A stretch of DNA of 64,000 nt. Source: Clostridia bacterium (lineage in GTDB: Bacteria; Bacillota; Clostridia; Christensenellales; CAG-314). The position numbers were made by a program, and so were the translations under genes. Shown in pieces: positions 1-64,000 of the stretch. The notes under the pieces were generated by a model. The model was not told where the DNA came from, ran no database searches, and saw nothing but the letters and a program-made list of their open reading frames with translations. The DNA lies in contig JAFVYC010000018.1 of assembly GCA_017500855.1 (NCBI GenBank), forward strand, positions 17,400 through 81,399. Direction: 5' to 3'. The first letter of the stretch is position 1; the number at the start of each line of letters is the position of its first letter.

Positions 1-348
1 TTCCACGTCTTGGCACTCGCCAATGCCCACAACGCAAAGGCCGTTTTCCAACTGTTCGTACTGCAATCCAAGGCTGTAGGGCGTGCCAACAACTTCCGTT
101 TTGGTGTGTTGGCAAGTTTTGCAGGTAAATGTCATTTCAAAATCGCTTGTTTTGCGCCCTTCGTCCCAATCGTGTTCGGCTTTGCCGGCAATGCCTTGGC
201 AGGATGAGCAAACTTGCCAATGGTGCGTTTGGTCACTTGTCCAGCCTGTGTCGAAGGTGTGGATGTGGATGTTTTGGCAACTTGCAAGCGCCATCACAAG
301 GCACAGCACAAGCGCACACAGCGCAAACTTGTTGTGTAGTTTTGTCAT
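1..348 (-). CDS. Putative lipoprotein, N-terminal 116 codons only (gene continues past the left edge)
   Basis: Missing from the ORF track because it is truncated. My reverse-strand translation from ATG (346-348) gives MTKLHNKFALCALVLCLVMALASCQNIHIHTFDTGWTSDQTHHW..., a signal peptide plus lipobox LASC, open down to position 1. GGGAGAAAG Shine-Dalgarno lies just upstream and TGTGGTATAAT at 407-417. Confidence 0.6.
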   Translation of the reverse strand, partial: MTKLHNKFALCALVLCLVMALASCQNIHIHTFDTGWTSDQTHHWQVCSSCQGIAGKAEHDWDEGRKTSDFEMTFTCKTCQHTKTEVVGTPYSLGLQYEQLENGLCVVGIGECQDVE

Positions 349-406
349 ACTTTCTCCCTTGGCGTTGCGCAAGGCTTTTTTGCGCAAAACCCATGTTTGT
401 GGCTGT

Positions 407-417
407 ATTATACCACA
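407..417 (-). promoter_or_regulatory. Extended -10 promoter element TGTGGTATAAT (copy 1 of 7)
   Basis: Plus strand reads attataccaca, which is TGTGGTATAAT on the minus strand. It lies about 60 nt upstream of the ATG at 348. Confidence 0.5.
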
Positions 418-631
418 AAAACACGCAGACGTGCAATGTTTTTGCCAATGTTTTTGCACTTTTGTGCAAATGCATGCCAATTGCTTTGGTGGAAACGGAA
501 AACACATGGTGCACGTTTGTTGATTTAGCATCGGATTTTGCCACAGCGCAAACCTTTTGTGCAATGCAAAATACACGTTGCAATTTTGATCAAAACACCC
601 CACACGTGTGTGGAAAAACAAGCAACAGCGC

Positions 632-667
632 AAAAAAACACCCCAAAAGTTTTGTGCTTTTGGGGTG
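632..667 (-). terminator. Intrinsic terminator of the 693-2462 lipoprotein gene
   Basis: Stem caccccaaaag (639-649) pairs with cttttggggtg (657-667). The A-run at 632-638 is a T-run on the minus strand, 26 nt after the stop. Confidence 0.75.
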
Positions 668-692
668 CAATTGCGTTGGTTTTGTGTGAACA

Positions 693-2462
693 CTAGTTGG
701 CTTCTGCCAAAATGCTTTGCGCTTCGGTTGTTTGCACGTATTGCATAAACGCCTGTGTCAGTTGGTCGTTGTTGAGTTTTGCCACACGGCGATTGGTTTG
801 GCCGTACACGTCTATTGCCACAAGGTCGCCAACAACCATGTTGATGATTTGACTGTCTGGGTTGGTTTTGATGTTGTCGGCGCAAGGCAAAACAATGTCC
901 ACGTTGCCGTCTTGCACAACCTTGGCTGTGAAGTTGGCAATGAAGTAGTAGGGGTCGGATTGCGCCTTGCCCGTGTAGTAGATGTAGGAAATTTCTTCGT
1001 ACTCAATGCCTTGGCTTTGGCAATATTGCTTGAACCCGTCCACAAGTTTTTGTGTTTTTGCTTCGGAAATGAATCTGCCCCAACTTGCCACAACAAGCAC
1101 TTTTGTTTGGTCTTTTTGTTGGTTTTGATTGTTGTTTTGGTCGTTGTTTTGGTCGCTGTTTTGGTCATCATCGTCGCCTTCCGAAGGCACGTATTCCTCG
1201 TCAAACGCCACGGCGCAAGCAACTTCTCGCAGTTGTTGCAACACCGATTGGTCTGTCAGGCTTCCACCGTAGGTTGCCTTGGTCACGTCTGCGCCCAACA
1301 GCGTTGCTGCATGCACGCATGCGCCCAAGTAGGAGCCTGCGTAGGATTGGTGGTGCTTGTCCGTTGCGTACAAATTGATGGAACTGTTTGCAAGCACAAG
1401 TTCGGTAAACGCCCTTCCCACGTAGGAAATCTTAACCCCTGTTGCTTGCGCAGCCTTTTCGTAGCCTTGGCGCACAGCCATTTCCATTTGAGGAATGTCC
1501 CAACCGTAGGATGGCGCCGACTTCATGTAGCCCCAAGTGGAGTACAGGTATATTTGGGCGTGGTCTTGTGTGGATTCTATCAGCGCTTGCATGTTTTGCA
1601 CGCCACGCAAAAACCTGTCGTAGTTGGCAAATGCGCATGTGCTTTGCTCTTGAAGCACAACAAAGTCGAAGTCACTTCGTGCGTTTAGCAGTGCATTGAC
1701 TTGCTTTCCACATTGGTCGGTGGGTTTGGCGTGGTTTTCCAAGTACCAACCCGGGCCCGTGATGGAGTAGGTGTCCACAAGGTAGCCCATTTGGTTTACA
1801 AGTTGGTGGAAAATTTCCGGCACAACGTTGGTGTAGGTAAAACTGTTGCCAACAAACAGCACACGTGTTTTTTGCCAACGCTCGGCTTCCCCATTGTCGT
1901 TGTAGTGCCAGTAGTTGCCGTCGGTGGCAAACAATTCGTCGGGGTTGTCAAAGTCGAAAACGTTGCTGTTGGTGTTTTTGTCCGACTGCCAATGGCGACT
2001 TACAGTTTGCACGGGCTCTTCTCGGTAGGTGTACACTTTTGCCAAATCTTCCTCGGCAAATTCAATGCCATCGGTTTGGGCAAAGTACGGCGCTTCCACA
2101 GGGATGGCATTTTCGCCAACTGCGCCAACGGATTGTGGCAACACAAGGTGTGTGATGCTTGTGCCAACAAACGCATTGTTTCCAACGTACACAATGCCTT
2201 CGCCAAGCACAACGGATGTGATGCTACTTGCATTTTTGCACCAAGGCGCATCAGCAGGGGATGCAAAGTCTTTCATTGCGCCGTTGCCAACAACGTGCAA
2301 TGCGTAGGTGTTGCCCGTTTGCACAAGGCTAGCAGAAATTTTGCCGTTTGAACTTGCCGAAACATCCCACGAGGAGTTGCAACCTGCAAGGCACACGCAC
2401 AAAGCAAATGCAAAAATTGCAACAACGGCAATTGCCACAAGGGTACGGTATGCTTTTTTCAT
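693..2462 (-). CDS. Multidomain surface lipoprotein: BspA-type leucine-rich-repeat segment, SGNH/GDSL-like hydrolase-like domain and C-terminal alpha/beta domain
   Basis: Track ORF is 693..2612. I place the start at the internal MKKAYRTLVAIAVVAIFAFALCVCLAGC (lipobox LAGC) with GGAAGTG SD. Motifs: GNNAFVGTSITHLVLPQSV (LRR) and VLFVGNSFTY (SGNH-like block I). An Asp/Asn/Gln-rich linker (DDDDQNSDQNNDQNNNQNQQ) precedes the last domain. Confidence 0.75.
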   Translation of the reverse strand: MKKAYRTLVAIAVVAIFAFALCVCLAGCNSSWDVSASSNGKISASLVQTGNTYALHVVGNGAMKDFASPADAPWCKNASSITSVVLGEGIVYVGNNAFVGTSITHLVLPQSVGAVGENAIPVEAPYFAQTDGIEFAEEDLAKVYTYREEPVQTVSRHWQSDKNTNSNVFDFDNPDELFATDGNYWHYNDNGEAERWQKTRVLFVGNSFTYTNVVPEIFHQLVNQMGYLVDTYSITGPGWYLENHAKPTDQCGKQVNALLNARSDFDFVVLQEQSTCAFANYDRFLRGVQNMQALIESTQDHAQIYLYSTWGYMKSAPSYGWDIPQMEMAVRQGYEKAAQATGVKISYVGRAFTELVLANSSINLYATDKHHQSYAGSYLGACVHAATLLGADVTKATYGGSLTDQSVLQQLREVACAVAFDEEYVPSEGDDDDQNSDQNNDQNNNQNQQKDQTKVLVVASWGRFISEAKTQKLVDGFKQYCQSQGIEYEEISYIYYTGKAQSDPYYFIANFTAKVVQDGNVDIVLPCADNIKTNPDSQIINMVVGDLVAIDVYGQTNRRVAKLNNDQLTQAFMQYVQTTEAQSILAEAN

Positions 2463-2663
2463 TTTGTTCACTTCCTTTTGCGCAACATCCAACTGCCGTT
2501 TGTGTTTTTGCCCACAACAGTTCCGTTGCACATTGTTTGTGCCAACAGTATAGCACAAAACAAAATTTGTTTCAATACGTTTTGCAAATTTTTTGTTCGC
2601 ATTTTGCGCCAAATTTGCCGTTTTAACGGGGTGTGGTGCGTTGCCGTGGCAAATGCCGTCAGC

Positions 2664-2963
2664 CTACTTTTTGAGCAAGGCAACCATGTGTTGCTTTTTG
2701 TCTGTAGGCAGGGCTTCTATCAAGTTTTTCAGTTGATTGTCAATTTGGTAGTCCACAATATTGGAACTGAAAAATCTTTCAATGGGAAATTGGCAAATTT
2801 CCAAAATTTGCAACAACTTTTCCACCGTCAGCACAATGCGACCACTTTCCACTTGCGCAACGTACTGTGGGCTCATGCCCATTCGCAAACTAACTTCCCT
2901 AGCCGACAAATTTGCTTGGTTTCTTACGTAGCCAATTCTAGCCAAAATTTCTTTTATTTCCAT
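2664..2963 (-). CDS. XRE-family helix-turn-helix transcriptional regulator
   Basis: MEIKEILARIGYVRNQANLSAREVSLRMGMSPQYVAQVESGR is a classic Cro/C1 HTH. Start taken at the second Met (GGAG SD 6 nt upstream). Divergent from the SLOG gene. Confidence 0.85.
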   Translation of the reverse strand: MEIKEILARIGYVRNQANLSAREVSLRMGMSPQYVAQVESGRIVLTVEKLLQILEICQFPIERFFSSNIVDYQIDNQLKNLIEALPTDKKQHMVALLKK

Positions 2964-3081
2964 AAACAACTCCAAAAACATTTGATACCACTATTATATA
3001 GCATAGGCAAAAACCAACGGAAAACGCACGCACATAAAATTTGCCCAAAACAGCCAAAATGAATACTCACAAACATAAAGG

Positions 3082-3092
3082 TGTGGTATAAT
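3082..3092 (+). promoter_or_regulatory. Extended -10 promoter element TGTGGTATAAT (copy 2 of 7)
   Basis: Exact 11-mer about 20 nt upstream of the SLOG ORF. Bracketed by the inverted repeat gaatactc (3061-3068) / gagtattc (3102-3109). Confidence 0.5.
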
Positions 3093-3113
3093 GAATAGTG
3101 AGAGTATTCAAAA

Positions 3114-3674
3114 TTGGAAAATTGGAGGTTTTTTGTTGTGGAAAAACATAAAAGTTGTTGTTTTGTTGGGCACAGGTCGGTGCCACACACGCCACAATTG
3201 AAAAGTAAATTGCAAGAACTTGTGCAATACCTTGTTGCAAGTTGCAACGTGCAAACGTTTTTGTTTGGTAGCAAAAGCACCTTCAACGACCTTTGCTACC
3301 AAGTGGTGACGGAAGCAAAGAAGGCGCATCCACACATTCAAAGAGTGGCGTACACTTGCAAAAGCGAAAGTTGCACCTTGCAAAGCAACTTGGAGCAAAG
3401 CCAAGCCATCTACAAGCGTTTCGACACAAGCGTTGCTTTTCCGTTTGTTGTTGAGCAGGAAGTGGAGCATCCGTCCAAACACGTTGCAGGCAAGGCGTGC
3501 TACGTACAACGCAACATGGCAATGGTGGATGCAAGCGACTTTTGCGTTTTCTACTTTTGCAAGGGCTACGTTGTGGCGCAAGGCAAGGAAAACTCTGCAA
3601 AAAGTGGGACGGCAATTGCGCACGCCTATGCCATCAAGCGTGGAAAAGTTGTGTTCAACGTTGCGCAAAACTAG
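3114..3674 (+). CDS. SLOG-family protein (DUF1273 / YpsA-like)
   Basis: SCCFVGHRS near the N-terminus, then TFLFGSKSTFNDLCYQVVTEAKKAHPHIQ and YVQRNMAMVDASD ... SGTAIAHAYA, matching my memory of the CCFTGHR-type DUF1273 pattern. Start uncertain: TTG 3114 or GTG 3138 after GGAGG. Confidence 0.65.
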   Translation: MENWRFFVVEKHKSCCFVGHRSVPHTPQLKSKLQELVQYLVASCNVQTFLFGSKSTFNDLCYQVVTEAKKAHPHIQRVAYTCKSESCTLQSNLEQSQAIYKRFDTSVAFPFVVEQEVEHPSKHVAGKACYVQRNMAMVDASDFCVFYFCKGYVVAQGKENSAKSGTAIAHAYAIKRGKVVFNVAQN

Positions 3675-3731
3675 GTTTGGCACAATAGTTTGGCAAAATG
3701 GCGCAAATTGTATTGAAAAATTGTGGGTAGT

Positions 3732-3742
3732 TGTGGTATAAT
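3732..3742 (+). promoter_or_regulatory. Extended -10 promoter element TGTGGTATAAT (copy 3 of 7), promoter of the methyltransferase-ligase-HD-Pnk operon
   Basis: Exact 11-mer inside the 5' end of track ORF 3723..4472, which forces the true start downstream (GTG 3771 after AAGGAG). Confidence 0.5.
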
Positions 3743-3770
3743 GTACAAAAACATCAACAAGGAGAAAGTT

Positions 3771-4472
3771 GTGGAAGACAGGTACTACTTGCATTTTGGC
3801 GCAGCGTGTGTGCGTGGCCAAATGGCTAGACAAAACAAACTGCATTTGCTTGGCAACGGGTTGGACGTTGGCGACGTTTTTGCGTTGTCTGCCCAGCAAT
3901 GCCAACAAATTTTGCAAATTGGCAAGCAAAACGGTGTTGATTTGCACCTTTTCAAGAAAACAAGTAGCACTTTGCCACGCATTTCCAAGGTTATGGGCTT
4001 TTTGAAGGGTGTTGGGCTGGAAACACTTGTGGACGTTGGCACGGGGCGTGGCGCATTTTTGTTGCCGTTTTTGCAACAGTTCCCTTGGGTGCAAGTGACC
4101 TCGGTGGAAATTTCCCCAAGCCGTGTGCAATTGTTGCAAGATTTGAGCCGTGGTGGCGTGGGCAACCTTTCCGTGGTAAGCAAGGACATTTGCCAAAATC
4201 CGTTGCCACCAAACAGCGCCGACGTGGTAACTTTATTGGAAGTGTTGGAGCACATTCCCAACGTTGCCGATGCAATTTTGTCGGCGTGTAGCATTGCCAA
4301 GAAGTACGTTGTTGTGTCCGTGCCCAGCAAGGAAGACAACAATCCCGAACACATTCACTTGCTGACAAAGCCGTTGCTAACGCAGTACTTTGGGCAGGCA
4401 GGGGTAACAAATTTGCAGTTCGATGGCGTCAACGGCCACCTTGTGATGATTGCAAAGAAGGAGCAAAAGTAG
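3771..4472 (+). CDS. Class I SAM-dependent methyltransferase (first gene of the putative RNA repair operon)
   Basis: SAM motif I LVDVGTGRGAF; VTLLEVLEHIPNV and PEHIHLL downstream. AAGGAG SD 6 nt before GTG 3771. The stop TAG abuts the ligase ATG. Confidence 0.8.
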   Translation: MEDRYYLHFGAACVRGQMARQNKLHLLGNGLDVGDVFALSAQQCQQILQIGKQNGVDLHLFKKTSSTLPRISKVMGFLKGVGLETLVDVGTGRGAFLLPFLQQFPWVQVTSVEISPSRVQLLQDLSRGGVGNLSVVSKDICQNPLPPNSADVVTLLEVLEHIPNVADAILSACSIAKKYVVVSVPSKEDNNPEHIHLLTKPLLTQYFGQAGVTNLQFDGVNGHLVMIAKKEQK

Positions 4473-5255
4473 ATGGATTTCAACATAAAAAAGTTTCCCC
4501 GAACGCCACACTTGGAAGGCAGTAGGTTGCAACCGGGCGACGAGGATTTGAGTCAAATTCCCTTTTCGGAAATTTTGGGCAAAAACATTGTGGTGGAAGA
4601 AAAAATTGACGGCGCCAACAGCGCAATTTCCTTTACGGATGGCAAGCAGTTGCTCATTCAAAGCCGTGGCCACTACCTTGTTGGTGGCTACAGGGAAAGG
4701 CACTACAACTTGCTCAAACAATGGGCAAACGTGCATCGGGAAGAATTGTTTTCCGCATTGGGCTGTCGCTACGTGATGTTTGGCGAGTGGATGTACGCCA
4801 AGCACACAATTTTCTACGACGAACTTCCACACTACTTTGTGGAATTCGACATCTACGACAGGCAACGTGGTGTGTTTTTGGACACGGACAGCCGAAAAAC
4901 CATCACGCAAAAGTTGCCAATAGTGCATTCCGTGCCGGTGTTGGCAAGAGGTGTGTTTTCCAACAAAAAGCAAATTTTGTCCCTTTTGGGGCAATCCAAG
5001 TATATCTCAAACAACCACTTGCAAGTGCTTGCGCAAACTGCCAAAAGGCTAAATTTGGACGTAGACTTGCAATTGGCTCAAACCGACCCGTCCACCACAA
5101 TGGAAGGGTTGTACATCAAGGTGGAGCAGGACGGAATTGTGGAAAGCCGTGTAAAGTTTGTTCGAGCATCCTTTTTGCAATGCGTGGCGCAATCGCAGTC
5201 GCATTGGCAATCTCGCCCAATTGTTCCCAACAAGGTAAAAGATGAACTACAGTAG
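4473..5255 (+). CDS. ATP-dependent RNA ligase family protein (covalent nucleotidyltransferase superfamily)
   Basis: Motif I EEKIDGAN (catalytic Lys), FGEWMYAKH (motif III-like), EFDIYD, EGLYIKV (motif IV-like), VKFVR (motif V-like). N-terminal FPRTPHLEGS. GAAGGAG SD. Confidence 0.8.
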   Translation: MDFNIKKFPRTPHLEGSRLQPGDEDLSQIPFSEILGKNIVVEEKIDGANSAISFTDGKQLLIQSRGHYLVGGYRERHYNLLKQWANVHREELFSALGCRYVMFGEWMYAKHTIFYDELPHYFVEFDIYDRQRGVFLDTDSRKTITQKLPIVHSVPVLARGVFSNKKQILSLLGQSKYISNNHLQVLAQTAKRLNLDVDLQLAQTDPSTTMEGLYIKVEQDGIVESRVKFVRASFLQCVAQSQSHWQSRPIVPNKVKDELQ

Positions 5256-6414
5256 GCAATTTGCGCAAATTTTGCAAGCAATGCCACAACCGGGTGGCGC
5301 AATAGATTGGCAGTTGTTGCAAAGCACCTGTTTGCAAGGCGTTTTTCAACAAATGGCAAACACTCCACAAAACCCCACGCACCACGCCGAGGGGGATGTT
5401 TTTGCGCACACTCAACTTGTGGCGCAAAGCCTTGTGGAACTTGAGGAATTTGCTTGTTGCACCAAGCACGAGCAGGAACTTTTGTTTGTTTCGGCGCTTC
5501 TTCACGACATTGGCAAAATTGCCACAACCACCCTTCAAGACGGGCAGTTGGTTTCGCCAAGGCACGCACGTGTTGGCACGGAAATGGCAAGGGAATTTTT
5601 GTGGAAGCAAGCGGAAATGTGTGGGGACGTGGTGCGACAAAACGCCAGAGAAACCATTTGTTTGCTTGTGAAGTACCACTCTTTTCCACCCTTTGCCGTG
5701 TTTGAAAAATCCAACAAAAAGTTGTTGAAAATTGCTGGCAACGGAAACCTTGCCCCAAGTTTTTGCTTGCGACTTTTGTACGTTTTGGAAAAAGCCGATG
5801 CTTTGGGCAGAAAGTGCCAAGAGCCAAACGACTACATGGAGCGCATCGAGTGCTTCAAAATGCTTGCCGAGGACGAAGGGTGCTACAACGGTCCGCACAA
5901 GTTCTCTACGCCGTTTTCTCAACACGCATTTTTCCAAGACAAAACAAGTTGGAAGGAGGACGTGCTTTTCGACGACACGTGGGGCGAAATTGTGGTGATG
6001 TGTGGCCTTCCCGCAAGTGGCAAGGACACCTACTTGCAAAGCCATTTTGCCCACTTGCCAACCGTCAGTCTGGATGCAATTCGCAAGGCGAACAAAATTT
6101 CGCCAACCAAACCGCAAGGGGAAGTTGTTGCCATTGCCAAGGAGCAAGCCAAGGAATTATTGCGTGCAAAACGCCCCTTCGTGTGGAACGCAACCAACAT
6201 CACCAAGGACACACGTGGCAAAATTGTTTCCCTTGCCGAAAACTACGGTGCACGTGTGCGACTTTTGTTTTTGGAAACGGATTGGCAAACGGGGCTTCAA
6301 CGCAACAGCAACAGGCAGGACGTTGTTCCACAAAACGTGGTGGAAAAAATGCTTGCCAAACTGGAAGTTCCGGAAATTGACGAAGCGCAAACCGTTGAGT
6401 GGATTGTGACGTAA
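5242..6414 (+). CDS. HD-domain phosphoesterase fused to a P-loop polynucleotide kinase (HD-Pnk-type end-healing enzyme)
   Basis: N-terminal HD signature (HHAEGDVFAHT ... LLHDIGK). C-terminal Walker A GLPASGKDT followed by a kinase-like fold. The ATG overlaps the ligase 3' end by 14 nt. Confidence 0.8.
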   Translation: MNYSRQFAQILQAMPQPGGAIDWQLLQSTCLQGVFQQMANTPQNPTHHAEGDVFAHTQLVAQSLVELEEFACCTKHEQELLFVSALLHDIGKIATTTLQDGQLVSPRHARVGTEMAREFLWKQAEMCGDVVRQNARETICLLVKYHSFPPFAVFEKSNKKLLKIAGNGNLAPSFCLRLLYVLEKADALGRKCQEPNDYMERIECFKMLAEDEGCYNGPHKFSTPFSQHAFFQDKTSWKEDVLFDDTWGEIVVMCGLPASGKDTYLQSHFAHLPTVSLDAIRKANKISPTKPQGEVVAIAKEQAKELLRAKRPFVWNATNITKDTRGKIVSLAENYGARVRLLFLETDWQTGLQRNSNRQDVVPQNVVEKMLAKLEVPEIDEAQTVEWIVT

Positions 6415-6530
6415 AACAAGCACACGGGTTGCCGTTTTGCGTGAACGTGCAACTGTTTGAACAAGCAAATACTTTTGTTGCCATTCGTGCGTTTTGTGGC
6501 ACACGTGGTGGCAAAAACAACATTTTTTAC

Positions 6531-6580
6531 AAAAAAAAACAACAAAAGCGTTGAACAAACAAACGTTCAACGCTTTTTTT
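6531..6580. terminator. Bidirectional intrinsic terminator between HD-Pnk (+) and the MFS gene (-)
   Basis: Stem agcgttgaac (6547-6556) pairs with gttcaacgct (6565-6574). Flanked by an A-run upstream and T7 downstream. Confidence 0.8.
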
Positions 6581-6603
6581 CGTACCACGGGTGTGGAATT
6601 TTG

Positions 6604-7770
6604 CTAGTTTTGGTGTTTTGCCGAACGTACAACAACTTCGTGCAGGGCAACTACAAGTGCAAGAATAACCGCCAAGAAAACGGGTAGCAATGCAACGGAA
6701 AGGTGTTCTGCCATAACGCCAAACAACGGTGGCATCACCAAAAATCCAACGTAGGCAAACGCCATTTGCACGCCAATCATTGCTTGGGATTTTTCCTTGC
6801 CGAACACCGACGGCGTCATGTGGATGATGCACGGGTACACGGGTGCGCAACCAACGCCCACAACAACCATTCCAACAAGCGCAAAGGCAACGTGTGTTGG
6901 CACAAACATCAGCGCCGTTCCAACGGCAATTACCACCAAGCCCGTGCGAATCAGTACTTTGTCGCTAAGTTTCATTGCCAAAAATCCGTTTACAAACCTG
7001 CCCGCAGTCAGCCCAATGTAGAACATGCTTGCGTAGCTTGCGGCGTCCTCGGCGGAAAAACTCCATTGTTGCACCAAGTAGGTGCTTGCCCACAGCGAAG
7101 CAGTAACTTCCAACGCACAGTAGAAAAAGAACAGCAAAAAGCAAGCAACTGCGCCCCTTGTTTCAACAATTTGCTTGAAGGAAAGCGCCTTGTGTTGCGG
7201 AGCATCCACGCCACCGTCTGCGTGCTGTTTTTTCCACAGCGGAACGGAGCAAAACACGCCAATGCACAGCACCGTTTGGGCAATTGCCACAATCAGGTAG
7301 CCCCAGTTCCAACTTTGCAGTTTCACAAGCGCAAAACTCATCACAAACGGACTTGCCGATGCGCCCACGCCCCACATGCAATGTAGCCAACTCATGTGTT
7401 GCGGTTTGTAGTGCAAGGCAACGTAGTTGTTCAAAATGGCATCCACGCCACCTGCGCCCAAGCCGTAGGGTATCGACCACACCACAAGCATCCAAAATTT
7501 GTTGCTTGCGGAAAATCCAAACAACGCCAACGCCGTCAGCGCAACGCTCACAGCAGTAACTTTTCCTGCGCCAAACTTGGCTAGCAACCTGTCGCTAATC
7601 AAGCTGGAAAACACCGTTCCCACGCAAATTATTGACGAAAGAAGCCCTGCAAACCAAACGGGCACACCCATTTGTTGCTGAACAACCGGCCAAGCCGAAC
7701 CCAACAGCGAGTCGGGCAGGCCCAAACTTACAAAGCACACATATATCAGTGCCAAAAGCAAACTTCCCAT
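6604..7770 (-). CDS. MFS transporter
   Basis: 12-TM-like hydrophobic profile; MGSLLLALIYVCFVSLGLPDSLLGSAWPVV. Start moved to ATG 7770 (AAGGTGG SD) because the track start GTG 7797 sits 2 nt after the -10 element. Confidence 0.85.
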   Translation of the reverse strand: MGSLLLALIYVCFVSLGLPDSLLGSAWPVVQQQMGVPVWFAGLLSSIICVGTVFSSLISDRLLAKFGAGKVTAVSVALTALALFGFSASNKFWMLVVWSIPYGLGAGGVDAILNNYVALHYKPQHMSWLHCMWGVGASASPFVMSFALVKLQSWNWGYLIVAIAQTVLCIGVFCSVPLWKKQHADGGVDAPQHKALSFKQIVETRGAVACFLLFFFYCALEVTASLWASTYLVQQWSFSAEDAASYASMFYIGLTAGRFVNGFLAMKLSDKVLIRTGLVVIAVGTALMFVPTHVAFALVGMVVVGVGCAPVYPCIIHMTPSVFGKEKSQAMIGVQMAFAYVGFLVMPPLFGVMAEHLSVALLPVFLAVILALVVALHEVVVRSAKHQN

Positions 7771-7799
7771 TTTTGCCACCTTTTGTTTTGTTGCCACAC

Positions 7800-7810
7800 A
7801 TTATACCACA
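7800..7810 (-). promoter_or_regulatory. Extended -10 promoter element TGTGGTATAAT (copy 4 of 7)
   Basis: Plus strand reads attataccaca. It lies about 30 nt upstream of the MFS ATG. Confidence 0.5.
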
Positions 7811-7846
7811 CCCCAACAAACATTTCAACCAAATGAGGCGGAAAAA

Positions 7847-8260
7847 CAAAGCCCCTTGCAAAAACAAGGGGGCGTGTGTGTGTTTTGTGGTGCAATTGAC
7901 TGCAAACGCTTCAATTTGCTTTGGATTTTTTGGCAGTAGGCTTGCTTCGGTTGATGTGCTTCAATGCTGTGGCGCAGTTTGAAAAGCAGTGCCAGGCGGA
8001 GCAACCAAAGTGCAAACAAAAAGCAAGGGCGCATTCTAGTCTTTTTTCAACAAGGCGGAAAAACAAAACCCCTTGCAAAAACAAGGGGGACGTGTGTGGT
8101 TTTTGTGGTGCAATTGACTGCAAACGCTTCAATTTGCTTTGGATTTTTTGGCAGTAGGCTTGCTTTGGTTGGCGTGCTTCAATGCCATGGCACGTTTTGA
8201 AAAGCAGTGCCAGGCGGAGCAACCAAAGTGCAAACAAAAAGCAAGGGCGCATTCTAGTCT
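7847..8260. repeat. Tandem duplication, 2 x 207 bp, roughly 90-95% identical by eye
   Basis: Copy A is 7847-8053 and copy B is 8054-8260. Each contains the last 6 codons of mazG (LLKKD*), about 170 nt of 3' region and the hairpin ccccttg-N5-caagggg with a T-tract on the minus strand. Confidence 0.9.
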
Positions 8261-8583
8261 TTTTTCAACAAGAACGTTTCAAGGTTGATTGTGTGGTTGT
8301 ACTTGATGGATGCCACTTTGTCTTTTTCAATTATCAGCGTGGAAAGGTCAATATCGTTTATTGCAGCAATGGCAACAATGTAGTGTATCATGTCGGCAAG
8401 TTCAATGCCCAGTTGTTGTTGAAGGTCGTTTTCGTTGGAGGCTTTGCGACCTGCCCGCTTGTTCAGCACTTCGGCAACTTCGCCAATTTCTTCCACCAAC
8501 TTCATGAACATGCTTTGTTCGGTGGTCCTTCCACGGTAGTGGTTTGCCAAATATTCCTGAAGTTCATCAATAGATATTTTCAC
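8254..8583 (-). CDS. MazG-like nucleoside triphosphate pyrophosphohydrolase (small, single domain)
   Basis: LVEEIGEVAEVL ... ELADMIHYIVAIA is the typical MazG EEXXE/helix pattern. GTG start with AAAGGAG SD. Confidence 0.8.
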   Translation of the reverse strand: MKISIDELQEYLANHYRGRTTEQSMFMKLVEEIGEVAEVLNKRAGRKASNENDLQQQLGIELADMIHYIVAIAAINDIDLSTLIIEKDKVASIKYNHTINLETFLLKKD

Positions 8584-8635
8584 GTTGCGTTCTCCTTTGT
8601 GGGTTTGTTGTCATGGGCTGCCGTTCGATGTTTAG

Positions 8636-8854
8636 TTACCTATGTTGAATTTGGTGGTGTTCGGGTGGAGCAATTGTGATTGTTTCCCTGTGTTTGGCGC
8701 CACATCGCAAACAAGTGTATTCCACAACGTAACCACCAACGCCCCCTTCAATTTCTACGCCCAAATCCCAAGTGTGACTGCATTTTTCTTCGCACGATGC
8801 AAAAACAAGCGTGCACAAAACAATGCACAGCACAATTGCAAGCAGGTTTTTCAT
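8636..8854 (-). CDS. Small lipoprotein (72 aa) with a CxxC/His-rich motif
   Basis: MKNLLAIVLCIVLCTLVFASC (lipobox FASC) then EEKCSHTWD ... CLRCGAKH. The ATG overlaps the stop of the upstream four-helix-bundle gene (ATGA). Confidence 0.6.
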   Translation of the reverse strand: MKNLLAIVLCIVLCTLVFASCEEKCSHTWDLGVEIEGGVGGYVVEYTCLRCGAKHRETITIAPPEHHQIQHR

Positions 8855-9198
8855 TGCTTGCTCTCTTTCAATGTTTTGCAACTGGAAATAAGCATGCGCC
8901 TTATTCTGCCACAAAGATTTCTAATACTCTTGTATGTTACTTCTGAAATGGCATTTGTGTTGAACAGCAATTGCAACCAGCCTTCCGTTTCACTACATTC
9001 TTTGAGAGCAATTTCAAATTTGGACAACATGTCGGCTTTGCTTTGACCGTAGTTTGCTTCTCGGATGTTAGCATATACACTGCTTGAACTTTTGCGAATT
9101 TGAAACATTGTGTTAGACGGAGCTTTTATGCTTTGACACAACAATTCAACACCAGTTGCAAGTTGCTCGGAGTAAGTGAGTAAATAGTTTTTTGGCAC
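8851..9198 (-). CDS. Four-helix-bundle protein (23S rRNA intervening-sequence protein / Avd-like family)
   Basis: SVYANIREANYGQSKADMLSKFEIALKECSETEGWLQLL matches the family signature as I remember it. GTG start after AGAGGTG. Confidence 0.75.
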   Translation of the reverse strand: MPKNYLLTYSEQLATGVELLCQSIKAPSNTMFQIRKSSSSVYANIREANYGQSKADMLSKFEIALKECSETEGWLQLLFNTNAISEVTYKSIRNLCGRIRRMLISSCKTLKESKQ

Positions 9199-9217
9199 AG
9201 TATCACCTCTTTAGAGC

Positions 9218-9228
9218 ATTATACCACA
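9218..9228 (-). promoter_or_regulatory. Extended -10 promoter element TGTGGTATAAT (copy 5 of 7)
   Basis: Plus strand reads attataccaca. It lies about 20 nt upstream of the four-helix-bundle GTG. Confidence 0.5.
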
Positions 9229-9243
9229 TACAAGCAACAAAAT

Positions 9244-9440
9244 CAAGGCGACAGCCTTGTATATCATCAAATTCGTAGAATTTGTATATCATCAAAACGA
9301 AGTTTTGTATATCATCAAGTCGCAGAAAGATACACGCTGATGCGTGATGATATACAGCCCAAAGGGCTGATGATATACGAATGTATATCTCGCCACAGGC
9401 GAGTTATACATTCAATGATATACCAAGTCTGCGACTTGGA
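9244..9440. repeat. Array of short variable hairpins, each followed by the conserved 11-mer GTATATCATCA: three forward units then three inverted units
   Basis: Forward copies at 9259-9269, 9284-9294 and 9307-9317. Inverted copies (TGATGATATAC) at 9345-9355 and 9368-9378, plus a partial at 9416-9423. Adjacent hairpins include caaggc-gaca-gccttg, aattc-gta-gaatt, aaaac-gaa-gtttt, agccc-aaa-gggct and ccaagtc-tgc-gacttgg. Confidence 0.85.
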
Positions 9441-9441
9441 T

Positions 9442-9483
9442 AAAAAAATACTGCAAAAATGTGACCATTTCTGCAGTATTTTT
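9442..9483 (-). terminator. Intrinsic terminator of tRNA-Arg
   Basis: Stem atactgca (9448-9455) pairs with tgcagtat (9472-9479). A T7 run follows on the minus strand, immediately after the tRNA CCA end. Confidence 0.8.
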
Positions 9484-9560
9484 TGGCGCAACGTAAGGGA
9501 TTCGAACCCCTGACCTTTGGTTCCGTAGACCAACGCTCTATCCAGCTGAGCTAACGATGC
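9484..9560 (-). tRNA. tRNA-Arg (anticodon ACG)
   Basis: Reverse complement is GCATCGTTAGCTCAGCTGGATAGAGCGTTGGTCTACGGAACCAAAGGTCAGGGGTTCGAATCCCTTACGTTGCGCCA. It folds as a cloverleaf with anticodon loop CU-ACG-GA, T-loop GGTTCGAATCC and an encoded CCA. One U-U mismatch in the acceptor stem (4:69). Confidence 0.9.
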
Positions 9561-9577
9561 ATCTCTAGTGCCTATGT

Positions 9578-9606
9578 ATTATACAGCAGTTGCACCAAAA
9601 AGTCAA
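9578..9606 (-). promoter_or_regulatory. Consensus sigma-A-type promoter of tRNA-Arg
   Basis: Minus strand reads TTGACT-N17-TATAAT. The -10 ends 17 nt before the mature tRNA 5' end. Confidence 0.7.
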
Positions 9607-9676
9607 CAAATCTTTCAAAGGTTTTCAACAAAAATTGTAATTTTGTGCTGTGGCAAGCAAGACAAGTTGCCTTTTG

Positions 9677-9687
9677 TGTGGTATAAT
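9677..9687 (+). promoter_or_regulatory. Extended -10 promoter element TGTGGTATAAT (copy 6 of 7)
   Basis: Exact 11-mer 35 nt upstream of the HAD hydrolase ATG. Confidence 0.5.
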
Positions 9688-9722
9688 GTAGAAAATATCT
9701 ACAAAACACAGGAAAAATTCAC

Positions 9723-10352
9723 ATGAACGGCTACGATTTCGACGACACCATCTACAAGGGCAACAGTTTCAGGCGCTTTTTTCTTTTTTGCCTTGTGCGC
9801 TTGCCCTACTTGATAGTTTTGCTTCCCGTGCAAATTGTGTGCGCTTTGCTTCGTGCTTGCCACGCCATCAATCACCAACAATTTCTTTCGGCAATGAACT
9901 GGTTTGTGTACCTTGTGCCAAAAAGAAAGTGGTTTGTTGGCAAGTTTTGGGACAAAGAAATTGCACGCATAAAACCTTGGTACTTGGCGCAACAACGCTC
10001 GGATGATATTGTTGTTTCGGCATCCCCACGCTACGAAGTGCAGGAAATTTGCAACCGACTTGGCATTGCAACGCTCATTGCCACGGAAACGGACAACCCC
10101 AGCCACCCTCACAATGGCGTGTACTGCTACGAAATGCAAAAAGTGGTGCGCTACAAACAGCAGTTTGGCGACACTCCGTTGGAAACCTACTACTCCGACT
10201 CAGTCACCGACATCCCAATGTTTATGCTGGCAAAACGTGGCTACTACGTGGACGGCAACAACGTTGTGCTGTACTACGAAAACGGCAAGCAAGTTTGCCA
10301 AATCAACGAAAAAAAGGCGCAAAAAGTCAAAAAGCGCAACGGGCTGAACTAG
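9723..10352 (+). CDS. HAD-superfamily hydrolase (HAD-IB-like) with an N-terminal hydrophobic segment
   Basis: Motif I YDFDDTIY (DxDxT), motif II VVSASP, motif IV YSDSVTDIPM. Confidence 0.8.
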   Translation: MNGYDFDDTIYKGNSFRRFFLFCLVRLPYLIVLLPVQIVCALLRACHAINHQQFLSAMNWFVYLVPKRKWFVGKFWDKEIARIKPWYLAQQRSDDIVVSASPRYEVQEICNRLGIATLIATETDNPSHPHNGVYCYEMQKVVRYKQQFGDTPLETYYSDSVTDIPMFMLAKRGYYVDGNNVVLYYENGKQVCQINEKKAQKVKKRNGLN

Positions 10353-10394
10353 CCACCCCGTGTGGCGAAATTTGCCACCAACATACAAAAAGCA

Positions 10395-10438
10395 AAGAGA
10401 GAACAAATTGGTGCAAACCAAATGGTTCTCTCTTTTTT
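10395..10438 (+). terminator. Intrinsic terminator after the HAD gene
   Basis: Stem aagagagaac (10395-10404) pairs with gttctctctt (10425-10434), then a T-run. Confidence 0.7.
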
Positions 10439-10670
10439 ATTGGTCAAAGCGCAAAACACGCACCCCGTGGTGCAAAATTTGTGGAAAGTCGTTGCAAAAA
10501 CCGTTAAATTTGAATTTGTTTGCAAAGCCCGTGCAAAGTTGCAAGCAAAGGCTTTGTGTTGCAAAAGTCCACACCCGTGGTGCAAAAACGGCTTTTTGGC
10601 AAATTCTTTTGTGCTTTGTGAAGGAGAAAAAATATGTTTTGTTGCAACACGTGGTTGCATTTTGCGCTTT

Positions 10671-12236
10671 CTAGGTGTTTTGACGTTTGCTTTTTTTCTT
10701 CTTTTGCAAGGTAGTTGCGGGAACGTTGGCAAGCAAAACAAGAAATGGTGCAACAGCGCAACCCACAACAACCAATATCACGGGCAAAATGCTTCCGCAC
10801 GCAAGCAAAGACAAAATGCTTGTTGCAAGCGCAAACAGCAACGAGTCGGCTGTGTACTTCAACGCTTCGCAAAAGGTAAATTTTTTGCTTTGCTTGGGCG
10901 TTACCAAAAACACGGCTTTTTTGCCAAGTAATCCCAAAAGCACAGTGCGTATCATCATTGGCGCAAGCGATGCGTAGGTGCAAACCGTCACAACGAAGTA
11001 GGGCAACAACAAAGCAAACTTTTTGCTCTTTCGGTACACAAACAAATCCGGTATCAGCGGGGATGCCAAAAACAGCAACATCAACAAGTACACGCCCAGC
11101 GAGTAGGCAATTGTTGGGTAGCCCAAAAATCCCAGCGCAATGGTGCAAGCCGTTAGCAAAAGCCCAAGCATTGGCACGATGGGCAGGCTGTAGTGACTGA
11201 TGCGAACGTCTAGTTTTTCAAACCACGTCATGGGACATTTGGAAATGTCTTTGTTGTACCTTGCCATGTACTCCAAGTTGCCTTGCGTCCACTTGCATTG
11301 CCGTTTTTTCAACGCAACGTAGTTGTTGGGGAATTGTTCTTGGCACAAAACGTCCGGTGCGTACAGCACGTTCATCCCTGCGTTTTTCACTTCCACAGCA
11401 AAGGAAATGTCCTCGGCAACAACGTGGGGAAACCCACCTGTTTTTTGGTAGCAAGCACGGCTGACGGTCATCCCGTGGCCAAGAAGCGCATTTGCGCCGT
11501 AGAAATTCTTTACAACTTGCACGGTTTTGCCGTTGCTTCCCACCGAAAGCCCCAACAGTTGTTGAAACAAGTTTTCCCCTTCCGTTGCCGTGTGCCTTGC
11601 TTGCACGGCGCCACAAAGTTTGTCGAATGCAAAGTACTTTTGCACTTTTTGGATGTAGTTTGGTGGAACAATTTCGTCGGCATCCAACACCACAAAGTAG
11701 TCGTAGTCGGTGCGCCCCTCAAGGTAGTTGTTCAAGTTGCCCGCCTTGTAGCCTTGCCGTCCAACTCGCCGAACAAGTTCAAACTGGGCATGCGTGTCAA
11801 CAAAATCGTCAATTTGTTTGACGTAGCGTTGGTCGGTGCTGTCGTCCAAAATCACCGTTTTGTAGTTGTTGTAGTGCTGGTGGCTACTTTGCAACAGCGC
11901 TGTGGGGTTGAAATCGTTGCAAGTGCAGTACAACAGCACGAAACGTGGGGACGTGGTGGGCAATTGCGCTTGTTCTTCCACTTGTTGGTAGGCTTTTTGC
12001 ATGCTTTTGCTTGCCAGTTTGTAGGCGCAGGAAAACACAAAGTCCTTGATGCTTCCAAGCCACAACATCGCAAGTGCAAATGTGTTTGTTGCAAGCAAAC
12101 AAACCACGGCAACGCCTTTTGCGCCAAGGGGGTGCGGAATTTTTGCTACCGTCCACGCCAAGCTTGCCACCAAAACAGCAACACACACAGCCCACAAGCA
12201 CAGCACAACAACGTACACAGTCGGTTTCTTTTTCAC
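10671..12236 (-). CDS. Membrane-integrated family 2 glycosyltransferase (processive beta-glycan-synthase-like)
   Basis: VLLYCTCNDF, ILDDSTD, LDADEIVPPNY (DxD) and QCKWTQGN (QxxRW-like), with N- and C-terminal TM bundles. Start set at GTG 12236 after AAAGGAGG; the track start at 12278 lacks an SD. Confidence 0.8.
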   Translation of the reverse strand: MKKKPTVYVVVLCLWAVCVAVLVASLAWTVAKIPHPLGAKGVAVVCLLATNTFALAMLWLGSIKDFVFSCAYKLASKSMQKAYQQVEEQAQLPTTSPRFVLLYCTCNDFNPTALLQSSHQHYNNYKTVILDDSTDQRYVKQIDDFVDTHAQFELVRRVGRQGYKAGNLNNYLEGRTDYDYFVVLDADEIVPPNYIQKVQKYFAFDKLCGAVQARHTATEGENLFQQLLGLSVGSNGKTVQVVKNFYGANALLGHGMTVSRACYQKTGGFPHVVAEDISFAVEVKNAGMNVLYAPDVLCQEQFPNNYVALKKRQCKWTQGNLEYMARYNKDISKCPMTWFEKLDVRISHYSLPIVPMLGLLLTACTIALGFLGYPTIAYSLGVYLLMLLFLASPLIPDLFVYRKSKKFALLLPYFVVTVCTYASLAPMMIRTVLLGLLGKKAVFLVTPKQSKKFTFCEALKYTADSLLFALATSILSLLACGSILPVILVVVGCAVAPFLVLLANVPATTLQKKKKSKRQNT

Positions 12237-12564
12237 GTTGTGCCTCCTTTGCACAGTTGCCACAAAAATCTGTGGCAAAAGTTTGGGGGTTTTGTTGGCA
12301 CTAGTGTTGACACTTTTTGCAAGGCTTATGCACGTTTGCTTGTTTTCCTGTGTAATTCAAAAAACAAGTGCTTTTTGTGCTTTGCTTGCATTTTCCACGC
12401 CAACACCGTTTTGCCAACCAACTAGAATGAACTTGTTTGAACAAAGGTCTACATTTGTAACTTTTTGCAAAACAGTGTATTGAAATTGAAGTTTGCAAGT
12501 AGTATTATTTATATATGCAATAGCAAGCGTGTTGCTTGCAGCAAAATTTTAGGAGGAATACACA

Positions 12565-14120
12565 ATGAAAAACAAACTATTTTCCATTATGCTTGTTGTT
12601 TTCATGGTGGCTATGTCCCTTGTGACTCTCGTTGGTTGCACAGTTACATACGTTTCCATTAGAATTGACAGCGAAGCAATGAAAACTGACTACGTAAAAG
12701 GCGAAGCACTTTCCTACGAAGGCTTGAAGGTTTACGCAACAACCGACAAGGGCGAAGAAGTAGAGTTGACAGCTGAACAGTACACACTTTCCGTAGAAGC
12801 AGGCACAAAAGTTGAAAAGAAAACAACTATCACAGTTGCTCTTGTAGACCAACCTGAAATCTCCGAAAAGTTCAACGTTAAGTGCCACAACGAAATCGTT
12901 AGCGCAGAAATCAAAACACACGCAACAAAGCTTGAATACCTTGTTGGCGAACGTTTCGATGCTACAGGTCTTGTTGTTACAGTAACACGTGAAAACGGCG
13001 AAAAGAAGACGTTACCGACGGTTTCACATACAAAACTGAACCTTTGACAGTAGAAGACACAACAATCGAAATCACAGTTGGCGCACAAAAAGTTACAGAA
13101 ACTTTGACAATCATCCGTGGCGTATTCATCGAAGCAGAAGATGGTGTTATCGTTTCTAACGACGCAGACATCAACAGCGACAGCCCAGATGCAACAGGTG
13201 GTTTGTACGTTGGCGACATGAAGTCCGGCAACACACTCACATTCGTGTTCAATGCAAGCAAAGCTGGCGAAGCAGACATCACATTCCGTCTTGCTTCTCA
13301 ATACTTGAAAGCAGACAGCAGCTGGGTTCCAATTTGGATGGGCGACTGCCAACTCAACAAAATCATGAAAGTATACGTTAACGGCGTTGAACAAAGCATC
13401 TCCGACGACATCATCCTTCCAGGCGGTGGCGGTCCAGATGGCGAACCAGATTCCAACTTGTGGTTCAACTGGCGTGAAGTTGTTTTCGGCGCAGCTCAAC
13501 TTGTTGAAGGCGAAAACACAGTAATGATCGAATTCATTCCTCACGACTACAACGACTGCAGTCAATCCAGCTTCAACGGCAAGTTCACAGCTAACATCGA
13601 CAGCATGAAGGTAGAAACAAGCGACATCGACATCTCCGTTATCAAACCTCTCGACGACGGTGTTTCCGAATTCACAGCAACAGATACTTCCTTGGAAAAC
13701 ATTGACGGCAAGGCAACACTTGTTATCTCCGGTTCCTACGTTCCAGGCGCAGATGCAACAGAAGAAACCCTTGTTACTGCTTTGAGCGAAATCTACTTCG
13801 ACTTCCAAGCTAACCCCTTCGTTGCTTCAGGTTCTTGGAACGGCGACTGGACTGCTCACGTTTTGACATGCGTTGGCGTTGAAATTGACGCAGCAAACAA
13901 CACCTACGTTGCTAAGTACGACCTTTCTCAACTTACAGAATTTGCATACACTGGTCACTACGGCGCTCCCGATAGCTCCGGCGACTTCAAACCAACATGC
14001 GAAAGTTTCACAAAGGAATTGACAGTTGGTGGTTTGAAGTACACATTGTCCTACGTAAACGGTAGTACTGCTGACACAGAATTCTGGGGATGCGTTGGTC
14101 TCAGAGTAGAAGCTGCTTAA
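12565..14120 (+). pseudogene. Surface lipoprotein with two Ig-like repeats and a CBM-like domain, split by a 1-nt frameshift (track ORFs 12565..13047 and 13044..14120)
   Basis: Signal peptide + lipobox (SLVTLVGC). Ig-like repeat 1 is KTDYVKGEALSYEGLKVYATTDKGEEVELTAEQYTLS. Repeat 2 starts KLEYLVGERFDATGLVVTVTRENGEK in frame 1 and continues (E)DVTDGFTYKTEPLTVEDTTIEITVG in the next frame. The switch maps to ggcgaaaagaagac (12997-13010). Downstream FIEAEDG ... GNTLTFVFNASKAGEADITFRLAS is CBM6/35-like. Confidence 0.7.
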
Positions 14121-14139
14121 TAGTTTTCACACAAAAAAT

Positions 14140-14168
14140 GGCTGAACTTTTGTTCAGTCTTTTTTTTG
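14140..14168 (+). terminator. Intrinsic terminator after the lipoprotein gene
   Basis: ctgaac-tttt-gttcag followed by a T-rich run (tcttttttttt), 20 nt after the stop. Confidence 0.55.
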
Positions 14169-14548
14169 TGCTTTTTGCAGTTGTTGCAGTGCAAAACCTC
14201 ACGGGCGTGGTGGCAAAACGTGTTGTAGGGCTTGTGTGGCGACAGTTTGCCAACAGGCAAATGGATGGCAATCAAAACGCACCAACAAGCGTTACGGTTG
14301 ACAAGTCAACCCAAGCACACACCACTACTATTAGCGAAATTTGGCAAATGTTTGCGCAAAACACGCCAACGCCTTGTTGCCAAGCCAACAACTCACGCTT
14401 GAACCTATGCAATTGTGCACAATGCACAAACAAACAACGTTTTGGCAGTGCGGTCAACAAGCACAAACATTCAACAAAAGCATTGCGCAAAACTCAACAA
14501 TATCAAAAAGTTTTGGTGTGCAAGTGGCAAAGAACACGGTTTTGCAAC

Positions 14549-14586
14549 AAAAAAAACGGTTGGACTGTTCCAACCGTTTTGTTTTG
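14549..14586. terminator. Bidirectional intrinsic terminator
   Basis: Stem aacggttgga (14555-14564) pairs with tccaaccgtt (14569-14578). A-run upstream and T-rich run downstream. Immediately 3' of the DUF1858 gene on the minus strand. Confidence 0.75.
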
Positions 14587-14590
14587 CGTT

Positions 14591-14776
14591 CTACGCTTCG
14601 TTGAGTTGTGCAAGCAAAGTGTCAAGGTCGATGCCGTGTACCATTGCTGCTTGTTCAACTGTTTCTTGGTGAGCCAACAAGCAATGGATGCATCCCATTC
14701 CGTAGCCGGAAAAAACTCTTGCGCTTTCCGGTTTTGCTTGCAAAACGTCCACAATTCTCATGTCCTTTGTTATCAT
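14591..14776 (-). CDS. DUF1858-domain protein (hybrid-cluster-protein-associated redox disulfide domain family)
   Basis: MITKDMRIVDVLQAKPESARVFSGYGMGCIHCLLAHQETVEQAAMVHGIDLDTLL is the family pattern with a CxxC-like GCIHC. AAGGAG SD. Confidence 0.75.
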   Translation of the reverse strand: MITKDMRIVDVLQAKPESARVFSGYGMGCIHCLLAHQETVEQAAMVHGIDLDTLLAQLNEA

Positions 14777-14857
14777 TGTAGTTCTCCTTGATTAGTTTTC
14801 TTTATTGTACAACATTGTTGGCTTTTTGACAAGCAATCAAACGCCACAATGTATTTT

Positions 14858-16003
14858 TCAATGCAAAAAACCTTTTGCAATTTGTTCCAACAGGTTCAGT
14901 TGCCCGTCGAAAACACCGTCGTTGAACAGCCACAATCCTGCAAAAACAGCCACGGCAATGCCAACAACGGTAAGCAGTACTTTCCAAGGGGAAACGGGCG
15001 ATTTTCCGCACACTTTTGCTTGCAATTTTTCTTTGTTTGTGAAAATGCCGGAAACGTACTGGCTGTACAGTTTGTTGCGGTACTTGGTGTTTGCTACGTA
15101 CACGGGTAACATCAAGTACTTGAAGGATTTGTCCAGCACCTTGAAGTTGACTTGCAAACTACCTTCCACGTCGGCGTTGTGGCGTCGCATAATGGCGTTT
15201 TTGATGGTGGTTTTCATTGTTGTCACAGCCTTGCCGTAGGCATCCAATGGTTGCAAACTGTAGTGTTCGGCAACAAACCCTGCCAAAAACTTTTGGTCGT
15301 ACACAACGTACTTGCTTTGTGGGAATGGCCCCATTTGGTTGAAGTAGTTTTGCGGAATGTGATTGTTGCCCTGAATCATCATGTCGTCGAAACTCATGTC
15401 CATCACGCCACTGACGTGGTACCAATGTATGTAGGTTTGCGTGTAGGTTTTTCCGTTTCTGCGCACCGTGCGTGTTCGGCGTTGACCAACCTTTCCGCTG
15501 TAGGGGCTACTTGTCACGGCGTCGAAAGTCCAGCACGGCACAAACACGCCCTTGACGTTTTGCTCCTTGGTGGATTTGCGAAAATTCCTTGGGGCGTACA
15601 GTTTGCCCTTGCGCCACTTGGCAAGCACAGCCGAGGCGTCCTTTTGGGAAAGTTCAAATGGAACCACAACGTTGGGTTGCAAAATGGATGGCAAATTTTC
15701 TTCCATCACCACGGGGGAGTTGCAAAACGGGCAAGTCGTTGCCAAAGTTGCCTTGTCCACGGTGGTCACTGCGCCACAGTTTTGGCAACGGTAGGTACAA
15801 ATGGAGTTGCTTTTCCAAGTGGGCAAATGTCGCAATTCTTCAAAACTGCGTTCTTCCACAAAGAAATCTTGCTCCACACCAACGGTGCTGTTGCAATGGT
15901 CGCACAGCAATTTGCCTGTTGTGGGGTCGTAGGTCAAGTTTGCGCCACAATTTGGGCATTGAGGTTGAAGTGCATCTTGTTGCACTTTGGTTTGTTCGGT
16001 CAT
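14858..16003 (-). CDS. Double zinc-ribbon protein with C-terminal TM anchor (YdjG-like partner of the SPFH protein)
   Basis: CPNCGANLTYDPTTGKLLCDHC and CQNCGAVTTVDKATLATTCPFC; C-terminal VLLTVVGIAVAVFAGLWLF. Start ATG 16003 lies 2 nt after the SPFH gene's TAA stop. Confidence 0.7.
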   Translation of the reverse strand: MTEQTKVQQDALQPQCPNCGANLTYDPTTGKLLCDHCNSTVGVEQDFFVEERSFEELRHLPTWKSNSICTYRCQNCGAVTTVDKATLATTCPFCNSPVVMEENLPSILQPNVVVPFELSQKDASAVLAKWRKGKLYAPRNFRKSTKEQNVKGVFVPCWTFDAVTSSPYSGKVGQRRTRTVRRNGKTYTQTYIHWYHVSGVMDMSFDDMMIQGNNHIPQNYFNQMGPFPQSKYVVYDQKFLAGFVAEHYSLQPLDAYGKAVTTMKTTIKNAIMRRHNADVEGSLQVNFKVLDKSFKYLMLPVYVANTKYRNKLYSQYVSGIFTNKEKLQAKVCGKSPVSPWKVLLTVVGIAVAVFAGLWLFNDGVFDGQLNLLEQIAKGFLH

Positions 16004-16005
16004 GG

Positions 16006-17049
16006 TTATCTGAGTTTTTTGCCACATTCAGGGCAGAATTTTGCCGAGGAATCCACGCCTGCGCCACATTCGGGGCAAACGGATGCAAGTCTTGTTCCGC
16101 ATTCGGGGCAGAATTTTGCTCCTGCTTCCACTCTTCCACCGCATTCGGGGCAGAACTTTTTGCCGGCTGTGGGTTCGCTGTCTCTTGCAGTTGCAACTGC
16201 GCCAAAAGTTGCGCCAAGTGCGCCACCGGCAGCGCCACCCAAGCCTACGCCCAAAATTGCGCCCATTGTGCCGGGATTTTTTGCAGCGTCGCCAAGCGCA
16301 TCGGCAGCCTTCTTTTGTGTGTAGGAGCCCATTTTGCCTTCCAAAATGCCAAGTGTGGAGCGTTCGTCAATTGCCTTTTCCACTTGTTCGGGGAAGTTGA
16401 TGTTGACAATGTTGAAGTTGGTGATGTCCAAACCCATTTCGGCAAGTTTTGCACGTGCGTGGCCCTTGACCATTTCGTTGAACTCTTGCAAGTTCATTGC
16501 CATGTCCAACGCAGCAATTTTGCTTTCGGCAATGGTGTCGGTCATTTGACCAACCAAAATGTCCTTCAAGTAGCCTTCAATGTCGCTAACGGTGTACAAA
16601 CCGTTCGTGCCAAAAACTTCCTTCAAGAACAATTGTGCATCGGCAACACGGAATGCGTAGTTACCAAACGCACGAATGCGAATCATGCCAAAGTCGGCGT
16701 CTCGAATTGTCACAGGGCTGGACGTGCCCCATTTGCAATCCAAAAATTGTTTTGTGTTTACAAAGTACAAGTCTGCCTTGAACGGAGATTCCTTGTCTTG
16801 GAAGAGCAATGCGCCAAGACCGGACAAAATGGGCAAGTTCTTGGTTGTCAGTTTGTACTGACCGGGGCCAAACACGTCGGCAATTTTGCCTTGGTGCACA
16901 AACACACCCACTTGCGATTCTCTAACCGTCAGTTGAGAGCCACTCATAATTTCCTTTCCATTCATGGGGAAACGGTACACAACGGTGTCGGTGCTGTCAT
17001 CTTTCCACTCCAACACTTTCCACATTTGCGATTTGAACCAACCAGCCAT
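16006..17049 (-). CDS. SPFH/band-7 family protein with C-terminal zinc ribbons (YdjI-like)
   Basis: MAGWFKSQMWKVLEWKDDSTDTVVYRFP ... SPFH-like core, a Gly/Ala-rich linker, then four CPECG knuckles (KFCPECGGRV / KFCPECGTRL / VCPECGAGV / KFCPECGKKL). AGGAGG SD before ATG 17049. Confidence 0.8.
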   Translation of the reverse strand: MAGWFKSQMWKVLEWKDDSTDTVVYRFPMNGKEIMSGSQLTVRESQVGVFVHQGKIADVFGPGQYKLTTKNLPILSGLGALLFQDKESPFKADLYFVNTKQFLDCKWGTSSPVTIRDADFGMIRIRAFGNYAFRVADAQLFLKEVFGTNGLYTVSDIEGYLKDILVGQMTDTIAESKIAALDMAMNLQEFNEMVKGHARAKLAEMGLDITNFNIVNINFPEQVEKAIDERSTLGILEGKMGSYTQKKAADALGDAAKNPGTMGAILGVGLGGAAGGALGATFGAVATARDSEPTAGKKFCPECGGRVEAGAKFCPECGTRLASVCPECGAGVDSSAKFCPECGKKLR

Positions 17050-17125
17050 AGTTATATCCTCCTGTTTTTGCATGTTTTGGTTTTGCTTGCAATGCAGTTT
17101 GCGCAAGCATTTTTTGGTTTGTTTC

Positions 17126-17153
17126 ATTATACAACATTATTTTGCAAATTCAA
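17126..17153 (-). promoter_or_regulatory. Candidate promoter of the SPFH operon
   Basis: Minus strand reads TTGAAT-N16-TATAAT, about 75 nt upstream of the ATG. Confidence 0.45.
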
Positions 17154-17250
17154 ATAGTTTTTGCAAAAAAAATGCAAATTTTTTTGTGTACAATGTTGCA
17201 AAGCAAAATTTGCAGTTGCCAACTGCGCAAAACCGTGTGCTTTGCGGTGG

Positions 17251-17482
17251 CGTGCCCAGCGCATGCAAGTGGAATTTTCAAGTGTAAACTGAGAGTGTGC
17301 AAGTTGTGGCTAAAACTTGCCGTTGCGTTTGACTTGTTGCTTCTTGAATGGCGTGCTTGGCACATGCAAGTGGAATTTTCAAGTGTAAATTGAACGGACT
17401 TGCGTTGTGGAAACACGCCTGCCGTTGTGTTTGACTTGTTGCTTCTTGAATGGCGTGCTTGGTGCATGCAAGTGGGCAATAA
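17251..17482. repeat. Tandem repeat, about 101-bp unit, 2.3 copies
   Basis: Units at 17251-17350, 17351-17452 and a partial at 17453-17482. Each starts cgtgc(c/t)..gcatgcaagtgg and ends gtttgacttgttgcttcttgaatgg. It lies in the divergent intergenic region between the SPFH operon and the acyltransferase gene. Confidence 0.85.
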
Positions 17483-17696
17483 GTCGTTTACATTGCAAAT
17501 CAACTTGCAAAAATTGCCGTCGTGTGGCGTTGGCTTGTGTTTCAGCAACAATTTGCAAAAAATGTATTGCAAAAATTTCGCTTTTATTGTAAAATAGTGT
17601 TGTACACTTAACAAAAGTTAAATGTTGCGTTTGCCGTTTAGTTTGGGTTGAGAGTGCGTTGGTATAGTAGTTGCAAAAATAATGGGGGAAGTTACG

Positions 17697-18899
17697 ATGG
17701 CAAAGAACAAAAAGTGGATACAGCCCAGACACAAGGCGTGGCGCACGTTGTTGGACGTGGTGCTTACCCCCGTGATGAAGCACAAGTATCACGCCGAGTT
17801 GCACAAGTTCAACATGCAAGGACGGCAATTTTTGGTGTTGTTCAACCACCAAACGGCGTTTGACCAATTTTTTGTTGGTTCGGTGTTTTGCCGTGGACCT
17901 GTGTACTACATTGCCAGCGAAGATGTGCTCAACAAGGGACTTGTTTCCAAAATTATCAGCTACGCAACGGCACCCATCCCAATCAAGAAGCAAATGACGG
18001 ACGTCAGAGCCGTGATGAATTGTTTGCGAGTTGTCAAGGAGGGCGGAAGCGTTGCTCTTGCGCCGGAAGGCAACCGTACCTACGACGGCAAGTTGGTTCA
18101 CATCAATCCCGCAGTTACAAAACTTGTAAAAACCATTGGGCTTCCGTTGGCGTTTTGCCGAATAGAAGGTGGCTACGGTGTGCAACCACGTTGGTCGGAC
18201 GTCATTCGCAAGGGCAAAATCAAGGTGTACGTTTCCAAAGTGGTGGAAAAGCAAGACTACCAAGACCTTTCCAACGAGCAACTGCTTGAACTCATCACGC
18301 AAAACTTGGACGTTAACGAAGGCGTGGAGCGTGGAACTTTCCACAGCAAACGTAGCGCCGAGTACTTGGAACGTGCCTACTACGTGTGCCCAAAATGCGG
18401 GCTTACAACTTTCCACAGCAAAGGTCAACAATTTTGTTGCACCAAGTGCGGATTGCAAGGCACCTACACCGACACCAAGCGCATTGTGTGGTCGGACGAA
18501 AGCGTGAATTTGCCCTTCACAACACATTGGTACGACTACCAACAACAATTTGTGCAAAAGTTGGACGTTTCGCCCTACTTGACTGCGCCCATCTACCAAG
18601 AGCAAGCAACCATGTTCGAGGTTGTGCCCTACAAATCTCGCAAGGTTTTGGAAAAGCGTGCAACACTCAAACTGTTTGCCGACCGTGTGGAAGTTGAGTG
18701 CAAAAACCCTTGCACGTTGCATTTCGACGACGTTGCCGTGGCAACGGTGCTTGGCAAAAACAAACTGAATTTCTACGTGGGCAAGCAAGTTTTCCAATTC
18801 AAGGGGGACAAGCGCTTCAATGCGTTGAAGTACGTCAACTTTGTTTACAAACACAAAAACGCAAAGGAGGAACAAGATGGTACATTTTTGGGAATCTAG
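17697..18899 (+). CDS. Lysophospholipid (1-acyl-sn-glycerol-3-phosphate) acyltransferase family protein with a C-terminal zinc-ribbon-containing domain
   Basis: NHQTAFD (HX4D), APEGNRT (PEGxR-type block), and CPKCG ... CTKCG later. GGGGGAAG SD before ATG 17697. Confidence 0.75.
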   Translation: MAKNKKWIQPRHKAWRTLLDVVLTPVMKHKYHAELHKFNMQGRQFLVLFNHQTAFDQFFVGSVFCRGPVYYIASEDVLNKGLVSKIISYATAPIPIKKQMTDVRAVMNCLRVVKEGGSVALAPEGNRTYDGKLVHINPAVTKLVKTIGLPLAFCRIEGGYGVQPRWSDVIRKGKIKVYVSKVVEKQDYQDLSNEQLLELITQNLDVNEGVERGTFHSKRSAEYLERAYYVCPKCGLTTFHSKGQQFCCTKCGLQGTYTDTKRIVWSDESVNLPFTTHWYDYQQQFVQKLDVSPYLTAPIYQEQATMFEVVPYKSRKVLEKRATLKLFADRVEVECKNPCTLHFDDVAVATVLGKNKLNFYVGKQVFQFKGDKRFNALKYVNFVYKHKNAKEEQDGTFLGI

Positions 18900-20280
18900 C
18901 AACGGGGGCTTTGTTGCCCTGTTGGCAGTTGTTTTTGCTTCGCTTATCGTTGCAAGCCTGCTAAAAAAAGCCATTCCGTTTTTGAGAAAGTCGCTAATGC
19001 CAACTTCCGTGTTGGGTGGCGTGCTGTTGCTGGTTGTTGCAACAATCTACTACTTTGCATCCGGCAACCAAGTGTTGTTCGACACAGCATTCTTTGGTGG
19101 AAACGGCTCGCAAGTTTTGGAAGTGCTGACCTACCACATGTTGGCGCTTGGCTTTGTTGCTTCCACTCTTGTGACCACTGAACGCAAGGTGACAAAGCAA
19201 CGTGCCGGCGAAGTGTTGAACACGGGGCTGACAACTGTTTCCACCTACCTGTTGCAAGGTCTGCTTGGTTTGGGCATCACAATTGTGGCGTCGTTGATTG
19301 TGCCAACGCTGTTCCCCGCTGCAGGCGTTATTTTGCCATTTGGCTTTGGACAAGGCACGGGGCAAGCGCTAAACTACGGCACCATCTACGAGGAAACCTA
19401 TGGGTTTGGCGGTGGTGCGCATTTTGGCTTGACAATTGCGGCAATGGGATTTTTGTCGGCAAGTTTGGGTGGCACTGTGCATTTGAACGTTTTGAAGAAG
19501 CGTGGCAAAATTGCCCCAAAAACCGAGCAAGCGGAAGTTTTCAACGCAAGCGACATCCAAAGCCCCAACGAACGGCCAATGAACGGCAGTTGGGACAAAC
19601 TGACTTTGCAAATTGCATTGGTGCTCGTTGTTTACCTTGCTGCCTACGGCGTGATGGCGTTGATTGGCAGTTTTGTTGGCGAAAACCTTCGTTCAACAAT
19701 TTTTGGACTTAACTTTCTGTTTGGCGTGCTGTTTGCCGTGGTGGCCAAGGAAATTTTGAAACTGCTCAACAAAAAGAACGTGCTGAAAAAGCAGTACACA
19801 AACAACTTTTTGCTGACACGTATCAGCAACTTTTGTTTCGACACAATGATTGTGTGTGGAATTGCAGTAATTCGCATCGACTACATTGCACAGTACTGGG
19901 GCATCATTTTGATACTTTCCGCAGTGGGATTGATTTGTACCTACTTGTACAACTACTTTGTGGCAAAGAAGTTGTTCCCAACCTACTCCGAAGAGCAATT
20001 TTTGGTGATGTACGGCATGTTGACGGGTACGGCAAGCACAGGCGTGATTTTGCTTAGGGAAATTGACGGAGATTTCCAAACCCCTGCATCGGAAAACTTG
20101 GTGTACCAAAACTTCCCTGCAATTGCATTTGGCTTCCCAATGATGATCATTGCATCCATTGCACCGGAAAATCCGTTGTTGACGTTGGGCATCATTGCCG
20201 TGTACCTTGTTGCCATCAACGTTTTGCTGTTCCGCAAGCAAATTTTCAAAAAGAAAAGTGCCGAAACAACTGCCGAGTAG
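18877..20280 (+). CDS. gltS: Sodium/glutamate symporter (GltS family)
   Basis: N-terminus ASLLKKAIPFLRKSLMPTSVLGGVLLLV resembles the GltS N-terminus, and the protein is multi-TM throughout. AAAGGAGG SD. Overlaps the upstream gene by 23 nt. Confidence 0.7.
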   Translation: MVHFWESSNGGFVALLAVVFASLIVASLLKKAIPFLRKSLMPTSVLGGVLLLVVATIYYFASGNQVLFDTAFFGGNGSQVLEVLTYHMLALGFVASTLVTTERKVTKQRAGEVLNTGLTTVSTYLLQGLLGLGITIVASLIVPTLFPAAGVILPFGFGQGTGQALNYGTIYEETYGFGGGAHFGLTIAAMGFLSASLGGTVHLNVLKKRGKIAPKTEQAEVFNASDIQSPNERPMNGSWDKLTLQIALVLVVYLAAYGVMALIGSFVGENLRSTIFGLNFLFGVLFAVVAKEILKLLNKKNVLKKQYTNNFLLTRISNFCFDTMIVCGIAVIRIDYIAQYWGIILILSAVGLICTYLYNYFVAKKLFPTYSEEQFLVMYGMLTGTASTGVILLREIDGDFQTPASENLVYQNFPAIAFGFPMMIIASIAPENPLLTLGIIAVYLVAINVLLFRKQIFKKKSAETTAE

Positions 20281-20380
20281 CAAACGGTAGCGTAAGTTGC
20301 AACAGTTTGATTGGTGCAAACAAAGCAGTTTGCGGTTGCAAAACGCCACCACGTGGTGCGGTTTTTATTAAATCTTTAAC

Positions 20381-20424
20381 AAAAAAAAGGAACAAACTTT
20401 TGCGTGTTTGTTCCTTTTTGTTTT
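20381..20424. terminator. Bidirectional intrinsic terminator
   Basis: Stem aggaacaaac (20388-20397) pairs with gtttgttcct (20406-20415). A-run upstream and T-run downstream. Confidence 0.75.
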
Positions 20425-20741
20425 GTATTTTTATTTGAGCGATATTGCTATTATTTGTGGGTTTGTTTGAACGGTGTTGCTTTGGATGAACGACGTTATT
20501 TTGTTGAAGCGTTTCTCGGTCGAACAATATTGTTTTGTGTGAACGATGTTTTCTTTCGTTAACATCCATTGCTGTTTACAGTTGATTTCTTGCACCCGTG
20601 TTGTCGTTTTTGCAACGGTGTTGAAGGAAAATGCACGTTGATGGAATGATTTTTGCGTTTGTAGAGTGTGTAAACGCAACGTAGTGTGTATCGAACAAAC
20701 TGTTTGAGGGGTATTTTCAAAGCACTATTCAACTGCTTCAA

Positions 20742-21626
20742 CTAGGCGTCTTGCAAAAAATCGCAACAGCCTTGCCAAATTTGTTGGGCAGTTTGGCAAA
20801 TGACTTGGCGTTCGGCAGGTTTTGCCGTGTTCAACTTTTTGATTTTGGGCAAACCCCACACGTCAAAGATTTTGGGGCCAATCCAAGTGTTTGGCGTCAC
20901 GTTGCAAAACAGCCCGTAGTAGATGGAAAGGCACGCCTTTTTGGGGTGTGGAAAGATGACTTTCATTGGGTGCTTGATGATGGCAAAAATAAGTTTTGGG
21001 TAGTGGCTTGTGATTCCTGTGAAGGAAATTCCCGGGTGAGCAACTACCACGGGGTGGCCGTTTTGCACCATTTCCAACAATGCGTAGGTGAGGTAGCGCT
21101 TGGCGTTGCCGTACACAAGGCTTGCCTTTTTGCGTGTGGAAAAGTCCACGTCGGATTTGTCAATTTTGCTGTAGTTGTGGGCAATGCTTCCCACAGCAAC
21201 AACCCTTCCGCCACAACTTTCCAAGTGTGGCAACAACTTTTTGGCAAGGTACAAGGGCGAAACGCAGTTGATTTGAAACACGTTGTCCCAACCCATTGCC
21301 GTTTTGTGCCTTGGGATGCTGTAGGCGCCTGCATTGAGAATCAGTCCGTGCAAGGGGCTTTTTTGCAGTTCTTGTGCAACTTTGTGCACCGAAACAATGT
21401 CTTCCATGTCGGCAATGTGGGTGGAAATTTCCGCCGTGGGGAACGCCGTTTTCAACTGCTCCACAAGGGTGGCTTGTTTTTTGGCGTTGCGGTCAATCAG
21501 CACCACGTGTGCGCCGTTTTGCGCAAGAAGTTTGCAAAGTTCTTGCCCAAGTCCGCCTGTTGCGCCACTGATGGCAATTGTTTTGCCGTGCAAATTACTT
21601 GTGTGTTTTTGCAAAAATTTGTTCAT
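20742..21626 (-). CDS. SDR-family oxidoreductase
   Basis: GKTIAISGATGGLGQEL (TGxxxGxG Rossmann), NAG, YGNAK (YxxxK). Start at MNKFLQK with GGGAGAAA SD. Confidence 0.85.
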   Translation of the reverse strand: MNKFLQKHTSNLHGKTIAISGATGGLGQELCKLLAQNGAHVVLIDRNAKKQATLVEQLKTAFPTAEISTHIADMEDIVSVHKVAQELQKSPLHGLILNAGAYSIPRHKTAMGWDNVFQINCVSPLYLAKKLLPHLESCGGRVVAVGSIAHNYSKIDKSDVDFSTRKKASLVYGNAKRYLTYALLEMVQNGHPVVVAHPGISFTGITSHYPKLIFAIIKHPMKVIFPHPKKACLSIYYGLFCNVTPNTWIGPKIFDVWGLPKIKKLNTAKPAERQVICQTAQQIWQGCCDFLQDA

Positions 21627-21730
21627 TTGTTTCTCCCATAGTGTGCTAGATACATTATACATTGCCAAATTGGCTGTGTCAACAAAAGTGGGGCACACTT
21701 TGCCAAAAACTGTTGAAAAGGGCTGTGTGT

Positions 21731-21741
21731 TGTGGTATAAT
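21731..21741 (+). promoter_or_regulatory. Extended -10 promoter element TGTGGTATAAT (copy 7 of 7)
   Basis: Exact 11-mer about 28 nt upstream of the metallophosphoesterase ATG. Confidence 0.5.
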
Positions 21742-21768
21742 GTTGTCATCAAGCAAATGGAGCGCACA

Positions 21769-22455
21769 ATGATCTACGTCACGGGCGACACGCACGGCAT
21801 GTTGCAATTTGACAAACTGCAAAAATTTGCCAAAAGGCACACCAACCTCACCAAGGACGACTACGTTATTATTTGTGGGGATTTTGGTGGTGTGTGGAGC
21901 GAGAGCACGCTGGCAACCTACTTGAACAACTACCAAAACCTGCCTTTTTCCGTTTTGTGGGTGGATGGCAACCACGAAAACTTCGACATGTTGGAAAAAT
22001 ACCCCGTTGAAATGTGGAACGGTGGCAAGGTGCAGTTTGTTCAACCAACGGTAATTCGTTTGATGCGTGGGCAAGTGTTTTGCATTTGTGGCAAAAAGTT
22101 TTTTACTTTTGGAGGTGGAACAAGTGTGGACAAGGCACGGCGCACGCCCGGCGTTTCTTGGTGGGAGCAGGAAATTCCATCCTACGAGGAACTTTCGGAA
22201 GCCATTGTCAATTTGCGCAAGCACGACTACAAGGTGGATTTTGTCATCACGCATTCTGTCGACGAGCATGCGCTTTCCCACCCTGCAATGAAACAAAGCC
22301 CAAAATCTTGCAAGGTGTTTCAAGACAACGTCATTTTGTCGGTTTTCGAAAACTGCGTTGCCTACAAGCATTGGTACTTTGGGCACTACCATTTGGACGA
22401 ACAGTTGAGCCCAAGCAAAACTGCGTTGTTCCATCAAATACTAAAAATTGTGTAA
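21769..22455 (+). CDS. Metallophosphoesterase (calcineurin-like)
   Basis: MIYVTGDTHG, ICGDFGG, VDGNHEN, ITHS and GHYH are the five classic metal-binding blocks. The track ORF 21334.. is an upstream extension antisense to the SDR gene. Confidence 0.85.
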   Translation: MIYVTGDTHGMLQFDKLQKFAKRHTNLTKDDYVIICGDFGGVWSESTLATYLNNYQNLPFSVLWVDGNHENFDMLEKYPVEMWNGGKVQFVQPTVIRLMRGQVFCICGKKFFTFGGGTSVDKARRTPGVSWWEQEIPSYEELSEAIVNLRKHDYKVDFVITHSVDEHALSHPAMKQSPKSCKVFQDNVILSVFENCVAYKHWYFGHYHLDEQLSPSKTALFHQILKIV

Positions 22456-22498
22456 AACAAGCACACGTGTTGGCACTTTTGTGCCGAAAAGGAGAACC

Positions 22499-23347
22499 AT
22501 GAAGTACAAAGTTATTGGCTGGGCAGGCTACGACGAGGACTACCCATCTTTCCAAGCGGAAACGGAAGCGCAAGAAATGGGCGCACGTGTTGCCGTGGTG
22601 GAAGAAATCAGAACAAAAGGCTACGTGTTTGGTGGCGATTCCCACCAGTACCACCCCTGTGGCGCACCCGTGTTGAACAATGGGCAAATGTTCCGTTGCG
22701 GTCAACGCACCTGGGGCAGAATTATTGCCGAAGCCAAGGGCACGGACAATTCCGACGGCTATTCCTACGCAATGTGGTTTTTGGACGACGTCATCGATGA
22801 GCCACTTGTGTACCCACCCTACGGTGTGGACGAAAGCCAAATTGCACCACGTGGCACGGTTTTTGACGGTGACGAAACCTACCAACCACAAACCACAACG
22901 GAGCAAAACTACCTCGACATGTTGAAGCGTGTTTCCCAATTTGCCATCGAAATGAACATGCTCATCATGGACTCTCCCGAGGACAGCACCGAACATCCAC
23001 TTGTGGTGACAATGCGTTTGAACGAAAGTCCTTTCAACCAAATGTACAACGGCGAAAAAACCGTGGAAATTCGCTTGAACGACAGCAAGCGCCAACGTTT
23101 GCAAGCAGGCGACACTGTGCAGTTTGTTTGCACGGCGGACGAAACACGGCACATTCGCACGGAAATTGTTGCCGTCCACTTGTTCGACAGTTTCAAGGAT
23201 TTGTACAACAGCCCTTTGAAGGATGCAACGGGAGCAGGCGACATGGATTTGCAACAATTTGTAGACTGCATGCACGGCTACTACTCGCCTGAAAAAGAGC
23301 GTCAGTTTGGCGTGTGCGCATTGCAACTAAAAATAATTTCCAAGTAG
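22499..23347 (+). CDS. ASCH-domain protein with an uncharacterised N-terminal domain
   Basis: The C-terminal MRLNESPFNQMYNGEKTVEIRLNDSKRQRLQAGDTVQF resembles an ASCH beta-barrel. I do not recognise the N-terminal 150 aa. AAAAGGAG SD. Confidence 0.6.
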   Translation: MKYKVIGWAGYDEDYPSFQAETEAQEMGARVAVVEEIRTKGYVFGGDSHQYHPCGAPVLNNGQMFRCGQRTWGRIIAEAKGTDNSDGYSYAMWFLDDVIDEPLVYPPYGVDESQIAPRGTVFDGDETYQPQTTTEQNYLDMLKRVSQFAIEMNMLIMDSPEDSTEHPLVVTMRLNESPFNQMYNGEKTVEIRLNDSKRQRLQAGDTVQFVCTADETRHIRTEIVAVHLFDSFKDLYNSPLKDATGAGDMDLQQFVDCMHGYYSPEKERQFGVCALQLKIISK

Positions 23348-23364
23348 ATTTCAACAACAAATTT

Positions 23365-23392
23365 GCCCCGACTGTTCAAGTCGGGGCTTTTC
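23365..23392 (+). terminator. Intrinsic terminator after the ASCH gene
   Basis: gccccgact-gttca-agtcggggc followed by ttttc. Confidence 0.7.
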
Positions 23393-23503
23393 TATGTAGA
23401 TTTTTGCGCCAAAATTTGGGCACGTTGTTGTTTTGTTTGCCTGCCCAAATGGGGGCAATTTTCCGAGTTGAACTTGCGTTTTTCCACACACGTGGTGCGA
23501 ATT

Positions 23504-24559
23504 TTAGCGTGGAAGTGGCCTTCCACCACCAATTTTTTCCACGTTTTGCCAAGTGACTGCGCCAACAATTCCGTCCACGCCAATGCCCGTTTCCCGTTGA
23601 AATTCCATCACGGCATTTTTTGTTGCCGAGCCAAAAATTCCGTCTATTTCGCCAACGGGGTACAGTTTGGAAGTCAGTTTTTGTTGCAAGTAGGCAACGT
23701 ACACACCCCGTGAGCCTTGCCTGAGTGTTGGGCGTGGTGGTAGCGCAAGCAAAGTGCGCCAAGTGTTGTTGCCCACAATTCCGTCGGCTACAAGGCCGTT
23801 TCGCTGTTGAAAATCAACCACGTATCGGCTAGTTTGGTTGCCAAAAATGCCGTCTATGTCAATGTCGTAGCCGTTTTGCCACAGCAAAAATTGCAACAGC
23901 ATCACAAAGTTGCCACGTGTGCCAAGGCGTAGCAATTGGTAGTTTGCAAGGTTGTTGCGTGGAACGTAGCCAATGCCAAGGTAGTTGCAAACACCAAGCA
24001 AAGTTTCTTCGGCAACCTCCGTTTGGAAGTCGGGGTCTAGCATCAGTTTTGCTTCTTCAAAGTTGGTCATGAAACCTGCTTCCACCAAAGTTGATGGGCA
24101 ATTCACGCTTCTCAGCACGCCAACGTTTTGCAACGTTCCCACGCCCACGCCACGTTGCGTTGTGCCTTCCAGCAGTTGCGTGTACACTTCTTCCGAAAGT
24201 ATTCTGCTTTGCGTTGCGTTGCCGTTGGTGGGGTCGTAGAAGGTAGAAACGCCTGCCACGTTGTTGAAAGTTTGCCCTGCGCCAAATGCGTTGTAGGCAA
24301 AAGTCACAAGCAAAGTCAACCCCTGCCTGTTTATTCGGCGCACCCGTTCGGAAATGGACGTGTCGGTTATTTCCGGTTTGACGTCGAACACACGCAATCC
24401 GTTGCGCAAACAGCCTTCAATGAACTTGTTTTTGGCTGGTCGGTTGAATTGATTTTCGTAGAAAGGCACGTTCAAGTAGGGCATCACGGGCGTGCGTTTG
24501 CCGGCAGTTGGTGGGTTTTGCCCGTGTTCGTCATTTGCGCCAATGTAGTAGTTTGCCAC
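23504..24559 (-). CDS. N-acetylmuramoyl-L-alanine amidase (Amidase_3-like) with two C-terminal peptidoglycan-binding domains
   Basis: The catalytic part ends CPSTLVEAGFMTNFEEAKLM. Two PG_binding_1-type repeats follow (IDGIFGNQTSRYVVDFQQRNGLVADGIVG and IDGIFGSATKNAVMEFQRETGIGVDGIVG). No signal peptide. GTG start after GGAGG. Confidence 0.8.
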   Translation of the reverse strand: MANYYIGANDEHGQNPPTAGKRTPVMPYLNVPFYENQFNRPAKNKFIEGCLRNGLRVFDVKPEITDTSISERVRRINRQGLTLLVTFAYNAFGAGQTFNNVAGVSTFYDPTNGNATQSRILSEEVYTQLLEGTTQRGVGVGTLQNVGVLRSVNCPSTLVEAGFMTNFEEAKLMLDPDFQTEVAEETLLGVCNYLGIGYVPRNNLANYQLLRLGTRGNFVMLLQFLLWQNGYDIDIDGIFGNQTSRYVVDFQQRNGLVADGIVGNNTWRTLLALPPRPTLRQGSRGVYVAYLQQKLTSKLYPVGEIDGIFGSATKNAVMEFQRETGIGVDGIVGAVTWQNVEKIGGGRPLPR

Positions 24560-24724
24560 TTCAAACCTCCGTTGTTGTTCTACACCTAGTGTATGCTTTT
24601 GCCGTTGGTGGTGTTACAAAACTGACGTTTTTGCAAATTTGTTGCACTTGTTTTTGCAAATTTGCCGTTGGTACATTTCACAAGATTGACAAAACTGCCA
24701 TCTAGGTATATATTTATATATGCT

Positions 24725-25747
24725 ATGAAAAAAGACATCCACATTTTAGCAATAGAAAGTTCGTGCGACGAAACAGCCGCTTCCGTTGTGAAAAACGGCA
24801 GGGAAATTTTGTCTAACGTTGTGCTTTCGCAAATAGACATTCACCGTTTGTACGGTGGCGTTGTTCCGGAAATTGCCAGTCACAACCACATCGAGTGCAT
24901 CGACAAGGTTGTGCAAAAGGCGCTTTCCGACTGCAACTTTACACTTCAAAACATCGATGCCGTTGCCGTTACCTACGGCGCAGGGCTTGTGGGCGCATTG
25001 CTTGTTGGCGTAAGTTTTGCCAAGGGGCTATGCCAAGCAAGCAATTTGCCACTTATTGCCGTCAACCACATCGAAGGACACATTTGCGCAAACTACCTCA
25101 CCTACCCCGACTTGCAACCACCCTACTTGTGTTTGCTTGTGAGCGGTGGGCACACGGCAATTGTCAAGGTGGTAGACTACGACAAGTACGACGTGCTTTG
25201 TTCCACTGTGGACGATGCCTGTGGCGAAGCCTTCGACAAGGTTGCACGTGTGCTTGGTTTGCCCTACCCCGGTGGCCCACAAATAGACAAACTTGCAAAA
25301 GAGGGAAAGCCCACCTTCCCATTCCACTCGGTGGTGGTTTCCAACGGCAACTTCAGCTACAGCGGTTTGAAAACGGCAGTTATCAACACCGTGCACAACG
25401 CAACGCAAAAGGGCGTGGAAATTTCCAAAGCAGACGTGGCGTGCAGTTTCACCAAGAGCGCAATTGACGGCTTGGTGGACAGGCTGTGGCAGGAACTCAA
25501 CAAAACAAACCTCAAAACAGTTGCCATTGCAGGTGGAGTCAGCGCCAATTCCTACTTGCGCAGTCGTGTGCAGGAATTTGAACAAAAGGGCATTCGTGTG
25601 TGCATGCCACAACTTTCCTTGTGTGGCGACAACGCCGCAATGATTGCATCCCGTGGCTACTTCATGTTCCAAGAAGGTCAATTTGCCGACCTCAGTTTGA
25701 ACGCACAGCCAACCCTCAAACTTCGTGGCGAAAAACCACGCAGGTAA
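24725..25747 (+). CDS. tsaD: tRNA N6-adenosine threonylcarbamoyltransferase
   Basis: ILAIESSCDETAASVV, HRLYGGVVPEIASHNH, LLVSGGHT, GDNAAMI. Confidence 0.95.
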   Translation: MKKDIHILAIESSCDETAASVVKNGREILSNVVLSQIDIHRLYGGVVPEIASHNHIECIDKVVQKALSDCNFTLQNIDAVAVTYGAGLVGALLVGVSFAKGLCQASNLPLIAVNHIEGHICANYLTYPDLQPPYLCLLVSGGHTAIVKVVDYDKYDVLCSTVDDACGEAFDKVARVLGLPYPGGPQIDKLAKEGKPTFPFHSVVVSNGNFSYSGLKTAVINTVHNATQKGVEISKADVACSFTKSAIDGLVDRLWQELNKTNLKTVAIAGGVSANSYLRSRVQEFEQKGIRVCMPQLSLCGDNAAMIASRGYFMFQEGQFADLSLNAQPTLKLRGEKPRR

Positions 25748-25762
25748 CACACAGGAGACACC

Positions 25763-28213
25763 ATGGAAAAACAACCAATTTTGCGATATTCCCCCAATCC
25801 ATCCATTGGTTTGACGGAAGAACAAGTGCAACAACGTGTTGCGCAAAAACAAACCAACAAGGTCAAAAAAGTTGTTGGCAAAAGCTACGTTGCCATTGTC
25901 ACTTCCAACGTGCTTACCTTTTTCAACTTGTTGGGTTTCATCATTTTTGTAATTTACGCATTGTGTGGCAGTTTCGACAACATGGCGTTTGTTGCCATTA
26001 TTTCGGCAAACACACTTTTGGGCATCATCCAAGAAATTCGCAGTAAAATTGCTGTGGAAAGGCTTGCCATCGTGCATCAACCAACCATCGACGTTGTGCG
26101 CAACGGCAAGCAACAAACCGTTGCCACCAAGGACGTTGTTTTGGACGACGTTGTGGTGTACTCGGCAGGCAAACAAATTTGCGCCGATGGCATTGTGTTG
26201 GATGGTCAAGTGGAAGTAAACGAATCCATGTTGACGGGAGAAAGCGTCGCCGTCAAAAAAGTCAAGGGCGACGTGTTGTACTCCGGTAGCTACGTTGTGT
26301 CCGGCAATTGCACGGCGCTTGCCGACAAGGTTGGCAAGGAATGCTACGTGGAAAAACTTTCCGCAAGGGTAAAGCGCACCAAAGCGCCCAACAGCCAGTT
26401 GATGAAGGGCATTGGCACAATCATCAAATTTATATCCATCATCATTTTCCCACTTGGCATTGCAACTTTCTTTACCAGTGCGGAAATGCTTGCGTTGTAC
26501 CCATCGGGATGGGACTACATTTGGCAAGGAATTACCACAAGCAACCCGGTTGTGACGTCGGCAATTGTCAACTCCGTCAAATCGGCTGCAGGTTGCATGA
26601 TTGGCATGGTGCCAAGTGGCATGGTGCTTCTCACAAGCACGGCGTTGGCAGTTTCGGCTTTCCGTTTGGCAGGCAAAAATGTTCTTGTTCGAGAAATGGC
26701 GTGCATCGAAATGCTTGCCCGTGTGGATACTTTGTGTTTGGACAAAACCGGTACCATCACCGACGGCACAATGACTGTGCAAGACGTTGTTGTTGTGGAC
26801 GACAGGTTTTCCCAACAGGACGTTGAACAAATGCTTGCAAGCTTGCTTTTCGCCACCAAGGACGACAACTCTACGGCGCAAGCGTTGAAGCAACACCTTG
26901 AAGGCGTTGCTCCGTTGGAAACGACGGCGCACGTTGCATTTTCTTCGGCACGCAAGTACTCAATGGCAACGGTGCAAAACTTTGGCACGGTTGCAATGGG
27001 TGCATCGGAATTTATGTTCAAGCACCAAAGCCAACAATTCAACGACCAATGCAACAGTTTGTTGCAACAAGGGCTTCGTGTGCTTGCCGTCGGACTTAGC
27101 CAAGCAAGCATTGTGGATGATGCCGTTGACCAACCTTTCCAACCAATTGCAATTGTTGTGCTTCAAGACACAATTCGTTCGGACGCAACGGAAATCATTG
27201 CTTGGTTCAAACAAAACAACGTTACCGTCAAGGTTATTTCCGGCGACAACCCCGTGTCCGTTTCGGCAATTGCAATGCAAGTTGGCGTGGAAAATGCCGA
27301 CAGGTACATCAGCTTGGAAGGCATGACGGACGAACAAGTGGCGCAAGTTGCCACACAGTACACGGTGTTTGGCCGTGTAACGCCCGACCAAAAGGCAATT
27401 TTGGTGCGTAGCATGAAGGATGCAGGCGCAACCGTTGCAATGACGGGCGACGGCGTAAACGACATTTTGGCAATGAGGGAAAGCGACTGCGCAATTTCCG
27501 TTGGTTGCGGAAGCGACGCAGCAAAGACTGTGGCGCATTTGGTGCTTACCGACAGCAAGTTCAGTTCCATGCCCAACGTTGTTGCGCACGGCAGGCAAGT
27601 TGTCAACAACATTCAAAACAGTTCGTCGTTGTTCTTGATGAAGACGTCAATGACAATTCTCACAACAATCACGCTGTTGTTCTTGCCCTACACCTACCCG
27701 TTCCAAGCAAAGCATTTGTACGCAATTGAGTTTTTTGTCATTGGTATTGCGTCGGCAATGCTTGCAGTTTTGAAACCAAACAAAAACCTTATCAAGGGCA
27801 ATTTCTTGAAGAACGTTTTGTCCAGCACGTTGCCAAGTGGCGTGGCAATGTACCTTTCGGTGGCGTTGACCTACGTGTTTGTGGCAGTTTGTGGCATTCA
27901 ACTTTCCGCCGAACAAATTTCCACAATTGCAATGTTTGTGATGACGTTCACGGGTCTTGTGGCTTTGCTGATTTTGCTGTACCCCTACGACAAGTTCAAC
28001 TTGCTTGTTGCAGGCGTGGCATCGGTGGGCACGGCAGCGGTGTTCTTGACTTTCCCTTGGATTTTCCAAAACATTTTGGGCGTGGACTTGCAACTGTTTG
28101 TGGCAATCCCCCCACAGGCAATTGTGTTTGTGGTGGCTACTTCCATTTGTTTGGGAGCAGTTGTTGTGTGTGGCAACTTGTTGTTGAAAAAGTTGGCGCA
28201 AAAGGGCAAGTAG
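25763..28213 (+). CDS. Cation-translocating P-type ATPase (P2-like; ion specificity not determinable by eye)
   Basis: TGES, DKTGTITDG phosphorylation site, TGDGVNDILAM, about 10 TMs. AGGAG SD. Confidence 0.9.
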   Translation: MEKQPILRYSPNPSIGLTEEQVQQRVAQKQTNKVKKVVGKSYVAIVTSNVLTFFNLLGFIIFVIYALCGSFDNMAFVAIISANTLLGIIQEIRSKIAVERLAIVHQPTIDVVRNGKQQTVATKDVVLDDVVVYSAGKQICADGIVLDGQVEVNESMLTGESVAVKKVKGDVLYSGSYVVSGNCTALADKVGKECYVEKLSARVKRTKAPNSQLMKGIGTIIKFISIIIFPLGIATFFTSAEMLALYPSGWDYIWQGITTSNPVVTSAIVNSVKSAAGCMIGMVPSGMVLLTSTALAVSAFRLAGKNVLVREMACIEMLARVDTLCLDKTGTITDGTMTVQDVVVVDDRFSQQDVEQMLASLLFATKDDNSTAQALKQHLEGVAPLETTAHVAFSSARKYSMATVQNFGTVAMGASEFMFKHQSQQFNDQCNSLLQQGLRVLAVGLSQASIVDDAVDQPFQPIAIVVLQDTIRSDATEIIAWFKQNNVTVKVISGDNPVSVSAIAMQVGVENADRYISLEGMTDEQVAQVATQYTVFGRVTPDQKAILVRSMKDAGATVAMTGDGVNDILAMRESDCAISVGCGSDAAKTVAHLVLTDSKFSSMPNVVAHGRQVVNNIQNSSSLFLMKTSMTILTTITLLFLPYTYPFQAKHLYAIEFFVIGIASAMLAVLKPNKNLIKGNFLKNVLSSTLPSGVAMYLSVALTYVFVAVCGIQLSAEQISTIAMFVMTFTGLVALLILLYPYDKFNLLVAGVASVGTAAVFLTFPWIFQNILGVDLQLFVAIPPQAIVFVVATSICLGAVVVCGNLLLKKLAQKGK

Positions 28214-28349
28214 TGGCGTTTTCCACACACGTGGTGCGTGTTTTGCACCAAAACGTTGCCAACACACAGTTTTGTTGGCAAAACGTCAAATTTTACAAAA
28301 AAAGCCACCCCGTGGTGGCAAAAATCTACATATTGGCAGGTAAATAACT

Positions 28350-29834
28350 ATGGATTTCAACAAAGCGCTAGATTTCTACAAGCAACAAAGAAGAAAAATC
28401 ATTGCACAAAACTACGTGGGTTTCGTGTCCTCGTGGGACATGGAAACGGAAGCCAAGGAAAACAGCATTTTGGCAGAATCGGAACAAATGGCTGTGCTTT
28501 CGGAACTTTCCTACACGTTGACAACCGACCCCAACTTTGAACAAGCAGTAAACGTGCTTTGGCAAAACAAGGACAAGTTGGACGAAGTGCTTTGCCACGA
28601 GGTGGAAGTGCTTCAAAAGGACATTCAAGAAACAAAGAAAATCCCCATGGAGGAAATGTCGGCGTACAGCGTGCTTTCCAGCCAAGCCTACCCAATCTAC
28701 GTGCGTGCAAAAACCGAAGGTAACTTTGAACTTTTCCGCCCCTATTTGGAAAAGATTGTGGAATTTGCCAAAAAGCAAGTTGTGTGGTTGGATGGCGAAC
28801 TTCACGGCTACGACATTTTGCTTGACAAGTACGAACCACACTACACGCAAACGCAGTACGACAAGTTTTTTGACGTGTTGAAGCAACGCCTTGTGCCGTT
28901 TGTAAAGCAAGTGACACAGCAAAAACCAATTGTTCCCGCTTGGGCAACTGCTAGCTACGACGTTGCAAAGCAAAAGGAATTTTGCGAATATCTCAGGGAC
29001 GTGTTGTGTTTTGACAAATCCCGTGGCATCATGAAGGAAAGCGAACACCCCTTCACAACAAGTTTTGGAACGGAAGACGTGCGCATCACAAACCACTACT
29101 ACGAAAACAATTTGGTGTCCTCCATCTTCTCCGTCATTCACGAAACAGGCCATGCGTTGTACGAACAACAGTGCGACAAGGCGTTGAACAGCACATTGAG
29201 CGGTGGTGGCGCAAGTTTGGGCATGCACGAAAGTCAATCTCGCTTCTACGAAAACATGATTGGCAGAAGCAAGGCTTTTTGGGCTGTTCACTACGGCAAG
29301 TTGCAACAAACTTTCCCAACGCTACAAAGTGTGAGTTTGGATGAATTTGTTGACTACATCAACCTTGCCGAACGCAGTTTTGTGCGCACCGAAGCCGACG
29401 AATTGACCTACTCGTTGCACATCATGTTGCGCTACGAATTGGAAAAGGAACTTATTGAAGGGGATTTGAAGGTTTGCGACCTTCCCAAGCGCTGGAACGA
29501 AAAGTTCTTCGATTTTTTTGGAATGACTCCCCCGAACGACCAACTTGGCGTGTTGCAGGACGTGCACTGGGCAAACGGCAGTTTTGGCTACTTCCCAACG
29601 TACGCTTTGGGCTCGGCAATTTCGGCGCAACTGTACCATCACATGCAAAAGGACTTCGACGTTGAACAAAGTTTGCAAAGTGGCAACACCAAGGCAATCA
29701 ACGAGTGGTTGAAGGAGCACGTTCACAAGTTCGGTTCTTCCAAGTACCCCGACGAGATTTTGCAGTACGCAATTGGCGAAGATTTCGACCCAACCTACTA
29801 CGTAGACTACCTAATCAACAAGTACACAAAGTAA
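28350..29834 (+). CDS. Carboxypeptidase M32 (Taq-type metallocarboxypeptidase)
   Basis: HPFTTSFG, DVRITN, HETGHALYE (HExxH), HESQSRFYEN, VRTEADE. Confidence 0.9.
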   Translation: MDFNKALDFYKQQRRKIIAQNYVGFVSSWDMETEAKENSILAESEQMAVLSELSYTLTTDPNFEQAVNVLWQNKDKLDEVLCHEVEVLQKDIQETKKIPMEEMSAYSVLSSQAYPIYVRAKTEGNFELFRPYLEKIVEFAKKQVVWLDGELHGYDILLDKYEPHYTQTQYDKFFDVLKQRLVPFVKQVTQQKPIVPAWATASYDVAKQKEFCEYLRDVLCFDKSRGIMKESEHPFTTSFGTEDVRITNHYYENNLVSSIFSVIHETGHALYEQQCDKALNSTLSGGGASLGMHESQSRFYENMIGRSKAFWAVHYGKLQQTFPTLQSVSLDEFVDYINLAERSFVRTEADELTYSLHIMLRYELEKELIEGDLKVCDLPKRWNEKFFDFFGMTPPNDQLGVLQDVHWANGSFGYFPTYALGSAISAQLYHHMQKDFDVEQSLQSGNTKAINEWLKEHVHKFGSSKYPDEILQYAIGEDFDPTYYVDYLINKYTK

Positions 29835-29912
29835 CAAAACAAGCACACGGGTGGCGATTTTTGCCACCTGTTTGTTGAAAAAGGCGTGTTTTTTTGCACG
29901 CAAAGGAACAAC

Positions 29913-31034
29913 ATGAAACTTCTTGTACCATCTGCCTACGGCTTGGAAGCCGTGGTAAAACGACAACTACTTTTGCTTGGCTACCCAAACACACGTGCCA
30001 TCAACGGGCGTGTTGCTGTGGAAGACTGCACTTGGACGGACGTTGCTCGCCTCAACATGTTTTTGCGTAGTGGCGAACGTGTTTTAGTGCAACTTGCCGA
30101 GTTCCCTGCCGAAACTTTCGACCAACTTTTCGATGGAGTGGCAAGTGTTGACTGGGCGGAGATTGTCGATGCCAACGGCCGTGTTGTGGTGGTGACAAAG
30201 TCGGTGCAAAGCACCCTGACCGCCCACCACGCAATTCAATCCATCGGCAAAAAAGCCATTGTCACCGTGCTTCAAAAAAAGTACGGAATTTTGCCGGAGG
30301 ACGGCGCAACCTACAAGGTGGAATTGGACATCACGCAAAACGTTGTTTCCGTCAATTTGGACACCACGGGTGTGGGACTTCACAAGCGTGGCTACCGTTC
30401 GTTGAACTACTCCGCACCTTTGAAGGAAACGACTGCATCGGCGCTGATTGACCTTTCGGTGTGGAACCCCGACAAAATGTTTGCCGACATCTTTTGCGGA
30501 AGTGGCACCTTGCCCATCGAAGCAGCAATGAAGGCTTTGAAAATTGCCCCGGGGCTCAACCGAACTTTCGATTTCCAAAACTGGCAATGCGTGGGCGAAA
30601 AACCAATGCAAATTGCCAAGCAAGAGGCAATGGACGTGCGTGTGGAACGTCAACTCAACATTGTTGGTGGCGACATCAACCCCAAGGCCATCGACATTGC
30701 CAACTTCCACGCAAAGCGAGCAGGGGTGGACAAGTACGTCAAGTTCAACCTGCGTGATGCAAGGGAGTTTGTCACCAAGCAAAAGTACGGTGTCAACATC
30801 AGCAACCCACCCTATGGCGAAAGGCTTGGCGACTTGGAAGAAGTCAAGCAAACTGCCAAGGACATGGGCGAGCTGTACCGTTCGTTGGACAAGTGGAACT
30901 TCTACTTCCTTTCCCCCTTGCAAGATTTCGAGCGCCACTTCGGCAGGCGTGCCGACAAAAAGCGCTTTGTTTTCAATGCCGACATCAAGTGCAGTTTCTA
31001 CACCTTCAACGGCCCCAAGCCACCCAAGGCGTAG
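29913..31034 (+). CDS. THUMP-domain class I SAM-dependent RNA methyltransferase (RlmL/YpsC-like)
   Basis: N-terminal ferredoxin-like/THUMP region; DIFCGSGTL (motif I) and NPPYGERLG (motif IV). Confidence 0.85.
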   Translation: MKLLVPSAYGLEAVVKRQLLLLGYPNTRAINGRVAVEDCTWTDVARLNMFLRSGERVLVQLAEFPAETFDQLFDGVASVDWAEIVDANGRVVVVTKSVQSTLTAHHAIQSIGKKAIVTVLQKKYGILPEDGATYKVELDITQNVVSVNLDTTGVGLHKRGYRSLNYSAPLKETTASALIDLSVWNPDKMFADIFCGSGTLPIEAAMKALKIAPGLNRTFDFQNWQCVGEKPMQIAKQEAMDVRVERQLNIVGGDINPKAIDIANFHAKRAGVDKYVKFNLRDAREFVTKQKYGVNISNPPYGERLGDLEEVKQTAKDMGELYRSLDKWNFYFLSPLQDFERHFGRRADKKRFVFNADIKCSFYTFNGPKPPKA

Positions 31035-31213
31035 GCAAAACGTTTGTTGCAAGTGTGATGGCATCGGAAAGTTGCAATTGAATTTGCAGTTGAGATCACG
31101 GAACTGTGTTCAAATCTTTTGCAAGGTTGGCTTTTTTGTTGCTTTTTTGAATAGTAAATGACAATTTGTGGCAAAAAATCTTGAAAAAACAACAAATTTT
31201 TTGAAAATGGGTA

Positions 31214-31242
31214 TTGACATTGGGTGTTTTCAATGATAAAAT
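31214..31242 (+). promoter_or_regulatory. Consensus promoter with no credible ORF downstream for about 400 nt
   Basis: TTGACA (31214-31219), 17-nt spacer, TAAAAT (31237-31242). Confidence 0.5.
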
Positions 31243-31646
31243 ATTGTTGAACAAAGGACAACTGCGTTTGTCCAAAGGCCTATAGTGCGTGCATAGTGCG
31301 TTTGCTCGGATTTTTTACCTCTCCCTTCTTTCCGTTCAGCAAGCGCACTATGTTTTTGTGCAAGCAAAACATTGGGCACAACAAGTCAAGCCGTTTGCAC
31401 ACAAAATGCATTTGTTTGCAAAGTTTAGTTGCTAAAGGGCGCAAGGGCACGGTCAAAAAGACGTTTGCATTAGCATTGAAGGAAATAATGCAACAGAAAC
31501 AACGGGGCTGTTGAAGTGCTTTTGTGGAAAATGGCAAAAGTTGCAGTTTGTTTTCAAAAGGCAATGTATACAAATTTCTCAAACAGGCAAAATTACATAT
31601 AGCATAAAACATAGACAATTGAAAATTTTTGTTGTATAATGAAAGT

Positions 31647-32327
31647 ATGAAGAAGACATTGTACACAACGGTTCTTTCGGCGGTGTTTTTGTCGCTGGCA
31701 TCGGTGGTGGCGTACAGTTTGCGATTTTTTCCACAACTGACGCTAGCAGTATGCTTGATTGTTGGCATTGCGCTTGCCGTTGCAAACGGAATATTTGCGC
31801 TTGTTGTCAAACGTAAAGTCGTTGCCAACGTGTTGCAACTGTTGTTCAACAGCGTTTCGTTGGGGTTTGTGCTTCGTGCTTGGTACATTTTTCGGCAGTT
31901 CGACAACGCATTGTGGCTTATGCTTTGCGTAAGTTTGGCGTGCGTTGCCTACCTTTGGGTGTACCTTGCGTTGTTGCAAATTCCACCTTTCAAGCGCAAC
32001 GCCGGGTTGTTCACGCTTGTGTTTGTTGTGCTTTCCGTTGTGGTGTACGTTTTGTTGGTAGTGTTCACCAAAACGACCTTTGTTTCCACGCTGGGGCTGT
32101 TTTCCATTGTGGAAATTGCATTTTTCTTTTGCATGTTTTCCGCCACGGATGGCATCAAGGAATTTTTGCTAAAGGCAGTTGTGTCTTCGTTCAGTATACT
32201 TATTGTTGCAGTCGTGGTTGTGTCCCTTGTTTGCGAATCGGCAGACGGGCTGGAAGTGTTGGAATGTTTTGACTTTTCCGTTGGTTCCAACAAGCCGTCT
32301 CACGGGGCAAAACCAAAAACAAAGTAG
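31647..32327 (+). CDS. Polytopic membrane protein, function unknown
   Basis: About 6 hydrophobic helices, no motif I recognise. ATG 31647 sits 6 nt after TATAAT (31635-31640), which suggests a leaderless or near-leaderless start. Confidence 0.6.
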   Translation: MKKTLYTTVLSAVFLSLASVVAYSLRFFPQLTLAVCLIVGIALAVANGIFALVVKRKVVANVLQLLFNSVSLGFVLRAWYIFRQFDNALWLMLCVSLACVAYLWVYLALLQIPPFKRNAGLFTLVFVVLSVVVYVLLVVFTKTTFVSTLGLFSIVEIAFFFCMFSATDGIKEFLLKAVVSSFSILIVAVVVVSLVCESADGLEVLECFDFSVGSNKPSHGAKPKTK

Positions 32328-32378
32328 CCGTTGGCTACAAAAACGGCACCGTGTGGTGCATAATATAAGGAGGAGAAC

Positions 32379-32966
32379 ATGGGTAGCATTTTTGCATTTT
32401 TCGACATCCAAGAGTTTGTTGCATCCTTGCAGGTTGCCGACTACGTCATTTTGGGTGTTGCCGTCCTTGCGCTGGTGTTTGGTCTGGTAAAAGGGCTTTT
32501 GAAACAAATTTTTTCCATGGTAGGCACGTTTGTGTACACAATTGGTACGGCAAAGTTTTCCCCTACCGTGCAAGAGTGGCTTGGCACACAAGATTGGGCA
32601 GTTGAAATGTTTGCCGACGAAAGCACTCGTGCTTTGGTTGCGCTCATTGCAACTTTCATCATCATTGTCATTTTGTACAAAATTGTCACCGTCATCATCA
32701 AAAAAGCCATCACCGACATTTCGCTGTTTGGCTTTGCCGACAAAATTTTGGGTGGTGTGCTTGGCGTTGGATGTGTGTACATTGTGCTTGCAACGGTAGT
32801 TGCGCTTGTGTACAACACTTCGCCCACTTTCTTGGCAGGCATCAAGGCAATGTTGCAACCAATTTTGGAAAACAGCGTAATTATCAACTTGATTTTCCAA
32901 GAAAACCCCTATGGCGAGTGGATTGTGGCAATGCTTGTTGAACAACTTCCATTCTTGGGAATGTAG
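32379..32966 (+). CDS. cvpA: CvpA-family membrane protein
   Basis: VADYVILGVAVLALVFGLVKGLLKQIFSMVG and FADKILGGVLGV match the CvpA pattern. AAGGAGGAG SD. Confidence 0.75.
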   Translation: MGSIFAFFDIQEFVASLQVADYVILGVAVLALVFGLVKGLLKQIFSMVGTFVYTIGTAKFSPTVQEWLGTQDWAVEMFADESTRALVALIATFIIIVILYKIVTVIIKKAITDISLFGFADKILGGVLGVGCVYIVLATVVALVYNTSPTFLAGIKAMLQPILENSVIINLIFQENPYGEWIVAMLVEQLPFLGM

Positions 32967-33024
32967 CACAAACTTCGTTGCACGTCAACTTTGCTTTGTA
33001 GCAAAAAAGAATTACAAAAAAAAG

Positions 33025-33066
33025 AAGAGAACATTTCGGCTACCAACCGATTTGTTCTCTTTTTTG
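33025..33066. terminator. Bidirectional intrinsic terminator between cvpA (+) and queH (-)
   Basis: Stem aagagaaca (33025-33033) pairs with tgttctctt (33053-33061). A-run upstream and T-run downstream. Confidence 0.7.
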
Positions 33067-33180
33067 ATTGTAGAATGTTTTGCCGGGCAAAACGTTGCCG
33101 TTTGCTCTGCTTGTGTTTGGGCTAGCCCATTTTGCAACTGCAAATTTGGTTGCGTTTTGTTGGCAACGTTTGTTTGCCAA

Positions 33181-33840
33181 CTAGTTGTTTTGGGTGGCAG
33201 GGGTGGGGTTTTGCATTGCAAGCGCATCTCGCAAGGAAAAACTGCATCCACAGTAGTGCTGACGGTACAAGCCAAATTGTTGCGCAAGTTGAATGCTTTG
33301 GTTGTAGCCGTTGCGTTTTTTGAAGTCACTGCAAAGCCACTTGGTCAAATGCGTTTGAAGTTCCAAACCAATTTGGTTGATTGTTTGCGCATTTTTGTAG
33401 GGGGAAACAGTCAGCGTTGTTGCAAAGTAGTGGAAGTTGTGCTGAGAAGCGTAGGTAAACGTGTCGGAAATTCGCAAGTTGTAGCAAACGTTGCAACGCT
33501 CGCCTCCTTCCTTTTGGTTTTCCATGCCAACAGTCCTGCTGAAAAATCTGCTGTTTTGCTGTTGTTGAACAACAAGTCGTAGCGGAAATTTCGGTTGCAC
33601 AACAAACTGTCCGCTGTTGACAATTTCCACCAATTTTTGCACCTCGTGTAGGCGTTTTTGCCACTCCGTGGGGTCGGTGGTGTTGTCGTTTGCGTAGTAC
33701 AACGTGATGTTGAATTTGTCCAACAGTTGCGTCAGGCAGTAGGTTGCGCACGGCGCACAACACACGTGCAGTAGCAAAGTAGAGTTTTCTTCCGCCGTGG
33801 ACTTTTGTTGGGTAAAAATGCTGTCGTAGTTGTTTTTCAT
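33181..33840 (-). CDS. queH: Epoxyqueuosine reductase QueH (DUF208)
   Basis: LLLHVCCAPCATYC, RCNVCYNLR, HYCGCSFS. Start at MKNNYDS (ATG 33840). The rest of track ORF 33181..34251 is read-through of the repeat region. Confidence 0.85.
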   Translation of the reverse strand: MKNNYDSIFTQQKSTAEENSTLLLHVCCAPCATYCLTQLLDKFNITLYYANDNTTDPTEWQKRLHEVQKLVEIVNSGQFVVQPKFPLRLVVQQQQNSRFFSRTVGMENQKEGGERCNVCYNLRISDTFTYASQHNFHYFATTLTVSPYKNAQTINQIGLELQTHLTKWLCSDFKKRNGYNQSIQLAQQFGLYRQHYCGCSFSLRDALAMQNPTPATQNN

Positions 33841-33957
33841 GGCTACATTATATACCAATTTTGGCATTTGCACAACCTTTTGGCAATGGTTGGCGCAAGT
33901 TGCAAGCAAACAGGGCAATTGCGTTGAACAATTGCCCCGTTTTGTTGAAGTTGGGTG

Positions 33958-34265
33958 CTTTGTAGTTGCCACCACCAAAATGCAACCAATGGGAACTTTG
34001 TAGTTACAGCCACCAATTTGCAACCAATGGGAACTTTGCAGTTGCCACCACCAAATATTGGCACACGTGTTGGCTGTTTTGACTACCAACGGGCGCTTTG
34101 TAGTTACAACCACCAAAATGCGACCGATGGGAATTTTGTAGTTACAGCCACCAATTTGCAACCAATGGGAACTTTGTAGTTGCAACCACCAAATATTGGC
34201 ACACGTGTTGGCTGTTTTGACTACCAACGGATGCTTTGTAGTTGCAACCACCGTTTTTGTGGGGG
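33958..34265. repeat. Nested tandem repeat: 38-bp subunits organised in a 138-bp higher-order unit (2.2 copies)
   Basis: Subunits start ctttgtagtt at 33958, 33996, 34034, 34096, 34134, 34172 and 34234. Every third subunit is extended by ggcacacgtgttggctgttttgactaccaacgg. Confidence 0.9.
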
Positions 34266-34272
34266 ACGTGTG

Positions 34273-34866
34273 CTATTCTTTGGTTCTCACACGCAATGGA
34301 ACGCCAAGTTTTTTGGCAAGTTGTTGGCATTTTTCCACGTCGTCCTTGCCAATGCTGTCCACAACGGAAAACACAACTTTTCCACCACGACGTTTGCAAA
34401 GTTGGGCAAATTCCAACAGCGCATCGAATGCGTCCTTGCCAAAAATGCTTTTGCAATGTTGTTGGTATTTTTCCGCCGTGCATTCGTTCAAGGAAATGTT
34501 GATGACGTCGCAACTTTCCACAATAACGTCGGAAACGTCCTGCCCGTGTATCAAATTTGCTTGTCCATTGGTGTTGATGCGTGTTGTTTTGTCGATGCAG
34601 TGCAAGTAGCTTGCAACTTCGTCTAGCGTTTCCAAGTTGTAGGTTGGCTCGCCAAACCCACAAAACACAATTTCGTCGTCGAAATCGTCCAAGTTTTGCG
34701 GAAGTTGCGCAATGACTTCGTCGGCATCCGGTTCGTTCTTGATCCACAACGTTGTGTTTTGCATGCCTTGCCTTCCTTGGCGGATGCAAAAGTCGCAATT
34801 GTTGCTACAACGGTTGGTAAGATTGATGTAGATTTTGTTGCCTATGGTGTACACGTAGTTATCCAT
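34273..34866 (-). CDS. Radical SAM protein, TatD-family-associated type
   Basis: CSNNCDFC (CX3CX2C) at the N-terminus, GFGEPT, small size. Located immediately downstream of tatD as in the described TatD-associated radical SAM family. Confidence 0.8.
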   Translation of the reverse strand: MDNYVYTIGNKIYINLTNRCSNNCDFCIRQGRQGMQNTTLWIKNEPDADEVIAQLPQNLDDFDDEIVFCGFGEPTYNLETLDEVASYLHCIDKTTRINTNGQANLIHGQDVSDVIVESCDVINISLNECTAEKYQQHCKSIFGKDAFDALLEFAQLCKRRGGKVVFSVVDSIGKDDVEKCQQLAKKLGVPLRVRTKE

Positions 34867-34905
34867 GGTATCTCCAAGTGTTGGTTTTTTGCACCACGTG
34901 GTGCG

Positions 34906-35688
34906 TTATTTGTTGAAAAACAACTGAATTTTGGGAAAAAGTTTCAGCGCATTTTGTCTGATTTGTTGTTGCATTTGTTGTGTGGAAACGCCGTACATTT
35001 CGGCAAGTTTTGCCACAACAAGGGGGATGTTCAACGGCGTGTTGACAGTTCCACGAAGTGGCACGGGCGCCATGTAGGGGCTGTCCGTTTCGCACAAAAT
35101 TCTGTCTAGTGGAATTTGCTTCAACACGTCTTCTTTTTTGGCGTTTTTGAAGGTTACTGCGCCACCAAATGCAAAGTAGTGCCCTTCCCTTGCCATTTGC
35201 CTTGCAAACTCGGCGCTTCCGCTGTAGCAATGCCACAAAATGCCGTTGTTCAAGTGTTGCTTTTGCGCTTGCAAAATGTCCCACGCATCGCCAAATGCAT
35301 CTCTCACGTGCAACGTGATGGGCAAGTGCAGTTTGTCGGCAATTTCTATTTGTTGGGCAAAAACGTCCCTTTGCACGCCTCTTTCCGACAAATCGTAGTA
35401 GTAGTCCAAGCCAATTTCGCCAACAGCCACAACTTTGTTGTGTGGCGCAAGTTCTTGCATTTTTTGCACGAACTTTTCGTCGAAAAATTTGCTGTCGTGC
35501 GGGTGCATTCCCACCGTGCAAAACACTTTGGCGTACTTTTGGGCAAGCGCAAAACCGTCTACCATGCTTTGGTAGTTGCAACTGTTGTTTATCACAAAGG
35601 CAAAGTTTTGCTTGTCTAGTTCCGCCACAATTTGCTCCACGTTGCCCTTCAATTGTTCGTCGTCCAAGTGAAGGTGAGAGTCAATCAT
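34906..35688 (-). CDS. tatD: TatD-family metal-dependent hydrolase (DNase)
   Basis: MIDSHLHLDD, VGEIGLDYYY, LHVRDA, HCYSG, ETDSPYM. The ATG directly abuts the metG stop. Confidence 0.9.
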   Translation of the reverse strand: MIDSHLHLDDEQLKGNVEQIVAELDKQNFAFVINNSCNYQSMVDGFALAQKYAKVFCTVGMHPHDSKFFDEKFVQKMQELAPHNKVVAVGEIGLDYYYDLSERGVQRDVFAQQIEIADKLHLPITLHVRDAFGDAWDILQAQKQHLNNGILWHCYSGSAEFARQMAREGHYFAFGGAVTFKNAKKEDVLKQIPLDRILCETDSPYMAPVPLRGTVNTPLNIPLVVAKLAEMYGVSTQQMQQQIRQNALKLFPKIQLFFNK

Positions 35689-37623
35689 CTATCTGACCTC
35701 CTTGCCACTGTCCATGTCCTTTTCGGGGGTGACAAACACAACGGATTTGTCGTCGGATGCGCACAAAATCATGCCGTTGCTTTCCACACCACGGATTTTG
35801 GCAGGTTTCAAGTTCTTCACAAGCACAACTGTTTTGCCAATCATGTAGTCGGGGCTGTAGTGTTGCGCAATACCGCTGACAACTTGGCGCACTTCGTCGC
35901 CTACTTGCAGTTTGAACACAAGCAACTTGTCGCTTTTTGCAACCTTTTCGCAAGAAAGCACCTTGGCTGTGCAAAGTTTGATTTTTGCAAAGTCGGCAAT
36001 GTCAACAAGTTCTTCGTCTTGCTTTGGTTCTGCCTTGGGTTGGTTTTTGGATGCAAGTTCTTGGGCAATTTTTTCCAATTCCTTCAGTTCCTTTTGGATG
36101 TCGATGCGGTTGAACAAGTTTTCGCCCTTGGTCACAACAGTTCCACTGGGTGTGCCACCAAAGTTTTGCAAACCGTCGAAGTTTGTTGGCATTGGCAAGC
36201 CAAGTTTTTGGAAAATGCGACTTGACGTGTTGGTAACAAAAGGCGCAAGCAACGTAGCCGAGAAGCGAATGCATTCGCACAAAACGTACATAACCGTTGC
36301 AAGGCGTTCTTTGTCGCCATTTTTGTTCAATGCCCAAGGCATTGTTTCGTCGATGTACTTGTTGGCACGTTGCACAATTTTGAAGATGTTGCAAAGCGCA
36401 TCCGGTGCGGAAAGGTTGTCGATGTCGACACGCACCTTGCCAAGTGTTGCAAGGCACAAGTCGATTAGTTCACGGTCCAGTTCGGTGTAGGCGTTTGGCG
36501 CAGGGATTGTCCCACCAAAGTACTGCGTCACCATTGCCGTTGTTCTGCTCACAAGGTTGCCAAGGTCGTTTACCAAATCGCTGTTGGTGCGTGCAAGCAA
36601 CGCTTCGTTTGTGTACACACCGTCGCTTCCAAATGGAATTTCACGAAGCAAGAAGTAGCGAATTGCATCAATGCCGTACCTTTCAACAAGGAAGAATGGG
36701 TCAACAATGTTGCCCTTGGATTTGCTCATTTTGTCGTTGCCGAAAAGCAACCAACCGTGTCCGTACACCTTTTTGGGCAATGGCAAATCCAAAGCCATCA
36801 AAAGCGCAGGCCAAATGATGGTGTGGAAGCGCACAATTTCCTTGCCCACCATGTGCAAGTCGGCTGGCCAGTACTTGCCAAACAAACTGTCGTCTTCTTG
36901 CAAGTAGCCAAGCGCAGTGATGTAGTTGGAAAGAGCGTCAACCCACACGTAGGCAACGTGTTTTGGGTCGAACGGGACCTTCACGCCCCAGTCGAAAGTG
37001 GTGCGGGAAACGCACAAATCCTTCAATCCGGGCTTGATGAAGTTGTTGATCATTTCGTTCATGCGAGATTTTGGCGAAATAAATTCGGGGTTTTCTTCGT
37101 AGAACTTGATGAGCCTGTCTTGGTACTTGGAAAGGCGGAAGAAGTAACTTTCTTCCTTTTCCAACTTGACTTCTCTGCCACAGTCGGGGCATTTGCCGTC
37201 CACAAGTTGGCTTTCAGTCCAGAAGGATTCGCAAGGCGTGCAGTACCAGCCTTGGTATTCCGATTTGTAGATGTCGCCGTTTTCAAGCAGTTTTTCGTAG
37301 ATTTTTTGCACGGTCGCTTCGTGGTAGTCGTCGGTTGTGCGAATGAACTTGTCGTAGGAAATATCCAACACCTTCCAAAGGTCCACAATTTGGTCGTACA
37401 GTTTGTCTACAAATTGCTTGGGTGTCACGCCGGCATCCTTTGCACGTTGTTGCACCTTTTGACCGTGTTCGTCTGTTCCGGTAAGGTAGAAAACGTCGTA
37501 GCCATCCATGCGCTTGAAGCGAGCAATGGCGTCGCAAATAACAGTTGTGTAGCAGTGTCCCAAGTGGAAAGATCCGCTGGAGTAGTAGATGGGTGTTGTG
37601 ATGTAGTAAGGTTTTTTGCACAT
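35689..37623 (-). CDS. metG: Methionine--tRNA ligase with a C-terminal tRNA-binding (EMAP/Trbp111-like) domain
   Basis: YYITTPIYYSSGSFHLGHCY (HIGH-class), KMSKSKGN (KMSKS), zinc knuckles CTPCE ... CPDCG. C-terminal FAKIKLCTAKVLSCEKV ... SNGMILCA. AAGAGG SD before ATG 37623. Confidence 0.95.
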   Translation of the reverse strand: MCKKPYYITTPIYYSSGSFHLGHCYTTVICDAIARFKRMDGYDVFYLTGTDEHGQKVQQRAKDAGVTPKQFVDKLYDQIVDLWKVLDISYDKFIRTTDDYHEATVQKIYEKLLENGDIYKSEYQGWYCTPCESFWTESQLVDGKCPDCGREVKLEKEESYFFRLSKYQDRLIKFYEENPEFISPKSRMNEMINNFIKPGLKDLCVSRTTFDWGVKVPFDPKHVAYVWVDALSNYITALGYLQEDDSLFGKYWPADLHMVGKEIVRFHTIIWPALLMALDLPLPKKVYGHGWLLFGNDKMSKSKGNIVDPFFLVERYGIDAIRYFLLREIPFGSDGVYTNEALLARTNSDLVNDLGNLVSRTTAMVTQYFGGTIPAPNAYTELDRELIDLCLATLGKVRVDIDNLSAPDALCNIFKIVQRANKYIDETMPWALNKNGDKERLATVMYVLCECIRFSATLLAPFVTNTSSRIFQKLGLPMPTNFDGLQNFGGTPSGTVVTKGENLFNRIDIQKELKELEKIAQELASKNQPKAEPKQDEELVDIADFAKIKLCTAKVLSCEKVAKSDKLLVFKLQVGDEVRQVVSGIAQHYSPDYMIGKTVVLVKNLKPAKIRGVESNGMILCASDDKSVVFVTPEKDMDSGKEVR

Positions 37624-37701
37624 AATTTTACCTCTTTTCCGCAGGGCAAATGAAACCCGCAGGACGTTGAAATTCCAAAACACAAGCAAGGCGCCCATAT
37701 T

Positions 37702-37723
37702 TTGGTATTATATATTATACCAA
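37702..37723. promoter_or_regulatory. 22-bp near-perfect palindrome containing two back-to-back extended -10 elements
   Basis: ttggtattatatattataccaa has 1 mismatch. The minus strand reads TGGTATAAT (metG promoter, about 85-nt leader). The plus strand reads TGGTATTAT. Confidence 0.5.
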
Positions 37724-38304
37724 CAAAGATATATTTTGTAAAGAACAAAAGGGCAAGTTGTTGCAAGATGATGGGCTGTTGCGGGAATTTTTTGCAAAAA
37801 ACTTGCAAATTTTTGCCTTCTTGCTTGATTGTTGCAATGGTGCGCAAGTCAACGTTTGCAACAGCAAAAATTTTGTTGGCAGTTGCAAACAGCCAAAACA
37901 AAACGAGGAAATTTGCAAAACGTCCACCCCGTGTGCAAAATTCTTTGGCTGTGTTTTTGCTTGTGGGAAAAGGCATTTGCATGTTGCAACGGTCAAACAA
38001 ATTGCAAAATGCAACAAGGCGTTTCAACTGCAAGCATTTGTTTTCAATGCCTTGGGCAACAAGGCGTAAAACATGCTTTGTTGTGCGCAAGAAAATTTCG
38101 CAGTGGTAACCAACAAACTACTTGCTAAACAAGCAACAACGGAAAACTGCAAGCGTTTTTTCTCAAAGTCCAAAAGACAACAAAGTGCAAAAATGCCACC
38201 CCGTGTGCAAAAATTGGGGCGAATGGGGTTGATTTGTGCGGTGCAATGGCTAGCAAAACCAAGTTGCTTGGAATATGCAGGGGGTGGAAAAAATACAATG
38301 AAGC

Positions 38305-38859
38305 ATGAATATTGTGTGGACAAGTGTTGTAGTTGTGTGTTTGGTGGCAATGGCGTTTTCCAATCCAAGTGGTGCGCTGACTGTTTGCGTGCAGTCCATG
38401 TCGCAAGGCATTTCCGTGGCTGTGGAACTTTGCGCCGTGTACTGCCTGTGGATGGGCGTGTTTGCCGTGGCGGAAAAATGCTTGCTTGTGGAAAAACTGG
38501 CAAGCGTTTGTGGTGGAGTGTTGAAGTGGCTGTTTGGTAGCATTTCGCCAAAAGCCAAGGGCTACATTGCATTGAACGTTGCTTCCAATTTGCTTGGAGT
38601 GGGCAATGCATCCACGCCCTCGGCACAAAGCGCCATCAAGGAAATGGAACACGGAAGCAAACTTTCCCGTGCAGGCGCAATGCTGTTTGTGATCAACGCA
38701 ACAAGCATCCAACTTGTGCCAACAACGGTGGTGGGGCTTAGGGCAAGTTGTGGCTCGGCAAACCCTGCCGACATCGTTTTGCCCACTTTGCTTTGCACGC
38801 TTGCAACAACGGTGCTTGGTGTGGCGTTTGTGTTTTTGGGGTACGGGGTGGCAAAATGA
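38305..38859 (+). CDS. spmA: Spore maturation protein A (nucleoside-recognition-domain membrane protein)
   Basis: MNIVWTSVVVVCLVAMAF ... GISVAVELCAVYCLWMGVFAVAEK ... NVASNLLGVGNASTP matches the SpmA pattern. 4-nt overlap with spmB. Confidence 0.8.
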   Translation: MNIVWTSVVVVCLVAMAFSNPSGALTVCVQSMSQGISVAVELCAVYCLWMGVFAVAEKCLLVEKLASVCGGVLKWLFGSISPKAKGYIALNVASNLLGVGNASTPSAQSAIKEMEHGSKLSRAGAMLFVINATSIQLVPTTVVGLRASCGSANPADIVLPTLLCTLATTVLGVAFVFLGYGVAK

Positions 38860-39359
38860 GCATGATTGTGCCTTGTTTGGTGGCGTTGCTACTTGCTTTT
38901 GCGCTGTTCAAAAAGGTGGACGTGTACGGCAGTTTCGTTGGTGGGGCAAAAAACGCCGTTGGCACGGCAGTTGGCGTGCTTCCGTATTTGTCGGCAATGT
39001 TTTTGATGGTCAACTTGCTTCGTGCAAGTGGAATTGGTGGGTACGTGGTGGACTTTTTGGCGTTTCCACTGTCCTTTTTGGGCATTCCCAAACAACTTGT
39101 GGAACTGATGCTTCTTCGCCCCTTTTCCGGCAGTGGAAGTTTGGCAATTTTGAAGGACGTGTACCTTCAACACGGGGTGGACACCTACGTTGGTCGTTGC
39201 GCAAGTGTCATCATGGGCAGTAGCGAAACGGTTTTCTACGTGTCGGCTGTGTACTTTGCAGGCACCAAAATCAAGCACACGGGGTGGGCAATTCCCATTG
39301 CTTTGTTTTGCAACCTTGTGGGTGGTGTGCTTGCTTGTTGGCTTTGCAAGGTGTTGTAG
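38856..39359 (+). CDS. spmB: Spore maturation protein B
   Basis: LLRPFSGSGSLAILKDV ... GSSETVFYVSAVYF. ATGA overlap with spmA. Confidence 0.8.
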   Translation: MSMIVPCLVALLLAFALFKKVDVYGSFVGGAKNAVGTAVGVLPYLSAMFLMVNLLRASGIGGYVVDFLAFPLSFLGIPKQLVELMLLRPFSGSGSLAILKDVYLQHGVDTYVGRCASVIMGSSETVFYVSAVYFAGTKIKHTGWAIPIALFCNLVGGVLACWLCKVL

Positions 39360-39444
39360 CGACATTTTCGTGCAAAAAAGCACATTCTTTGGCAATTCTT
39401 TTGGCGTGCCGTCCTATTCAATGTAGGCAAATTGGAGGCATGTT

Positions 39445-41700
39445 GTGAAAAAGAAAAATTGGGCAACCAAGTTGCTGTTTTACCTTTGCTACACGGTGTT
39501 TTGCTGTGTTGGCAACAATTTGTTGGATGGCGCCATTTCCTTTGGCGTGTTTGTGGGTGGGCTGTATGCAGGCAACCCCATTGTAGTGGCAATTTTGTAC
39601 GTTGCAAGTTGCTTTTTGAGTGGTTTCGACTTTGTTTTGCAAGGCGTTGTGAGGGCAATTGTGTTGCTTGTTGCCGTGTTTGTGCACAAACTGTGCAAAA
39701 AGCCCATTGGCAAGCTACTTTTGGTGGTGTACTGCTTGCTTGCCAACGTCTTCTACTGCGCACACAACTTTTCCACCTACTTCGTGTTGTTCGACAAACT
39801 GCTGTTTGTTGCTTTGGGCACGGCGTTTGCGTTGGTGTGCGTGTACGTTTTCCGTGTGCTGTTCGTGCGTGGCATTGCCTACCAACCGCAACTCGACGAA
39901 ACGGTGTGTTTGTGCCTGTTCGTGGTGGCGCAAACCTACTGCCTTTCCCACCTGCAATGTGGCGTGTTTGAACCTTTGTTGTTTGTAGTTCCCTTTTTGC
40001 TGTTGTTTGTTGTTTGCACCCTTGGCGACAAGCATTGCTTGCTACTTTCAGTGCTTTTTGGCGTGGGCAACATTCTTTGCACGGGGCAATTGGAACTTGC
40101 CATGCTGTTTGTTTTCTTTGCCGTGTGCTGTGTTGCTTTTTGCAAAATAAACAGATACGTGTCGGCAATTTCCCTTGTTATCGTCGACGTTTTGATGTGC
40201 TACTTCTTCAACGTTCACGGCCAGTTTTCCACCCTTGTTTTCGTGCCGACGGTTGTTGGGTGCTTTTTGTTTGTGGTGGTGCCAACCAAAGCAATCAACT
40301 ACTGCAAGGACGTGTTGTTGATGTGTGGCAACCATCATTTGCAAAACGGCATCGTTCAGCAAATGGGCTTCAATCTTTCCAAAAAACTGTACCGACTTTC
40401 GGAAATTTTCCTTTCCATGAAGAACTGTTTTGTGGCAATGTCTGTTGGCTCCATTTCCAAGGAGCAAGCGCAAATTGCATTGAGCCGTCAATGTTGCGAA
40501 AACGTGTGTCAGCAATGCAAACAGCGCACCCGTTGTTGGCGAAACGACGTTGCGCAAACGGAAAAGGGCTTTTTGCAACTGTCGCAATGCGCACTTGAAC
40601 GGGGCAAATGCACCCTTCTCGACATTCCGCAAGTGCTGACTGTTCGTTGCGACAGGCTCCCTGCTCTTGTTTCGGAAATCAATTCCCTTGCGCAGTCCTA
40701 CAGCAACTACATTTCCACAACCACCCAACGGGATGCAGGCAAACTGCTTGTTGGCGAACAAATGGGTGGCGTGTCGGCCCTTCTTGCTCAACTTGCGCAA
40801 GACTGCAAGGGCAAGGTGCTGTTCGATGGGCAAAAGGAACGGCAAATTGTGCAAAAACTTGTGTTCTACAACGTGCTGTGCAGTGGCGCCGTGCTTTTGC
40901 AACAAAACAACAGTTTGCAAGTCGTCGTCACCATTGCCAAAAAGGACGAAAACAAACCCCTCATTGCCAAAATAGTGGCATCCGTGGTCAAGCAAAAGAT
41001 GACGGTGTGCCACGTGGAAGAAGTTTCCGATGCGTGGGAAAACGTCTACTTGTTTGTGACGCCACGCTTTGCCGTGGAAATGGGGCTTAGGCAAGTTTGC
41101 AAGCACGGTAGCGCCCTTTCCGGCGACACGCACAGTTTTGTCAAAACGGAAAACGGCAAGTGCATTGCCACCCTTTGCGACGGCATGGGCAGTGGAAGCA
41201 AGGCGGAAAACATGTCGGCAACGGCAATTGGATTGGTCGAGTGCTTCTATCGTGCAGGTTTCGACAACGACGTGGTGCTTTCTTGCGTCAACAACATGCT
41301 CACAAGCAGTGGCAACGAAGTGTTTTGCGCCGTGGACGTTTGCGCCATAGATTTGTACAACGGGTTGGTGGATTTTGTCAAACTTGGCGCACCAGTTGGC
41401 ATGGTCAAAAGTGGCAAGGAGGTGCAAATTGTTGAAGGTGGCAGTTTGCCCCTTGGCGTGTTGGAAGAAATGACGCCCAGCATCACCAAAAAGGCGCTTT
41501 GCTCGGGCGACATGGTGCTTCTGGCAACCGACGGGCTGTTCGATTGCCTTGGTGGGGCGGAAGCCGTGCAAAGTTGTTTTGCCGAACAAACGCTCACAAA
41601 CCCACAAAGCGTTGCCAATGCGCTGATGGACAAGGCTCTTCGTGCCTGTGGCAACAAACCCATGGATGACGCCACAATTTGCATCATCAAGGTGGTGTAG
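39445..41700 (+). CDS. spoIIE: Stage II sporulation protein E (PP2C phosphatase with an N-terminal 10-TM domain)
   Basis: Long polytopic N-terminus; C-terminal PP2C blocks SGDTHSF, CDGMGSG, ATDGLFD, DDATICIIKV. GTG start after GGAGG. Confidence 0.9.
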   Translation: MKKKNWATKLLFYLCYTVFCCVGNNLLDGAISFGVFVGGLYAGNPIVVAILYVASCFLSGFDFVLQGVVRAIVLLVAVFVHKLCKKPIGKLLLVVYCLLANVFYCAHNFSTYFVLFDKLLFVALGTAFALVCVYVFRVLFVRGIAYQPQLDETVCLCLFVVAQTYCLSHLQCGVFEPLLFVVPFLLLFVVCTLGDKHCLLLSVLFGVGNILCTGQLELAMLFVFFAVCCVAFCKINRYVSAISLVIVDVLMCYFFNVHGQFSTLVFVPTVVGCFLFVVVPTKAINYCKDVLLMCGNHHLQNGIVQQMGFNLSKKLYRLSEIFLSMKNCFVAMSVGSISKEQAQIALSRQCCENVCQQCKQRTRCWRNDVAQTEKGFLQLSQCALERGKCTLLDIPQVLTVRCDRLPALVSEINSLAQSYSNYISTTTQRDAGKLLVGEQMGGVSALLAQLAQDCKGKVLFDGQKERQIVQKLVFYNVLCSGAVLLQQNNSLQVVVTIAKKDENKPLIAKIVASVVKQKMTVCHVEEVSDAWENVYLFVTPRFAVEMGLRQVCKHGSALSGDTHSFVKTENGKCIATLCDGMGSGSKAENMSATAIGLVECFYRAGFDNDVVLSCVNNMLTSSGNEVFCAVDVCAIDLYNGLVDFVKLGAPVGMVKSGKEVQIVEGGSLPLGVLEEMTPSITKKALCSGDMVLLATDGLFDCLGGAEAVQSCFAEQTLTNPQSVANALMDKALRACGNKPMDDATICIIKVV

Positions 41701-41775
41701 AGGGCGCATTTGCCACTTTCTTGGGCAATTTGTACATATATTTATATTTTTGTTGGCAATTTCCGTTGGCAGAAC

Positions 41776-41804
41776 TTGACATTTTTTGCACATTGAACTA
41801 CAAT
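41776..41804 (+). promoter_or_regulatory. Consensus promoter of leuS
   Basis: TTGACA-N17-TACAAT with an AT-rich tract (atatatttatattttt) about 30 nt upstream. No T-box leader (only about 25 nt to the ATG). Confidence 0.6.
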
Positions 41805-41835
41805 TCTACTGATACTTTTTAGAGAGGTTTTTTCT

Positions 41836-44265
41836 ATGGACAAAATTGCAGTAGAAAAGAAATGGAACAAACGGTGGACTGAACAAAAAGTGTACAGTTT
41901 CAACGAAAAGGACGTAGCCAACAAACACTACGTTTTGGAAATGTTTTCCTACCCAAGTGGCTCCAAACTTCACATTGGCCACTGGTACAACTACAGCCTT
42001 ACGGACAGCTACGCTCGCTACCAAATTTTGAAGGGCAAAAACGTGTTTCAACCAATGGGCTTCGACGCATTCGGTTTGCCTGCGGAAAACTACGCCATCA
42101 AAACAGGCGTACACCCACAAGACAGCACCTTGCATAACATCGAAGTGATGGAAGAACAACTCAAAAACATTGGCGCAATGTTCGATTGGGATCACGAAAT
42201 CAAAACTTGCATGCCCGACTACTACAAGTGGACGCAATGGATTTTTGGCGAATTGTACAAGCACGGCTTGGCATATCGCAAAAAGGCGCCTGTTAACTGG
42301 TGCCCCAAGTGCAACACCGTTTTGGCAAACGAGCAAGTTGTTGGCGGTCTTTGCGAACGTTGCGACAGCCAAGTTGTCAAAAAGGACTTGACACAATGGT
42401 TCTTCAAAATCACCGACTATGCCGAAGAATTGCTTCAATGTTTGGACACTTTGGACTGGCCGGAAAAAACCAAGGCAATGCAACGCAACTGGATTGGCAA
42501 ATCCGTTGGTGGCGAAATCCAATTTCAATTGGAAAACGGCCAAGGCTCTTTCAAGGTGTTCACAACCCGTGCCGACACGTTGTTCGGTTGCACCTACGTT
42601 GTGCTTGCGCCGGAACACGCTTTGGTAGACGTCATCACAACGGACGAACACAAGGCAGAAGTGCAAGCCTACAAGGACGAAGTTGCCAAAACAACGGAAA
42701 TTGAACGTTTGTCTACCGCCAAGGAAAAGACAGGCGTGTTCACGGGTGCTTACGCCATCAACCCCATCAACGGACAAAAGGTGGAAGTGTGGATTGGCGA
42801 CTACGTGCTTGCAACCTACGGAACCGGTGCTGTGATGGGCGTTCCTTCCCACGACGAACGTGACTTCAAGTTTGCGCAAAAGCACAATCTTGGCATCATC
42901 CGTGTTATCAAGGGCGCAACGGAAGACGTGGACGACACACTTCCTTTCTGCGACGACGGCGTTTTGGTGGCAAGTGGCGAGTTCGATGGGCTAACTTCCG
43001 AACAAGCACGCAATGCCATTGTGGACAAACTTGCAACAATGGGCAAGGGCGAAAAGAAAGTCAACTACCGCTTGCGTGACTGGCTTGTTTCCCGTCAACG
43101 CTACTGGGGTGCGCCCATCCCCATCATCTATTGCCCACATTGTGGCGAAGTGTTGGACGAAAACCTACCTGTTGAACTTCCCTACGACGTGGAATTCACA
43201 CCGGATGGAACAAGCCCACTTGCAAAACACGAAAAATTCATTCACGACGTTGTTTGCCCCAAGTGCGGTGCGCCTGCAACACGGGAAGCCGACACGTTGG
43301 ACACCTTTGTGTGCAGTAGCTGGTACTTCTTGCGCTACCCCGACAGCAAAAACAGCCAGCAAGCATTCAACACCGAGTGGATTGACAAAATGCTTCCTGT
43401 AGACAAGTACGTTGGCGGTGCAGAACACGCTTGCATGCACTTGTTGTACGCACGTTTCTTCACAAAGGCGTTGAGGGACATGGGCTACTTGCACTTTGAC
43501 GAGCCCTTCAAATCCCTTGTGCACCAAGGCATCATTTTGGGACCGGACGGCAACCGAATGAGCAAATCCCACGGCAACGTTGTCAGCCCAGACGAGTACG
43601 TTGGCACCTACGGATCCGACGTGTTCCGTTGCTACATGGCGTTTGGCTTCCGCTACATCGAAGGCGGTCCATGGTCGGACGACGGCATCAAGGCAATCAA
43701 CAAGTGGCTTGACCGTGTGGAAAGGTACGTGCTTTCCGCCTACCAAGACTACCCAACAACAACGGACTTCGGCACGGAAGAACAACAACTCAACCGTGTT
43801 CGCCACCTCACAATCAAGGCAGTAGACAGCGACTACAACGAATTCTCCTTCAACACGGCAGTTGCAAGAATGATGGAACTTGTAAACGCAATTGCCAAGT
43901 ACGACCAACAACCCACCAAGAATGCGCAATTGTACCGTGACACAGTGGACGATTTGCTTGTGCTTCTTTGCCCACTTGCTCCACACATTGCCGAAGAACT
44001 TTGGCAACAAACAGGCCACCAAGGCAGTGTTGTTGTGCAAAAATTCCCTGCTTTCGACGAAAGCGCAACCAAGGCAAGCCAAGTGGAAATGCTTGTTCAA
44101 TTCAACAGCAGGCCAAAAGTGCGCATCAACGTGGATGCAACGCTCAACGCACAACAACTTCAAGAACTTGTGCTAAAAGACCCCAAAGTTCAAGAACTGT
44201 TGCAAGGCGCAACACCCAAAAAAGTAATTGCTATTCCCGGCAGATTGGTAAACATCATTGTGTAG
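41836..44265 (+). CDS. leuS: Leucine--tRNA ligase
   Basis: [15 protein letters not shown] (HIGH), [13 protein letters not shown] ... CERC zinc site, RMSKSHGN (KMSKS). Confidence 0.97.
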
Positions 44266-44272
44266 GTGCAAA

Positions 44273-45181
44273 ATGGATTTTTCTAGCATAGCAAAACGTT
44301 TGGGCATTGGCGAAACCCCGCTTTTGCCCTACGAAGAAGATTTCGATGCCGACATATTTGTAAAGTACGAAACGTACAATGCAACGGGCAGTGTCAAGGA
44401 TCGCCCTGCGCTCAACATGATTTTGTGCGCCGAAAGGGATGGAATTTTGACCCCCGGTTGCACAATTGTGGAAGCAACAAGTGGCAACATGGGCATTTCC
44501 CTTGCCTACGTTGGCGCAAGCCGTGGCTACAAAGTGTTGCTTACCATGCCGGACACAATGTCGGCAGAACGCCGAACGCTGTTGCAAGGTTTGGGCGCAC
44601 AACTTGTGCTTACCGAAGGCAAACTTGGCATGCAAGGCGCAGTAGACATGGCTCGTGAACTTGCTTTGCAACCCAATCACGTTTGGCTCGACCAATTCAA
44701 CAACCCTGCAAACACAAGCGCCCACATCCAAACGGGGCAAGAACTTGTTGAGCAGTTGGACAAAATTGACGTGTTTGTGGCAGGCGTTGGCACCGGCGCA
44801 ACAATTACCGGTGTGGCGCAAGTGCTTTTGCAAGCGCATCCCGATTGCCAAATTGTTGCAGTTGAGCCTGCAAGTTCGGCAACGCTTTCCCGTGGGGAAA
44901 AGGGTGCGCACGTCATCCAAGGCATTGGCGCCGGTTTTGTTCCACCGTTGTACAACGGCAAAGTCGTTTCCCACGTGCAACTTGTAACGGACGACCAAGC
45001 ATTGCAAAAGTTTGCCGAACTCAACCACAAACTTGGCTACTGCTGTGGCATCAGTTCCGCAGCAAACATCGTCGTGTGCGAAAGGCTTGCAAAAAATCCC
45101 GAGTACAAGGGCAAAAACATCGTCACTTTGTTTGCCGACAGCGACGACAGGTACGAAAGCATGCTCAAAAGCATGCGCTAG
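44273..45181 (+). CDS. cysK: Cysteine synthase family PLP enzyme (CysK/CysM-like)
   Basis: YNATGSVKDRPALNMI (PLP lysine), EATSGNMGISLA, GVGTGATITG. Confidence 0.85.
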   Translation: MDFSSIAKRLGIGETPLLPYEEDFDADIFVKYETYNATGSVKDRPALNMILCAERDGILTPGCTIVEATSGNMGISLAYVGASRGYKVLLTMPDTMSAERRTLLQGLGAQLVLTEGKLGMQGAVDMARELALQPNHVWLDQFNNPANTSAHIQTGQELVEQLDKIDVFVAGVGTGATITGVAQVLLQAHPDCQIVAVEPASSATLSRGEKGAHVIQGIGAGFVPPLYNGKVVSHVQLVTDDQALQKFAELNHKLGYCCGISSAANIVVCERLAKNPEYKGKNIVTLFADSDDRYESMLKSMR

Positions 45182-45300
45182 CAATTGCGAACATGAACCA
45201 CAAAAAAATTCTTATTGCAAGAAATTTTCAAAAACATATTGACTTAATGTTCAATATGGCTTAAAATATGTACACCAAAATATTTTTTCGGAGGAATTTT

Positions 45301-45663
45301 ATGAAAAAGTTTACAAAAGTTTTGGCACTCACACTTGTTGCTATTATGTGCTTGGCATTCTTTGCAGGTTGTGGCGTAAACGAAAACACAGCTGAAAGAA
45401 TCAACAAAGCAGCAGAAGAAGAAAAGTATCTCACCTACGAAGAACTTGTAAAGTCCTATGGCGCTCCAACAGTTGACTGGACATTCTCCCTTGGTTCTTC
45501 CGGCAAAACAGGTATTTGCGCATGGGTAAACGGTTGCAAAACTCAAGAAGATCTTGAAGCAAAACAAGAAGCAGGCCAAAAACTTCAAGCATTGTACGTT
45601 ACCTTTGCAGGCGGAAAAGCAACAAGCGCTGAATACAAAGAATACACAGGCGAAGAAAAATAA
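45301..45663 (+). CDS. Small lipoprotein (120 aa), function unknown
   Basis: MKKFTKVLALTLVAIMCLAFFAGC lipobox; GGAGG SD. Codon style resembles the 12565 lipoprotein (rich in aca/gtt/gaa/ctt/tcc). Confidence 0.7.
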   Translation: MKKFTKVLALTLVAIMCLAFFAGCGVNENTAERINKAAEEEKYLTYEELVKSYGAPTVDWTFSLGSSGKTGICAWVNGCKTQEDLEAKQEAGQKLQALYVTFAGGKATSAEYKEYTGEEK

Positions 45664-45682
45664 GTAAAATTTTTCAAAAACA

Positions 45683-45712
45683 AGATGCACCCAAGCGGTG
45701 CATCTTTTTTTT
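45683..45712 (+). terminator. Intrinsic terminator
   Basis: agatgcacc-caagc-ggtgcatct followed by T8. Confidence 0.8.
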
Positions 45713-46183
45713 GCACACGTGTGCCGACTTTTGGCAAAAATTGTGGTTTGGAAAGTCAATTGACAAGGGCGACTTTGCTTGTGCGTTGTGCAAGCATTGG
45801 CGAGCCTTGCTTTGGGGTAGAATTTGCATTTGTTTTTGTTGTTCGCAAGGCAATTTCCACACCCCGTGGTGGTGTTTTTGCGTGTTGCGTTGGTTTTTGC
45901 CCAAACTTACACAAGCGACTTGCCGAGTTTTGGAGCAACGGTTGAGTTTTTGCTTGCAGTATAGCACAAGAGCAACATCGGTTTTTTGCCACCACGTGGC
46001 GGGGTTTTTGCAAACAAATGCTTTTGTTTTGGCAACAATGCCACGGCGTTTGTGCTTGCACAACGCTGTTTAAGCGAAAAATGCAACTATTTTTTTGCTA
46101 TTTACCAAATTGCAGTGTGTTTGTGATATAATACTGCACGGGAAAAACAACCACAAAAACAGGGTTTTTCCAAAGAGGTACCT

Positions 46184-48004
46184 ATGGCAAAAACAGCAAC
46201 TATTTCTGCCGAAGACAGGCAATTCAACAAAAACAAATGGCTGTTTAGTATCAGCGGTGTTGGGCGAGATTTGTCCTACCAGTTGGTAACAGCCTTTTTG
46301 CTTACCTACATTCAGTTTGGTGTCAACTTGACTGTGGCGCAATTTGCAACTGTAAGTTTGCTTATTGGCGTGCTTGGTCGCATTTGGGATGCCATCAACG
46401 ACCCCGTGATGGGCGCCATCATCGAGGGTTCTCGCTTGAAGTGGGGCAAATTCAAACCGTGGATTTTTATTGGTGCGGTTTGCACGGGCGTTGTCATTTT
46501 GCTGATGTTCAACGTGCAAAGCCTTGGTGGCTGGGCGTTTGTTGCATTTATCACAGCAATGTACCTATTGTGGGAAACATCCTACACAATGAACGACATT
46601 GGCTACTGGTCCATGCTTCCTACGCTAACTTCCAAGCAAGATCAACGCAACCAAGCATCCATGCTGACGGTGCTGTTTGCAGGCATTGGCGCAATCATTG
46701 CGCAAGGCGTCATCCCCACTTTGACAACGGGCAACATGCTTGCGGGCTACAGGCTTGTTTCCATCATTGCCGTTGTTGGACTTGTTTCCATGCAATGCAT
46801 CATGGCTGTGTTCATCAAGGAACGCCCACGTGCCGAAATGCAACAGGAAGCATCGGTGTCGCTAAAGAGCATTTTTGTCACCATCAAAAACAACGACCAA
46901 TTGCTTTGGGTAACGCTTTCCCACATTTTGTACAGCATTGGCTCTGCGCTTCTCACAGCGCTTGCAGCAAACCTTGTGTATGCGGAAATTGCCTACAACG
47001 GCGACTACTACTTCTACATGGTTGTTGCCTACGGCGTGCCCAGCGTGCTTGTCAACGTGATGTACCCCAAAATTGTGGCAAAACTTGGCAGGAAAAAACT
47101 TCAACGCCTTGCCATTGCCGTTGCCGTTGTTGGCTACGTCGGCCTTGGCTGTGTTGGTTGGACGGGCACAAACCCAGTTTTGACAATTGCTCTGTTCTGC
47201 GCATTTGCAGTTATCATTTCTTGCGGACAAAGTTTGTTCTACATGGCAAACATCGTGCACATGACCAACTGCGTTGAGTACAACGAGTACAAGCAAGGTC
47301 AACGCAACGAAGCCATCGTTTCCACACTTCGCCCATTCACGGCAAAACTTTCGTCGGCGTTGCAAACCGTTGTTGTAACGGTGGTATTGGTTGCATCCGG
47401 CATCTACGGCATCAGTGGCAACATCACAGGGTTGGAAACACAAAAGAATTTGTTCGACAAAATGTACACAACAAGTTCTTCCTACACAACGGACGTTGGC
47501 AACTACTTGGACGAAGTCAACAACTACATCCTTCTTGTTGAACAAGCCCAAGGGGACGAACAAGCATTGCAACAAATTTCCAAGCAGTTGGAAACAAGCA
47601 AGTACCAATTTTCGGTAGACAGCCTTGTTGCCGTTGGCGACGCAGTTGTTGCCGAAAAGTACCAAACCCCACAAAATGGCAACACGGGGTACGCAATTTG
47701 CCGTTTGAAAGACTTCGACAAATCCATGTTGGAAGAAGGCAAGCAGTACACCTTGATTGTTGGCGACTTGAACGGCTACGAACTTTCGCAAGCATTGCAA
47801 GGCGACAGTCAGTCGGCAGCCGACAAGCACTTCCACGGACAAGTCAACGCCAACCTTGGCGCACGCATTGGTTTGCGACTTGCCGTGACGCTTGTTCCCA
47901 TTGTGTTGATGCTACTTGCGCTTGTCATCGTTGACAAAAAGTTCATCATCGACGAACAGTACTACGAACACATGATGCAAGAGTTGGAAGCACGCCACGC
48001 CTAG
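46184..48004 (+). CDS. Glycoside-pentoside-hexuronide (GPH/MelB-type) cation symporter with an about 150-aa hydrophilic insertion before the last TM
   Basis: GVGRDLSYQLVTAFLLTYIQF, GRIWDAINDPVMGAIIEGS and KFKPWIFIGAV are GPH signatures. AGAGG SD; TGATATAAT -10 at 46124-46132. Confidence 0.85.
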   Translation: MAKTATISAEDRQFNKNKWLFSISGVGRDLSYQLVTAFLLTYIQFGVNLTVAQFATVSLLIGVLGRIWDAINDPVMGAIIEGSRLKWGKFKPWIFIGAVCTGVVILLMFNVQSLGGWAFVAFITAMYLLWETSYTMNDIGYWSMLPTLTSKQDQRNQASMLTVLFAGIGAIIAQGVIPTLTTGNMLAGYRLVSIIAVVGLVSMQCIMAVFIKERPRAEMQQEASVSLKSIFVTIKNNDQLLWVTLSHILYSIGSALLTALAANLVYAEIAYNGDYYFYMVVAYGVPSVLVNVMYPKIVAKLGRKKLQRLAIAVAVVGYVGLGCVGWTGTNPVLTIALFCAFAVIISCGQSLFYMANIVHMTNCVEYNEYKQGQRNEAIVSTLRPFTAKLSSALQTVVVTVVLVASGIYGISGNITGLETQKNLFDKMYTTSSSYTTDVGNYLDEVNNYILLVEQAQGDEQALQQISKQLETSKYQFSVDSLVAVGDAVVAEKYQTPQNGNTGYAICRLKDFDKSMLEEGKQYTLIVGDLNGYELSQALQGDSQSAADKHFHGQVNANLGARIGLRLAVTLVPIVLMLLALVIVDKKFIIDEQYYEHMMQELEARHA

Positions 48005-48211
48005 GTGTGCAAAATCCACACACGTGGTGGCAAGTTTCCAAGTTTTGCAACCCAAAACGCCCACTTTTTGCAAGCCGTTTGCTTGTGGCAGGGGTGCAGT
48101 TTCTACTTCCAATTTGGAGCAACGGAATTTTTCGTTGCTCCTTTTGTTTTGCCCAATTTCGTTGCCAATTTGCCACCCCGTGGTGCCTTTTTTGTGGTTT
48201 TGTTTCCATTT

Positions 48212-48252
48212 TTACTCACGTGGCGTTGCAGGCTTTGATTTTTCCCCATTGC
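48212..48252. repeat. Dispersed 41-42-nt repeat, copy 1
   Basis: ttactcacgtggcgttgcaggctttgatttttccccattgc; a near-identical copy lies about 250 nt downstream. Confidence 0.75.
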
Positions 48253-48462
48253 TCGTTGCTTTTGTTTTGTTGGTTTTGGTTGTGTTTGCGCAACTTGTAG
48301 GTGGTCCTTGTTGAACAAGCCATTTCATTGTTTCTTGTTTGCCGGTTTTTTCAAGTTGCATAGTTTTTGTTTTCCCAACAACTACCTTGCAAAATTTCAA
48401 CAAAATGTGATTTTTGCGTTCGGTCACTTCAACAATGCTTTGGGTTCCCAACAAGTATGTAT

Positions 48463-48504
48463 TTCACTCACGTGGCGTTGCCAGCTTTGAGTTTCTCCCA
48501 TTGC
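48463..48504. repeat. Dispersed 41-42-nt repeat, copy 2
   Basis: ttcactcacgtggcgttgccagctttgagtttctcccattgc. Confidence 0.75.
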
Positions 48505-48667
48505 CGTTGGTTTACGTGGCGTTTGTCGGTGACACTTGCTCCCATTGCCTTGAAAAAAAATCCTTCAAATTGCCGTTTGTTTTGGTGGCAGTTTAGTTTG
48601 TGTTGAGCGTGATGTGGCAAAATGTTCAAAAATGCAATTTTAGAAATTATTTTATATATACATGCGC

Positions 48668-48696
48668 TTGACAAATTGCACGTGTTGTTGTACAAT
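48668..48696 (+). promoter_or_regulatory. Consensus promoter of the S-box/metK transcript
   Basis: TTGACA-N17-TACAAT, preceded by the AT-rich ttattttatatata. Confidence 0.65.
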
Positions 48697-48709
48697 CTTC
48701 AACGATAAA

Positions 48710-48867
48710 CCTATCGAGAGTGACAGAGAGATTGGACTCGGTGAAGTCACAGCAACCTAAAATATTGTTAGGTGCTAAATTCCACAAGGCAAACGCCTTG
48801 AAAGATGGGACGGTGGCGACTAGTGTCGTGTTGCGCAGTCTTGTCTTGGTGGCAAGACATTTTTTTT
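48710..48867 (+). promoter_or_regulatory. SAM-I (S-box) riboswitch with terminator expression platform
   Basis: cctATCGAGAGtgacaGAGaGAttGGaCtcggTGAAGtcacaGCAACC ... GGTGCTAAATTCCacaagg ... cttGAAAGATggg matches conserved S-box blocks. P1 is cctatc/gatggg. Terminator gtcttg-N9-caagac + T8 at 48838-48867, 36 nt before the metK ATG. Confidence 0.85.
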
Positions 48868-48903
48868 GCAAAGCCCCCGAAAGGTTTACTACAGGAGGAA
48901 AAA

Positions 48904-50088
48904 ATGATAACGAAGAAACACAGATTTTTCACATCGGAAAGCGTTACGGAAGGCCATCCCGACAAAATGTGCGACCAAATTTCCGACGCCATTTTGGACG
49001 CTATTCTTGCGAAAGACCCCAACGCACGTGTTGCTTGCGAAACTGTTGTTTGCACGGGCACGGTTTTTGTTATGGGTCAAATCACAACAACTGCCATTGT
49101 GGACTACGCAACGGTTGTTCGTGACACAGTTCGCAAAATTGGCTACACCCGTGCAAAGTTTGGCTTCGATGCCGACAGTTGCGCAGTTTTGCTTTCCATC
49201 GACAAGCAATCCCCCGACATTGCGCTTGGCGTAGACAATTCCGGCGAGTACAAGGACCGTGGCGAATTGTTGGATATGTACGGCGCAGGCGACCAAGGCA
49301 TGATGTTTGGCTACGCTTGCAACGAAACACCGGAACTGATGCCAATGGCAATCACTTTGGCTCAACGCATTTCTTTGCGCCTTGCCGAAGTGCGCAAGGA
49401 AGGCATTTTGGACTACCTTCGCCCGGACGGAAAGTGCCAAGTAACCGTTGAGTACGACGAAAACGACAAGCCTTGCCGTGTGGACACAATTGTCCTTTCC
49501 ACACAACACAGTGCGCAAGTTGATTCGGCAACAATTGCCAGCGACATGATTGAACACGTAATTCGCAAGGTTGTTCCACTTGAACTTTTGGACGAACAAA
49601 CCAAGTACTACATCAACCCAACAGGCCGTTTTGAAATTGGTGGTCCTGCTGCCGACAGCGGACTTACTGGCAGAAAAATCATTGTGGACACCTACGGTGG
49701 CTACTGCGCACACGGTGGCGGAGCATTCTCCGGCAAGGACCCAACCAAAGTTGACCGTAGCGCAGCGTACATGGCACGCTACATTTGCAAAAATGTTGTT
49801 GCTGCAGGCCTTGCGGAAAAAATTCAATTGCAAGTTTCCTACGCAATCGGTCGCAGCAAACCTGTGAGCATCGACGTCAACACCTACGGCACAGGCGTTG
49901 TTTCCGACGTGGTTTTGTCGGAAATCATTTCGGAGGAATTCGACCTTCGCCCAAGGGCAATCATCGAAAAATTCAACCTTCAAAGCCCCATCTACTTTGC
50001 AACTGCAAGCTACGGCCACTTTGGTCGCAACGAATTTGCTTGGGAACAGTTGGACAAGGTGGAAGATTTGAAAAAGTACAACAACTAG
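48904..50088 (+). CDS. metK: S-adenosylmethionine synthase
   Basis: [64 protein letters not shown]. Confidence 0.97.
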
Positions 50089-50091
50089 GAA

Positions 50092-52371
50092 GTGAACGTT
50101 TTGCAACTTGAAGTAAAGGGAACTGTTGCCAACATCATCTATCGCAACGAGGAAAACGGCTACACCGTGCTTTCCTTGGACACTACCGACGGAGACGACA
50201 TTGTTTGCGTGGGTAGTTTTCCCACGCTCTCGGTTGGTACCGTTTTGCAAGCGCAAGGCAAAGTTGCCGTGCACAAACAGTACGGCGAGCAACTTCAAGT
50301 GGAAACCTACAAGGTGTGCGACCCCACCAACAAGGAAGGCATCGTCAAGTACCTTTCCAGCGGTCTAATCCGTGGCGTTGGGGAAAAAACTGCAACCAAC
50401 ATCTACGCAATGTTTGGCGAGGACACTTTTGGCGTGATAGAAAACAATCCCGCTGCCCTTGCCAAGGTAAAGGGCATTTCCATGCGCAAAGCCATGGAAA
50501 TTTCCAACGCCGTTGCCGAACTCAAGGACATGCAAAACCAAATCATGTTTTTGCAAAGCTACGGAATTTCCGTCAATTTGTCGGTAAAAATCTACAACAT
50601 GTACAAGGAGCAAACCAAACGCACCGTTTCGGAAAACCCCTACAAGTTGATTGACGACATCGACGGCGTTGGCTTTTTGACAGCCGACAAAATTGCCCAA
50701 AGCATGGGGCACGTCAACGACAGTGCATTTCGTGTGCGTGCTTCCATTGTGTATTCCCTCAAAGACTCTGCCGAAAAGCAAGGCAACACCTTTTTGTACT
50801 TCGACGATTTGATGCAAAGGTGCAGTGCTTTGCTTGGCCTCAATTTGGAGGACTACGGCGAAATGGTGGAAAACACCATCACAAAACTTGTGTTGGAACC
50901 AACAATCAAGGTGTTCCAAGTGGACGGAGTGCGTTGCGTGGCTTTGAGCAGGTACTACGCTTTGGAAAAATCCATTGCGTCCCGCCTTATTCGCTTGAAC
51001 AGGGATGCAAAGCGCATCATGATGGACGTTGACAGTTTGGTTGCCAACTTCGAAAAGGTGCACAACATTTCCTTCCACGCAAGCCAACTTGGCGCTGTAA
51101 AATCGGCGCTTATCAACGGAGTTACCGTCATCACAGGTGGCCCCGGCACAGGCAAAACAACCATCATCAAGTGCATTGCCGAAATTCTTGGCGCACACGG
51201 TTTGCGTTTGGAGTTTTGCGCCCCAACGGGCCGTGCCGCAAAGCGTATGGCGCAAAGCACCGGCAAGGATGCCAAAACCATCCACCGTTTGCTTGGCTAC
51301 GAAGCGCAAGGCGACAGAATGGTGTTCAAGTACAATCGCAACAACCCACTTTCTTGCGACGTTGTTGTGGTGGACGAGTTGTCCATGGTGGACGTTTCGG
51401 TGATGTACAGTTTGTTGCAAGCATTGAACAACGGCACCCGTATCGTGCTTGTGGGCGACAAAGACCAGTTGCCAAGCGTTGGCGCAGGCAACGTGCTAGC
51501 CGACGTCATCCGTAGCGGAGTGATAGAAATTCGCTACCTAACGCACATCTACCGTCAGTCGGAGGACAGCCTGATTGTTTCCAACGCCCACCTCATCAAC
51601 AAGGGGAAAATGCCGGAATTCAACAATCACAGCAAGGACTTTTTCTTCATCAACACCGACGACGTTGGCGTTGTTGCAAGCACAACGGTGCAACTTGTCA
51701 CCAAGCGCTTGCCAAATTTCACCAAGTTGCAACCCAAGGAAATTCAAGTGCTGGGCGCATTGAAGGGTGGCATTTCCGGTGTGGAAAACCTCAACAGTTT
51801 GTTGCAAAAAGCCATCAACCCACCAATGTACGGCAAGCACGAAGTTGCCGTGGGCAAAAGCATTTTCCGTGTGGGCGACAAGGTGATGCAAACTGTCAAC
51901 AACTATCAACTTGCCTACGTCAAGTACAACGAGGATGGCACTGTGGAGCAAGGGGAAGGCGTTTTCAACGGCGACATTGGCTACGTTCAAAAAATTGACC
52001 GTGCAAACGGTATTGTTGAAGTGGCTTTTGACGACAATCGCATTGCATCCTACGGCGAACACGAACTGTCCGACTTGCAACTTGCCTACGCAATCACAAT
52101 TCACAAAAGCCAAGGTAGCGAATTCGACGCTGCCGTGGTCACACTTGTCAACGGCCCACCAACCATCATCAACAAAAACTTGCTGTACACAGCCATCACC
52201 CGTGCCAAAAAAGCCGTGGTGCTTGTGGGTAGCAAAAGGGTGCTTGCAATGATGATTCACAACAACTACATTGCAACACGTACCACCAATTTGATGCGGT
52301 TTTTGCAGGAAGAAAACGGTTCGTTCAACAAGTACTTCGGTGTGTTTTCTACCGACTCTGCGGAGGACTAG
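50092..52371 (+). CDS. recD2: RecD2/YrrC-type SF1B ATP-dependent DNA helicase
   Basis: N-terminal OB/HhH region; VITGGPGTGKTT (Walker A), VVVDELSM (Walker B), LVGDKDQLPSVGAG, AITIHKSQGSEF. Start is GTG 50092 or TTG 50101. Confidence 0.9.
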   Translation: MNVLQLEVKGTVANIIYRNEENGYTVLSLDTTDGDDIVCVGSFPTLSVGTVLQAQGKVAVHKQYGEQLQVETYKVCDPTNKEGIVKYLSSGLIRGVGEKTATNIYAMFGEDTFGVIENNPAALAKVKGISMRKAMEISNAVAELKDMQNQIMFLQSYGISVNLSVKIYNMYKEQTKRTVSENPYKLIDDIDGVGFLTADKIAQSMGHVNDSAFRVRASIVYSLKDSAEKQGNTFLYFDDLMQRCSALLGLNLEDYGEMVENTITKLVLEPTIKVFQVDGVRCVALSRYYALEKSIASRLIRLNRDAKRIMMDVDSLVANFEKVHNISFHASQLGAVKSALINGVTVITGGPGTGKTTIIKCIAEILGAHGLRLEFCAPTGRAAKRMAQSTGKDAKTIHRLLGYEAQGDRMVFKYNRNNPLSCDVVVVDELSMVDVSVMYSLLQALNNGTRIVLVGDKDQLPSVGAGNVLADVIRSGVIEIRYLTHIYRQSEDSLIVSNAHLINKGKMPEFNNHSKDFFFINTDDVGVVASTTVQLVTKRLPNFTKLQPKEIQVLGALKGGISGVENLNSLLQKAINPPMYGKHEVAVGKSIFRVGDKVMQTVNNYQLAYVKYNEDGTVEQGEGVFNGDIGYVQKIDRANGIVEVAFDDNRIASYGEHELSDLQLAYAITIHKSQGSEFDAAVVTLVNGPPTIINKNLLYTAITRAKKAVVLVGSKRVLAMMIHNNYIATRTTNLMRFLQEENGSFNKYFGVFSTDSAED

Positions 52372-52377
52372 CACACC

Positions 52378-53124
52378 ATGAAAAAATTTCTTCAACAAGC
52401 CTACGAATTTGTTGCCGACTTGGTTGCGCCCGTTGGGTGCAGATGCCTTTCGTGCGACAGTGAAGTGTTCGACAACACCGGCTTTTGCCAACAATGCACG
52501 CCCAAATTGCCCTTCAACAACGGCAAAACTTGCCTTCGTTGCGGGGTTGCCATTCACGGTGCGGAGGACTACTGTGGCAACTGCGCTTTCGACAAAATCT
52601 ACTTCGACAAGGGCTACTCGGTGTTTAGCTACGACGGCGTTGTCAAAAGCGCCATTCTCAAAATGAAGTTCACAGGCGCAGGCAGGTTTGCCAAAGTGCT
52701 TGCCAACTACCTTGTGTTTTTGGCGCAAAAGCACAACTTGCAGTACGACCTTGTGTGCTACGTGCCAATGACCAAAACTTCGCAAAAACAGCGCAGGTAC
52801 AACCAATCGGAACTGCTTGCCAAGTACTTTTGCATGGCGCAGGATCTTGACGTTTTGTGCCACGCCCTTGCCAAAATCAAGCAAACGGAACGGCAGGAAA
52901 GTTTGGGCAAGCAACAGCGCAAGGAAAACCTTGTTGGCGCCTACAAGTGCGTTGCCAACGTCAAGGGCAAGCGTGTGCTTGTTATCGACGACGTCAAAAC
53001 AACGGGGTCTACCATCAACGAATGCGCAAAGGTGCTCAAGCGTGCCGGCGCAACAAGCGTGGTGGGACTTACCGTTGCTTCTAGGGAAGAGCAAACGCAA
53101 TGGGAAATTGACGAGGAAATTTGA
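52378..53124 (+). CDS. comFC: ComF-family protein (ComFC, phosphoribosyltransferase-like)
   Basis: N-terminal zinc-finger cysteines (CRCLSCDS ... CQQC ... CLRCG ... CGNC) and the PRTase loop VLVIDDVKTTGSTI. Confidence 0.85.
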   Translation: MKKFLQQAYEFVADLVAPVGCRCLSCDSEVFDNTGFCQQCTPKLPFNNGKTCLRCGVAIHGAEDYCGNCAFDKIYFDKGYSVFSYDGVVKSAILKMKFTGAGRFAKVLANYLVFLAQKHNLQYDLVCYVPMTKTSQKQRRYNQSELLAKYFCMAQDLDVLCHALAKIKQTERQESLGKQQRKENLVGAYKCVANVKGKRVLVIDDVKTTGSTINECAKVLKRAGATSVVGLTVASREEQTQWEIDEEI

Positions 53125-53175
53125 AAATAATCAGCAAACAGTCAACCTTTGCAATGGCAAAGGGTGGAGGAATAT

Positions 53176-55905
53176 ATGAAAGATAACTATGGATTTGCCA
53201 ACAGGCAAGCCGTGAAAAAACTGGAAAAAATTGCCAAACTTGTGGAAGCCAAGTCGGCTTTGTACGCATCCATGACGGACGAAGTTTTGGCAAGCCAAAC
53301 GCAAGTGTTGAAGGATCGCTACCAAAACGGCGAAACGTTGGACAAACTTTTGCCGGATGCCTACGCCGTTTGTAGGGAAGCAAGCGCACGTGTGTTGAAA
53401 CAACGCCACTACCACGTGCAAATTTTGGGTGGTATTGCGTTGCACCAAGGCAGAATTTGCCAAATGGCAACGGGCGAAGGCAAAACGCTTACCGAAACTT
53501 TGCCTGCCTACCTCAACGCCTTGACGGGCAACGGTGTTCACATCATCACCGTCAACGAATACCTTGCCACTCGTGACATGGAGTGGATGGGCAAAGTTTT
53601 CCGCTTTTTGGGTTTGACGGTTGGCGTGACGCTTTCCAACATGACCAACAGGGAAAAACAACGTGCCTACAAGTGCGACATCACCTATGGCACCAACAAC
53701 GAGTTTGGTTTCGACTACCTGCGTGACAACATGTGCACGGCTCGCCACCAATGCGTGCAACGTGGCTTGAACTTTGTCATTGTGGACGAAGTGGACAGCA
53801 TTCTCATCGACGAGGCACGCACACCGCTGATTATTTCCGGTCCAAGTGGCAAATCCAGCGCAATGTACGTAACGGCAAATCGCTTTGTGGTGACACTTCG
53901 CAATTCCACCAACGTGGATGAGGAAGGCAAAACGGAAAACAAGGTTGAGCCAAACGGCGACTACGTGGTGGACCAAAAGTCCAAGCAAGTGCGCTTGACG
54001 GACGTGGGTATTGCCAAGGCGGAAAGGTTTTTCAAGGTGGACAACCTTTCCCACCCCGACAACATGGAAATCAACCACCACATCAACAACGCCCTTCGTG
54101 CGCACGCAATCATGCACAGGGACGACGACTACATTGTGGAAAAAGGGCAAATTCTCATTGTCGATTCTTTCACAGGTCGCAAAATGGAAGGCAGACGTTT
54201 CAGCGCCGGCTTGCACCAAGCAATTGAAGCCAAGGAACACGTCACCATCAAGGAAGAAAACAAAACTCTTGCCACAATAACGTTCCAAAACTACTTCCGT
54301 TTGTATCGCAAAATGAGTGGTATGACGGGTACTGCCAAAACGGAAGAAAAGGAATTCAACACAATCTACAACATCGACGTTGTGGCAATTCCCACCAACT
54401 TGCCGGTGGTGCGCAAGGACTTGCACGATTTGTTCTTTGCCACACGCAAGGCAAAACTCAACGCCATCGTGGAAGAAATCAAACAGCGCAACGCCATTGG
54501 CCAACCTGTTTTGGTGGGCACGGTAACGGTGGAAAAGAGCGAGGAAATTGCCAAACTTTTGGATGCTGAACGCATCAAGTACAGGGTGCTAAACGCAAAG
54601 CAACACAAGCAGGAAGCATCCATCATTGCGCAGGCAGGCAGGCTTGGCGCAATCACAATTGCCACCAACATGGCAGGTCGTGGAACGGACATTTTGCTTG
54701 GTGGCAACCCCGAGTTTCTTGCCAAGCAGGAAATGAAAAAACTTGGCTACGACGACGAGCAAATTGAACTTTCCACTTCCTTCGTTGCCAAGGATGAAGA
54801 AACGGAAAAATTGCAACACGTGTTCCGAGAGTTGGTTGCAAAACACAAGGTGCAAACGGACGAGGAAAAAAAGCGTGTTGTGGAAGTTGGTGGGCTGTGC
54901 GTAATCGGCACGGAACGCCACGATTCCCGCCGAATCGACGACCAATTGCGTGGCCGTGCAGGCCGTCAGGGCGACCCCGGTTGCAGTGTGTTCTTCCTGT
55001 CTGCCGAGGACGACATGATGCGCATTTTTGCCAGCGACATGATTCAAAACGTGATGCGCTTTTTGCATTTCGACGAGGACAAGCCCATCGAACACAGGGC
55101 GCTTACCAACATCATTCGCTCGGCGCAAGCACGCATCGAAGGCATTCACTTTTCTAGCCGTAAGCAAGTGTTGCAGTACGACGACGTCAACAACCATCAA
55201 CGCAAGGTTATCTACGGCGAACGCAACAAAATCATGGATCAGGAAAACATCCACCAAGACATTTTGAACATGGCCGACGACTACGCTCGCAAGGCTTTGG
55301 AAGATGCTTGCCAAGGCGAGGAAGACGTTTCCCTGTGGGATTTGGAAGAAGTCAACAAAAGGTTGGCAATGTACTTCCCTGTGGAACAGCCCGTTTTGCA
55401 ACAACATCAACTAACAAATGCCAGGGACGTGTGCAAAATTCTTGCTGAACTTTGCAGGGAACTTTTGGACACACGCTTCAACGAGGAAGAGCAACAGGGC
55501 GTTGTTCCCTTCCGTGAATCGGAAAGGTACATGCTTCTTCGCACAATGGACACCTTGTGGATGGACCACATCGACGCATTGGACGACCTGCGCAAGGGCG
55601 TTGGATTGCAAGCAATTGGCCAACACGACCCACTTTTGGTGTACAAAAAGGAAGCCTTCGACATGTTCGAAACACTCAACGAAACAATCATTGTGCAAAC
55701 AATTCGCAAGTTGTTCTTTGCCAAATTGTTGTACACAATGCCAACGCAACCAACGGGTGGTAGCGACGACAAGGCAGATGGCAAAAAAGGCTCTGCAAAC
55801 AAGCAACAAGCAAGCCAACAAGACCCAAATCGCCCACTCACCAAAAAGGAAGAGTACGCCTTGAAACGTCAACAACGCAAGGCGGAAAAGAACAAAAAGA
55901 AGTAG
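53176..55905 (+). CDS. secA: Preprotein translocase ATPase SecA
   Basis: MATGEGKTL (Walker A), VIVDEVDSILIDEARTPLIISG, TNMAGRGTDI, RIDDQLRGRAGRQGDPG. GGAGG SD before ATG 53176. Confidence 0.97.
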   Translation: MKDNYGFANRQAVKKLEKIAKLVEAKSALYASMTDEVLASQTQVLKDRYQNGETLDKLLPDAYAVCREASARVLKQRHYHVQILGGIALHQGRICQMATGEGKTLTETLPAYLNALTGNGVHIITVNEYLATRDMEWMGKVFRFLGLTVGVTLSNMTNREKQRAYKCDITYGTNNEFGFDYLRDNMCTARHQCVQRGLNFVIVDEVDSILIDEARTPLIISGPSGKSSAMYVTANRFVVTLRNSTNVDEEGKTENKVEPNGDYVVDQKSKQVRLTDVGIAKAERFFKVDNLSHPDNMEINHHINNALRAHAIMHRDDDYIVEKGQILIVDSFTGRKMEGRRFSAGLHQAIEAKEHVTIKEENKTLATITFQNYFRLYRKMSGMTGTAKTEEKEFNTIYNIDVVAIPTNLPVVRKDLHDLFFATRKAKLNAIVEEIKQRNAIGQPVLVGTVTVEKSEEIAKLLDAERIKYRVLNAKQHKQEASIIAQAGRLGAITIATNMAGRGTDILLGGNPEFLAKQEMKKLGYDDEQIELSTSFVAKDEETEKLQHVFRELVAKHKVQTDEEKKRVVEVGGLCVIGTERHDSRRIDDQLRGRAGRQGDPGCSVFFLSAEDDMMRIFASDMIQNVMRFLHFDEDKPIEHRALTNIIRSAQARIEGIHFSSRKQVLQYDDVNNHQRKVIYGERNKIMDQENIHQDILNMADDYARKALEDACQGEEDVSLWDLEEVNKRLAMYFPVEQPVLQQHQLTNARDVCKILAELCRELLDTRFNEEEQQGVVPFRESERYMLLRTMDTLWMDHIDALDDLRKGVGLQAIGQHDPLLVYKKEAFDMFETLNETIIVQTIRKLFFAKLLYTMPTQPTGGSDDKADGKKGSANKQQASQQDPNRPLTKKEEYALKRQQRKAEKNKKK

Positions 55906-55914
55906 CGAGGACAC

Positions 55915-57009
55915 ATGATTCAAGTAGAAGATCTCAGGCTGACCATCAAAAACGCACAGTCCAAACTTGCCGGCATTGGCGAAAGTTTGAACATTCCCAA
56001 ACTGCAACAAGAGTTGGACGCTTTGACGGAAGAACAGCACAAGGCAAACTTTTGGGACGACGTCAAGAACGCACAAGCCGTTAGTCAACGTGCAAAAAAC
56101 ATCGAAGACAAAATTGCCAACTACACCAAACTTTGCGAAAAACTGCAAGACGTGGTAGACATTTTGGACATGTTTGCCGACGACGAAGGCATGCTTGCCG
56201 AAGCATCTGCCGAAATTGAAGTGCTCAACAAAGCCATCAACGAACTGCACATTGCAACGCTGTTGTCCGGCAAGTTCGACCAAAACAACGCCATTTTGAC
56301 GTTGCACGCAGGCGCAGGCGGAACGGAAGCGCAAGACTGGGTGCAAATGCTGTACCGCATGTACACAAGGTATTGCGAACGCCGTGGCTACAAGTTGCAA
56401 GTTTTGGACTTTTTGGCTGGCGAAGAAGCAGGCATCAAGAGCGTAACTTTCCAAGTTAACGGCGCCAACGCCTACGGCTATCTCAAGGCGGAAAAGGGTG
56501 TTCACCGTTTGGTGCGCATTTCCCCATTCGATTCGCAAAAACGCCGACACACAAGTTTTGCTTCGCTGGAAGTAATGCCGGAATTGCAACAGGACAACGA
56601 CATTGTCATTGAAGACAAGGACTTGAAGGTAGACACCTACCGTAGCAGTGGCGCCGGCGGACAGCACGTCAACAAAACGGAAAGCGCAATTCGCATCACG
56701 CACATTCCAACGGGTATCGTTGTTTCCTGCCAAACACAGCGCAGTCAAATTCAAAACAGAGAACAAGCAATGATGATGCTCAAATCCAAACTTGCCGAAA
56801 TCAAGGAACGTGAGCAAATGGAAGAGGCGTTGTCTATCAAGGGGGAAATCAAAAAAATCGAGTGGGGCAGTCAAATCCGTTCCTACGTTTTTTGCCCCTA
56901 CACCTTGGTAAAGGACCATCGCACCAACTTCGAAAACTCCAACATTGCCGACGTGATGGACGGCAACATTCAACCTTTCATCGAAGACTACTTGCAAAAG
57001 GCTTTCTAA
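55915..57009 (+). CDS. prfB: Peptide chain release factor 2, encoded in a single uninterrupted frame
   Basis: SPFDSQKRRHTSFAS (SPF motif), SGAGGQHVNKTESAIRITH (GGQ). No internal in-frame UGA or +1 frameshift site near codon 25. Confidence 0.95.
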   Translation: MIQVEDLRLTIKNAQSKLAGIGESLNIPKLQQELDALTEEQHKANFWDDVKNAQAVSQRAKNIEDKIANYTKLCEKLQDVVDILDMFADDEGMLAEASAEIEVLNKAINELHIATLLSGKFDQNNAILTLHAGAGGTEAQDWVQMLYRMYTRYCERRGYKLQVLDFLAGEEAGIKSVTFQVNGANAYGYLKAEKGVHRLVRISPFDSQKRRHTSFASLEVMPELQQDNDIVIEDKDLKVDTYRSSGAGGQHVNKTESAIRITHIPTGIVVSCQTQRSQIQNREQAMMMLKSKLAEIKEREQMEEALSIKGEIKKIEWGSQIRSYVFCPYTLVKDHRTNFENSNIADVMDGNIQPFIEDYLQKAF

Positions 57010-57036
57010 ATTTTGCAAGCAACACAGGACAAAACA

Positions 57037-59016
57037 ATGAAAAAAATTCTTCTTTCAACGTTGATATTGGCGCTTGCGTTTGCGCTGTTCGTGCCTTGCT
57101 TTGCCAATGCCGAAACATCGCAAAACAACGGATCTTTTGCGCCGGAAGGGCAGGACTACAAACTGGTAACCTTGCTTTCCGACGGAAAACCCGTTGGCGC
57201 AAGGCTTGTCAAAATCTACTTTGGCGAAATTGAAACACGAATAGACGTGTATTCCAGCCAACAAATGCCATTGGATTTCTACTTGGGCAACACCAACCTT
57301 TCGGCAAGCCAGTTGCAAACACGCAACAAATTGGTGGAAATTTTCAACGATATCAACGATTTCATGCAACAAGTAGACGTTGCCACAAATTCAACCTACA
57401 CAGGCAAAACCAACAGCCAAGGCGAAACTTTGCCCATTTCCGACGTGTACCGTTTCAACCAAGCAGTGCAGGGTGACAAGGTGGAAATTTCCAAAATTTC
57501 TTACGAAATGCTTCAAATTGCCAAGGAAATGTACCACAGCACAAACGGGGCGTTCAACCCGGCTGTGTACCGTTTGGTGGATTTGTGGGGATTTTCTTCC
57601 CGAATTTATTCGCAAGGCAACTTTGGCGAACCCTACGACAGAATTGTCACGGCGCAACAGTTTGCGCAACAAGGCTACCCATTGCCGGAGCAAAAGTACG
57701 TGGATGCATTTTCCAACGCCGACTTTGTCAACTTCGACCACGTGGTGCTGAGCGAGGAAAATGGCAAGTACTTTGCCACAAAAAACTGCACCCCTGCTGT
57801 GGTAGACGGCGTGCAATTTCAACAATGGATTGACCTTGGTGGCATTGCCAAGGGCTACGCTGTGGACTACATCAGGAGCGTTTTGCAAAGCAACAATTTG
57901 CCCAACTACTTCGTGGATTGTGGCGTGAGTAGCCAAAGTGTTGGCAAGGGCGTGGACGGCAAGGACGTTGAACTTGCATTCTCCGACTCTTTCGACCCAA
58001 TGTCGCAATTTTGGGGCGTTCCACTCTTTTCCGTAAACGTTGCCAACAACAGCATTTCCACAAGTGGGCAGTACGTGCGCAAGTACACAACCAATGGCAT
58101 CACCTACTCGCACATTGTCGATGCCAAAACGGGCGCACCTGCGCAAACGGGTGTGGAAAGCGTTGCCGTGATTTTGCCAAACAACGGCACTTGGGCAACA
58201 CAGGGTGACTGCTTGACAACGGCTTTGACCGTGATGGGCAAAAACGAAATTGTTGACTTTGTCAACGGCTACGCAAAGCAACACGGCATCTACGTTGTTG
58301 TGTGCTACAAAACCGTGGACGGACAAAAGCAAATTCTTTCCAACTTCTCCAAGCAACAAATTGTTGCCCAAGGGGAAAACTTCAACAACTATCAATGGGC
58401 TTTGCAACAGGGTGCGGACGGCAACTTTGCCTACGACGAAAGTATTCCAACCCTTGCAACACACAACTACCAAGTCATCCTTGTGGTGGCAGGCATAGTT
58501 CTTTCGTTGGCAATTGTTGCCATTGTTGTGTACCACTTTGTGTGGGGCAAGAGGCATACCTTCCAAAACGTAAAGAACGCCAAGAAAGACAAACCCTTCA
58601 AGCCTGCCGACGTGGGTGTGTACATGCTTGTGGCATTGCTTGTTTTGGTGCTGTTTTCGGTGTTCTTTGGCCAAAGCGCACCGCAAAGCATCCAGTACGT
58701 CAAGGTGGTGGAAATAGAAAGTGGCAACGTGCTGTTTGTGTACAACGTTGCTCGCAACGAGTACCAAATTGGCGAAAATGCCAACGTCGACGTGCAAAAA
58801 ATAGACAACGGACTGAGTGTTACCATCACTCAGCAAATTGACGGGGAAGAGCATTTCAACACTTTTGAGATTTTGCTCAATTCCCAAACTTCGGTAAAAA
58901 TGACGCAATCTATTTGTGGTTTCCACCAAGATTGCGTGTACAACTTCCCTGCGCTTTCTCAGGCAGGGGGCACAATTGTTTGCAGTCCCAACGGGCTAAA
59001 AATCATCACGGAGTGA
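57037..59016 (+). CDS. apbE: FAD:protein FMN transferase (ApbE) fused through two TM helices to a NusG-domain-II-like C-terminal domain
   Basis: Signal peptide; GGIAKGYAVDYI and SGQYVRKYTTNGITYSHIVDAKTGAPA (ApbE). TMs VILVVAGIVLSLAIVAIVVY and VGVYMLVALLVLVLFSVFF. C-terminal beta-rich domain ending CGFHQDCVY ... GGTIVCSPNGLKI. Confidence 0.8.
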   Translation: MKKILLSTLILALAFALFVPCFANAETSQNNGSFAPEGQDYKLVTLLSDGKPVGARLVKIYFGEIETRIDVYSSQQMPLDFYLGNTNLSASQLQTRNKLVEIFNDINDFMQQVDVATNSTYTGKTNSQGETLPISDVYRFNQAVQGDKVEISKISYEMLQIAKEMYHSTNGAFNPAVYRLVDLWGFSSRIYSQGNFGEPYDRIVTAQQFAQQGYPLPEQKYVDAFSNADFVNFDHVVLSEENGKYFATKNCTPAVVDGVQFQQWIDLGGIAKGYAVDYIRSVLQSNNLPNYFVDCGVSSQSVGKGVDGKDVELAFSDSFDPMSQFWGVPLFSVNVANNSISTSGQYVRKYTTNGITYSHIVDAKTGAPAQTGVESVAVILPNNGTWATQGDCLTTALTVMGKNEIVDFVNGYAKQHGIYVVVCYKTVDGQKQILSNFSKQQIVAQGENFNNYQWALQQGADGNFAYDESIPTLATHNYQVILVVAGIVLSLAIVAIVVYHFVWGKRHTFQNVKNAKKDKPFKPADVGVYMLVALLVLVLFSVFFGQSAPQSIQYVKVVEIESGNVLFVYNVARNEYQIGENANVDVQKIDNGLSVTITQQIDGEEHFNTFEILLNSQTSVKMTQSICGFHQDCVYNFPALSQAGGTIVCSPNGLKIITE

Positions 59017-59020
59017 CACT

Positions 59021-59602
59021 ATGCTTCAACACAAACCAAAAACCAGATATTTTTCCGCCAAACGTGTGGCGTTGTTGGGCATTTTGTGCGCAATGGGGCT
59101 GATCATGTTCATGGTGGAAAGTTTGTTCCCACCGTTGTTTTTGCCGGGTGCAAAAATGGGGCTTTCCAACATTTTTTCCTTGCTGACGGTGTACCTTCTT
59201 GGGCCGGTAGATGCGCTTGTGCTCATTGTTGTGCGCACAACTTTGGGAAGCATGTTCACAGGCAACATGTCCACGTTGATGTACAGTTTGACGGCAGGCG
59301 TTGTCAGCGTGGTGGTAAGTTCCGTTTTGGTGGAATTTGTCTACCCAAAAATCAGCATTGTTTCCATTTCGGTGGTGTCGGCATTGCTACACAACATCAC
59401 GCAAAACGTTGTGTTTTGTTTGGTAAGTGACACGCCGGAAATGTTTTCCTACATGCCGTGGCTTGCTTTGGTGGGCGTGGTGGCAGGCATCATCGTTGGA
59501 TTTGCCGTGTGGTTTATTCTCAAAACCGTGCCACTGCGTGTGTTTGCAAACTTTTTGACGGACGTTTCCACGCCAAAACTGGCGGAAAATCCCAACGACT
59601 AA
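59021..59602 (+). CDS. Gx transporter family protein (formerly annotated as heptaprenyl diphosphate synthase component I family)
   Basis: LLGILCAMGLIMFMVESLFPPLFLPGAKMGLSNIFSLLTVYLLGP ... LVIVVRTTLGSMFTG matches the family pattern; 5-6 TMs. Confidence 0.75.
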   Translation: MLQHKPKTRYFSAKRVALLGILCAMGLIMFMVESLFPPLFLPGAKMGLSNIFSLLTVYLLGPVDALVLIVVRTTLGSMFTGNMSTLMYSLTAGVVSVVVSSVLVEFVYPKISIVSISVVSALLHNITQNVVFCLVSDTPEMFSYMPWLALVGVVAGIIVGFAVWFILKTVPLRVFANFLTDVSTPKLAENPND

Positions 59603-59613
59603 TTCGAGGAAGT

Positions 59614-60438
59614 ATGAAAAATATTCTTGTTTTCAACGATATATCGGGGCTTGGCAACTGCTCCCTTTCGGCAAACTTGCCAATTTTTGCGCACTTTGGG
59701 CACTACAGCATGCCCATTTGCACAGGTATGTTTTCCAGCCAAACGGGTTTTAGTGGATTTTTGTGCCAACCCAACACACAAGTGTTGCAATTTGCAAAGC
59801 AACTGCTTTCCGAGCGCAAGGCAGACGTTGTGTACGTTGGTTTTTGCAACAACGTGGAAACTTTGCGCCAAGTGACGCAAGTGGTGGAAGAATGCAAAAG
59901 GCAGGGCGCAATGGTGCTTGTTGACCCCGTGATGGGAGACAACGGCAAGTTCTACCCCGTTTTCAACAACGACTACTTGCAACAAATGAAAAAACTTGTT
60001 GCGTTGGCAGACTACGCAACGCCCAACTTGACGGAAGCGTGCATGCTGTTGGATTTGCCCTACGATCAAGTTGTTGCCGAGCAAAACAACGCAGGCTACC
60101 TTGGCCATTGCGGAAAGTTGTTGCAGGGCTTTTTGGCAACCACGGGGTGCAAAAATGCCGTTGTCACGGGCATTGTTGTGGGCAATTTGATTGGCAACGT
60201 CGTGTTGCAAGGTCAAGCAACAAAGTATGTCACAACGGATCGCAACGAGCGCAACTTTTCCGGCACGGGCGACTTGTTCAGTTCCATCGTTTTGGCTGAA
60301 ATTTTGGAGGGCTACGACCTTTTCCAAGCAACGCAAGCATCGGCAGAGTTCATCAGCAGGTCAGCCAAAAACACCCTTTGCAAGGACGTGCGCTTTGGCG
60401 TGGAATTTGCGCCACTTTTGCACACCTTGTTGAAATAG
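59614..60438 (+). CDS. Pyridoxal/pyridoxamine kinase (ribokinase superfamily)
   Basis: MKNILVFNDISGLGNCSL, VLVDPVMGDNGKFY, ATPNLTEACMLL, FSGTGDLFSS. Confidence 0.8.
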   Translation: MKNILVFNDISGLGNCSLSANLPIFAHFGHYSMPICTGMFSSQTGFSGFLCQPNTQVLQFAKQLLSERKADVVYVGFCNNVETLRQVTQVVEECKRQGAMVLVDPVMGDNGKFYPVFNNDYLQQMKKLVALADYATPNLTEACMLLDLPYDQVVAEQNNAGYLGHCGKLLQGFLATTGCKNAVVTGIVVGNLIGNVVLQGQATKYVTTDRNERNFSGTGDLFSSIVLAEILEGYDLFQATQASAEFISRSAKNTLCKDVRFGVEFAPLLHTLLK

Positions 60439-60629
60439 CGCACCACGTGGTGGCAAAAAACAAGTCGAAATTACCTTGGGCGACAGTTGTTTTTGCCACG
60501 TTCAAGGCAGTTGGCGCACGTGCCGTTTGCCACAACGTTGTACTAACTAAACACGTCGCTTCAAATTGGCGACGTTTTGTTTACTAAAAAACTTTTTGTG
60601 CAAATATACTACTTTCAGGATGGTGGTAT

Positions 60630-61712
60630 ATGAAAAAATTTGCACACAAACACAAATTTTGCAAAAAAGACTTTGCAACGGTTTTGCTAGTGGTGCTGTC
60701 CGTTGCAATGCTGTGCGTTTTCCTTCCCCTGCTTCCACAAAAGCCAACCACGGCTCCACCCAAGCACTACCAAGGCGTGTTGCAACTGTGGAACGTGGAA
60801 AACTTCGAAGGTGGTAGCGGAAACAGGCATCAATGGTTGGTTGGCAAGTGCGCCAACTTCGAAAAACAGCACACGGGGTTGTTCGTTCACGTCACAACGC
60901 TGTCGCACGAGCAAGCCTTGCAAAAACTAAACGACGGGCAAAGTTTCGACATCGTTTGCTTTTCCCGTGGCACGGCAAATGCTTTTTTGCCACGTCTTGT
61001 GCCGTATGACGGGCAAACTTCTCACTTGAACGACAACTTTGTGTTGGCATCCGTTTTGGGTGGCAAACAAATGGCTGTGCCGTTGTACACAGGTGGCTAC
61101 TTGCTGTTTGCTCGCACTTCCCAAGTGGGGCAAAACTATAACGTTTCCAACGTTTTTCAACACACGTATGCCAAAAAAGTGGGCAAAACACAGCAAAATT
61201 TGAAGCCCCTGATGGGTGGATTTGCAACTTTCAACAGCCCAATTTCGGCATTGTACCACGAGGGCGTTGTTGGTGGAACGCCCTTTGAACAAGATTTTTC
61301 CCAGTACCAAGCCTACCAACAATTTGTTGCCAACAACGTGGCAGTTTCGCTACTTGGCACGCAACGGGATTTGGTGCGACTGCTTCAACGGCAGGAAAAC
61401 GGAAAAATTCCGCCACTTTCCATTTTGCCACTTGGTGGCTACACCGACTTGCTTCAATGCGTTGCGCTTGGCACGTCCAACCAAATGGCAACGGAGTTTG
61501 TTGAGTATCTTGTGAGCAACGAAGTTCAGCAAACGCTTTGCAACGTTGGCTTGTTTGCCGTGACAAACCAAAATTGGTACACGGCGGAAACGTTTTGTCA
61601 GTTGGAAAGTTTGCTAAAAACAGCACACGTCCCCAACGTTTTCGACGACGAACAAAGCATTGCTCGGCAAAAACAGCAAGCGGAAAACGCAGTTTTTGGA
61701 GGCAAGCAGTAG
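60630..61712 (+). CDS. Membrane-anchored solute-binding-protein-like protein, function unknown
   Basis: N-terminal TM (FATVLLVVLSVAMLCVFLPLL) then LQLWNVENFEGG ... FEKQHTGLFVHVTT ... KLNDGQSFDIVCF, reminiscent of family-1 extracellular solute-binding proteins. GGTGG SD. Confidence 0.6.
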   Translation: MKKFAHKHKFCKKDFATVLLVVLSVAMLCVFLPLLPQKPTTAPPKHYQGVLQLWNVENFEGGSGNRHQWLVGKCANFEKQHTGLFVHVTTLSHEQALQKLNDGQSFDIVCFSRGTANAFLPRLVPYDGQTSHLNDNFVLASVLGGKQMAVPLYTGGYLLFARTSQVGQNYNVSNVFQHTYAKKVGKTQQNLKPLMGGFATFNSPISALYHEGVVGGTPFEQDFSQYQAYQQFVANNVAVSLLGTQRDLVRLLQRQENGKIPPLSILPLGGYTDLLQCVALGTSNQMATEFVEYLVSNEVQQTLCNVGLFAVTNQNWYTAETFCQLESLLKTAHVPNVFDDEQSIARQKQQAENAVFGGKQ

Positions 61713-62608
61713 TGGACGTTCAACTTGCCCTTTCAAAAATGAAAAAATATTGTGCCACAAACAGCACGGAAATGCAGTTTTGTCAGTTGACAACTTTGCG
61801 CTGTGGGGGTACAATTTTGTTGACGGTGTTTCCCACAAGTCAAAAACAACTTTTGCAAGTCGCAAAACTGTGCACAATGGCAAATTTGCCACTTTGCGTG
61901 CTTGGCAACGGAAGCAACGTTTTGGCAAGCGACAAGCCGTTTTTCGGCGTCGTTGCCGTCACAAAAAAACTAAACAAAATTTCCGTTGTTGGTAGCAAGG
62001 TCGTTGCGCAATGCGGTGCGCACACAACCAAACTGTTTTGGCAACTGCACAAGCACGGGCTTTGCGGTGGAGAGTTTCTTCGTTGCCTTCCTGCAACCGT
62101 TGGCGGTGCCGTGGTTGGCAACGCAGGTTGCTTTGGGCAATGCATGCAAAACGTCCTTTCCAAGGTGCTTGTGTGGCACAACGGCAAGGTGCAATGGATT
62201 GATGCGAGTCAATGCCAATTTTCCCACCGAAACAGCATTTTCAAGCACACGCATGCCCTAGTTTTGGCAGTAGAAATGCAATTTGAACGGGGCGATTCGC
62301 AACAAATTTTGCACAAAAGCCAACAAATGCTCAACAAAAAACAGCAGTCGCAACCACTCAACCTGCCCAGCGCAGGCAGTGTTTTGTACCATCCAACAGT
62401 TTGCCTTTCGGCTTTGCTCGACAAGGCAGGTTTGAAGGGTGCAACAATTGGTGGTGCGCAAATTTCCACCAAACACGCAGGCTTCGTTGTCAACACAGGC
62501 AACGCCACGTCAACTGACGTGTTTTTGCTCATCCAACACGCACAAAACGTGCTTCAAAGCCAATTTGGCTTGCAAAGCAACGTGGAAGTACAATTTGTCA
62601 ATTTCTAG
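61712..62608 (+). CDS. murB: UDP-N-acetylenolpyruvoylglucosamine reductase
   Basis: LTTLRCGGT, VLGNGSNVL, GGEFLRCLPATVGGAVVGNAG, HRNSIF, LPSAGSVL, GGAQISTKHAGFVVN. Start uncertain: GTG 61712 (GGAGG 9 nt upstream, TAGTG overlap with the previous stop) or ATG 61739. Confidence 0.9.
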   Translation: MDVQLALSKMKKYCATNSTEMQFCQLTTLRCGGTILLTVFPTSQKQLLQVAKLCTMANLPLCVLGNGSNVLASDKPFFGVVAVTKKLNKISVVGSKVVAQCGAHTTKLFWQLHKHGLCGGEFLRCLPATVGGAVVGNAGCFGQCMQNVLSKVLVWHNGKVQWIDASQCQFSHRNSIFKHTHALVLAVEMQFERGDSQQILHKSQQMLNKKQQSQPLNLPSAGSVLYHPTVCLSALLDKAGLKGATIGGAQISTKHAGFVVNTGNATSTDVFLLIQHAQNVLQSQFGLQSNVEVQFVNF

Positions 62609-62621
62609 GAAGGATTTTGCC

Positions 62622-63563
62622 ATGACGTTTTCTCAATCGGTCAAAAACGAAATACTCAAAAGTTTGCGCCATCTCAAGCCGTGTTGCTCCAAGGGGTTTT
62701 TGACGGCTGTTTTCAAAACAAGTGGCTCGCTGAAGTTGGACTACAACGGCATTTCCTTCTGCTTGGACAGCGAAAACGATGCATTCTTGAAGTTTTGTAG
62801 CCGACTTGCCAAGGAAGTGTGTGGAATTGGTGGCAAAATGGAAGAAAACGGCGTAAACGCCAAGGGTACACCAACCTACACTTGCAAGTTCAATGGCGAA
62901 ATTGGCAAACATTTGGGCTTTTCAAACAACGACGGGTTCAACTTTTTGCTGTTGCAACAGGCCGTTAAAATGCCAACGGAACCTTGTTGCGTGCGCACCT
63001 TTTTGCAAGGCTTGTTCGTTTCCTGCGGTTCGGTGATGATTCCCTTTGCCGAGGACGACCTTGGCGAAAGTAAGTCGGCATCCAGCAAGTACCATTTGGA
63101 AATGCGCTTCACCGACGAAGATTTTGCCAACCAAGTTTTGCAAACCTACCAACACTTGGGTTTGCACAAAACCACTCGCAAAAACTACACCGTGTTGTAC
63201 ATCAAAAACAGTTCTGCCATTGCCGACTTTTTTGTGTACGTCAACGCAATGAGCGCCAAATTGAAGTTGGAAAACATCATCATTGGCCGTTCCATTCGCA
63301 ACACGGCAAATCGCCAACGCAACTGCATCGAAGCCAACATAGAAAAGGCAGTTTTGGCAAGCGAAAGGCAACTTTCTGCCATTGCCGAACTAAAACGCAA
63401 GGGCTTGTACCAAAGCCTTCCACAAAGTTTGAAGGACGTTGCGGAAATTCGCCAAGAATTTCCCGAAGCCAATTTGGACGAAATTGCCTCTCGACTTGGC
63501 ATTTCCAAAAGTGGCGCAAACCACCGTTTGGCACGGCTCATTCAACTTTCTCAAAACGACTAA
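62622..63563 (+). CDS. whiA: DNA-binding sporulation/cell-division regulator WhiA
   Basis: MTFSQSVKNEILKSL ... PCCSKGFLTAVFKTSGSL; LAGLIDADG-like middle domain; C-terminal HTH LDEIASRLGISKSGANHRLARL. Confidence 0.9.
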   Translation: MTFSQSVKNEILKSLRHLKPCCSKGFLTAVFKTSGSLKLDYNGISFCLDSENDAFLKFCSRLAKEVCGIGGKMEENGVNAKGTPTYTCKFNGEIGKHLGFSNNDGFNFLLLQQAVKMPTEPCCVRTFLQGLFVSCGSVMIPFAEDDLGESKSASSKYHLEMRFTDEDFANQVLQTYQHLGLHKTTRKNYTVLYIKNSSAIADFFVYVNAMSAKLKLENIIIGRSIRNTANRQRNCIEANIEKAVLASERQLSAIAELKRKGLYQSLPQSLKDVAEIRQEFPEANLDEIASRLGISKSGANHRLARLIQLSQND

Positions 63564-63614
63564 CTAACGAAAACACCCACCCCGTGTGGCAAAAAACACA
63601 TTCTAGGAGACAAA

Positions 63615-64000
63615 ATGAATCCTTTTGTACACTTGCACGTTCACACCGAGTACAGCCTGTTGGACGGCGCAACCCGAATTGACGAAATGCTTGCCAAGTG
63701 CAAGCAACTAAACATGCCTGCCATTGCCGTTACCGACCACGGCAACATGTACTGCGCTTGGAAGTTTTTGAAATCCGCCAAGGAAGCAGGCATCAAACCC
63801 ATCATTGGTTGCGAAGTCTACATGTGCGAAGATTTGCACGCCGTTGGCTACAACAACAGGGAGTACTTCCACCTTGTGCTACTTGCAAAAAACAACGTGG
63901 GCTACTACAACTTGTGTCGCCTCAATTCCATTTCCTTTGTGGAAGGCTTCTACTACAAACCAAGGCTAGACTTCAACACCTTGAAGCAGTACAGCGAAGG
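63615..64000 (+). CDS. dnaE: DNA polymerase III alpha subunit (DnaE), N-terminal PHP domain only, truncated by the window end
   Basis: My translation: MNPFVHLHVHTEYSLLDGATRIDEMLAKCKQLNMPAIAVTDHGNMYCAWKFLKSAKEAGIKPIIGCEVY ... AGGAG SD. Absent from the ORF track because no stop is reached. Confidence 0.9.
   Translation, partial: MNPFVHLHVHTEYSLLDGATRIDEMLAKCKQLNMPAIAVTDHGNMYCAWKFLKSAKEAGIKPIIGCEVYMCEDLHAVGYNNREYFHLVLLAKNNVGYYNLCRLNSISFVEGFYYKPRLDFNTLKQYSE

Follow-up and report, generated by a model that had tools for sequence, protein, structure and literature searches.

A conserved methyltransferase, RNA ligase and HD-Pnk operon in Clostridia: a candidate variant of heal-modify-seal RNA repair

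Introduction

RNA cleaved by ribotoxins is healed and sealed by T4 Pnkp acting with Rnl1/Rnl2 and by the RtcB/RtcA enzymes, whereas the bacterial Pnkp/Hen1 system adds a SAM-dependent methyltransferase to the healing and sealing activities. In eukaryotic HEN1, a tetrad of residues placed after strands beta4 and beta5 coordinates the metal of the catalytic site (PMC10781085). A further arrangement was described in Runella, where a fusion of a methyltransferase (MTase) with a HIT domain lies with Tpt1 near a ligase and an HD-Pnk gene, and where the ligase ORF overlaps the start of HD-Pnk; the ligase self-adenylylates, yet sealed none of the standard 3'-OH/5'-PO4 substrates tried (PMC6097658). 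The roles of Tpt1, 2H, Macro and NADAR proteins in NAD-dependent RNA repair have also been summarised (PMC7824862).

Here we describe an operon from a Clostridia genome in which a methyltransferase, a ligase and an HD-Pnk are encoded side by side. Our account is built on its gene order and coupling, the domain identities of its products, the conservation of the triad, a ligase-methyltransferase fusion and the conservation of catalytic residues.

Results

Three co-oriented ORFs are tightly packed on the + strand of the window, the whole 64-kb stretch of DNA that was analysed. They encode a class I SAM-dependent methyltransferase (MT; 3771-4472, 233 aa, GTG start at 3771, TAG stop at 4472), a stand-alone ATP-dependent RNA-ligase-type nucleotidyltransferase (LIG; 4473-5255, 260 aa, ATG 4473, TAG 5255) and a fusion of an HD phosphoesterase to a P-loop kinase (HD-Pnk; 5242-6414, 390 aa, ATG 5242, TAA 6414). 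The ATG of LIG abuts the stop codon of MT with no gap, and the last 14 nt of LIG (5242-5255) are shared with HD-Pnk. The three gapless ORFs of the original prediction were thus reproduced from the sequence, coordinates and junctions included, and every motif quoted for them is present in the translations (VDVGTGRG, EVLEH and PEHIH; KIDGAN, FGEW, EGLYIKV and VKFVR; HHAEGD, LLHDIGK and GLPASGKDT). In profile searches MT proved to be a SAM methyltransferase of class I, LIG an RNA ligase of PF09414 and the third product a fusion of an HD domain with a P-loop kinase; current database names are 'class I SAM-dependent methyltransferase', 'RNA ligase family protein' and 'AAA family ATPase', respectively.

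The operon was also predicted to have its own promoter, and a near-consensus sigma-70-type site lies at 3713-3742 (+ strand), with a -35 element TTGAAA (3713-3718), an 18-nt spacer and an extended -10 element TGgTATAAT (3734-3742). It agrees with 11/12 consensus positions plus the TG and is the top-ranked site within 2500-7000, an interval in which the total number of promoter-like sites is no higher than chance (4 observed, 3.6 expected). A ribosome-binding site, AAGGAG, can be read directly at 3759-3764 (+ strand), 6 nt 5' of the GTG start of MT. This start is backed by the N-termini of homologues, while the database annotation begins MT at ATG 3741 (243 aa), a codon that falls within the -10 box. 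Downstream, a 14-pair hairpin flanked by A and T runs (6544-6577) separates HD-Pnk from a convergent MFS transporter gene; it is a candidate bidirectional terminator that could end the operon.

LIG matches PF09414 far above the cutoff (E 9e-35; 120.7 bits, cutoff 27) and carries motifs I, III, IV and V, in agreement with its original assignment as a nucleotidyltransferase-type ligase. The motif I lysine is K44 in KIDGAN, accompanied by FGEW, EGLYIKV and VKFVR; K44, D46, G47, N49, G104-E105-W106, E211-G212 and K228 are invariant across 27 homologues. Its structural model (pLDDT 85.7) has the RNA ligases NgrRnl, TbREL1, Rnl3 and T4 Rnl2 as top fold matches, which span the NTase core only, at a TM of about 0.46. 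A PDB sequence search returned no match, and a profile search of the 260 residues found PF09414 alone, with none of the accessory domains typical of Rnl1, Rnl2, Rnl3 or Rnl5. With 21% identity to a Cytophagales ligase, LIG belongs to a divergent subclade.

Both domains proposed for the third protein are found in one polypeptide. The HD phosphoesterase domain occupies about aa 44-190 (nt 5371-5811, + strand; Pfam HD at aa 53-150, E 3e-8) and the P-loop polynucleotide kinase domain about aa 250-378 (nt 5989-6375, + strand; AAA_33 at aa 251-377, E 5e-25). The HD His/Asp motifs, GLPxxGK, D277, R307, N319 and R353 are conserved in 60 homologues. Over its full length (aa 21-389), the protein is 37% identical (E 3e-85) to a Chondrinema (Cytophagales) protein that adjoins an RNA ligase gene. 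The kinase domain is akin to the bacterial Pnkp kinase (E 2.5e-10; 4gp6/4jst) and to PSTK, and resembles polynucleotide and tRNA kinases. By analogy with the characterised Runella homologue family, we infer that HD-Pnk is a 2',3'-phosphoesterase and a 5'-OH polynucleotide kinase.

Relatives occur on 328 stretches in GTDB release 232 (one genome per species), mostly in Oscillospiraceae, Lachnospiraceae and Acutalibacteraceae. Among the 70 genomes with sufficient sequence downstream of the MT homologue, 68 encode LIG together with HD-Pnk on the same strand, the order being the same in 66 of these, and the gap between MT and LIG is under 300 nt at 59 of the 70 loci. This synteny holds across many families of Clostridia despite wholly different flanking genes, and the triad also surrounds two distant members of the MT family (P0348 and P0339). 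In two further proteins (P0371 and P0374), an Rnl2-type ligase (PF09414 with T4_Rnl2_C) is fused to the MT family, N-terminal helical part included. Co-occurrence had been set beforehand as a test of the original prediction, and the 68/70 genomes, the distant members and the ligase fusion make its outcome clearly favourable: the triad is a real, conserved unit. The LIG/HD-Pnk pair exists at many other loci without MT, while MT hardly ever occurs apart from the pair.

No relative was found by scanning the viral contigs of IMG/VR with the MT profile, and a tblastn search of plasmids with MT gave no match, so the MT family is not evidently phage- or plasmid-borne; HD-Pnk, for its part, is found on 59 plasmids. 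No HIT domain was detected in the 10 long MT-family representatives scanned. An apparent MT-kinase fusion (P0416) has neither the NPEH motif nor a ligase or HD domain, looks like a deletion or an assembly chimera, and was excluded as evidence.

MT combines a D-x-G-x-G SAM motif with a Rossmann-type alternating beta/alpha model (pLDDT 90.8), as expected of class I enzymes, and five Methyltransf families match it above cutoff (among them Methyltransf_23/11/25, E 3e-12 to 3e-10). A small helical domain, also conserved, forms the N-terminus (about aa 1-65). The protein carries a Hen1-type motif, E-x-x-E-H ... E-H, made of E157, E160, H161 and E193-H194, the first three directly following the strand at 150-156 (beta4) of the model. 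Over 150 family representatives, E157 is conserved at 95%, E160 at 96%, H161 at 96% and H194 at 93%, against just 67% for the adjacent H196.

An hhalign comparison of the MT family with 26 Hen1 methyltransferase domains gave a probability of 97.4-97.9% (E about 1e-11). It pairs R70 and D88 with Arg273 and Asp291 of the C. thermocellum enzyme (CthHen1), and E157, E160 and H161 with Glu366, Glu369 and His370, in residue numbers that use the +258 offset of the 3JWI construct. E193-H194 pairs with the D-H dyad of Hen1 His418 solely under relaxed settings, across a 12-residue deletion in a low-confidence region of the alignment, and Hen1 Arg414 has no MT counterpart in the profile-profile alignment.

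MT is nonetheless not an orthologue of bacterial Hen1: a profile search of its 233 residues finds no Hen1 N-terminal Pnkp-binding domain, and the bacterial Hen1 equivalog TIGR04074 scores it at 21.2 bits, far below the cutoff of 340, over model positions 264-399 only. The top NCBIfam match, at 57 bits, is the sugar O-methyltransferase MftM; bacter_Hen1 reaches 21 bits, and both are far under their cutoffs. In a profile search of the PDB, 3mgg and YcgJ outrank Hen1, which places third and fourth. Foldseek returned 983 PDB matches to the model at E <= 1e-3, and the top 50 are all methyltransferases, generic small-molecule and natural-product O-methyltransferases with Hen1 absent among them; the fold comparison is thus non-discriminating and cannot decide for or against Hen1.

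On the question of which methyltransferases MT clusters with, the second test set beforehand, the evidence is ambiguous: the alignment to Hen1 methyltransferase domains is strong, and the metal ligands (the fourth at low confidence) and R70 are matched, but MftM, 3mgg and generic O-methyltransferases score equally well or better. Since Hen1 is not the top-scoring relative, it is the catalytic motif and the context, and not orthology, that justify the label 'Hen1-like'. On that footing, co-occurrence and motif equivalence lend support to the Hen1-like immunising role originally suggested for MT.

Two neighbouring genes had been read as context for a conflict module. The ORF at 3114-3674, proposed to be a SLOG/DUF1273 protein, matches no SLOG profile: its sole Pfam match is Nuc_deoxyrib_tr (E 0.004, 17.7 bits against a cutoff of 28.8), and it has no NCBIfam or PADLOC match, chance-level PDB sequence matches only, and no Pfam match recorded in sister contigs. 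As neither this gene nor the XRE gene has a homologue beside the triad in any of 81 loci (0/81), the conflict-module context receives no support from them, and both were rejected as parts of the module, the triad having its own promoter. PADLOC yields generic domain matches only (the MT core of mad2, the HD of Cas3/Cas10), which places the cassette outside the catalogued defence systems. No cognate ribonuclease linked to the operon was found.

Discussion

We give an even chance to the reading that the operon encodes, in MT, LIG and HD-Pnk, three enzymes that together repair breaks made in RNA by transesterifying ribonucleases, healing, marking and sealing the cut molecule. What each enzyme does, on which RNA and in what order, we infer as follows. 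The substrates would be products of, for example, ribotoxins, toxin-antitoxin RNases and anticodon nucleases. By homology to the Runella family, the HD domain would strip a 2',3'-cyclic, 3'- or 2'-phosphate and the P-loop domain would phosphorylate the 5'-OH. MT would then use a divalent metal, bound by E157, E160, H161 and H194, to hold the terminal ribose of the healed end with its 2'-OH and 3'-OH and, judging from its motif equivalence to HEN1/Hen1, move a methyl group from SAM to the 2'-OH. Finally, LIG, adenylylated on K44, would join the 3'-OH to the 5'-phosphate, leaving a junction that bears a 2'-O-methyl group and may resist re-cutting.

The strongest competitor, to which we assign about half the weight of this reading, retains an RNA repair or processing operon and gives MT another task than 3'-terminal 2'-O-methylation: it could modify a nucleobase near the break, the terminal phosphate or an internal ribose, or act mainly as a non-catalytic or regulatory ligase partner, as the Hen1 N-terminal domain does for Pnkp. 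Linkage and fusion tie MT to ligation and not to a particular chemistry, MT resembles other class I methyltransferases at least as closely as Hen1, and the conserved helical N-terminal domain is kept even in the ligase fusion. Against this, the family keeps the four Hen1-type metal ligands, and its counterpart of Arg273, nearly without variation; in HEN1 enzymes that pattern is specific to recognition of the ribose 2',3'-diol (PMC10781085). MT is also probably catalytic, because its SAM-binding motifs are intact.

The extended neighbourhoods suggest another alternative, which we regard as improbable: the operon would be an arm of an NAD/ADP-ribose-linked RNA pathway, repairing 2'-phosphate or ADP-ribose-adduct ends left by ADP-ribosylating toxins or Tpt1-type chemistry, with methylation serving that pathway and not immunity to ribotoxins. 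In roughly one genome in four, NADAR, Macro, ADP-ribosylglycohydrolase (ARH), metallophosphoesterase and RtcB genes surround the triad, and at about 28 related loci the triad is embedded among RtcB, 2H/LigT, Tpt1, Macro, NADAR and ARH genes. The 150 same-strand neighbour ORFs at the 28 loci include 20 NADAR, 14 Macro, 14 ARH, 13 metallophosphoesterase, 7 NMNAT-like, 4 RtcB, 2 LigT and 1 Tpt1. NADAR fusions are at times inserted between MT and LIG, and the Runella cluster contains Tpt1 (PMC6097658). However, most loci hold a bare triad, the window included, and no NAD/ADP-ribose/RNA-repair accessory genes were found elsewhere in its 64 kb, so these genes are optional extras.

Repair of DNA ends (3'-phosphate/5'-OH breaks) in place of RNA is more improbable still. 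The Runella HD-Pnk is termed a DNA/RNA end-healing enzyme in a title cited in PMC6097658, and HD-Pnk homologues occur on Deinococcus megaplasmids; on the other side, the top fold matches of LIG are all RNA ligases, a Hen1-type methyltransferase requires a ribose 2'-OH, and RtcB, 2H and Tpt1 occur in the neighbourhoods. Least credible, and already disfavoured, is the view that MT is an unrelated methyltransferase of small molecules or proteins, linked to LIG/HD-Pnk by nothing more than a common transcript: natural-product O-methyltransferases among the top fold matches and 'UbiG-like' names among homologue annotations are outweighed by synteny in 68/70 loci amid differing flanking genes, by the RNA ligase fusion, and by a pair that occurs without MT while MT hardly occurs without the pair.

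Returning to heal-modify-seal repair, a bolder version of it seems to us attractive but rather less probable than its core. MT would be a minimal stand-alone Hen1-type 3'-terminal RNA 2'-O-methyltransferase which, with a new clade of accessory-domain-free ligases and HD-Pnk, makes up a second 'repair-and-immunise' system that arose by independent assembly, is widespread among gut Clostridia and, in a quarter of genomes, is plugged into an NAD/ADP-ribose island (NADAR-Macro, ARH, NMNAT, RtcB, 2H, Tpt1), which would imply repair of RNA ends with 2'-phosphate or ADP-ribose adducts. We know of no dedicated bacterial repair operon characterised for such ends.

If MT does 2'-O-methylate the junction, repair with immunisation would have at least two evolutionary origins that drew on non-orthologous components, with an HD phosphatase replacing the calcineurin-type one, a ligase that stands alone and a methyltransferase reduced to a minimum. 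Within the animal gut microbiota the system is common, its extended islands link RNA break repair with ADP-ribose/NAD metabolism, and its three products are predicted to be small, separable enzymes for RNA end chemistry. It also offers a concrete hypothesis for the so far inactive ligase family partnered with HD-Pnk: the inactivity of the Runella ligase on standard substrates could mean that sealing by this family depends on a partner or on an end that is modified (2'-O-methyl or 2'-phosphate).

Compared with known systems, the operon resembles Pnkp/Hen1 of Clostridium thermocellum and Anabaena in encoding together a kinase, a 2',3'-phosphatase, an ATP-dependent ligase and a SAM methyltransferase, in the relatedness of the HD-Pnk and Pnkp kinase domains, and in the MT counterparts of Hen1 Glu366, Glu369, His370, His418 (a low-confidence pairing), Arg273 and Asp291. 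It differs in its phosphatase, an HD domain where Pnkp has a calcineurin-type module; in its ligase, a 260-aa protein in its own right where that of Pnkp is the C-terminal domain; and in MT, which has a different small helical N-domain in place of the Pnkp-binding one and, ahead of the fourth ligand, a loop that is shorter by 12 residues. With eukaryotic HEN1/HENMT1, the likeness of MT is limited to the catalytic core: a class I fold, E-x-x-E-H after beta4 and D/E-H after beta5 (the fourth-ligand match being of low confidence), which in HEN1 coordinate the metal that anchors the terminal 2',3'-diol (PMC10781085). MT has no dsRNA-binding or La-type domains, and its biological role and partners differ. 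The fold of LIG, as modelled, is nearest to Rnl2/Rnl5/Rnl3-type adenylyltransferase domains, but LIG is free of the accessory domains that define Rnl1, Rnl2, Rnl3 or Rnl5, and neither T4 Pnkp with Rnl1/Rnl2 nor RtcB/RtcA includes a methylation step.

The Runella slithyformis cluster shares the HD-Pnk domain order, an upstream ligase ORF overlapping the HD-Pnk start, and the inclusion of a methyltransferase. There, as described, the methyltransferase is fused to HIT and shares a separate cassette of two genes with Tpt1, whereas MT is stand-alone and translationally coupled just upstream of LIG. The three-part architecture, presented in the original prediction as uncharacterised, is accordingly less unprecedented than it seemed, since a methyltransferase beside LIG/HD-Pnk had been noted in Runella (PMC6097658) and an MT-LIG-HD-kinase neighbourhood may have been listed earlier. 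We hold the operon itself to be an uncharacterised variant of heal-modify-seal RNA repair, with the Runella Tpt1/MTase-HIT/LIG/HD-Pnk cluster as its partial precedent.

A translationally coupled operon for predicted RNA repair

The operon under study, here called the triad, consists of three plus-strand genes encoding a class I SAM methyltransferase (MT), an RNA ligase-type protein (LIG) and an HD domain fused to a P-loop kinase (HD-Pnk). Reading the sequence directly bore out exactly the ORFs, coordinates and junctions of the original prediction: MT (3771-4472) begins with GTG, preceded six bases upstream by AAGGAG, and ends in TAG; LIG (4473-5255) opens with ATG on the base after that stop and also ends in TAG; and the ATG of HD-Pnk (5242-6414) lies within the last 14 nt of LIG. 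The N-termini and alignment of homologs, together with the ribosome-binding site, favor the GTG at 3771 and a 233-aa MT, while the public annotation starts from ATG 3741 (243 aa), which falls inside the predicted -10 box. The promoter, TTGAAA-18 nt-TGgTATAAT (3713-3742, plus strand), matches 11 of 12 positions plus the TG and is the top sigma-70-like site of the region, where such sites are overall no more numerous than in shuffled sequence. A 14-bp hairpin with A and T runs on either side (6544-6577) separates the operon from a convergent MFS transporter gene.

In positions 1-12000 we counted 112 ORFs 50 aa or longer, many of them very long spurious ones in antisense or alternative frames, which reflects strong codon bias and a scarcity of stop codons off-frame. 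One such ORF of 362 aa (3108-4196, minus strand) runs antisense to MT and the gene upstream of it. Such frames lead astray any gene caller that simply takes the longest ORF.

MT is a conserved accessory of RNA ligases

The MT family is tight (~230 aa), with 2,200 clusters at E <= 1e-5 in a 90% database, 181 representatives at E <= 1e-30 in a 50% library, and relatives on 328 stretches when one genome was scanned per species. Synteny was inspected in the best 80 of these 328 genome matches, which come nearly throughout from gut or rumen Clostridia, with one from a Coriobacteriaceae. In 70 loci the sequence extends 2.1 kb or more downstream of MT; searching these by tblastn with LIG and HD-Pnk from the window, we found both genes on the strand of MT in 68, the order MT-LIG-HD-Pnk in 66 and an MT-to-LIG gap below 300 nt in 59, with flanking genes otherwise unrelated between genomes. 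The distant family members P0348 and P0339, two picks from the representative search, each lie in an overlapping MT-LIG-HD-Pnk triad. A distant triad at L086 adjoins genes for a phosphatase of the dual-specificity/PTP type and for a large ADP-ribosylglycohydrolase protein (8477-8959 and 9058-10972 of that locus), possibly further end-processing accessories.

In P0371 (561 aa) and P0374, a member of the family is fused C-terminally to an Rnl2-type ligase (PF09414 plus T4_Rnl2_C), and both proteins keep the N-terminal helical segment of MT and every catalytic motif. P0371 is encoded at L082:6001-7686; the contig that carries the ligase-MT fusion is metagenomic and high in GC, and no kinase or phosphatase gene lies close to it. 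HD-Pnk/LIG pairs also exist without MT, and LIG forms 5,729 clusters versus 2,200 for MT, so MT is an accessory that practically never occurs apart from an RNA ligase. On plasmids, HD-Pnk occurs on 59 and MT on none. Set against this linkage, the idea that MT is an unrelated methyltransferase is very unlikely.

LIG and HD-Pnk resemble RNA ligation and end-healing enzymes

LIG matches PF09414 RNA_ligase in Pfam (E 9e-35), and 27 homologs share without exception its motif I lysine (K44 in KIDGAN) as well as its motifs III, IV and V. Its AlphaFold model (pLDDT 85.7) has only RNA ligases among its top fold matches, namely Naegleria NgrRnl, T. brucei REL1, archaeal Rnl3 and T4 Rnl2 (TM ~0.46, E ~1e-6), and LIG is thus an adenylyltransferase core of the RNA ligase type that has none of the accessory domains by which Rnl1 to Rnl5 are defined. 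A role for the triad in DNA repair would have to be reconciled with these matches, and we consider it highly improbable.

In HD-Pnk, Pfam places an HD domain at aa 53-150 and AAA_33 at aa 251-377. The kinase half matches the bacterial Pnkp kinase (TIGR04075, E 2.5e-10) as well as the solved C. thermocellum Pnkp kinase domain and PSTK. Sixty homologs conserve the HD His/Asp motifs, GLPxxGK(D)(T), Asp277, Arg307, Asn319 and Arg353-Asn354. The P-loop, GLPASGKDT (6004-6030; aa 255-263), is unusual in that its lysine is followed by Asp where Ser/Thr would be expected; since more than 90% of the 60 Clostridia homologs keep this Asp and the Cytophagales HD-Pnk has it too (GSGKDT), it is a family trait. 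Full-length HD-Pnk is 37% identical to its counterpart in a Cytophagales (Chondrinema) LIG/HD-Pnk gene pair, and LIG only 21% identical to the partner ligase.

MT shares predicted catalytic residues with Hen1

The evidence that MT is Hen1-like is mixed. Pfam returns Methyltransf_23/11/25/12/31; in NCBIfam the highest score, 57 bits, goes to the sugar O-methyltransferase MftM, against 21 bits for bacter_Hen1, both far below cutoff; and in a profile search of the PDB, 3mgg and YcgJ rank above the methyltransferase domain of C. thermocellum Hen1 (3JWI/3JWG; CthHen1), which gives the longest alignment. Foldseek with the MT model (pLDDT 90.8) yields generic O-methyltransferases. Raw scores thus give Hen1 no special standing.

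The residues tell more. Aligned by hhalign with 26 Hen1 methyltransferase domains, including the 3JWI and 3JWJ chains, the MT family matches with a probability of 97.4-97.9%, pairing R70 with CthHen1 Arg273, D88 with Asp291, and E157, E160 and H161 with Glu366, Glu369 and His370. Under relaxed settings, hhalign also sets E193-H194 against the D-H dyad of His418, bridging a deletion of 12 residues in a low-confidence segment. Conservation gives this pairing independent support: among 150 family representatives, E157, E160, H161 and H194 are conserved at 93-96%, versus only 67% for the adjacent H196, which points to H194 as the histidine under selection, in line with the Hen1 alignment. The equivalent four residues of HEN1 enzymes coordinate a metal that in turn binds both hydroxyls, 2' and 3', of the terminal ribose; they belong to two short elements, one following beta4 and one following beta5, that have been called HEN1-specific (PMC10781085). 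Judged by alignment, the catalytic-residue match appears specific. MT is nevertheless not a Hen1 orthologue: the Pnkp-binding N-terminal domain of Hen1 is absent, the MT N-domain (aa 1-65) is small, helical and unlike that of Hen1, and Hen1 Arg414 has no counterpart in MT.

Genomic context and NAD-linked islands

The window, with its MetRS-, LeuRS- and SecA-sized genes, is ordinary chromosome and contains no NADAR, Macro, ADP-ribosylglycohydrolase or other island genes. The original prediction had drawn in an adjacent SLOG gene (3114-3674) and an XRE gene (2664-2981); no profile supports the SLOG assignment, and the pair recurs only in near-identical sister contigs, being absent beside the triad at 81 of 81 other loci. 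Near-identical strains (L089-L092) diverge from window positions 1-2660 immediately upstream of the XRE gene, some contigs carrying one or two small ORFs (141-147 and 170 aa) that others lack, a sign of local variability between strains next to the operon. Two tandem 213-nt copies, 90% identical (7842-8054 and 8060-8272, within 7842-8272), separate the MFS transporter gene from a MazG-like gene, and the sole tRNA gene of the window, tRNA-Arg(ACG) (9484-9560, minus strand), lies ~3 kb downstream of the operon.

At ~28 related loci the triad lies inside or beside a same-strand island. Among 150 neighboring ORFs we counted NADAR (20), Macro (14), ADP-ribosylglycohydrolase (14), calcineurin-like phosphoesterase (13), NMNAT-like (7), HD_4 (5), RtcB (4), T4 gp30.3-like (4), LigT/2H (2) and Tpt1 (1), and NADAR fusions are at times inserted between MT and LIG. 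Fusions include NADAR-Macro and NMNAT-NADAR. Islands, found at L008, L010, L016, L017, L022, L023, L029, L040, L042, L046, L047 and other loci, occur in about a quarter of the Clostridia genomes carrying the triad. They look like an NAD/ADP-ribose-linked RNA repair supercluster and independently tie the triad to RNA repair and NAD-dependent end chemistry.

A candidate heal, methylate and seal pathway

Operon layout, conservation of the triad and of its catalytic residues, and the ligase fusions are direct observations, from which we infer the following activities and order of steps. HD-Pnk would heal 2',3'-cyclic or 3'-phosphate and 5'-OH ends; MT would methylate the 2'-OH of the healed 3'-terminal ribose via a Hen1-type metal site; and LIG would seal the break, the embedded 2'-O-methyl blocking re-cleavage. 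A role of the triad in RNA repair is probable, and specific 2'-O-methylation by MT is close to an even call. With generic O-methyltransferase matches on one side and Hen1-type metal ligands on the other, methylation of a different target inside the same pathway is a less probable alternative. That NAD/ADP-ribose-linked end repair is the primary role, as the islands might suggest, is improbable beside the island-free triads such as that of the window.

Comparison with known systems

Runella slithyformis is the species in which the family of the HD-Pnk/LIG core was defined; its LIG self-adenylylates without sealing any standard substrate, and an MTase-HIT fusion and Tpt1 were noted nearby (PMC6097658). 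The Runella cluster with Tpt1 resembles the NAD-linked islands around the Clostridia triad. The searchable literature, a scope that leaves out Burroughs & Aravind 2016, holds no description of a stand-alone, translationally coupled minimal Hen1-like MT, nor of its ligase fusions and Clostridia-wide distribution. The triad is a functional parallel to the separate Pnkp/Hen1 RNA repair system, built of non-orthologous parts.
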